DNA of 48,562 nucleotides from contig KZ538237.1 of NCBI GenBank assembly GCA_000934665.2, forward strand, positions 62,001 to 110,562, written 5' to 3'. Under the pieces are notes generated by a model that had not been told where the DNA came from, did not search any database, and was given only the letters and a program-made list of their open reading frames with translations. The position numbers were made by a program, and so were the translations under genes. Source of the stretch: Catajapyx aquilonaris (Eukaryota). Of the stretch, positions 1 to 48,562 are shown piece by piece (position 1 is the stretch's first letter; each line of letters opens with the position of its first letter).

Positions 1-926
1 AAAGACATTGACGTATGCCATGTATCTCAAAATATTATTGGCACATGTTGATTACGGAGCACGCGGTAGCATCGGCCTGACTCCCCGCACAGATCTGGAC
101 CAAAAGAGGTCACCAATGGCTATTCGACATTTGAATTTAAGGCTTTCGAATTGTCGCGCCACATTGTCTCAAGTGGGGGGTCAGAATTACATCATGTTAG
201 AATCAGCAGAGGGGCCGTAGCTCAGTCGGTAGAGCGCTCGCTTCGCACGCGAGAGGTCCTGGGTTCGATCCCCGGCAGCTCCAAGTTTTCTCTTTTACTA
301 TGCTTTTTTTCTTCTTCTTTAAAACTTGATGACCTCCCAGACCTTCAATTCTACGGCGCACTGGCATCCAGGATTTTTTTAAATATTTGAATGGAAATAA
401 TTGCTCGTCTTTATTGCAAATCGAATTCATCATAAGGGTCAGTCCGTGGCAAATGAGCATCAGACGTTGCTCGACTCTCTATGATTTTGACTTTAAAATC
501 ATGGATGTTTATATATGTGAGTGTATGGCAAAAAAGGAGCATTCAGTGTCAGATTTTTCATGCATACACAAAGCAAGATATGCATAAGTCAAAAATGGAA
601 TTTTCCCGAAAAGATGCATTTCGCGCATATTTTCTTTCTCGCAAAATACACCACACCACAACCCAGTGATGTAATATATCAAATTAATCGGGAAATAATG
701 GAGGTTGTGAATCAGTTACTCAGGCAACTGTAAATTAAGCGCATAATTTTAAATTACATATATTAAGCAAAATAATTTTAAAGCGTACGAAAATAGTAGA
801 CTACTTGCATTTGAACAAGTGAACCCGTATTTAATAATCATTATTACTGGCTTCCACAGTTCCACCTTACCTACCAATAATTCAATGCGATACTGCCTAT
901 TCGAGACAATAAATGTAGAATTTGTC
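1..926 (+). repeat. Left arm of a ~930-bp inverted duplication containing tRNA-Ala (may extend beyond the window start)
   Basis: Colinear with the reverse complement of 7361-8300: AAAGACATTGAC at 1-12 matches GTCAATGTCTTT at 8289-8300, and TATTCGAGACAATAAATGTAGAATTTGTC near 898-926 matches the reverse complement of 7361-7389. Confidence 0.93.
211..283 (+). tRNA. tRNA-Ala(CGC)
   Basis: 73-nt cloverleaf: acceptor GGGGCCG/CAGCTCC+A with the G3:U70 Ala identity pair, D-arm GCTC/GAGC, anticodon stem CTCGC/GCGAG with CGC at 244-246, T-arm CTGGG-TTCGATC-CCCGG. T-runs start at 286 (Pol III terminator). Confidence 0.93.
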
Positions 927-999
927 AAAATTCATCCAAATGGACATTAATTCTGAGCTCTAATCCCTGTCAGGACATATCGGGGTTGTATTTCTCTAC

Positions 1000-1560
1000 A
1001 CATTTACTGTGTGACTGTAGTGTCTCTTCAATTGCGTTTCAGTGGCAATGAATGATTCAATAACTGTACTATACTTTCGTGCTCTTGGAAAAGGGATATG
1101 TTCACATAATAAATCTGTGCACCATGAAAGTCTTTTTGAAACACCATCCAGCACATAGTTGACATCTTCAATGTATTATTCACGACTGTCATGTCACACA
1201 GATTTCTATAAGACTGTCTCACTCGTTTCGCACTGTCTTCTGACCCACGCGCGGACATCCTGCACTTTTATCTTTACAGAGGCAACTTCGTTGTCTGAAG
1301 CTGCTGTACTAGCGGCTAATGCAGATGGCAGATGGGAGATCACTCTGAAATTTATTGGTCGCCGGAATGCCCACTGAACAAAAACAACATACTGTAGAGT
1401 GTGGGTGCAAAGTGTACCCCCCCCCCCCCCCAAAAGGCAGACTTCTGCAAATCGTCCGTATGGAGGAACCTATATAGGTAAGATTGCCGGACATTGTTCC
1501 ACGTGAAAGTGGTGGGTTCGCCAATTACGACACCAAACAATTCCAGTAGGCTACAGTTCT
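1000..1560 (-). mobile_element. Decayed mariner transposase 5' fragment
   Basis: Frameshifted minus-strand pieces resemble the mariner N-terminus: 'RQSYLYRFL', 'STAASDNEVASVKIKVQD', 'NNTLKMS..CAGW/VSKRLS' (similar to the WVPxxL motif). Confidence 0.45.
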
Positions 1561-2068
1561 GAATTCACAATCATTAGCTTTATTCAAACCATGAAACCAT
1601 AACATAACACGTTCTTATGTCTAGGCCGAACAATGCAAGGACTCATAAGTAAAACAAATCACTACAAAATATTATGTAAGGAATGTCATTGGTGTAGTCT
1701 ATTACTAACGAACAACCCTAAAGGCCCCGACCTTCCACAATGCAGTCCAACTTACGCACGTCCGTTTCTCCGCATGAGGAGGTTGCATGTGCAGCTTCCT
1801 CTCTGCTTAGACTCTTCTTCCCTTAGCATTGGTCGCTGTCCTTTGTTATCTCCCTTTATCGGCCTTCGACGTCCTGGGGTACTATATAGATACTTCATTT
1901 GGTTTCAGCTACAACACTGCTGGTATCTTGGTCTTCGGGATAGGAGACAGACTAAGAGAGATACCAGTCTTTCCTCTCTTCTTTTTCCTCTTCGTTTCTC
2001 TCTCCATCTGCCCCACCTTTGAATCTTCTCTAGCCAGATAGCCACAGTTGCTTTGGCTTCTTCCTAAT

Positions 2069-2093
2069 AAACCAAACCAAACCAAACCAAACC
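2069..2093 (+). repeat. (ACCAA)n microsatellite, possibly a retroposon 3' tail
   Basis: TAATAAACCAAACCAAACCAAACCAAACC read directly. Confidence 0.7.
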
Positions 2094-2809
2094 TGGGATC
2101 TTGCCCTGCAGGCTGCAGCAGCTGACTTCTTTTGGATTGCATCTTTGGTTTCCTACCTCAGTGGTGGCACCTCTTTTCCTCTAGCGTCTCGGACATCTGG
2201 GATGTGTTTCCTTCACACATCTAGCTCAGACTTCCAGTATTCGTCTTCACCACATGGTCCACATCCAGCTTCGTGTCAATTCTTGACTGCTGACTGGTAG
2301 TAGCTGACCACTCCTCATTCCCGAGGGAGGAGAGAGGAGGGTCCTACAGCTCCAGAGAGGCTTCATCTTGTGCACTCTTCTGACACTAACTGCAACTGTA
2401 CTGTCCCTCCACTGACCATCACTGACTCGGTGGCGTAGGCTTGACTGGTCAGCGATCGGCTACTCCCCCATGTTCCTAACGTCATTACCTCGTCATTTTC
2501 CATTGTTTTTCGAGCTCCTCACTCACCCACCCGTTGCTTTACAAGGGCATATATGATAGAGTTTTATCGCACTCGATTCTTGTTATGGAGGTTATGTATT
2601 TTAATTATGGGTCTGTTATCCTAATTTTGGCATGTCTCGATCTTCTGTATTTTGGCAATTCCTGCCTTACCAGCATACTTCGTCATTCGTTGGAATGGGT
2701 ACCAATAACATCTTTTAAGATAGACAACATTGAACTACCTGACACGGTTGTCAAAAAGTGGACTGGTTTTTTCAAACGTGCCCGAGACAGTTTGTAAGAT
2801 CTTGCGGCC

Positions 2810-2846
2810 CACAGTGGGGCCCAACCTCAAAAAGGTGGACAAAACC
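2810..2846 (+). repeat. Transib TIR at the transposase 3' side, RSS-like
   Basis: Heptamer CACAGTG (2810-2816), 22-bp spacer, then ACAAAACC (2839-2846). Confidence 0.85.
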
Positions 2847-3236
2847 TCAAAAATGCCTTAGATCTGGAGAAAAGTCAGAATTCCAGGGTTTTCATGATCG
2901 CGGAAATAATTATTCTAAATGTTTCTTTTCACACATTTACTGTTTCCATAGTACTGTACCTACGTAGTCAAATCAAAATATTACACTTACTGAACAGTAG
3001 CCCTACATAATATTTTCATCAATCATCATATTATTAAATACAATGGTTTTAGGACGCAAAAATTAACCAAGTAGCCTACAGTACATTTTCTCACTCCACA
3101 TCACTGTCGTCATCAGAAACATGTCCCAGGTCAACTTCTTTGAGCAGAGCCAGGACCTCCGTACTTAAAGCACCACCCTTTTTTGGTGGGAGCGGCCTCA
3201 ATGAGGAAATGACTGGATCCGAGGATTTAAGAAATA

Positions 3237-3660
3237 CAGGGTGTATCTGAACTCAGTGCCCCGAGGTATATGACTGCCTTCCTAGCCACCAGAGGATCGA
3301 TTTAAGTATAGGAATCATTATGTTTGGCCGCCGCATTACGAAGATACACTCTTTAGTGATTTTTGCCTAATCGCTCCTTCTGACTTTTAAATAGAATTTT
3401 CTGGTGTAACTAGCCAAAGAGGCCTTACCACCTGTGGGCAACAAACCAACAAAGTCCCGCCCCCAGACCTTCCAGAGCCTTCTGACTGGGGGAGGGTTCG
3501 ATGGGTGGCCTAACCGACAGGATATTTTGTACTACATGTTTGCGGCCAATTATCTCCGTAATGCGGCGGCCAAACATAATGACTCCTATACTTAAATCGA
3601 TCCTCTGGTGGCTAGGAAGGCAGTCATGTACGTCGGGGCACTGAGTTCAGATACACCCTG
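3237..3660. mobile_element. Tc1/mariner-type MITE (424 bp) inserted in the Transib transposase
   Basis: 110-bp TIRs (3237-3346 and 3551-3660, 4 mismatches by eye) with CAGGGTG...CACCCTG ends and TA at 3235-3236 and 3661-3662. Removal restores 'EDLLH-IFLKSSDP'. Confidence 0.93.
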
Positions 3661-4180
3661 TATATGCAACAAATCCTCATTGGTTGCTACCCGTGATGTT
3701 TTGCGGCTCCTCTTCTCCCTGAACCTTCTAAAGTCTTTGTTCCTCGCCTCCTGTGCCTCTTCGCTAAGCATTCCAATTGGGAGCAAGGCAGCAGCAATGA
3801 GGGTGGACCCATGTATGAGCACCTTGTGTACTGAGCTGGGCATAGGGTACCACTGGTACTCACAGACGTACATGCGTGCTGTGTCTAATGTATACGTGTT
3901 GAAGGCAGTTGCACCTACAGAAAATCCACGTGAGAGTACCTTCAGAATCGTGGAACACCTTGTACAGTATAAGGTCCTCATTAATTCCAGTGATTTGGGC
4001 AGACAAAGTCGGATTCTCAAAAAAACGGCGGGCTGTATTTCCGTCGTTTGTTGTACCCTTTCCCTGAAGAACGACTCCCGCGAACAAGCCCATTTCAGAC
4101 CTAAACTTATTCTGGATGTCCTTTTCCCTATAGCCTCGATTTGTGCTTTGAACGCCTTAGTTTTTTTGTACCATGACTTA

Positions 4181-4307
4181 GGGCCGGTTTCACCGAGCTC
4201 AGTATATGATAAAACCAGGGTTCTTTCTCAAAATCCCTATCTATTTGTATGGGATTTTCCTAAAGAAACCTGGTTTTATCATATACCAAGCTCGGTGAAA
4301 CCGGCCC
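4181..4307. mobile_element. PIF/Harbinger (Tourist)-like MITE (127 bp) inserted in the Transib transposase
   Basis: Nearly fully palindromic, GGGCCGGTTTCACCGAGCT...AGCTCGGTGAAACCGGCCC, with 3-bp flanks TTA/TCA. Removing it plus 3 bp restores 'HVSFRLESKSWY'. Confidence 0.85.
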
Positions 4308-6021
4308 TCACTCTCAAGTCTGAAAGACACATGAATTAACCATTCAAAAAATCGAATGTAAGTATGGAGAGTAGAAAGCCCATACTCGCTTACAGTTTCA
4401 TTTACCTCTCTGACCAACACCTTGTCAATGTCATTCACTTATTGTTTTGATGTAACACCACACATATTGCAGGCCTGAAATGAAGCAGTGTCAGTGATAG
4501 CATGACAGGTTCTACCGTCTATCATTATCATGCACAAGTTATGCTTCACGCGCAAAGGTGCACAAAAATCCCGATCCTCGATGACAGTTTCCTGAAGGGC
4601 TTCAATCTGCTGATCCATGGCCGCCTTTTCCTTCTTAATGATCTCCGTCGTCTCAGGTGCAAACTCTAACTTAACAGGTCTACAAAACCTGGTTGATGAT
4701 GGCCGTGGGTTTTGCCAGACGATAACATTTGGACCACCATCTCCCGGCAAAGCGTATAGTTGGAGAGGTACAAGGCAAGTCATGAATAAACTACGATCAA
4801 ACATATCTGGATTGTCACTTCGCTGCTTATAGAGCGAATGACCACTGCTGCCATCGCACCCCCATTTTGAAATCAAATTTAAGTTGGTCAGCAAAGCAGG
4901 GGAAATGGTCATTACTACATCATTTTGGAGAGTAACAATACGACTTACAGTCAAGTCCAGTAACGCTTGCAGTGAAATCTCTGCTTTGGTTTCAGTGATC
5001 ACTACAGACTCTTTTGGTGGGTAGCACTCCTCTTTTGCCTGCCTCACCTTTTTGTAGGATGCGTGTATATCTGCACCCCTTGACTTCCCCTCTACCCGGA
5101 GCCTTTAGATATGTCTGTTTCTAACATGAGTGAGAGTCCCTCTTGAGCCGTGTAAGGTACCCTCATTCTGTTGCGCAGAAGTCCAAGCCTCGTTGATCTT
5201 CTTTGCACGCTTTGGTGTACTGAGAAGTCCCTCCTTCACCAGCTTGGCCTCTTCCGGTCTTCCCGCGGCACGCATATACGCAGTTGTGTTGCGTAGGCGA
5301 GGACTTCTGGAGTGGTCTCTTGCAACGACTGGACCTTGCGCCTTTTGGACCTGTCACTGCATGTATCGAAGTCTTTCTCCGGCCTTCCCCCTGACAGGCA
5401 AACAATAATAGGCTACTAACTATCATTGGCTTATCATGCATTGGAATATATTTTAGTTCAAATAAATGAATTTGTCTTCAGTTACCTTTGGATGTGCTGG
5501 CCATTTCATGACCCGCTGGTTTTGGGACCTCAAAGGTGATTTCTTTGTCGAGCCTGTCACCGTTCTTCTTCAAAAATAGATCATCTTTGCGGTAACTTTT
5601 CCTCCCATTTCTGTTTTATCTTAGCATAAAATGCTCTATGTGCTTTCAATTTACATGTGCCCCAATTTGCGTCACTGATAATTATCTCCTAGGGCATCCT
5701 TGTGACTGTCGGCGTGGTCGTACCGTACGTCCCAGTCAGCGGGAGACTTCTCCATCAGCACATTGAAGAGCTGCCGATGCCTTCTTGCCGTTGTGAATGC
5801 CATGGTTGAGTGCAATAGGCTACCTTCTGCACTTTAGGGTCACTCAGAAATCAAACAAAACGCACATCCAGGAAGGCTACTCAAGAACTGGTCACCTGTC
5901 TTTGTGTCCTCACCTTTCTGGGCACCCCCTCCCTTCACATTCTTTCCAGTTCATGACACCTCGTGATCCCGAAAGAATGCGGTCCGGTTTGGCTACTACC
6001 GCCATCTGGCGTTGATGTTGC

Positions 6022-6121
6022 AAAGTCACCCCTAATGTGAATAGCAACCGCTAGATGGTGTGGGACGGCGCGAAATCACCCCTAACGTTAATACCTACCA
6101 ATAGATGGTGGGGAAATGGCG
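6022..6121 (+). repeat. Degenerate ~50-bp tandem duplication in the Transib 5' region with CTCF-like cores
   Basis: TCACCCCTAA...TAGATGGTG occurs twice 50 bp apart; CCGCTAGATGGTG at 6048-6060 and CCAATAGATGGTG at 6098-6110. Confidence 0.65.
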
Positions 6122-6282
6122 AACTCGCACAGGCGCGAACACACAAAACTATCCCGTCGCAGACAACACTCACAGTGAAGCTAATATAAAGCGTGTAAAA
6201 AATATTGGTTCCCATTAGAATGTCCCCCCACCCCACCTCACCCCGTCAGGTGCATAACCAATAACTTTAAAAGAGAAAATGC

Positions 6283-6325
6283 AATAATAATAATAATAAT
6301 CATCATCATCATCATCATCCTCATA
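6283..6325 (+). repeat. Compound (AAT)n(CAT)n microsatellite
   Basis: Read directly. Confidence 0.85.
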
Positions 6326-6414
6326 ATGATAATAAGCATAATCCAACTTCAAATAATCGATGTGCATGTAGATTACATCTATTTCCCGCTTCTCGAGTAC
6401 TATGATTACTCCCC

Positions 6415-6452
6415 CCGTTTGCCAACCATTTTTCGGTTGGGCCCCACGGCTG
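6415..6452 (-). repeat. Transib TIR at the transposase 5' side, terminal heptamer degenerate
   Basis: Reverse complement CAGCCGTG-GGGCCCAACC-GAAAAATGGTTGGCAAACGG aligns with the left TIR CACAGTG-GGGCCCAACC-TCAAAAAGGTGGACAAAACC. Confidence 0.75.
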
Positions 6453-7360
6453 GGGCCCTGAGTTCTCCATCACATCATACCATCAGGCATCAGCGCATTC
6501 TCGCAGGCCTGCAATGGAGGAACTGATCATGGGAGATTGCAGATTGGCAGTCAGGTAGGCTACATTTCTGAGGCTGTGCTGGTTATCTGAACCTTTGCTG
6601 TTAATACTTCATGCATGACAATCTGTGCCAGCAGAAGGAGTCATCTCGTTGGGTCCCCCGAATGTTGGAGCCAGAACAGAATAATGTTCTTCGGGAGATA
6701 TCAGACCGAGTTTGGACCTGATGTACGCCTATAATTATACACAGGATGGTTTACTCGAAATGAAACTATCTTCCCATGTCAATTCCGAGACAGAAGATGA
6801 AACACGGCAGTGGAAATGTCTGGGTATTCCGCCCTCGAAGAAGTTCAGGGTGCTGAACTGAAACCAGCTCATAAGTCAACTACATTATTTTTTTTTGCGA
6901 CACATTGACATTCTCCTACCAGGTTTCTTGGAGAAGTAATTACCACCTTTGAGGAGTATAGGCCCTACTCTGCCTATATTCTGAGAAAGTACAGGAAGTT
7001 ATCAAGAACAATTGACTAGGAAAGAAAAGGTAGCCCTGATGGAATATGGTACCCCTTCTCTACCCAGTTTCCAGTCCTGACCTCTACGTGCATCCTGTGA
7101 AGAAACACCTTCAGTGTTGGCTCCATGGATGTGACCACAGTCTTATAATTCGCAAGCATGGGTTGGTAGCTCAACTCTCTATACTACAGTACTCTACAGT
7201 ACTTTGCCTTTACAATCATGGATGCTTATAGTAAGAGTGAGTCTAATTGTCAAAAATAAGTGTCATATTTTACCTGAAAACTCGAAGCAAGATATGCATA
7301 CAGCAGAATCATACAGCCAGAGAAGGACCGGACCCAAAAGCTGGGACCGAGAACCACAGA

Positions 7361-8300
7361 GATAAATTCTACATTAATTTTCTCGAATAGCCAGTGTCGT
7401 ATTGATATTGATATTAGCATGGTAGGTAAGGTAGAGGCCAGTAATAATGGTCATTAAAATACGGGTTCACGGATCCAAATGTAAGTACTATTTTAATTTT
7501 CGTACCCTTAAAGGGGGGGATTATTTTACTTCATATTGTATTTAATTTAAAAGAATGCGTTTAATTTACAGCCATCTTAGTATAACAGATTCTTAATCTC
7601 CATTATTTCCCGATTAATTTGATATATTACATCACTTGGTTGTGGCGTATTTTGCGAGAAAGAAAATGTGCCAAGCAATGTGACAAGTACATCTTTTCGG
7701 TCAAATGCCATTTTTGACTTATGCATATCTTCGTTTGGGTGTGCAGGATAAATTTGATATGCTCCTTCTTGACATATAAGCCTATATAAGCATCCATGCT
7801 TTTAAAGTCAAAACCATAGAGAGTCAAGCAACGTCTGATGCTTATCACTCGTCACGGATTGACCCCATGATGAATGCAATAATGACGAGTAATTATTTCC
7901 ATGCAACTTTATCCAGAATGTCAGTGCGCCGTATATTTCTGGGAGGTCATGAAGTAGAAAAAAAGAAGTGCTTCAAAAAACATAGTAAAAGAGAGACGAA
8001 AGCAAGAAAAAGTGGAGCTGCCGGGGATCGAACCCGGGACCTCTCGCGTGCGAAGCGATTGCTCTACCACTGAGCTACGGCCCCTCTGATGATTTTAACA
8101 TGATTGTAATTCTGACCCCACTTGAGACAATGTGGCGCGAAAATCGAAAGCATTAAATTCAAATGTCGAATAGCCATTGGTGACCGCTTTTGGTCCAGAT
8201 CTTGTGCAGGGAGTACGGCCGAGGCTACCGCGTGTTCAGTAATCAACATCTGCCCTTGCATGTGCCAGAAATACTTAGAGATAATTATGTCAATGTCTTT
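7361..8300 (-). repeat. Right arm of the inverted duplication containing tRNA-Ala
   Basis: Reverse complement is colinear with 1-926, with substitutions and small indels. Confidence 0.93.
8013..8084 (-). tRNA. tRNA-Ala(CGC), second copy
   Basis: Reverse complement GGGGCCGTAGCTCAGTGGTAGAGCAATCGCTTCGCACGCGAGAGGTCCCGGGTTCGATCCCCGGCAGCTCCA (72 nt), followed by CTTTTT. It has an A27:G43 mismatch at the top of the anticodon stem. Confidence 0.88.
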
Positions 8301-8329
8301 GGTGTTCTTCCTTGCACATGTATAGGTCA

Positions 8330-8690
8330 TTGAGGTTAATGATTTTTATAACAGGAAGGTTGATTTATATCGTCAGCAAGTTAGATTCAGCCAGGTTTAT
8401 TTTTAAAAATTGTAACGGAAATCTGTTGGCGCATGCGTGACACTTCAGTTGGCAACCCTGCTAATAAAATATGGCGGTACCCTTCCGCTTCGACAAGAGA
8501 CATGTGGCCTGGTCCGATCTCCGATGGGTGTCTGGGTGTGACAGGGGCAAAGGTCGAGCTCGACCTCTTGATCGTGGTGACTGAAGAGCAGCCACTGCAA
8601 ATGGGTTCGTGGCGTTGACATGGGGCGTACCTGCTGAATACGCTACCGGTACTGAGGGTATACCTGTCAACTGAGGGGATGCAATGAGTA
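8330..8690 (+). mobile_element. Decayed mariner 5' fragment
   Basis: 'KWVRGVDMGRT' near 8598-8630 resembles mariner HTH 'KWVRxFxxGRT'; upstream 'GLVR...LGVTGA'. Boundaries approximate. Confidence 0.4.
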
Positions 8691-9104
8691 AGTCACAATA
8701 GAATGTCATATTTGGTGTTTGTATTGTGCATGTATACCTTCGTACTGGCAACATGTGCTGGTGGCAGATGAGGCACGAGTTGCTAATGCAATTGGCCAAG
8801 TCATGGTATACAATTGCATCTAGTTGCCAGCCATCATTGCTAGTGGAACCTGAGGACTCAAATAAATTGCTCTAGCCTGAGTTATGCACTTTGTAAGCCG
8901 CTCCTGGATGCTGCTGATGGGGCTCATTGTTCCAGGTGCCAATGGAAGGTGGTCCGGGAGGGTGGGGGCAGACTTCTTCACCAAAATGGGATTTGACTGA
9001 AGAAAAAAAGGAGAAAAATCTCCTCCACCCCCCCCTAGTTCTGGGAGTCGCCGGTAAAATAATTAAATTCCGGCGAGCCATTTGGGCAGAGGCAGAATTA
9101 GAGG

Positions 9105-9155
9105 AGCAGCCAATGGCTTCCAATCAGCGAGGTAATGAAGTGCCACTCAGCACAA
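9105..9155 (+). promoter_or_regulatory. Candidate Pol II promoter
   Basis: Tandem CCAAT boxes at 9110-9114 and 9120-9124, with an Inr-like TCAGCA at 9147, in a CpG-retaining patch just upstream of a CpG-depleted block. Confidence 0.4.
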
Positions 9156-12100
9156 GCAGCCTGCGACTTCCATCCACTTTGGAAAAAAATTGCCCCCCTC
9201 ACACCCTTTTCCATCCAACCCCCTACCTCTTTCTCGTCTTCTGTGCTTTACTCGGCCAGAATGCTTGCTCCTAATTACTTTTGCTGCCTTTATTTTTTTC
9301 CTTCTCCTATAACCAAGTTTAGGGTCGTCCTCTGAAAGCAATCAGGTCTTGTTTCCTCGATTTTCTTTCGTCCTCTTCTGACCCTGTCTTTGAACGACTC
9401 GAATGCCTCTTTCTGTTGTTTTTTATTGGTTTTTGTTTTTTCAAAAAGAGTGAAATAATTTGGCAGTATAGGAGATGAATGTAATATAGAAAACATCAAT
9501 ACATGTCAATGTTGCATTGAGAAGCAGGTAACCTCACATAGGTTTGGTCTGGACTAGGTTTGTATGAATTTTTTAAAGCTGGATTCTAACTGAAAAGAGT
9601 GTTCTAAGTTAATAGTTTGCCAATAATGAACTAACAGAACTAACAGCCATGGAAATACCTGTGAGGATATCCTCACAGGTATTTCCTCCTAGCTAAATGG
9701 CTGTTTGTGAGGTTGCTAATTAGTTTTATTGCTGATTTGAGTTGACTGCTGTTTAGTAGCACCTGTATCTGCTGAAGTAACACTTCATAATCTAAATAAG
9801 TTATTGTTTTCATCTGCAGGTGTGTTCTGGTGTAGCTGATGCTGGTAGGAGAATTCGGGTGAAGTCTATAGAAGGATGTGGCTGGACCAGGAGGCAAGAA
9901 ACTTATGGACATTACACTTGGATTACACTAGGACTTGCTAAGCGGACTGATGACCAACAGTGTTAGGCCTGTTTCTTGAATACATGTAAGTGACAATGGC
10001 AATTGAGTCTAATGTGTGCTTGTGTTGTGCAATAGTTCTGTCAAATGTGTTGTTGCTCTTGCCCTACCCTGCTCCTGGAAGTTCTTGCACAATTCCACAG
10101 GTTTTTTTTCCCCCCACATACATCATTAGCAACAAGATGATCTGGTAATATGCAAATGTCTAATAACTTATATTTTCCTACTTACCCCAGTAATAAGGAT
10201 ATTTGATTTTTGTATGACCTGCAATAATCTTGTTGTGTAATGTTTTTCTAACAATCTTATGAACAAATGAATCTCAGGTTTTTCACTTGGAATTTTCAGT
10301 TGTGAAAGTTTGGGGTCAAAAGTTGCAACTTTACCATTGCATTGTTATCAGTTTCATTTTGCAATAAGTTACTGTGAAAGTTTCCCAAATTTTCTGGTTT
10401 CAGATTCTTTTCTGAGGAGACATTTCAGTGGTAATGTTCATTTCACATTAGTTTGAAATTTCATTGAAATAATTACATGGGTTGCATGTTGTAAGGATGA
10501 TCGTGAGAATGCACCATTACTGCATATTATTATCAGCATTGAATATTTCACAAAAACTTAAATGTGAACTATGCAAAAAATTGGCACTGAATGACACATC
10601 CTTCCAGAAACTAAGAAAACACAAGGATATTCTACTCTGAACTACTGTTCTAAAGTGTCTTATCATAATAAATATTATATAATAATTTCAAAATTCAATT
10701 TGCAAATGCGAATTTTTCAACTGAAAAACCTAATTGGATACAACTTTGATTTATTTTTGCATGGGATTTTAGTATAGCAACAACTTCAAGTAAAAGTTAT
10801 TGCTGGTCATCATTCATGGATAGATAATTTTGTCTTGTATATGCTTTTACTGTAGGCTCCTGTTTTCACTGGCATGCTAGGGATTTCGATGATAAGGTAT
10901 GCATTGTAGCTAGTTATCCCCTTCTAAGAAAATGTTGGGACACTGAATAGTTTTATTCTAATGACCATGGAATATGTAGTAGAAAAGACATTGAGTAAAA
11001 CAATATAGTTAAGTAGGATGACTGGTGGCTTTTTGCTTTCATGGCCAAAGAAAGTTTTGGCCAGTGTTATCCTTGCCATATGCAAATGTCAGTACTCGAC
11101 CATAGTGAACATTTTTGTAATACAACTGTATGCCCCAATTTTTGAGTGTCTGAGAGGGTAGAGCAGCTCAGTTTTCCCAACATATATGCCTGCATTGCAT
11201 ATAATGAATTGGGAATGGCCAGTTTATTATTGGATTTCACAACATCACTACAATTTGTTACTTCATTATTTATTGGAGGTACTTTTTGGTGAGTTAAATG
11301 CACAGGTTATGATGGCACATTTCCTATCAGCTAATGGCACTTGTGCCAACACTCAACAGAATTGATTAAGTGTATCCAGGCAATTAGCCATGTAAAGCTC
11401 CATCAACAGGTGTAGAGAGAGATCTCCATTAGTAACAGACTTATTAAGATCTCTAAGCAAATTCACTGGAGAGAGCATGTTCATCATTCTCTGCATGGTT
11501 AACTTTGATTGATATTACAGGGCCCACTATTGTGCACCAGTATTGCTAAATATGAAAAGGGTCCTACCAAGTGAGGTACTGTAAGTAGTCTGTTTGATAT
11601 CTGCTTTACTGATTAATGCAAGAATTTTGGGGCATACATGCATGTCTACTGGAAAAGCTACACAGTACTGCAAAGAGGGGTGCAGAGCTGATATTTTGGG
11701 GTCAGACTGTTATAGGAATTTGCAAGTTTTCAATGTTACAATGGGCACAGAAGGAGACAACAGGAACACACAGTGGCCTAACATTGTTTATATTTTATGG
11801 CAATGGTTGATGACGTCTAATTTTTTAAATCACATACTGTTCATTAATATCAATATTAAATTAAATTGATGAGATCTCCCATTGTCACTCGACTCAAACA
11901 GTATTGTGCAATCATAATGGTCATCGAATATCAGGTTTAGTTAACCATATATGATTCAAAAAATCTGTTCGTCTTCCAAAGCTATTAAAATGGGCATAAT
12001 TTTCGCAGGTGCTTTTTATATCATATGAAATTATTTAAAAAATCACATTCTCAGCACTCTGATTCAAATATGAAGGCTGTTTTAAAATTCGCAGCATGAA

Positions 12101-13360
12101 GCATCAGAAACACAACGACATACAGTGTATCACACATGTCCTTGCCACCCATTCCCTTTGCCACCAGGTACCTGATGACCGCGTGAGCAATGTTAGCCAT
12201 CTGCACAAAATGCTACTCACCCCTTCTCGTTTGATTTATTTCTGAACCCGAGAACTGTGACATAAATTTAAAATGGGTGGACATGGGGGTTTCAATGGTA
12301 GATCGATTTTTTTATGACGTCAGATTCTCAAACTTGTCATTCCTTCAATGAAAGACTACGAACTTATAAAACGCACCTGGGAAATCAGCTCAGCTCCCCT
12401 TGTTGTCAATTCTGGCTTTCACTTTTCTAGTAGTAGGCCTAGACACTATGAAGAATATATGCACCAAAAATCTTGGAGTAACAAATTGAAACAGGTGTCT
12501 TGCAGACACTTAGTCTTACTTGATGGTGGAATCCCTTCCTCAAGTTGCAATGCATTAATGAATTTTCTTAAATTTATTCTTATAGTGGATAGTGCATAAT
12601 ATTGTTTTTTAGAGAGGATCCAGAGCAAAATACTTGTGGTACCAAGATAATTTTGGTTTAAAATTGCATAATGATTACATGAAGTTTTAAGGTTCAATAT
12701 TAAAGCAATTTTATCTGATAGTGTCATCGTGAACTTTTTTGAGGATGGCAAAAATTATTATTTACATATGAGTTTCAAAAGCAGGTATAGAGGGCAAAAG
12801 TGATGGCAAAAAATATCTTAAACTTAGAGAATGAGGCAATGGGGATAAAAGTACATGGACGTATGAATTGTGTATGAAGTTAATTAATTTAATATAATTA
12901 TTGGTCAAGTTTGTTAATGTTTTGACATTAATATTGATTGACTAACATGTGAAATACTGTAGTAAGACAATGTGATTAAAATATGTTATAATATTAGTGA
13001 AATTTATTGAGTAATGATATTTGCCCAAGTTTTTTCTGCATGCTGTTGAAGATTAATTGACTGCCGAGAGTATTTTACCACTGCATTGCATTAAATGTTG
13101 TTGCTGCTACTGCTGCTGTTGTTGTTCAGTTTCTTCAAGAATCTGGAAATAATGCAGTTTTAAGTGGGTGTTTATTTCTGTGCCCTATGGACATAAATTG
13201 AAATTAAAGTTAGTCTTACTTTCACCTAACAATGGCTGCAAATGTAATGAATGCAGTTGCTAATTTTTATATATGTTCAGTGCATATTTGACAGTTAAAG
13301 GAGTTGTAGTAGGCCTATGTTTGTAATGTATGAAAATAAAACTTGCTATATAATATCTGA
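9147..13360 (+). ncRNA. Candidate spliced, polyadenylated non-coding transcript (exons ~9147-9527, 9820-9985, 10101-~13360)
   Basis: Donor CAG|GTAACC after 9527; acceptor TTGTTTTCATCTGCAG| before 9820; donor CAT|GTAAGT after 9985; acceptor TTCCACAG| before 10101; AATAAA at 13335-13340; CpG depletion across the span; no convincing ORF. Confidence 0.35.
9651..9686. repeat. Perfect 36-bp palindrome
   Basis: GGAAATACCTGTGAGGAT|ATCCTCACAGGTATTTCC, with an outer stem AACAGCCAT (9642-9650) / ATGGCTGTT (9697-9705). Confidence 0.95.
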
Positions 13361-15469
13361 GAAACTTTTATTGACATTATTATCATACAGGAGTATTATT
13401 TCAAGTGACTGCTTTCCAGGTACTGTAATTGAATATGGCCGGCATCATTAGGGTACCGGTACGTCATTTCCAAAGCGATGATATGTCGGGTTCCGAAAGT
13501 AGGGAACTGGATACCACACGACTTGAACAGGCCTTAGGCAGGCCTCAGTGACCATAATTTAACATATTTTTTTTTGGTGCTGCTAGGAATCTGAGGAAAT
13601 ACAATAAATTGTATAAGTACTGTATGTCTGAAAAATCATAATGTTGTGTGACCTCTGCGAATTACGCTATATTTTTACTCATTTTTGAAAGTGAGTCTTG
13701 TTAGTTATTGTTATAAGAAACATGTTACATCGAAGCGGTTTTATATAATCATGAAAAATTACCGCCCATCATCATAAATGTGATTGATGAATATGGCCAA
13801 AACATTTTTGATATTAACTCAGTGATATTTTCCTATTTTCTATTTTTTTAACTCTATCCTAGCAATAAAAGTAATGAACTAAAATTAGGAGTTTGTTGAA
13901 GGATTGTTCAAACATGTCATTGTTGCCTTGTAAATGTTGAATTAGAGTATAAGCAAGTACATATTTGCCAGATTAGACCATCAATGTAGCTACACCCCAA
14001 GATGAAATCCAGGATTAAAAGCTCGAAATTTCTAATATTTTATATTGTAAAGAACATGAGGATTTTCTGGTAGTTGTGGACCAATGCCAGTACTTTTCCA
14101 GTGCATCGATATTGTTAATGAGTATGTATAAAATTGGTTGTAAAAATAATTTTCATCTCAATATTATAAAAACATGTCAATGTATAGAAATGTACAAAAT
14201 AATCCAATACAATGAAAACACTAGGCCTACACAACATTATATTATCCTGGCACTGACGTCACCACTGATGGGGATTGGGGATGCCATTTTTGATTCGGCT
14301 CATGCAGTCAAAAGGGACTTAGACTCCGGGCAACAACTCTGGGGAGGACAATTTTGGAGGCCTCCAGTTGGTCGCAGCCCCCCTTCCTCCATCCCCCTCT
14401 CTCCCTTTCAAGCGAAAAAAAAAAATGGCGTGTGTAGGGCGAGGGTGCAATCCTCCTAAGTCCCCCTCCTGATTTTTGTGATGGGGGAAGTCCTCTTTTT
14501 TTTCTTCTTTTTTTTTTGAAATATAAGTAGAAGGGGATTCCGGATCCAAGGGGGGAGGAGTATATGGCCCCACGCCTCTCCGGATTGGTCTCCCGGAATA
14601 AAGTAATCAGGGGGCTAAGGAAGATTGGGAGTTTCCCATTGCGCAGTCGTACCCAGCAAAGGCAGGGTGTAGGTGGGAGAGGGAGTGGAGGGATTGTGTG
14701 GGGGGTAAGGGGGGGGGGGGGGTCCAACCCGGGATACTGGCATTTCCCCCTAGACTTTTCCTATCAGGGTAATCACCCCGTTTCTTCGAGATTTGTGACG
14801 TCATTGGAGGTAAATATATGTGGAAAATATGGAAAAAGCTGACATCTTTGCGAGTTTCGCAGGCATTTGAAGTAAAATTTTATTGTGAGAGCTGCAAAAT
14901 ATATTTTACTTCACCTGGAATATAGCCTGATTTTTTTTTTTTTGGAGACGTGAAACACATTAGATGTAATTAAGGATACTTTATCACTGAGAGTGTTCTA
15001 AGAACAGCAACAAAACCACATTCAAAATTATGAGTTTTATGTCATTTGTGTTTATTTAACTTTTTACTCTGGTGGACAAGCAGCCCGTATCTGGTTTTTA
15101 AAAAGAAAATATTACAATATAGTAACTACTAGCATGAGCACATGTTGACCGTTTAAATTTAGTAAAGAATATCTCGTACCTGCCCTATATAAAATACTAC
15201 TTTAAATGCCCTATTACAGATTTTAAAGTACATCGGAATTGCGTAAGTGCTTCTCACCTAACATAATGTGTGACTTCAATAAAGTGATTTAATACAGTTT
15301 GGAAACATTAATGATATCAAGAAGTATGTGATCTCATAATTTTATGCTTTTATTTGTTCTTTGTAATGAACGTGTTGAAAGGTATAAGTAGACTACTTCA
15401 AATTACAATGCAACAAAAGTGGGATAATTTTGATGTCCTCTTTTAAATGTCCGACTCTATGCGCTTTTC

Positions 15470-15530
15470 GCTAATGGGAGAACGCCGAGAATATCCACGC
15501 GAACACGCAGAGAACCCATCGAAACTGCAA
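15470..15530 (-). mobile_element. SINE core fragment related to 39115-39296
   Basis: GAGAATATCCACGCGAACACGCAGAGAACCCATCGAAACT resembles GAGAAAACCACATGAGCACGGAGAGAACCCATAGAAACT at ~39155-39195. Confidence 0.55.
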
Positions 15531-16224
15531 CAGATACCATTTTTTTTTGCTAATATGGATTGCAGTAAAATAAATTCAATTGCAGAATATAGTATGCTAT
15601 TGGAGGTGTTTGTTGTGCTTAAATTATATGACGTAACTTAGGTGCTTCATTGCTCCCTTTGTGCAGTGTCAGAATCCAAATGCAGGCAACACTGTACACA
15701 TTAATGTTACATGAGTTATAAATAATCAAGTGCAGCATGAATTTTGGAAGTGGCTGTAACTATATCATCGTGCGTTTCATTAAATTACCTCCATGTCCCC
15801 ATGGGAAAGTACTGACATGCGGGCATTGTCACGATTAAGTCATCATCCTTTTTGGGAAAATTTCTGGAAATTCATTTAGTAATTAATTTAGACCTGATGA
15901 AAAATATACAACTTTTAACATTTTAAGTATAATTATGTTCGCGTCTTTTACTCACATTGGAAATACTGGAGATATTTTCCGTAAGGGAGTTTAAAGTTGG
16001 CGGGCCTTAGAAGCCATTTCATATTGTTACCTAAATGCGAGTTAATATAATTGCATATATTTATTAAGGATGCAGAGAATTCTGCTCGAATATTGTTATA
16101 TTGCACACTATTAAGGAACGCAATATATAGGCCTACTGTTGAATATGGCTAATACGATGATTAAGACGCAATAAATACAAGGAGGTGTACATATTTGGTC
16201 TATACCTGGAGTTATACTGATGAC

Positions 16225-16340
16225 ATTATTTTTCAAAATTATTTTTCACAAAATATTTTTAACCATATTTTTTTCAAAAAATATTTTTAGCATTTGTTTC
16301 AAAAAATATTTTTAACTGCGCTGTATTTTTCAAAAAATAC
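16225..16340. repeat. Degenerate AT-rich minisatellite (TTTCAAAAAATATTTTT-like units)
   Basis: About five imperfect copies read directly. Confidence 0.6.
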
Positions 16341-18730
16341 GAGATTGTGTACTCGTACACTAGTATGTCTAAAGATATTTAACTATACGCTATCGGATAT
16401 GTGACTTATTCACCGTATGTTTCACAGTATTATGAGCTGTTGCCGTGTAAAGCATATTGCTTGAGAAGGATTACAATGTAAATTACTAACAGCATGATCA
16501 GCATTTGACAAGTTCCCCGTCGAGCCAGTAAATAAAGTCAAACACAAACACGTGTTGGTTTTAAGAAATTCCCTTAAAAAAAAAAGACAAAAAACAGGTA
16601 TACGAGAGCTTGAAGTGTGAACAAAGACATAACATTATGAATTCCGGTAGGGTAGCCCAATTTTTAAAAAGAATATGGCCTTCACACCAAAAACAGCTTT
16701 CCACCCCCGTTCCATCATGATTATCTAGATTAAATTATTATCCCCCTGACAATTTAATTTCTTATTCTCTCTTCTGTCCCTTAAAAAAAATCCAAAACGT
16801 AGCTCCCGGGGGTGTAAAAATCGTGAGAAAAGACCATGCAAGTGTCGACTGATGCTTCGGACATGGCTAAAAGGGTCTTTTAGGCCAATCCATCCTTGGC
16901 TTATAACAACACCTTGAATACAAATTGGGTGCTAGGGGGGGTGGGGGGGCGATAAAAATAGGCGATAATAGGAGCAAGGTGCAGCCAATATCGAGCAATT
17001 TACGAGACTTAACGGCATATTTTTGACCACCACGGTTTCTATTATAACGGTTGGACATCATCATGATGTACATGGTTTTTTTTTTTTGAAAGCCGGATTT
17101 TGATTGGCGGTGAAGGGGGGAAAATGCACAAAAACTTCAAACTTTGAAGGAATAATAGGTGGATGGAGTCATCACGTCTTGTGTTGCTCCTGCTTGTAAT
17201 TAGCTTGTTGTGGATCACTTATTAATGACCTCTTTTGTCTTGTCTTTTGAGCTATATCTGGAGCAAACTACAGAAAAAAACCGGATATAGTTTTGCGTTT
17301 GTCAGGTGTGGGTTGTTGGCTTGGTTCTGATATACATGACGGGGTTATAAACTTTCTCTTATTATGCCTAGAAGAGTAATTGTTTAGCACCTGGATGAAA
17401 ATGTGGCTCTGAATGACCAATTTTGATGAAAACAGGCCTGCTGGTATATAGCGTCCCGGACTTTTCGCCCCCGGCGTATTCGCCCCCGTGACAATTTGAC
17501 GTTAATTTACTTGAAATTAACTAATACTGAACACAACGGACAATTTTTCTTTGATTTTGTATAATGAATACCTGAATTCTTTTCCTAATTTGCTTACCTG
17601 TTGCAGTTAGCAACGGTGCATCCTAACCTAGGTTAAGTTCATTCCAAGCCCATTAACGGTCGAGGTAGACGCACCGAGCTCGTAAAATGCACCTGCTCAT
17701 ATCCCTTATTGAGTCAAATGTACTTAATCGAGTTGTGGGATGAAACACCTGCGTCATAAAATAACAAGCAAATTGACAAGGCTTCTCTGGTTTTCATCCA
17801 GTTAAGCACGCATAACGAATCCTCCAGTCGATTAGGTGCAAATTGGTCCAGACTCTGCCTAAGATAAATAACAAACGGTTATCTTAATCTATTCTATAGT
17901 GTTCGTGCAACACTAATTTGATCCAACTTTATGTTCTATAGTCGAGTCGTAATTTTGAATATTTCAGGTGTAATGGAAACCCTTTTTTGATCGTGCACAT
18001 TATATATTTTGGAGGCTTGGAGAACGACAGGAGGGCAAACCCTAGTGAGGCAGCGCCCTCATTAGCGCCAATATTAGTCTTAGCTATCTACCCCGCAGTT
18101 CTTGAAAAGATGGAAAAAAAATAGGGGGGGAGGGTAGGGGGGGTCGTCTCATTCTCCCTGGCCGCCCTTTATCTTCCTCTATCGCCCTTTTCCATCTCTA
18201 ATGGCCGCACACCCGTCTTACGCTCTTCATTAGCATATTAATTTTTATAATAAATCACAGCCAGAAAAAGGGAAAAAGTGAGGTTGCCTATATTNAGATT
18301 TGGCTGTCTGTAATTAGGAATTTGCATAAGAAGCCAAAAATCATAGGCGGGGATTGGAAATGAGGCGGCTTGGGAAAACGGGGGAGGGCATTCCCGGACA
18401 TCTATTTTACGATAGACTGGGGCTTTTTGCCGTGGATATTGACCTGCATGTAGGGGGGGGGGACGGTGCATGGGACTTCAGAGCTATAGGTGACAATAAG
18501 TGTACGTGTCGTGTTTGGACTCGCAGTCCCAATTAGGCACAGAGTATATGAGCTTGTGTTTCGTGTGGGGAACGACTATATGTATGATCGATAATGATGC
18601 TTTGTGCAGGTTTTCTAGGTTTTGGATTTCATTGTTGACATGAAAGGTGATTGTGCGACTTATGTACACGATAGCATGGTGTGCGCATGGTCAATGACAG
18701 TGTAATGCAGTAGAACTCGAATGTACTGTA

Positions 18731-18854
18731 CTCAAATTGTTTTGGCCACTTTATCCTGGTCTTGAAGCAACCCTTCACACACACACCACCTCACCGTGGG
18801 GCATGTGCTAAGGGTTGCTTCAAGACTAAGATAAAGTGGCCAAAACAATTTGAG
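18731..18854. repeat. Fold-back element with ~45-bp inverted arms (MITE-like)
   Basis: CTCAAATTGTTTTGGCCACTTTATC...GCAACCCTT pairs with AAGGGTTGCTTCAAGAC...GGCCAAAACAATTTGAG. No clear TSD. Confidence 0.8.
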
Positions 18855-18895
18855 CCCCATAGTCTGAAAAGTGAGACAAAGTGACTGAGTCGATG

Positions 18896-19700
18896 TACAG
18901 GGTGTAACGAGGGACAGATATCGAACTCCAGACCAGGTTTGGACCATCTTTTCCCTTCTTTTGTGTATTTCGAATTTGTTCACATCAACAGGGGCGACTA
19001 ATCCATCAACTCTTTTCGTGCCTTACCTTTCGGATTGTTAACTTGGGCAGAGGACCACCTTGTATGTAGAGTCATAATTACACCAGTAAAGTGCACAGGA
19101 GGTAGCCAGGATGCATCCACTGAACAGTTTTGAAGGGCCTCTTCAAGAAAAACCACATTTTCCTGGAAAACAGCCATTTTCATATAAGCCTGATCATAAA
19201 GATTACACTGAAAAAAATATGAACCGTTAATGAGGTTACTTAAGGTTACCTAGAAAATGTCGTTAACATCTCTCTCAATTGTACATGTCAACACATCAGT
19301 TTCCAAGAACGGAAAGCATTTTTACCTCATTTTGAGCGAAAAAGTGTATACAGGGTGCTTCATAATAGCTCTGGCAAACACCAGGGGATTACTACATGTA
19401 GCTGAATCATTTGTTCTTGTCTATGATAATTTATTGGCTTTGCGTTATGTGTAGTAGAGAACATCCTGAAAGGTTTGCAACCCATCGAGCAGTGGACACA
19501 TTCCCCATCGAATTTTACAGCAACCTGCTAGTCGTTATGGGCAATGCTGCAAGGAAAATCGAGTTTAGTATGCGGCTAGTGCTTGATGCGTTCCATACCG
19601 TCCAGGATATGCTATAGGTTATATTTAAACAGCAAGCTCTCCATACAGCCCTGGGCGTTCAGGAATTTACCGCAAAGTTGTCAGAATCATGTATACAACC
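18896..19700 (+). mobile_element. Decayed Tc1/mariner-superfamily element fragment
   Basis: TA-CAGGGTG motifs near 18896 and 19349; relic peptides 'ALRY..REHPER' and 'VIFKQQALH..GVQE' resemble the N-terminal HTH region of such transposases. Confidence 0.35.
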
Positions 19701-22700
19701 TGAATTGACTAAAACATGTTTCACGCTTAAATAAATTTATTATGATGGTGTGATGGTTTATTTCACATTGACTATTTTCTGCGTGCTATGATTGTGAGAG
19801 ACGAAGAAAATGTAACTTAGACTTATTATTTCTGATTCAGCACCACCCAAAAGTTTGGCCATAATTTGACAGAAAAATCCTCCGCCCTTAACGGTTTCAT
19901 TATTTTCTGCAAAATTTGCGTAGTTGCTCCGTACAAAGAGTTGATTTTGTCAGTTTAACTAGTATTATAAGGAAATTAGCGTACTATTATTGTACGCATG
20001 GCCTACTGCTTTATACTTAGTTCCAAGAGGTGTTACAATTTAGACTATATTACTGCTATTAGATCACTGCGTATTAATCTACATCCAGTACATTGTCATA
20101 TAGATTAACGCGAAACTAGTAGCTGAATAGATTACAGTCCCTGACTAATGTATCAAAGTGTACTGTAGAGTATATAACAGTCGAGTTAGGGACAGGTGCG
20201 AAAGGAAAACAACACCACTGAATCAATTACTGGCTGGCATACTACACTTTGGCTACAAATATATGATTCACATTTGAATTGTCACTCTGATAATGAACGC
20301 ATTTCATAATTATGTCTCCAGTTTAAAATGTTTACAAACAAACAATGTCATATGAAACACACTGTATTTGAAAGTGAAAAGGTGTGACATGTAAGATGTA
20401 TGAGAGGTTAAGTTATAGCGGACCTGTACAGGACACATCCCGATCATCACTATAACATGGATTGTTTGATATAGTGGTCTGTGTTCGTACTTGATGCTGC
20501 CGCGCAAATATTCCGTGACCATAAACTGGTTACAGTGCACGCTTTTGTGTTCCTCCAACGCCGGATTCATGCGGAGTCATTGAACGATGTTTGCCCTTAT
20601 TGACTTTTTCCATACACACCACACGATTTTCTGGGAAACGATGTAGTACTGCTGTACTTACCGGAAGTGAAAAGGTGCAATTATGCTGAGGTATTTGTTC
20701 TCAGCAACATGTTATATCCTTATTTAAAAATCCAATATATTTTAAATGAGATTTGTGTTAGAATAAAAATTAATACATTAGGTAATTACATTGTAGTGCC
20801 ATTATGTAATAGTGAAACAATATTTTGCGATAATTACGAATATCAAAAGTAGCTAAGTAGTTGATGAAAGTCAGGGTGATCACGGTTACATACGACTGAT
20901 TTTGAGATATGAAGGTTGAAGTGTGAAAATTGCATTATCTCTTATGATTTTAAATATTTCTCTGTAGGGGGACCTGCTGTAATTTATTTCTTCATCAGAC
21001 CCCTTTAACTTGATCATCACTGGAAAGTACCTTTCGAGGACCATTCCTAACTCACTTTTGACCAAACCATGACTCTGATTGCTTTGCACTTCAGGTCTTA
21101 TATGTTTATTGAATTTTAAAACGTAGGGATTACTTTTCTCTTTTCTCTTTAGGTACATGTGCTCCATTATTTTTTTAAACCTTCAGTTAAATTTCAGATA
21201 AGTCTGAAAAACAATTGAGGCGCTCAGAGGAAGAACGGCATACCCCAACCGACCTCCAATTTTGAGGATTGTAGTGCTGTTGTACTCTCCTGCCATCTAC
21301 CTTTCATGTGCTGAAGTACCAAATTATTTACAATATAATCAGAATGTAGCTTTTTGGACGAGCTGTTTTAATGTGTGAATGTGCAGTTATGGTTACAATA
21401 AAAGAGAATGTTTGTCGGTACACAGTCTTAGATTATACAGCGCGTATTATAATAATTTACAATAATTACTGGGGTTCACTCGGGGGCATCAGATAGATGT
21501 CATCTGTTTCCTCAGCATGTAGTCTACGTAACTGTCACATTATATGGACTGAACAACTCGACCATTGCAGTAGCCCCTGACACAAAAGAAGTGACATATC
21601 CTGACCATGCGACATTTGGAGGACAAAATGGCGACACGAACCACATTTATGGGTGTGGGACATCTTGCCCCAGCAAATTAACGTCCTGCTGAGAAAACCA
21701 CTCATCAAGTTGCACGTGATCACCATTGTTTTTATCGCATCCTCACTTTCATATATTTTTTACCCTTCTTCTTCCCTACTTGATGCTGCGTTTTGGGCCG
21801 TTTTTTTAATGACCAGGTTTCTACTTGACACGGCTCCTTGGAGACTCCATTAGGAGCCCATAAAACGTAGGGTTGAGTTTCATCTGAAACGTGCTTTGTG
21901 GGATCGTAAGATTCGTTACCGAACGCGAGGTTTTCCTGACTTATTAACGTGCCTGGCAAGAGTCTAGAAAAGTGAAACATAATGTAGGTTGAGCCCGCAT
22001 GTAGCATGCTGTAAAAATTATTCACGTCAAGGCTTAATGGGTAATTTTCTTTTAAAAAAAATGTATACGGAGTCAAGGGAACATGGACCCTTAAACTTAG
22101 CTGATCTTAATCTGATTAGGTGAATAAGCGAAGGAGGCCAGAATTCCAGGACCCAAGTTATGTCCACCTTTCAAGGAGGTAGTGGATTAATATATGCCTA
22201 TTGTTGTTGGCTAAAGGGCCCCCATTTTTATTTCTTCCCGTCTCTAGTAAAGCGCGACTTGATTCATTCTAGGTCTGATGCTCATAAATATCAAAGGGTG
22301 TGTTAGCAGGTGTGTGACAATGCAGTGTCACCTTGTAGGGCAGCACATACATTTTTCTCCCCCCTTAGGTTTTTGCTGTTTAAAAAGAAGCGCAGTTTAT
22401 TATTCCTGTTTTTTACCCTCATAAGAGAGCATTTTTACACCAGCTGCGACATGCTGGCGGTACCTTACAACCCTGTTGCCATATAAGACTGCCTATTATT
22501 ATGTGTTGGCTGTCTTTTAGCTCTTGTCGTATATATAGGAGGAGGAACGGGAGGTGAATGTGCAAGAGTCAAGATATAATTTATTAATACCGGTGTCTAG
22601 GCGTTTAATTTGTCTGGTGAGCAGGGTAAGGCAGGTGGAGAAAGGTAAATGTCCCGAAGGACTGTTTCCATCAAAAACGAGCCAACATTTTTATTTCTGC

Positions 22701-23717
22701 CTGAAGGTGTGTCAGATTATGAACTCCTGTCGACTTAACGGTAGCTTTGATGCAGGCGTCAAAAATCAACGTAACTGAAAAAAAACAACTTAATTTTTAG
22801 ATTGATGGTGTTTGATGATCAGGAGTCAAAGTTTCGTTTCTTTTGAAGTTTAAGTCGGTGTTTATTTGAGAAGTAAACTTATAATTTGCCTATGCGTGAT
22901 GTTCATAAATTGTGTAGACTAATATTTGGGGGGTGATGGGGCAGTAGCTACGCATTTTTTTTCCTCCTCTCCCTCTGCCTCTCCTTCATCTGAAGTCAGA
23001 GTGCTATGTTGTCTCTGTAGTTATTATACAATAGCTCATATTCGTCTCTAGCACTTGACACAAATTGAAATGTATAGATTACACAGATGGTGACCATATG
23101 AATTGTTAAAATTTGCAGGAGGAATATACAATCATGTTGAAAAATAGAGACCGTCATGTGGTTTTCACGCTGTTTAGGTATTATAGAGAGTCTTATGTCT
23201 GTGTCTACTTACTAGCAGGAAGCAAGGAAGTAAAAGTATTTCCACCTCTACCCCAGAATAAATCATACCCAGGCGGGTATAAAGGTGGGGGGATATACCC
23301 GCTCAGATTTTTATTTAAAAAAATAATTTCTCCCAAATACGAATGTATGCTGCAGATTAATTCCGGAACATGCGGTGTACTGCAAACCCTGTAATTAGAC
23401 CACATTTCGTAATTAATTTAGAGAATCCTGATCATTTAAAAATTTTATATGTTACTCAGTTCAATGAACAATTGTTGAATCATTAAACGACAGTTTTGCA
23501 TCATTTGGTTTTGTAATTAATCTATGTTTGATCATATTTATTGTTTCAGGTAGGAGAATTTAGTGCGGCTCACGTTATATTTTACCATGCACTTTGAAGC
23601 CACATACGTATATGCTTGCCAAAAAAATTGAACAATATTTGTGATGGCTCCTCAGGTCATCCCTCTGACCCCGCAGGTCACTCAGGGTCATGGTCCAATA
23701 ATACAGTACAACAGGTA

Positions 23718-23987
23718 CTGTGCTGGACATTAATCGCGTCATACTGCTAGCGACATATTCCGATGAGGCAGACGTGTAATTCGAAGTGATAGAGTGCGAG
23801 CCGTGCGAGTAAGAAATAGTAGCCCTTGGGTGACGTCACTGGCTGGGTACGAGACTTTTTCTCCATTGCCCCCCAGCCGATGACGGCACCCAAGGCCTAC
23901 CTATTCTTACTCGCACGGCTCACACTCTACCACTTCGATTTGTACTTCTGCCGCATCAGTCGCTAGCAGTATGACGGAATTAATGTC
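23718..23987. mobile_element. Fold-back MITE, same family as 28333-28542
   Basis: Long imperfect inverted arms GACATTAATCGCGTCATACTGCTAGCGAC... / ...GTCGCTAGCAGTATGACGGAATTAATGTC; TA precedes the left end; right end slightly truncated. Confidence 0.85.
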
Positions 23988-26900
23988 ATTTTTTTCTTCC
24001 ATTTTTCTTCGGGCAATTTTTTATATATCTCATATCTGATTTTGCCAGACACCGCCATTATTTCTATTTTAAAAAAACCCTGATAAAACGAAGCCCACTG
24101 CTTATCCGTATATACCCTGCGCATTCCCGGTTGCAGAGCTTCTAGGAAGCTTATTCATACGAGTGCATTCCATGCAAGGTATTTAAGGGGGGATGAATAT
24201 GCTAAGTTCTATTTGGGTCTGTGCACGTTCCAAAGTCTGGCCACGCATTTGTACACGCGCCATTTTTTGGTCAAAAAACAAGCCTTCCCCATCCAGCACC
24301 TCCCCCTACTGTTAGACTATGTTAATGCGGCCTAATCCAAAGGCGGATTTGGGTCTGGGCCCTAGCATAAATTTGGAGGTGCTGCCTCGTGTCAGGAGCA
24401 GGATTGAGGAGGACCCAGCTGGGGGAGTATTAATATGTAACGAGAGTTTGGGAAATTACACTGTTTCCACTGGAAGGGAGGAGTGGGGAGGGGGGGGGGG
24501 GGCTTTGTAAAAATTAAATTTGTCAAGCAAGGATGCAGCAGTTGGGAATTTATGGTCAGGTCAGATTACCGTCCATACTCTGGCCCAATTGGGTGACGAG
24601 ATTTTTCTTTTTTTTTAAAAAAAAAAAGCACAACTGACTCAGGAAGTGCTCAAAAGTCAGTGACCATAAACGGCCACTTTATGTCCTTTGCGATGTTTTT
24701 TTTTAAGTTTATTTTGACAGAATGCGTGATTTTTAATGGGTGTCTCCTTCCCTGGACTTTTGAATTGTTGAAAGTACAGAGCGTTAACTGTCATGATTCC
24801 CACGTGGATAATGATGCTGGTTAGACATTTTTATCTCTTCCTTTAATAAGCGCATGATTCTTCATCATTGTGAGGGTTAAATTGCATGGAAATTATGGCC
24901 GTGCGTAATTTAATAACTACGGTAAGATATTTATGATTTACAGCTTTTTTTTGGGCAGTATTGCGTTTAGCCTTTGTTTGGGAATTGTTAGGCATGTCAA
25001 CACACTGATGGCGATCTCGACAAATTCTGTAATGCATTGCAATTGTTGCCTTACCTGCAGGCTATACAAGGTGATCTGTGTAAGGCCATGTTTTCTTGTA
25101 GATATGGAATGGAAAATGCGTGATACCATTTAAATAAGTACTGAAAATTCCAGACACATAATTAACATCACTTTGCATCACGTTTTGGCCTCTTAGCATC
25201 TATCGAGCTATAAGATTTCATGTGAAATATTTTTATTCAGTGTTCCAATTTTCATGCGAAATATCTCTGAAGTCGAAAGTCAAAGGTATACTTTCGGTTA
25301 GAGTGTACATGCAATATGACAGATGCCAAGAGCAATGGCGGTGATCATTTAGAATCTGTGGCCACCACGGTTGCCCGGCTTGACATTTGCTGATATTTAA
25401 AGTGGGATTATCTAAACTCTAAAGTGAATGCTCCGACATAAACCCGTACCGTTGTCACATTGAAGAACCGTTTCATTTCACTTTAATTTAAGCAAAAACA
25501 CGATGTATGATGAGGCACCACGAGTTGCGTTCAGGTGTGCCTGAAGAAGCCGAATGGTCACTCTCAGTCCATAATGTGGCGTTATCGTGCAAATCTAAAA
25601 CTAAACCACAAAATGTAAATATCGTACCCTGTAATCTCCTGTTAGACTATAGACTGTACCAGGTATATAGCTGAATTCCTGTTTCATAGACGTACAGTAC
25701 ATTTATATTAATTTTACCTACGCACTGCTAATGATAGGTTTCTGAAACGTGCTACATAGGTACATTAATTTGCGAAAAATTAGTTATATACTAGACAAGC
25801 CTCTTTAGAAGTACATTTTCGCTGTAGCATATACGTATAACATTACCACGACTCGGGTTTGAATGATGTTGCCATGGGGACATGACTCATGTAGGCTGCT
25901 ATTTAATTCAAAGGAAAGTAATTTTTCCCTTGCATCGTGAAAAGGTTTCATTAAAATAGTTTGCTCTGAAACTGCTTTGTGAGAAGAAAATATGAAGCTT
26001 GCTGCACTACTATACATTCAGAGATATTAATACAAGCAGACAAGATGTTTTCTCCTTTTCCCTGGTATAGGTCGGATTAGCTCAAGTGTCCATAGCAACA
26101 GCTTCCAACTGAATGTCAGAACTATTGCTTTGAATTCAACTATAGAGAGTGCAAATTAGAATTTCTCTGTGCAATGGCAAATAATTTTCATGCTTCATAT
26201 ATGAATATATTGTAGGCTATATGTAGACTATAATATATTATATCGAACACATTTTCTTGTATTGGTCACTTGTCATTGCATTGTGATGAATGACAATTCC
26301 TATTGGATGAACAAAATACTGATGCATTAGCCACATCCTAATGCAACATACACCGATGATATAGTGTTCTTAGCAACAAAAAAAACTACTGGCACACAGT
26401 ACTGTTAATTAAAACAGTAATGTTACTCACTGCACCTTTCGGTTACATAGGTTGAGGCACACAGCAGGCGGTCAAGTAGCACCTGAACGATACAAATGAT
26501 AGCTTCAATTAGTACACATTGATAAGTGCACAATGACGTCTCGTGTAAATTATAGTCAACATTAATTACACACTGACTGACCATTTAGTTGAGACTTCCC
26601 CTTATAATTGCGTTGATCCTAAACTTTTGCTGGCTGAGGGAAAAAAATGTAAACATCTGCCCGGATAATAACACAATAGTTTTCGATGTTCATCAGTTGG
26701 ACAGTTGATGGAAATTCCCCGAAAAGTGATGGGAAAAGGAACGAGTGTAGCTGAGATTGATCTATATAGTGGGCAGAGAAGAGCAACGCAGAAGTGAGGA
26801 TCGATGATGCTCATTATCGGTTGTGTAATTAAAGCCCTGGCTGTTTCTCCGCCGCTTATCTGCTCTCCTTGGCAAAGAAGAAAGGATAGGCGAGGGTGGA

Positions 26901-27423
26901 AAACAGGAAGAGGGGGAAAAATGACCCAGCGGTAGGAGGCTCACTCTTCCCTTGGGCCTTAATCTACTGCCTTCATGCCTCTCATTTACCAGCTCATCAG
27001 GAAACTCCCCCCCNCCCCCCCATTTCCACATCCTCCAAACCTACGTCCCCCCTTCTCTCTCCACAAAACTCCCGGTATGCCCTCAGTCCATAACACCATA
27101 CCTTTCTGGAAAGCCAGGTGCACTTCTAAGCATACTCAAACATCATACTTGTATTTGCAGTGGTAGAGGAAAATTCCAGGGCAAATTCTTGGCAGCCGAC
27201 ATATGTCCAAAATGTAGGAAAGAGGTGATATGGGGAGGTAACATTCCTGATGCGAGTGCATTGTCAGTGGATGAAAAGTGTCTAGGAATTTTGATAGTAT
27301 CGGTCGAATGCTATTCCGACTAATTAAATTTATCCACAATCATTAGTTACACCTACCCTGGTTTCACAAAGGTAATTTCAAATGGATTTGCGAAGAAACT
27401 GAATGGTTGACTGCCGTCTGTTC

Positions 27424-27437
27424 CCTCTAGGCGGCGC
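27424..27437 (+). promoter_or_regulatory. CTCF-like motif
   Basis: CCTCTAGGCGGCGC resembles the CTCF core; motif match only. Confidence 0.3.
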
Positions 27438-28171
27438 AACAAGCTTTGACATATACACTCCTGATCGCCTTGTTTCAATTATGCTGCTCAACAAGGTTAG
27501 CTGTAGTAACGTGACAGAAAACCTCTCTGACGCACACATTGAATGTCGTTATGATGACCCTAGAGTAATGACGTCACATATTCTCCAGGGAAATTTTAGT
27601 GTAGAAAACTCTTTGTAACTGGGTTGTCACTGATTCACTTATGGTAAACTTTATTGAACTATACACAGTATACACAGGCAGATACGTTCTGTAAAATGCT
27701 ACCTGTAGTATTATTTTGTTAACAATAAGATAAGCCTGTAGTGTTTCCAGATATTCAGTCGGAATATTGAGAACGATTAAGATGGCCTCCTTGAAGTAAA
27801 CTTTAGATAAGTTGTGGGGGAGTGTTCAGGCTATAGGAGGGAATGTCAAGACCTCTCCCAACATTCCTTGAGGCGAGTTTGACCCAGTTTATTTCCTCCA
27901 GGAGTTAGTTTTAGTCTTACTAATCGATAGTCTTGGGTGTGGACTAGAAGACTAATTACGCTCACGGAATCGTTCATTTAGAGCCTTTCCTCTTAAATTT
28001 TCTCCTCATTTTTTATGGCGTAGTGAGGGGTCGGTTTCTTGCTGAGTTGGGTTCTTCCGAGTAGCCTAGGTTGTAAATAAGTGCTAGCTGAGTATTTTCA
28101 GGATTAGAGTGGACCTACCATAAATTCAGTCTCTGGTGTCTAATTCGTGCTGCATTCTTGTGTCATTGCAG

Positions 28172-28214
28172 GAAGGTTGATGACCACGCAGTACTCGTGA
28201 TCAACATTCACCAG
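28172..28214 (+). other. Candidate 43-nt exon
   Basis: Acceptor TTCTTGTGTCATTGCAG| and donor CAG|GTAAGA; one open frame gives KVDDHAVLVINIHQ. Confidence 0.35.
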
Positions 28215-28332
28215 GTAAGACATTATCTCCAGATTTCATACCCTGGAACATTGTGTTTTATATAATGATTCAAAGTTTGAAGGGCACCAGATCATTTTAT
28301 ATCGTACTGTCATTCTTCTGCATGGTTACCTA

Positions 28333-28542
28333 CAGTGTAATATTAATGGCGTCATACTGCTAGCGACATTTGCGGCAGACGTACAAATCGAAGTGACAGA
28401 GTGCGAGCCGTGCGAATCAGAAGAGGTAGGCCTTGGGTGACGTCACCGGCTAGCCGGTGACGTCACCCAAGGCCTACCTCTTCTGATTCGCACGGCTCGC
28501 ACTCTGTCGCTAGCAGTATGACGCGATTAATGTCCAACACTG
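28333..28542. mobile_element. TA-flanked fold-back MITE (Tc1/mariner/pogo-type ends)
   Basis: TA-CAGTG...CACTG-TA; central perfect 114-bp palindrome 28395-28508; homologous to 23718-23987. Confidence 0.9.
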
Positions 28543-31500
28543 TACATCCTAACAGATATGCATCCCTCCATGCGACATTGCTTTTTTTTATTTAAAAATA
28601 GGCTTATAGAGCTGGTAAGCAGATAATGAAACACCCTGTATTTCAATCTCTTTATATAACCCTTTTTCCCACAATATCTTCAGAATATGATTGCTCTAAC
28701 GAACCTCTGATACAGGCGTAAATTATTATTGTTGCAAAGTAAACACCGTACATCCGTAATTATTTCTCATGTACACTCTCTCTCTCTCATGTGGAGAAGT
28801 GACACTTATGTTTATAGCCTCATTTTGAACCAACCTTCTCCCCACTCCCCCTGTGGGTTTTTGAGCACACTAATGAAGGTGGTTTGACGAATTGACGCAT
28901 AACTTAGAAGGTTCACAGAGCGTGATGCATAAATATATCACAGTGTGTATGACCCCCGTATCTTCCTTCATCAAGCCGAAATTCAGCCCGAAAGTCGTAG
29001 ATGTTTATCTGTAGTGGGGAAAAATATAAAGATTGGATAGAGGAAAAAGGGTGCCTCTGAAAGGAGACAAAGAAGATGGTGCTAGAGGGTGCAGAGTGGT
29101 AAGGTGGAGGCCAGTTTTCTTCCCTGCTGCACCTGGCAACGCCCACTTGTCACATGGGATTTACAATGCTTCGTGTCCACACCGAGAAATGGGGTGGAAA
29201 AATTGAAAAAAATGAGCTCTGAAATTTGCTTCCCTCACTGGCCATTAATATCCGACACTAGAAACCAACGCCTGCGCTTATTCTTTTTCCTGCCCCTCCT
29301 TTTTTTGCTGGTTCTAAGTATTTTTTTTCCTCTCCTTTTGGGAGACTGACAAATGAGACTCAGCTAATGCCTGCTTTTTTTTTCTTGACTCTATTTTTTG
29401 TTGTATTGAATGTTTTTTTCTAGTGGGGAATAGATCTTGGAAATTCGTTTATATGCATGGCTAACCGTTTTGCAATAATGATAAGAATGTAGCCTACTCA
29501 ATTAGGAACATGTTTTTTCGACCCTTTCTTATATGCAAAAAAAAACAGCCGGGCAAAAGTGTCGCAATGGGTATTTATTAGGCACTTATTAACCGAGATT
29601 ATTCATGACTTGGCTTTCTATCTACGACATGTTTACGATAATAATCCACACAACGTGAGAAGCAATTTTTATAAACGCTGCGAAGCTTTGCATCTCGCAT
29701 ATCAAGTGAATGATTTAGCTTCATTGTACCGCAATTACTGCACACGAGCACGGGGCCTGTTTTGTGCAACAGTTACCAGCAGAGAGGAGGCTTTCAAATA
29801 TTAATGACATGGTGTACCGGAATTGCAATTTGAAATGGCCACGAGTTAATTTTTTGCTCTTCTGTATATTACGTTTTTATTCAGAATTTTACAGTACTTT
29901 TTTTTTTGATTTCACAAAGAGAAATTAGTGGCCCAAATGAAAAGCGATTTAAGTAGCGTGGCATCATTATAGTTGTTTTTTGTCGCAAAAACTAGGCCTG
30001 TGAGAGCAATGTAATATTTTAAATGTAAGCCTCGGTATTACCGCGGGTCTGTAGGTTCTAATGGAAATGTGTATATTTGTGTGAAAATATTTGCATATAG
30101 GATATGGATTAATCTTCCTCTACTTTTGTACAATTTCAGGTAGCATTTTCAAACATCATATTCAGTACATAAAGTGAGATCATTTCATCACACATTGCAA
30201 CTGTTTGCAAAAGGTAATAAGCCTTTACACTATAGATGCAATCCACTATACGTAGAGTGTAGCTATATGAAAACGTAACTGAAAACGAGGAGTAGGCCTA
30301 TAATGTGAACACTTTCAGCATATTGCGTTTTATATTATTTGGAATTTGAGCCATATAGGAAAATTTTTAAATGAACAGGTTAATATTGACTAATATTAAA
30401 TCCTTCCTGAAACTTCAAGTGTGCCCACACAGCTTATGATCAGTATTATGAAATTATTATACGAATGTCAGTTTTAATTGCCTTATATGCACGTATCAAA
30501 TCAAGGTGATCACAAATAATTTAATGCCGAACTTGTTACCATGCTCTCTTTATTTAATCCATTCAATAATGAGCCAACTGCTCATTTATGTCTGTAATAT
30601 ATTAAAATACAAATCAGTTGTTATTCCTTTACACAGCCAAATACACAAACCAGTATGGGAAAGATGAATAGGGTTTGTAAGTCACTATAGCAGGTTTTTC
30701 GAGTTGCAGGCTCCCCAATTGTACATAACTGATCCTTCCTGTCTATGACGACGTCAATATTGGATGTGGCATGTTTCAACTTCAAATAATGTTTCACAAA
30801 AGTAAATCAAGGACATAAAGTTTCGTGTCCAAAAAGGGCTATTGTATTTATAGTTGAAAGTTTCCTGGAAGAGCATCACGATTAATCAAGTCTCTTTGAC
30901 ATTCACTTCGGCCCTGCACGAAACCAACGGATGATTGGTTTGAAAGGATACAACTAGGGAGCTTTAATTGAAGACATGTCATGCCGTAGTTCAGCCAAAA
31001 ATATAATTCCCATTGCTTAAAAGTTGGTTAACCCCCCCCCCCCCCTTCCTATACTTTATTATGACAAAGAGGACATACATTTGTCAAGCAATTAGCTACC
31101 CTTGTTGGCACCAGAGTCTAACGACAATGTCTGATAAATAGTCGCTCATCAATTTTTTCTTCCGAGCATCTTGCGTGTGAGCAATTATAATCGAGGCATA
31201 TTAAATTGTCAGTCTGATATAGTCGAAACGGGGAGAAAAAGATAGATTATAAATATAGCATGTTGCTTAAGTTTTGTTGCCCCTTTTTTTGTTGTGAGTT
31301 TACATGTCATTCCAATATCATTTTTTATCATTCTATCCGGCGAACTGACTCTATATAACTGACAGCCTCACACGAGGCTGGCAGAGCTTCCCAGAAGCGT
31401 GGCAATAATTATGGGCCATTTGTTAGCGGGGGAACCCCGGATATTCTTAGCAAGTAAATTGGGCGAATTATCAAGTGAGCGGCCACGGAAAGGAGGCGGT

Positions 31501-33678
31501 AACTAGCTACCGTCACTGATTTATTCCGACCACTTCCCGCCATTATTTCTGCTGTGTTGAGGATCATGACAATGAGGCTGATCTGGCCACCTTGGGAGCG
31601 GTGGCTTGAAGAGAGAATGGCTGCCGCCAGGGCCAACCGTCTTCGCCTCAACGGATATGTGGCCTGGAAATTAGGATATATGGAGATTAGAGCTGTTATA
31701 ATTAGGCAACCAAATGGTGAATTTCAGGTGTAGTCACTAGAATAGCAAGTGATTTTTTTTTTCATAATCGTATAACTCGTAATTATGTCTCGAGCTTGAT
31801 ATTTTCTAACTTTTGACAGTGTGTATACACGGAATACTTAGATAATTCATTCGAATGGCCACGGTCGGTCACATTATAGTGTGGCAAATTGATATTAGGT
31901 GACACTGCATGGAGAAGTTACAGCTGATTGCATCATTAGACATGTGACACGTTGTGTGCACTGCTTCAACTTTATGGTCATGGAAACCGTCAAAACATTT
32001 CATCATAAAGTTTTTGGCCAGTCGTTTGGCACATGCTAAGAACGTGACATAATTATTTATCCGATTCCTAATATTTCTATGGTATGCACAAATTAAATTA
32101 TTGCTATACTATATTCTGTAGACGGCCTATTCATAATGGTGAATGTCATTCTGACTTGTCCAGCGTTTTTTGCACGACATTGTTCAACTCGGCAGGATTT
32201 CTAGCTCATTTAATGCCAATACATCCTAATTCCAGATACTTAAGAATTCCAAGTATAGAAGGGCGTTAAAAAAGACTACCGTAATAGCCAACCTGGGCAT
32301 AGTTCCCGTGCTTTATTGGCTCATCACAATGGAAAGGGAACCGAACTGGTTTAATTCGGCATTAACTTGATTAATATGCATAAATTCGTTTGGTTGGATG
32401 TGTTAATTTGGAGCCTAATCTGGCAAATTAGGCCCGGGAGCACCCAAGCAGCATTTCCTCATTATGAGTAGGAGAAAAATTATTAATGACGCTAGGATGA
32501 TGTTGAAGTTGGGGACGGGAAAAGAAAAAAAAAATCTATTGTGTCCGACTTCACGTTGTGATATTGTCGTCTTTCCTTCCCTGGAGGCCATTGAAAGAAC
32601 TTTTCATGGAATGCATTTTCCTACTGTAATAATTAACTGTGCTTGATGGTAACGAGCTCTTTAAGTATTGACTTGTTCTCGCTTATTTCATTTGGATTTT
32701 TTTACACATTAATAAAATGCAAGTTATTTTGACATTTAGAGGTGGTCTCATTTGGACCGATTAACCATTTTATATTCTTATTGTGCTTCTCTCAGTACAG
32801 CAAATATTTACACTTGAATCTATTTTCGTCGATGCTAAATAAACTAATCAGTTGACTCAGGTATTAGCCTTAATTCAAATCTCTTTCGTAATTGTCTGTT
32901 TACAGCGCATCTCTATGTTGATTGTTTGTCTAACAGGAAAGAATTCATTTCAGTTACTTGTGCTACAGTAGAATCCAATTAACTGGAGACAGTATACGCT
33001 GTAGAAATTGGCAACATCACAACTATTACACCAGTTTGCAACTGGCTATTAATGAAATGAGACTGTGTAAAGCGGAATTGTGAAGAACTTTCTCCGTCAG
33101 TGCGTAGAAAATCAAAATGAATTCTGTAGCACGGTCCTATATGCAGATTCCTACCGATACCGGAACAAAAGAAATGAATTAACAGACAATTTCAACACAC
33201 TTACTAGTCATGCGATATTAATATGCATGAAACAGATCGCTATGCATTACAGCTTCTGGACTCTGTTAGAGAGGGGGATCCATATTGTGTGCGACAATGT
33301 AGCAACTTTTGCGGTCCAGAGTTGGATCCTCGTATTGGCGACGGATTTTCCATGTAGAAATCATTGTTCCAGTATTACATGTTTTGTGTGGGTTTGGTGT
33401 GGGGGAGATCTGTATTTTTCTCTAAAATCTATAAACGAAGATGGGATGAAAATGCTGCAGTTTGACAATATGTAAGTTGACATTTTTGTCGTCATGCATA
33501 AAGAGCAACATGTTTGAGAGTATTGCGCAAGAAGCCTTTTCTCGCTATTTTTATTTTATTTTGAAGGAACCTGTATAAAACTAATCATCGTGAGTGATGA
33601 TGGCATCCTGGGTAGATTATTCAATCGTTTGTAAACGACTACAACAATGTAAATGAGGATAGCAATGAATGGAATATC

Positions 33679-33850
33679 GGCCAACAGGTGTAGTGTTTAG
33701 CGACATAGCCTTTCACCTCCGAGGTCCAGAGTTTGATCTCTGGGTCGGATGTCTTATATTGAAAGAGGTTATATTGGTTCTATCCGCATTTGCTTTGATT
33801 TTTTTAGGAGTTCTCCCGTTTCCTTCCGCAATTAACAATCCATCAGCAGC
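33679..33850 (+). mobile_element. Decayed tRNA-derived SINE
   Basis: A-box-like GGTGTAGTGTTTAGC, B-box-like GAGTTTGATCTC, then a GTTCTCCCGTTTCCTTCCGC core; no acceptor stem. Confidence 0.55.
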
Positions 33851-36800
33851 GCAACAATTGAATCAAGACGGAAATAGAAAGGCGGATCCTGTCAGATGCC
33901 ACAGACCTTATCACGGGTATTCATTATTATTTTTAATGGGTGTAAGAGAAGAAAACCTTGTGATTTTTGTTAGGAAACTCAAGCTGTACCTCAAAAATTG
34001 TCGACGCTGTCAAGAAAACACTTAGTGTATTCGACTCGAATGTAGAGGGTAAACAATAGAGGGTAAAACAAATGCGGAGTAATTATTACTCCGGATTTGT
34101 CTCAGGTATACGGCGATCCCTTGATCTATTATACAGCCGTAAAAGAATATAGCCTATGGATTATTTTTGGCACTATAATATTTGACTCTAAAATTATCAC
34201 TCTATACATTTATTTAGTGTTCTTGTTTTATACTAATTAAAACATTGTCCAAATTTGATTAAAATGCAAGTATTGTGAGTTATCAATTTAATTTCGAGTT
34301 TATTTTTGAGGCCTAAAAACACTGGCGTTCCCAAGCGAGAGCGAAATAATTGCAAAACTCACGTAACTTATAACTTTTCTACATTTAGTATGATTAGTAG
34401 GTCATTTCTTGTACACGAAAATGTTGTCATTATCGGCACCTGTAAGTATTGACAACCAATTGCTATAGACCAACGGCGAGACGAACTTGAAATTCTTTGT
34501 CTATTATTCTGACAAAGCCCGACCAATACTGAAGGAAAGAAAATAGTCTTTAGTGTATGGCCGGTTCGTTATACAGGCCAAACAGGTTTCCTTACGTCAG
34601 CAACTACTCTCTGGAATTCTATGCACTATATGACATACTAGGAGCAAGGTTCCTTTTACATGCGGAGAAATGGCGATTTAAATCGCCAATTACAGTCTTG
34701 AATGCGAGGGGAAATATGCAGATTATTTCCACATTATTGGACACACTATCATTTACATTTAAACAATAAATCCACCGACATATGCGAGATAAAGGAGTAT
34801 TTTAAATGAGAGTAATCTGCCCAGGTAGGTCCTTAATCAGTATATGTATAGTGTCAAAACATGGGAGTTCGAAGCTAGCCTGAAAGATGCCAAGCGTTCA
34901 GGTCATACTCTGTGTGCCAATTTAGGAATGTTTAAAAATGTGCAAACTGCTGGAAAAGGTTGACAAAATTTTTCGAGGTACATTAATCGTAATTCTACGT
35001 AGCGGGTGGCACATATGGAGTGACTTCCAATTTGGGTGTCCTTTTCTATTGGAGCTTTTTTCACACTTAAGCAGTTAATTCAAAATATTAATTTTAGGAG
35101 CTATTAAAATATCAGCGGCTAATGTAAAGTGGAATCGAACTTTTTTATTTTAAAATAATTGTGGATCTAGCCTGACGAAAAGACACAATGTGAAACATAA
35201 ATTGGAACCCAATGTTCTACATGTGTCATCTGCTGCATATAAATTATTATTGTGTACATTCATATCGCAATATTTTGGCAGTCCTGTTATTCAGCAATTT
35301 GCGCATTTTTCAACCTTTGTAAATTTGCACACAAATAGTGACCTGGATACCAAACAAGTCATCATCTACCTCCCTTGTTTTGGCATTGCATGTAAACAAT
35401 TGGCCTACATAGGCGGATGCCTCGCATTTGAAATACTCCTTTGTCTTGCGCATGTCGTGGGATTCAATTTTTTTCTGCGAATGACAGTGTGTCAAGGAAT
35501 GTGGGTAAAATACCTCCCGTATCCAGGATCCTGTTATTAGCTTTTGAAATCCATTTTACAAGCGAAAAAGAACTATCAGAAATGCCTAGGGTATGTCATA
35601 GTTTTAAGGATTGAGAAGAGCAGTTTGTTGTGACGATGACGTCGAGAAATTGTTCAGCACATAGCGAACCAGTCAAAAACTAGACTATACTTTTCTGCAA
35701 CTGGTTGTGATGCAAAGTTTTATGACTGTTGGACTCTATATATAGCCTCCAATCTCATCCGGCCAGAGAAACAAGCATAACTTGTAGGCCTATATAATAA
35801 ACTGTTACTTAGCAGTTACTATATACCAAGGGTTACTTCAGGGTATTCTCTTATATACAGCCTATAGTATAGCATGGCGTAAAAAACCTGCCATGCTGTT
35901 ATTTCCATAATGGAGTCGAATTTGTCAAAATCAACTAAGATAATTTGGTCTTGGAATACTGTATCGCGAAGAACCTGGGTTCGCGAGAGCAAATGCGAAT
36001 GTTTAGAAATACCCTGTATAGTATTGAACTATGACTATTTTTACGTGGTCCAAAATACTGCATTATGCGCCTACCATGGTGCGTAGCAAAAACGTTATTG
36101 ACGTGTGGCAATGTTACTATCGCTAGTACAGTCACTACTTTACACTTTTACGTACTTCCTATATGACCATTGCCCTTAGTCGACTGAAACTAGCAGGACA
36201 GCTTACGATGTCCATTTCAAAATTTGTACGACGTTGATGCATACAACCATGGTGCACTTTTGCAGTTTCGATTTGCTTTGAAAAAAGGAATCTCCTACTT
36301 CTCAGATGACCTATTACATTAGTTTGTTCCACCCTGCACAACACCCGAAATTGGAGCTTTAATAATGGCGGACCTGCGATCATATTCATTATTACCGAGA
36401 AACTCATCACTCGTCATGTTTCTTCACGATTATAAGCAACAAGATAGGCTGCACTGTAGCATGATTATAGTTAATTTGTGCATGTACGTGTACAATGCAT
36501 AAATTGCATAAATTTCGCTGCAATATTAAATTGTTAATTAAATCCGAAAACTTATTATTCGCGACAATTATTTTTTTTTCCTTGGCAGAATCCCATTGCT
36601 CAAGTAACGCGAAACTCAGGTTGGTTCGTAGTAGCTGAAACCCGCACATTTTGATGAAGTGATATGGGTAGTAAACTACCAGCAAGCGGAACGTCCACCC
36701 CCGACATTTGCGCTAATAGGTAATCAGATTGCAACTAATCCGTGAAAGTATCATTCATAAATGGCTAACTGAGTGAAATGCCGTAACAAAGAGGAGCTCT

Positions 36801-39114
36801 CCGCTTAATTTCGTTAATTATTTATGCAATGGTTTATTTACAGTTAACTTTGGGAAATACCTGACTAGATATAGTTACTTAACCTAGCGTCAGGAAGCTC
36901 TGGCAAAGCGTGAGCCGTTGCACAAATTATGGGTAATGTCATTAATGCTTTATATACCGTTTGGCATATAGAGTGCATTGAACGTTTAATAGTGTCTCTG
37001 TTGTATAGTCAAAAACAACACCGCTGAGAAACTTCTGATCATCTAATGCCTTATAAAAGTTATACAACTGCGACATTGTTTCTAATTTTAGCTTGCAATA
37101 ATGATTGATGATGATGAGCAAAATAACAATAAAATGGCTCCTTACGAAAAGTAACTTGTATCATTGTACATTTCGGATAATTTATTGGAAAGGAAAGAGT
37201 TTTATATGAATTATTTTCCGTGGAAGCTCTGCTGTATGCTCTGATGTAACTAAGGGCTGTTTGCATCAATGAAAATGAAAGGAAAATGTCCGATTATGTC
37301 CTGCATAATATTCAAAATGGATAATTGGAGATCCCCAACCTTGCTAAATGTTTGTGGCATCAGCAACAATTTATATCGGTCAAACGTTTTGAATATATAA
37401 CAAAATTGTATCATGTTTATTGAACTGTAATTATAATTATTCGTTACATATATAACAATCCATAAAACAACACTAACAATGCCTACTGTATTTCCAATAA
37501 AAAGATGGGGCTTGATGTGCAACACAAGCCTTATATACAGACAGTAAAATTTATAGTTCCAAATAATGATATTAAAGTTATGAACTATAGTGGCAGTAGA
37601 TGTTATCGATTAGACAGTCAATTATGATATATATATTTAATATAGGATGTAATTACTTTTTAAACACATTTTCTTGCTGCGATGAAACTACGGTGAAACT
37701 TTCCATACAACCCGAACCAAGGTCTACATAAAATATAAGCCAAATGCCGACCAGTTTCAATGATAAATATTGAACTTCCCCAACCGGAATTTTCAGGATA
37801 CCGTAAATCAACTTTTTATGCTCCAAGATGGCATGAATTATGGATGACCAACTGTACTATTAATTTGAACATAATAATATCAGCATACAGATAGATCTTA
37901 CTGTGAACCAAGTTAAGATCATTAGCATCAAAAATACTAGTAGAATATAGAATTGGCCACATCCAATCCATATTCCATTCAGTGCTGCCTATACGCTCTG
38001 GAGGAAAAAATGGTGGTTCAAAAGTCAGACACGAGATGGCAAGAGCTGTACCTCTCTTCTATTCCAATAAAAAAAACACCTGATAAAAAAAGCCCCCCTG
38101 AAACGTTTCACCTGGTCTCTTCAGGGGGTACATACCTCTCTGGTTGGGGCAGCGGCTTTTTATGTTTCATTCCCTATAGAGTTATATGCCCTTTGCTCTA
38201 TAGGCCATGTCACGCTCGTTTTAAATCTCCCAAAGGCCCCGCTAGTGTTGACTCACTATCGTCAATATACGCTTTTTTGGGTTCAAATGCGTGATTAAAT
38301 AAAACTTTAAAGCGTTGGTCAACTTTGGTTTATATCGGAAGCCGCTTTTGGCTGTGAAGTCCACTAAATTAAAAAGTACGCGGGTGTGTACAGGCAACAG
38401 CGTTGCATTTGCTGAAGGAATTTAAAAATGTAATAACTGTGTAGGTATGGGAAAATTTAAATATGATGGCGTATGTTATTAAAGAGGATAGAGCGGGTTT
38501 TGATGAAAGTGCATTATAAGTTATACTTTATTATATGTGCATCTGATAACATTACAGGTACAAACTAATCAAACAAACTCCTGCCCTGGACAGTAATTCG
38601 TATAGAACTTAAATTGCGAATTAGTTTTTGATTTCAAATCATTTCACATCTATACAGTACGGTACGTATAGTCTACTTGTAATTTGCATAAAAGCATTTT
38701 TGCGGAGTTTTTCCGATACTACGTGTGATGAAATTATTGATTACAAAAAATTTGACTGCGACTTGATGCGCAATTGTGACAACGAAGACAATTATTATTA
38801 TTACGAGTATGTGAATAGTTACGATCCTGCATAACGGGGTATTTCAAAAGATAAGAGGCGATGCATTACAGCAATACATTACATTCATTACAGCACAAAA
38901 GCAGCTGTTATTTGTTGATTTGTACTTTATTTTATGCTTATTTTGGTCGCTAACTAAATTCGTAGTATAAATTTTGCCTATTAAAATGACCATTTTACAT
39001 GGTCTTATGTTATCTTAATTCAGCAGTTTATTTTTTAAATGTGATACCTTGTCACATGCGTGTGCCTGATGACAGATCATATTTTACACGATAAGGCACT
39101 ATTAATCGTGATCA

Positions 39115-39296
39115 GTCATGTCGGATTTTGAAAGTGGAAAGAATCGGGAAACCGCGAGAAAACCACATGAGCACGGAGAGAACCCATAGAAACTTGTCGC
39201 AATGAGAAAATCATCAATTCGACCTGGGGATTGAACTCGGGACTGCAAAGGTGGTATGGCATGGCCGAAGCCACTACACTACGCAATTTCACTGCC
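39115..39296 (-). mobile_element. tRNA-derived SINE with V-domain-like core
   Basis: Minus strand: A-box TAGTGTAGTGG, B-box GAGTTCAATCCCC, then GTTCTCTCCGTGCTCATGTGGTTTTCTCGCGGTTTCCCGATTCTTTCCAC...GACATG. Confidence 0.7.
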
Positions 39297-39780
39297 TATT
39301 GAACTCACCGAATTGTACTTTATTATGGAAATTTAATGAAGGGCGCTATAAATTATCCGCCTTATGAAGTGTTAGTGCGTAGGAATATTTAATAAATAAA
39401 TGAACATGCAATAGAATCGCATCAATAACTCGATTGATTGCTCCTAAAATATATTAATTTGAGATTATCTGATTACAGTGAAGTACAGTAATATTAAATT
39501 ATTTTTAAGCAATGGAAAATGTGTCAGTGATTATCATCCTCCTCTCCTGTCTATACGTGGACCTCGGTTTGAATCCCAGAAAAATAGACCTCGTGCTATA
39601 CTAGATGAATAAGCTGAAGCGAAATAATATTTTCCAGCTTTATTTTTGTGCTCTTTTCATACCCATCATTAAAATAACATTTCATTAACTCGAAATACTA
39701 TTTCTGCATTTACATTGAGCTCATACCAACAGTTTAATTATCATGAAAAAGGTTATTTTTCCGAAAGTCGTGATTATTAA

Positions 39781-40065
39781 CCCTGGAACCGTGCCGTGGG
39801 GTCTTTTTGGACCCCAAGGAATTAAAATGCATTAAAATGATAATTACAATGAACTTTTGCCAATTTTTTTTACAGTATATAACAGGAAGTGCATGTTTAT
39901 TTTGAATTAGCGATCATTTTAGGCATTGTTCAAAGAATGATTGTATATAGTCAATACATTGAAAAGTATTTATAGAATAATTAATAAAAATTAAAATATG
40001 GATGGGGTCCGGAAAGACCCCACGGCACGGTTGCCGTAACTTTCAGGCACGGCACGGTTCCAGGG
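39781..40065. mobile_element. piggyBac-type MITE (285 bp)
   Basis: TTAA TSD (39777-39780, 40066-40069); TIR CCCTGGAACCGTGCCGTG / CACGGCACGGTTCCAGGG; an additional internal subterminal repeat at the right end. Confidence 0.92.
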
Positions 40066-43000
40066 TTAATTTAATAATATTGTTGTTACTGTAGTGTACC
40101 GCAAATTTGTCGACTTGTATTGCAGGTGCAAGTTAGCATTATTGCATTGTTGTGCGGTAGTTTCGGGTGGATAGAAGCTATATTCAGAGGACAGGCAGAT
40201 TCATCGTCAGCATTTTTATGCATAGCGCAGGTTCTAATCAAGGTAATGACATTAATGCCATCAGGAACTTTATCTGTATAATTTCCTAAATAGGATCAGA
40301 TTTATATGACACAAGCCAGTCAATTTTTGAGACTGTATATGGGAAGAAATATACTCGGATGTATAGGAAAAAAGCCCGATTTATTATGTACCTCTCATTT
40401 CAAATTTAAAAGTAGGCCTATCAACATTTAAACCTTGCCTCTTGCACCATTCAGGACTATATTTTTGTTGAGTTCACATGTGGACCAGAAATCGCAACAA
40501 AATTACATGGGACGATTCGGAGAGCCAGCAGCAGTGGGGTGAACTGAAACATTCAAAGTGGGGAAGAATGGATCATAGTATTTTACATGTTATTGGGCTG
40601 TATGAGTGAGATCAATGTTATGTTAATGCCGTTACTAACCGTCCACATTATTAAGCATTTGACTGCTGCTGTTTTTCAACCTGGGACAATAGCGAAAAAA
40701 ATATTGGTAGTTTGAATGACTGCCTTTATAATTGTGTTTGAAATTTTTGTAAATATTGTATTTCAAGAACTGATATGGCTAACCTGATATTAAATCAAAT
40801 GTCCTCGGATAATTAAATTTGTGATTAAACACAAGGATTTCTGTAGAATACGCAACAAATAAACTTCCAAATCGATGATCGATACAATACAAACAGCATG
40901 GGCCCCAGAGCCCACTGCTGGCATTTTCCCTTACTGTTGCGTTGCCATCAAAAATATTTATGTGAAGCGGGCTGTAGAATCCTGACTGACATGGAAAGAA
41001 TTTTCTTCCAAAGAGATTTTTTTCTCTCTCTCTCTCTTTCTCTCCCCTTCCTCTGGAAGGAATAGTAATTTCTAGTTCCCATCTGTTGATGTCATATTCA
41101 TTCCCAAACGATGACAAGTAATCAGGGCTCTTTGGCTTCCGATGAGATGAAAATCTCCCGTCTCCTTGGGGCAGGTAAAAAGTTATCAGCAAAGGTAGCT
41201 ATTGGTCGCTAGTGAGTCGTCCCGCAAGCATTCATTGGGACCCCCACAACTTTCCTTCTCTGCTCCCAATTACTACTTCATCTCAACTTTGAAGATGGCC
41301 TCGGGATTTTCTTGCATTTTCCAGTAACTCGGAAAACAACATAAATTATTATCTTTGCGATTTTGGATTCAGACTTTTTTTTCCAATACATGCTGTTTTT
41401 TTTCAATTTCATATTAAGTGAATGGATGATATACGTGGTAAACATATTGTCTCTGCCCTATTGTGGGGTAGATCGTATTACGACTTCCTGATTATTCTGA
41501 GATTTTTGTGTGTGCCCGCAAATTAAAGTTGGATTTGTGTGTGAAAAATTATGATCCATGTTTATTTCAGGTCATATTTTGGGTAATAATTGAAACATTT
41601 TAAAGTTGGACCCCTCAACATTTTGACTTCAAATACCGCCAAAATTGTGTATGTCTATTCAAGTTACGCCTCGCAGTACAAATAGCAGCAAAACAGTTGT
41701 TACAGTGACACTAACAGTACGGTATATGTAAATAAAATTTGTGCCTAATATTTTTGAAAATGCTCTGACAATACTATATTTTCAACTAAAATATATTATA
41801 CTGTATATTAAATGTCTTGGTACTGTGTCTAACGAACTTCACACGATGGGCGCGAAGTAGGGCATCTGGAATTAGTATTCCTTAGGCTTCGTCGGAGTCC
41901 AGCCACGAAATAGTCACAATTTGCTTGTAATTGCTGCTGGAATTAGGCATTTATGAATCATCCCCCTTTGATTCATTTATCATTATTGTCGCATGGCCAA
42001 CTGTCAGAGTCAGGCACAATAAGTAACCATTTAAATAACACATATTCGGCTCACGATTTGTGGTTTTAGATTTTTTAGTCCGAAAAGTATATAATTTGGA
42101 TCACATTTTTAGATATATGGATTGCCCCTTGCTGTGGGCACAATAGTAAGCAGTAATTGGAACGGAATAAGTAAATCTTTAGAATAATGATTACAAATTG
42201 TGTGAATTTTCTGTCTGGACTCGGTAAGAACGAAAGCCGCTCCTGTTCCCACCTGGTGTTCCACACAGGAATTCCATTCCGTTCACTTTCCAACACATCC
42301 TGTACAATAAAGGGTTTGCACAAGTTTATTCTAGGGCATATAGCAGGATAAACTTGTTGGAGAATGTTATCAGAACATTTGCATGTGACGTGATTTATGC
42401 AAGTTGCAGATTTAAATGGGTCTACGCCTGTGGGATGATATAGTCTTGAAATTAATAGTAATTTACCGGTAAATATTATTACACTAAATTGGACACAAAA
42501 TACTTTTCATGATTTTAGTTCATAGTCTTAGTCGGTATTTTTGGTGTAGTGTCTGATGGTGTTCTTCTGTCAATAGTTCTCAAGGATAAAATGGGCTTTG
42601 AATAACACTGTTGGAATTTTTAATTGATATATTACTATTATTACCGTGAAATGTGAAATAATTTTGATTTTATTTTATTTGTAACTAAGAGGCCAAGCGA
42701 TGCGTCTGTTACTAATTAGTTTTAGGGAAGTATAAAATGTTGCCTGACTAAAATATCATCGGGGAATCATCCTTGGTGTAGGCAACCAACAGTGCATATT
42801 CCATTAGAAATTTATACTGGTGCCATTTATGACACTTTGAATTACAGATGACATCTCCGTAACGAAGACACTTTAATTTTAAAAACATTGCACTCCTTGA
42901 GTTGCCTTATCACAATTGCAAACTGAAACTGTCGCAAAAACTGGGCTTCTCAAAAGTAAACTGTGGGAAGATTTGATGTTACCTGACCTTTTATCAAAAT

Positions 43001-43846
43001 GTGCACAAATTTATAATTTACAACCACCGAATTTATAGGGTGGAATATACAGCATACAGGCGTGGTAATTACTAACCGTGGAGTACCATGCATCACTTCT
43101 TGTGCACCACTTTTGCAGCCAAGGTACACGCTACACAAACCTAATAATGGCATTACTAAGTAAGATGTTATGATTTGGTTAGGAATTAATCTGCCTCCAA
43201 GCACCATCTGATATGAGGTGATCTAAAATTTGGGCAACTTTAAGGCCTTCCGTTGAATACATTATGCTGGGCCTTCTACATGGGAAATCAGCACTTTCCA
43301 CTGCAAGATATATGAATTTTGGATCATCCCCTTGCAAGTCTTGGAAAGTTTCCTTTCCATTCGGGGGAAAGGGGATGTAGGGTGGGGTGGGGAGGAAGGG
43401 AAAAGGCTATAAGCCGTGATTTATGCTAATCTGCTTGTCCGAAACGCATCCTTTGATGCCGTCGAGCTTAGAGGCCCAGCTGGATAATGTTCTTAGGCCC
43501 AGGTTTAGGGATTGGCATGGGTTTCAGGGGAGCTGACGGCCATTTTCCAAGCCCACCCCTCTTTCCGTTTACCATTTGAATTCTTAATGTCCCTCAAGCC
43601 TATAAGGGGAGATATTCCTCTACACATGTGTGTGGTTCCGAGGCACGCGTCCTTATACAGCATTGTTTTAGCCTGGCTTTTAGGGAGTTCATATCTGTTT
43701 AAGCTGGAAGTGGACTAAACATTGCCTGAGCTTTGATGTAAAGGCAGTGGTTTTGCGCCAAAATAGAAGTTAGACAGCAGACCCCTGGCGGTAGAATGTG
43801 CTGCCATCATACGATTACATCTAGAATTATACAGTCGCATTGCCCT

Positions 43847-43890
43847 TAATAGATACCTGCTCAGCCATTAATAGATACCTGATCAGACAA
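43847..43890 (+). repeat. 22-bp tandem duplication
   Basis: TAATAGATACCTGCTCAGCCAT followed by TAATAGATACCTGATCAGACAA. Confidence 0.8.
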
Positions 43891-46542
43891 TATAACCTGT
43901 CGTAATATTTACCAAAAATTATATAACTAACAGCTATCATCACCCAAACCTTCTGTGTGTGTAGTATATTCTATTTCTAGAAGCCAAGTTTGTTACTTGC
44001 CATGCAATGGTAGATTTAATATAACGTGTTAGTTTAATTAATGTACACCGGATAATAGTCAACACAAAACACATACGGTATAACGGATACACACACCAGA
44101 AGATGGCTCCTGCATCTCTTTTTCCTGTACAAAGTATAGGGGATGTAAATGGGGGGGGGCGATGTACTGTGGTATATATATAGTGAGGTGAGTTAGGGAG
44201 AGGCGGGGGGGAGAGGGAGGAAGTTGAAGGGGGAAAGTGCCCCGCCTCTGTCCGCCAATCAATACGAGGGGCTTGGCATCCCCGCAGGATCAATGAGTCA
44301 GAGCAAGATGGTGCTATCATCTTTATAAACATAGCATCCCACAGATACGCTACACACATTCCCGTTACACGCTATCCTAGCAGGTATGCAACTGACAATA
44401 CCTAGGTGTGTTGGTATGGGACTAATCGTGCCTTTCGGTCGCACAAAGTATGTCGTCAAGTCATTTCATCACAGAGTGCTTCAAATTACATTCTGCTGAT
44501 TGTGTCAGAGAATGATGCTGATTATCTCATTATTTTTAGCGCGAATAGGCACATTTTCTTTGCATTAAGGTGTACTTCAGTTGTGTTCAATGCTTGTGCG
44601 TTAGATGAAAATAGAATCAATGGCACTACTTTTTTCACGTTTACAAGGGATCCGAATTTTCCTTGTGAAAAGTTGGTGAAGCATTTTAATTGCATAATAG
44701 CTGTCCGAAAGGGTAAACGCTATTGTTTCTAGGATTGTGCGGTAATTTTTCCTCCTGTATTTAGTCGTACAGCGTGGGAAAAAATTCTGTATGTAAATTA
44801 TGAAAATTACTTTCGAATCAGTCACTTTATTTTCCCCATTTTATAGTGAAACATTCACTTTCATGACGTCCATGTAAACATATAAATATTAATCAGGGTG
44901 TAGTAAATTAGTTACGTTTCCATTCATACTCAGTTTTCATTTCCATATTCTGAAAGGTTACACCCTCATTTTTTGTAGCTCCTGAAATCTCGTACCATAG
45001 CGGATATTTTTTTTAAAAACTTTATTACACTCAAACAAACTCACAAGTTTATAGTCCATACCTAATTTCATATTTCTGTCCACTCCCCCATCTCTAACGA
45101 AAAAAATCTTTGCCATTGAACATCTGCATCCTCCCCCTCTCCATCATTCCCTCCACCCCTCCATTTCCCCCCAGAGTAGTAAATGGGCGGAGAAGCAATT
45201 TATAAGAAATCTTTGGAGGATGAGAAAGGTTTGGTGGGAGGTGCCAGCTTCTCTTCTCCAACTGCCGCTGCCTAATTACACCCAGGCCCATATAACGCCT
45301 CTCCTGCTCATCATCACCATCACCTTCCCATGATGACGACGATTATGATGATAGCAAACCCTGCTCTTTCTCCCTACTCCCCCCCCCCTCTATCCCGCCT
45401 CCTTCCCTCTCCAATCCCAGTAACTCCCACTCTGCCAACTTCAGACTCCTCCACCAGAGCATATTTTTGAACCGGACTGTCACAAGACTAGGCCTAGCTC
45501 AACGCTAACCATCGTGAGGAAATGTTCGCAGAATGTAAGTACATACCATGTGTACATTGTTCAGGGTATGGAAGCATGTGTGAACAGGGTCGATTTTCGG
45601 CAGAGGAATAGTACACTGAAAACCAGGTCTATTGTCTGTATGTATCCGGAATTCTATAGAAAATCTAATATCCTGCATATAATTTAACTTCTTCCAGGAT
45701 ATTGTCCAGAGATCGTTTTACAATTGCCGAATATGCTTGAGTAAGGCAAATGGGAATTGTAATATGCGTTGGCCTTCTTCCTTTTCCTCACCTCTTCTTC
45801 ATCTTCCTCTCCTCCACCACCCCTACTCCCTAAGCCTGAAGGCAGGTGCCAATTAAGTTCCCGGCGAGGGGCTCGTAAAAGTCAGAAGCGTCGCGTCGCC
45901 TTCTGCTCGCAGCACTATTCTGCAAAATGGCCTCCTTTCATTTAGATCTGCCTCTTTTCACTCCTTTCTCTTAAAAACTCCCTAACGGAAGCGATTTTTA
46001 CTTACTTTTCACACCGCTTCAAAAAGTGGCGTCATGGTCGACGATAATGGCGTGTTTCACTCCCCCCAAACCTCCCCTCTTTCGCATTTGATCAATTCTG
46101 TTGGCTCTAAATGGTGACTCCTGAAGTGCAATGAAATATAAGGACCCCCAGGGTGTTCTAGGTATACTGTGTCGTAAGGACCGGTCTCTGTCCCTACCTT
46201 TTCCCATCCCGAGAGGTCTTTTGTGAAGGCCTACGATTAGACGCACTCAATTTACTCCAATACTTGACTCTAGCCTTAAGGATGACGACCCGACCATTCG
46301 ACCCAAGATTTTTTTTTGGTTGATCGGGTGGTGTAACCCGGGTGAGGATTAGGCCTACCTGTTTTGGTAGCGGGTGTCTTCTTAGCAGGCGGCTGTCAGG
46401 ACCCTTTGGCTGGAAAAAAGCAACGTGTACTGGTTAACCATGTGCTATGTAATAAAATATGAAACGAAATGTACTGTACTGAATATGATATATATACTGT
46501 AGATCATGAATCAAGCAGGGTATTCAACATGATTGCACTGAT

Positions 46543-46810
46543 TATAGCAGTGGACCCGTTCTTCGCACAGGGATTGATAAATGATATAAGTTTGTAAAAC
46601 CTATAGTAACCTATAACCAAACTTCACCCATCAAAAATCGTGGGGTATTAAAACTCAAAAAATGCAGTTTTCGGACTTTTCCTTCAATCAGTGGCACATT
46701 GATGTGCAAAATTTCAGCATTCTCAGCGGTATGGAAGTAGGTTAGGTAGCCCCAACAAACATGCATAGATACGTACGGTACAAACTTTCACATTTATAAG
46801 GATAGAGATA
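46543..46810 (+). mobile_element. Non-autonomous Helitron-like (Lep1-type) relic
   Basis: Start TAGCAGTGGACCCGTTCTTCGCACAGGG, internal GTGCAAAATTTCAGC and end ACAAACTTTCACATTTATA resemble arthropod non-autonomous Helitron-derived repeats as I recall them; not verified by search. Confidence 0.5.
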
Positions 46811-47825
46811 TAAAGTGGTGAAGCAGATTGTCCTGTTTGTAATTCCCACAAATAAGTTCATAAAAAGCACTGGCAAATTGGCAAATCCCCCACAAGCGGT
46901 TAGAAGCCTAACGCTTATGACACACTGCAATGATAACCGCTATAATTTGAGAGGAATTACAGAGGACTTCTTAAGGAAGTAAAAGAAGAGGATCAAGCTT
47001 GCTGCTTGGGGAGAGGGCAAAAAAAAAAGAAAATGAAAAAAAGAGAAGAAAATGGCTGTAAGTATTTCGTCCTAAGACTGGGAGCCCAATTTGTTCGTTA
47101 GGATCTGAAGTTCCCGCGAGGGGATTTGGGAAGAACGTTGGGGTATAGTGGAGGGTGATTAGTTTTACATTTTTGATTATATCTCCATTTTAGCTCTCAT
47201 TCGTCCGCGCTGGATTTCTTCAATAAGGCGCAACTAAGTGGTGGGGATCTCCCATAATTTCCCCAAATTGCGTGGGGATTCTGGGACTAGAACTGGGTTC
47301 TAACCTTTTTTTCATAGCTATACCACGGAGAAAATGGCAGCTTCTTTAGAGAACTATGTCTCCCCACCCCCACCCTCCTCTTCCTTCTTCTTTTTTTTTT
47401 CTTCCATCTCTCCTTTATTCACTCAGCCTCCTGTTCCATTCCACGCCACAGCCCTCTGCCTTCATGGCGCTACCTGTTGAGCCCTAATTAATTAAATTTA
47501 TGGGGCGTAGGTTCCTCATCAAGCGGCGTAATAAGACGGAGAAGAAAGGGGGAAATTGGCAGGCGGAGCTTTCCCGGAATGCTATGCGTGGAAAACTTGT
47601 GTACGCATGTCGCTTTAAACACACTTGATTGACTGTTGTTTATTATGCTTATAGCACCTTTCTGATCGATATTGCCAGTTTTTTTTTCTTTGGCGATTCG
47701 CTATTGTTGAATGATGGGTCAATTGTTGGTTACCACACTTATTTTATATTGTTTATTACCACGTAGAGAACCGAAAGTACTTTCATTGGGAGACCGAATG
47801 TGGCAGGGGTAGGGGAACACCCCTC

Positions 47826-47878
47826 TCTTCAGCGGATACACCCATATCTTCAGCGGATACACCCCTATCTTTCAGCAG
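47826..47878 (+). repeat. 21-bp tandem repeat (~2.5 copies)
   Basis: TCTTCAGCGGATACACCC(A/C)TA twice plus a partial third copy. Confidence 0.85.
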
Positions 47879-47959
47879 AAAGTAGGTAAAAGTGCAGGGT
47901 CTTCCGATACGAAAGTGTAACCGAGAAACCTCTCTCTCTCTACTAAATATATCCTTAAT

Positions 47960-48510
47960 TAACTAGCTTCATTATATGACAGATTTTTTCAAAGAATGAC
48001 TGATTGTTGCCCTTTGACAGTGCATATAATTTAACCCAGCACTGGAAAACTTGCACCAAATTATACCGCACTGATAAGCCCCTACTCCGACTGCCTATGT
48101 GAGCTATAATCTGTGCGCTTTCGGGCTGCTGAACAAGGCCCAAAATCCGGGCTCTGCACTCCCAGAGCAGTTTTCACTGCTATTGTAGCCAAGTTTTAGG
48201 ACATGAAAGGGCAAGTGTACCGACACACTCTACCATCGGAGTTTGAATTGCGAACTCGCCTGAGCAGAAGGACACATGGTGTCCACTCTGGAAATTCACT
48301 TCTCTCTGCCGTGAAATATTTCACATCATTTTGTGCTGAAGCAAGTGGACAATTCGCTCGTTGAAGTCTCCAAATTGTTATACTGTAAATTGGAGCTAAT
48401 ATTTTTATGTACTGTATAATGTACCAATAAAATTCAGTACACACGACCCTGGGTGGCTATTGTTGGAAATATTCTGGGAGTGCACAAGTGTCCGGAACCC
48501 GACAGTACAT
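47960..48510 (-). mobile_element. Heavily decayed mariner transposase fragment
   Basis: Relic peptides 'K*CEIFHGR', 'QSGH', 'NSDGRV' and 'NNQSFFEKIC..NEA' occur in the expected mariner order. Confidence 0.3.
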
Positions 48511-48562
48511 GGATGGTAAATATGTGAATAAGTACTTAGGGGGCAGGCAGGGTGGGGGAAAG

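What the first reader, a model, noticed from the sequence alone, without database searches (positions are those of the whole stretch)
2805..6457. Near-complete Transib (RAG1-core relative) with an RSS-like end and a reconstructable transposase
Seen: the left end is the exact V(D)J heptamer CACAGTG, a 22-bp spacer and ACAAAACC (RSS nonamer consensus is ACAAAAACC), which resembles a 23-RSS. The TSD is 5 bp and GC-rich (CGGCC/GGGCC). The catalytic D (GCDGS), D (MIDG) and E (LSEEAQE) motifs, the CxxC and H..H zinc ligands and a GGRP nonamer-binding-like motif all survive. Known: Transib transposases are relatives of the RAG1 core and have RSS-like TIRs. Inference: this may be an uncatalogued family. 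The ends differ beyond the shared core and the right heptamer is damaged (CAGCCGTG), so this copy is probably immobile.
Basis: partly seen in the sequence, partly recalled or inferred. Interest (0 to 1): 0.75.

Follow-up and report, generated by a model that had tools for sequence, protein, structure and literature searches.

The report
Broken copy of a Transib transposon
This is a broken copy of a Transib jumping gene, a known relative of the enzyme that assembles antibody genes; its ends look like antibody-gene recombination signals because Transib ends normally do, so it is a real but ordinary find.

Summary
Window 2810-6452 is a Transib transposon with a minus-strand, one-intron transposase gene of about 680 aa: DDE, zinc ligands and GRP motif are present, and HzTransib is by far the closest solved structure. 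This copy is dead: 7 frameshifts, 1 stop and 2 MITEs. The RSS-like end is not special. Three other ends of the family carry the same CACAGTG + 22 bp + ACAAAACCT at both the 5' and the 3' end, so the TIR is about 44 bp and symmetric, with no 12/23 asymmetry. The odd right end is decay of this copy: a damaged heptamer and about 545 bp missing behind the TIR. Kapitonov and Jurka (2005) describe RSS23-like ends and nonamer-binding-region motifs as the superfamily norm. Four other full-length Transib families in this genome also start with CACAGTG; one has a 7/9 nonamer match at both ends. The closest proteins are unnamed and 57-64% identical, so the family may be uncatalogued (Dfam and Repbase could not be searched). 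The scan noted similar ordinary Transibs elsewhere in this genome. Verdict: new member of a known kind, low interest.

The parts
2805..2809 (+). Left target-site copy CGGCC (putative 5-bp TSD)
   Evidence: 4 of 5 bases match 6453-6457; no empty site found
2810..2853 (+). 3' TIR (downstream of the gene), about 44 bp: CACAGTG heptamer 2810-2816, 22-bp spacer, nonamer-like ACAAAACCT 2839-2847
   Evidence: 91-93% identical over 44 nt to the two 5' family ends and part of an 89% match over 177 nt to the C4728 3' end
3091..5390 (-). Transposase exon 2: GRP/NBD-like helices, DDE core, ZnB ligands, SSDP-type C-terminal tail; broken by frameshifts near 5274, 5158, 5098, 4129 and 3965, a stop at 4439 and two MITEs
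   Evidence: tblastn with homologues, copy comparison, PDB hits to HzTransib
3237..3660 (.). MITE 1, 424 bp, arms of about 113 bp, TA target duplication (Tc1/mariner-type; label recalled); high copy
   Evidence: absent from the C4728 copy; read contigs skip it
3748..3768 (-). Catalytic E motif LSEEAQE
   Evidence: aligned to HzTransib LSEEASE and RAG1 ASEGNES
3811..3831 (-). ZnB histidine pair VHKVLIH
4181..4307 (.). MITE 2, 127-bp palindromic element, TTA/TCA 3-bp target duplication (PIF/Harbinger-type; label recalled); high copy
   Evidence: (130-bp insertion absent from C4728 and C8323)
4460..4471 (-). ZnB CxxC (CNMC)
4514..4525 (-). Second catalytic D (MIDG)
4847..4861 (-). First catalytic D (GCDGS)
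5190..5390 (-). GRP-led nonamer-binding-domain-like region (frameshifted near 5274 in this copy, open in C12284)
   Evidence: fold likeness to the RAG1 NBD weak and not significant
5391..5485 (-). GT-AG intron, 95 bp here (86 bp in C12284), phase 1, just before GRP
   Evidence: removing it gives an open frame in the C12284 copy, the unspliced frame stops; intronless homologues are colinear. No RNA evidence.
5486..5803 (-). Transposase exon 1 (about 102 aa N-terminal region, ATG at 5803); frameshifts near 5679 and 5597 in this copy
   Evidence: resembles the N-termini of P0004, P0006 and P0008
5990..6200 (-). Unrelated dispersed repeat (about 200 bp) in the 5' region, shared with the C12284 copy
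6418..6452 (-). Damaged 5' TIR: heptamer CAGCCGTG, first 32-35 nt kept, nonamer-like part and about 545 bp behind it missing at an AAAC microhomology
   Evidence: Alignment to the C12284 5' end; read contigs cover 6342-6800 with no other letters
6453..6457 (+). Right target-site copy GGGCC (putative TSD, one mismatch)

Best explanation
A decayed copy of a low-copy (at least 5 loci), probably unnamed subgroup II (HzTransib-like) Transib family. Shown: single transposase gene with one intron, DDE and ZnB motifs, symmetric TIRs of about 44 bp, GC-rich flanks, lesions private to this copy. Inferred from the family's known biochemistry: the intact element makes a transposase of about 680 aa whose dimer binds both ends, cuts at the CAC heptamer by nick and hairpin, and inserts into GC-rich sites with a 5-bp duplication. 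Inferred and untested: the GRP helical domain reads the conserved inner GG-ACAAAAC block 22 bp from the heptamer, the same at both ends, so there is no 12/23 rule. After insertion this copy took two MITEs, 7 frameshifts, a stop, and damage plus a deletion at its 5' end. It can neither make transposase nor, probably, be moved in trans.
For: PDB: HzTransib E=5.8e-43 and 1.2e-27, against RAG1L E=0.46 and 0.044. Read-through 57-64% identical to the six closest homologues; it groups with five unnamed proteins at support 99 among 127 Transib-like rows. D2-E spacing 209-213 including break positions, within the published 206-214 for Transib, against 253 for RAG1. Family ends at C12284, C641 (5') and C4728 (3') carry the same heptamer, spacer and nonamer-like block. 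The C12284 end sits exactly at the break point of a repeat: 14 of 14 empty sites read on without it. Other copies differ by 3.6-5.3% substitutions and lack the MITEs where they overlap them. C4728 is open over its 239 assembled codons (one N) and C12284 over its 169.
Against: The TSD has one mismatch and no empty site was found for this copy. No complete intact copy is assembled, so about 810 bp of the middle is seen only in broken copies. The intron has no RNA support. The NBD likeness rests on the GRP motif and weak fold hits only. The tree held no HzTransib, RAG1 or subgroup I rows, so the subgroup call rests on features, not on a tree.
Confidence: 0.93

Rival explanations
1. An RSS-like 'missing link' element closer to RAG than ordinary Transibs, with asymmetric ends (one 23-RSS-like, one different).
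For: Exact CACAGTG heptamer, 7/9 nonamer match at 22 bp, GGRP motif; the two ends of this copy differ.
Against: Undamaged 5' and 3' family ends are nearly identical over 44 nt; best 12+/-1 nonamer match is 4/9 at all five ends. No room or ORF for RAG2L. The core is colinear with HzTransib with no ZnB insertion. No CCGHC-type tail in 0 of 122 stored proteins, nor in the window or C4728 C-terminus. The same end type occurs in the C3133 family and in published Hopper and TransibN1_DP ends.
Confidence: 0.03
2. The short right end is not a deletion in this copy; instead C12284 carries a 545-bp insertion, or the short end marks a mobile sub-lineage.
For: Both window ends share an A at TIR position 15 where the three other ends have G, which hints at a separate sub-lineage. 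Only C12284 shows the full 545 bp.
Against: C641 shares 66 nt with C12284, 22 nt beyond the TIR, which the window lacks. The rest of the 545 bp matched nothing else among the 40 of 149 candidates scored. The junction has an AAAC microhomology. The heptamer is damaged and no second copy of the short end was seen among the loci fetched.
Confidence: 0.12
3. The family is a copy of a family already in Repbase or Dfam.
For: Those libraries could not be searched; Transib families are numerous.
Confidence: 0.1

Closest known systems
HzTransib of Helicoverpa zea (PDB 6pqn and related; Transib subgroup II of Tao et al. 2022)
   Same: DDE core, ZnB, C-terminal tail colinear; best PDB hit by far; heptamer-like ends; 5-bp GC-rich TSD.
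   Different: HzTransib lacks most of the NBD region and its TIRs have little nonamer likeness (PMC4840297, passages); this family keeps a GRP domain, about 100 aa further N-terminal, one intron, and a 7/9 nonamer-like block.
Transib families of Kapitonov and Jurka 2005 (Hopper, TransibN1_DP, Transib-N1_SP, TransibN3_AG)
   Same: RSS23-like ends are the consensus of 21 families; Hopper has a 22-bp spacer then ACAAAAATT, TransibN1_DP ends in GGCCAAAACCT, Transib-N1_SP and TransibN3_AG start with CACAGTG; 3-4 kb; about 700-aa transposase.
   Different: Different spacer sequence and host; none of the ends seen in the supplement is identical. It is not one of the 12/23-asymmetric families (Transib5, Transib2_AG, TransibN1-3_AG).
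RAG1 core and RAG1L/ProtoRAG transposons
   Same: Same catalytic fold family and motifs; GRP motif; CACAGTG heptamer.
   Different: Remote (E 0.04-0.7 for window pieces); D2-E about 209 against 253; no RAG2L; no ZnB insertion; no CCGHC tail; no 12/23 asymmetry.
Unnamed Logan/ENA proteins P0002, P0003, P0005, P0007, P0027
   Same: 57-64% identity, one branch at support 99.
   Different: Still different families by identity; hosts and ends unknown.

Membership tests
Transib superfamily | Transposase homologous to Transib/RAG1 core with DDE triad | tested here: met
   HzTransib E=5.8e-43 and 1.2e-27; motifs located
Transib superfamily | D2-E spacing 206-214 aa | tested here: met
   209 to the first E of the motif and 213 to the last, break positions included; six homologues 205-207 to the first E. 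Which E is catalytic is recalled.
Transib superfamily | TIRs starting CAC with heptamer and A-rich inner block about 23 bp in | tested here: met
   4 of 5 family ends intact with CACAGTG + 22 + ACAAAACCT; the fifth (window right end) is damaged
Transib superfamily | 5-bp GC-rich TSD | tested here: inconclusive
   CGGCC/GGGCC 4 of 5, no empty site for this copy; single flanks of other ends are CGGCG, CGGCG, GGCGT
Transib superfamily | Nick-hairpin cut-and-paste activity | not testable with these tools
   Needs biochemistry
Transib subgroup II (Tao et al. 2022) | No alpha11-alpha12 insertion in ZnB | tested here: met
   Window pieces colinear with P0002 apart from the MITE; P0002 colinear with HzTransib across ZnB
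Transib subgroup II (Tao et al. 2022) | CTT2 tail rather than CTT1 (CCGHC) | tested here: met
   SSDP-type tail, no cysteine tail in window or C4728; the search pattern for CTT1 is recalled
Transib subgroup II (Tao et al. 2022) | Placement in a tree with subgroup I, II and RAG1L references | not tested
   Reference sequences were not at hand; the tree held only hits and G000 families
RAGL/ProtoRAG transposons | RAG2L gene inside the TIRs | tested here: not met
   No ORF of 100 aa or more outside the transposase span; under 700 bp free at either end
RAGL/ProtoRAG transposons | Asymmetric (12/23-like) TIRs | tested here: not met
   5' and 3' family TIRs nearly identical over 44 nt; 12-type match at most 4/9
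RAG1 nonamer-binding domain | GRP motif followed by a three-helix fold | tested here: inconclusive
   GRP present; model pLDDT 76; profile search found no RAG1; RAG1 in 7 of 34 Foldseek rows at E 1.8-9.2 and in 4 of 50 VIA rows at Z 3.2-3.8, residues 389-462: all below significance
Named family in Dfam/Repbase | Close full-length DNA match | not testable with these tools
   Libraries not available

The most novel reading that the evidence does not exclude
An uncatalogued Transib family, possibly with intact copies collapsed in the assembly, that pairs an exact RSS heptamer and a 23-RSS-like inner block at both ends with a complete GRP domain. If its transposase needs the inner block through that domain, or cuts true 23-RSS substrates without RAG2, it would give a direct test of whether nonamer recognition predates RAG2, which the NBD-poor HzTransib cannot give. 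The weak point is that many Transibs, including an intact one in this genome (C3133), offer the same test.
Probability: 0.2. Interest if true: 0.45.

Novelty: new member of a known kind. Interest (0 to 1): 0.2.

Why it matters
Little on its own: it adds one probably unnamed family to a large, described superfamily and shows ordinary decay (MITE insertions, small duplications, a subterminal deletion). Its use is as one more example of GRP-domain Transibs with symmetric 23-RSS-like ends. Biochemistry on such elements could show how nonamer recognition began; Martin et al. (bioRxiv 2023.08.20.553239, passage) call for work on more Transib transposases. The intact family at C3133 is a better reagent than this copy.

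Tried and rejected
Pfam scan of eight window pieces: only RAG1 PF12940 at E=0.0097, below its cut-off; uninformative. Empty site for this copy: left and right flank searches gave no locus that spans the junction. Idea that C12284 and C4728 are the two ends of one copy: rejected, the empty sites continue with a sequence unlike the C4728 flank. 12-type signal at either end: rejected. NBD profile against PDB sequences: no RAG1 hit at E up to 10; fold searches not significant. Expression and splicing: no RNA holder listed, so nothing can be said. Contig depth over the element is 50-160 against 16-34 in the flanks, which fits several copies but is no copy number. Supplement of PMC9435367: 0 hits for four terms including control terms, so the held text probably lacks the sequences; uninformative, and the unseen sequence file may hold a close family. 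The HzTransib structure paper (PMC6872938) was not available. The first tree run did not finish; FastTree was used. A search of earlier scan notes by sequence found nothing.
Full report
Observation. The described features are in the sequence. The left end at 2810 reads CACAGTG, a 22-bp spacer and ACAAAACCT (7/9 to the RSS nonamer). The right end reads CAGCCGTG inward from 6452. The flanks are CGGCC and GGGCC. A 7/9 nonamer match within three offsets occurs at 0.7% of window positions and CACAGTG occurs 4 times in the window, so the arrangement is not chance. The catalytic, zinc and GRP motifs lie on the minus strand at the coordinates given in parts.

Identity. The longest open piece (4442-5101) hits HzTransib at E=5.8e-43 and RAG1L at 0.46. 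The piece with the catalytic E hits HzTransib at 1.2e-27, RAG1L at 0.044 and RAG1 at 0.2-0.7. A search among proteins of 386-2000 residues gave 266 hits, of which the best 120 were listed. Read through with X at the breaks, the window protein is 57-64% identical to the six closest. It groups with five unnamed proteins at support 99 in a FastTree of 127 rows. That tree held no HzTransib, RAG1 or subgroup I reference; G000 ORFs under 300 aa (L085, L086, L088) were left out. D2-E spacing is 209-213 with break positions included, within the 206-214 given for Transib and far from the 253 of RAG1 (PMC1131882, passage).

Gene structure. ATG at 5803, exon 1 to 5486, GT-AG intron 5485-5391, exon 2 to the stop at 3091. 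In the C12284 copy the intron is 86 bp; removing it gives an open frame through to the contig end, and the unspliced frame stops. Intronless homologues read straight through this point. The family protein would be about 680 aa. No RNA run was listed, so splicing is inferred.

Copies and lesions. G000 holds other pieces of the family at C12284, C3409, C4728, C8323, C244 and C641. Four of them were aligned and differ from the window by 3.6-5.3% substitutions. Against them the window copy has MITE 1 (3237-3660, TA duplication), MITE 2 (4181-4307, TTA/TCA duplication), frameshifting indels near 5679, 5597, 5274, 5158, 5098, 4129 and 3965, and an inserted stop at 4439. Contigs from DNA runs of one sample show forms without several of these lesions; that sample may be the source of the assembly, so this is not independent. 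C4728 is open over its 239 assembled codons (one N) and C12284 over its 169; both end at contig edges, so an intact copy may exist unassembled. C3409 and C8323 are broken.

The ends. A genome search for the TIR start (one mismatch allowed) gave 6 matches against 3 for the control pattern; 4 were exact and are family ends. Two are 5' ends (C12284, C641), two are 3' ends (window left, C4728). All four read CACAGTG + 22 bp + ACAAAACCT, and the 5' and 3' ends are nearly identical over about 44 nt. The best 12+/-1 nonamer match is 4/9 at every end. The C12284 end lies exactly where a young repeat is interrupted: 14 of 14 fetched empty sites read on without it, which proves that CACAGTG is the true terminus. 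The window's right end aligns with the first 32-35 nt of the C12284 end and then jumps about 545 bp at an AAAC microhomology. C641 shares 22 nt beyond the TIR with C12284, which favours a deletion in the window copy. Against this: both window ends share an A at position 15 where the others have G, so a sub-lineage is possible. The odd right end is not an assembly error as far as read contigs show. The window's TSD remains inferred, as no empty site was found.

Is the RSS likeness special? No. Kapitonov and Jurka 2005 (PMC1131882; I saw passages, and parts of Figure S4) state that the 38-bp consensus end of 21 families is a heptamer, a 23-bp spacer and a nonamer-like block, that most families are RSS23-like, and that the terminal motifs of RAG1's nonamer-binding region are conserved. 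Their Hopper end has a 22-bp spacer and ACAAAAATT; Transib-N1_SP and TransibN3_AG start with CACAGTG. Tao et al. 2022 (PMC9435367, whole main text) report the GRP domain in both Transib subgroups and symmetric TIRs in subgroup II. In G000, 4 of the 9 other Transib loci examined gave a full TIR pair with a perfect 5-bp TSD; 7 of their 8 ends start CACAGTG, and the C3133 family has 7/9 nonamer matches at 22 bp at both ends; the other six ends score 3-6/9. All 9 loci have a GRP-like region, with the motif altered in two, as do 79 of 94 homologues long enough to test. HzTransib is the exception: little nonamer likeness and most of the NBD missing (PMC4840297, passages).

NBD test. A model of the 66-aa GRP region from C12284 is helical (pLDDT 76). 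A profile search of PDB sequences found no RAG1. RAG1 chains fill 7 of 34 Foldseek rows at E 1.8-9.2 and 4 of 50 VIA rows at Z 3.2-3.8 over residues 389-462. This fits NBD homology but is below significance.

Mechanism. Shown: anatomy, symmetry of the family TIR, lesions. From established Transib biochemistry (bioRxiv 2023.08.20.553239, passages): nick-hairpin cleavage at the heptamer and 5-bp duplication. Inferred: the GRP domain reads the inner block equally at both ends, with no 12/23 rule. This copy is dead in cis and probably in trans, since the 5' heptamer has lost its CAC and the inner block is gone; scrambling one heptamer abolished HzTransib activity.

Novelty. It is a member of Transib on every feature that could be tested except the TSD, which is inconclusive, and fits subgroup II by features. 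It is not a RAGL element: no RAG2L, no asymmetry. Whether the family is catalogued could not be tested; three paper searches were on general terms and cannot show absence from print. A 2026 preprint (10.64898/2026.08.26.747230, passages) concerns Drosophila Transibs and restates the RSS-like TIR as a known feature. Earlier scan notes on other Transibs in this genome reach the same ordinary verdict; they are unchecked notes and were not used as support. The host was not identified. Superfamily labels for the MITEs and the 5' repeat are recalled. Final: new member of a known kind, interest 0.2.

Noticed in passing
L084:1820-5053 (G000:C3133): Apparently intact Transib of another family: open frame of 677 aa from the first ATG, TIRs CACAGTG + 22 bp + ACAAAAAAA / ACAAATACA, perfect TSD CAACG. 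A better reagent than the window copy.
   Followed up: partly
L082:2176-5393, L087:2283-6081, L088:1882-6039: Three more full-length Transib families with perfect 5-bp TSDs (CAAAG, CGGCG, CGCCG). L087 has a second, inner 3' end at 5558 that is also followed by CGGCG, and its protein starts MAFTTT like the window family.
   Followed up: partly
L080:4336-4560 (G000:C641): One-ended family fragment: 66 nt of the 5' end, with a 20-bp flank repeated about 150 bp further on; perhaps an aborted insertion or repair product.
   Followed up: no
window 5990-6200: A dispersed repeat of about 200 bp, ending in a short hairpin, lies in the 5' region of both the window and C12284 copies, so it entered before they split. 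Helentron-like by recall only.
   Followed up: partly
window 2756-7356: A similar locus (L092, C8891) joins about 2755 to about 7357, so the Transib lies inside about 950 bp of further DNA that the other locus lacks; that DNA has a few 68-70% relatives.
   Followed up: partly
window 3900-5820: Most small lesions of this copy are insertions of 1-9 bp, many of them short tandem duplications.
   Followed up: no
L084:4994-5881: A 295-aa ORF next to the C3133 element looks like a LINE ORF1 protein (recalled; no Pfam hit above cut-off) that the Transib interrupts.
   Followed up: no
G000 as a whole: 37 matches to the transposase piece (52 of 52 candidates scored), from many distinct Transib families at 35-55% identity: a Transib-rich genome.
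   Followed up: partly
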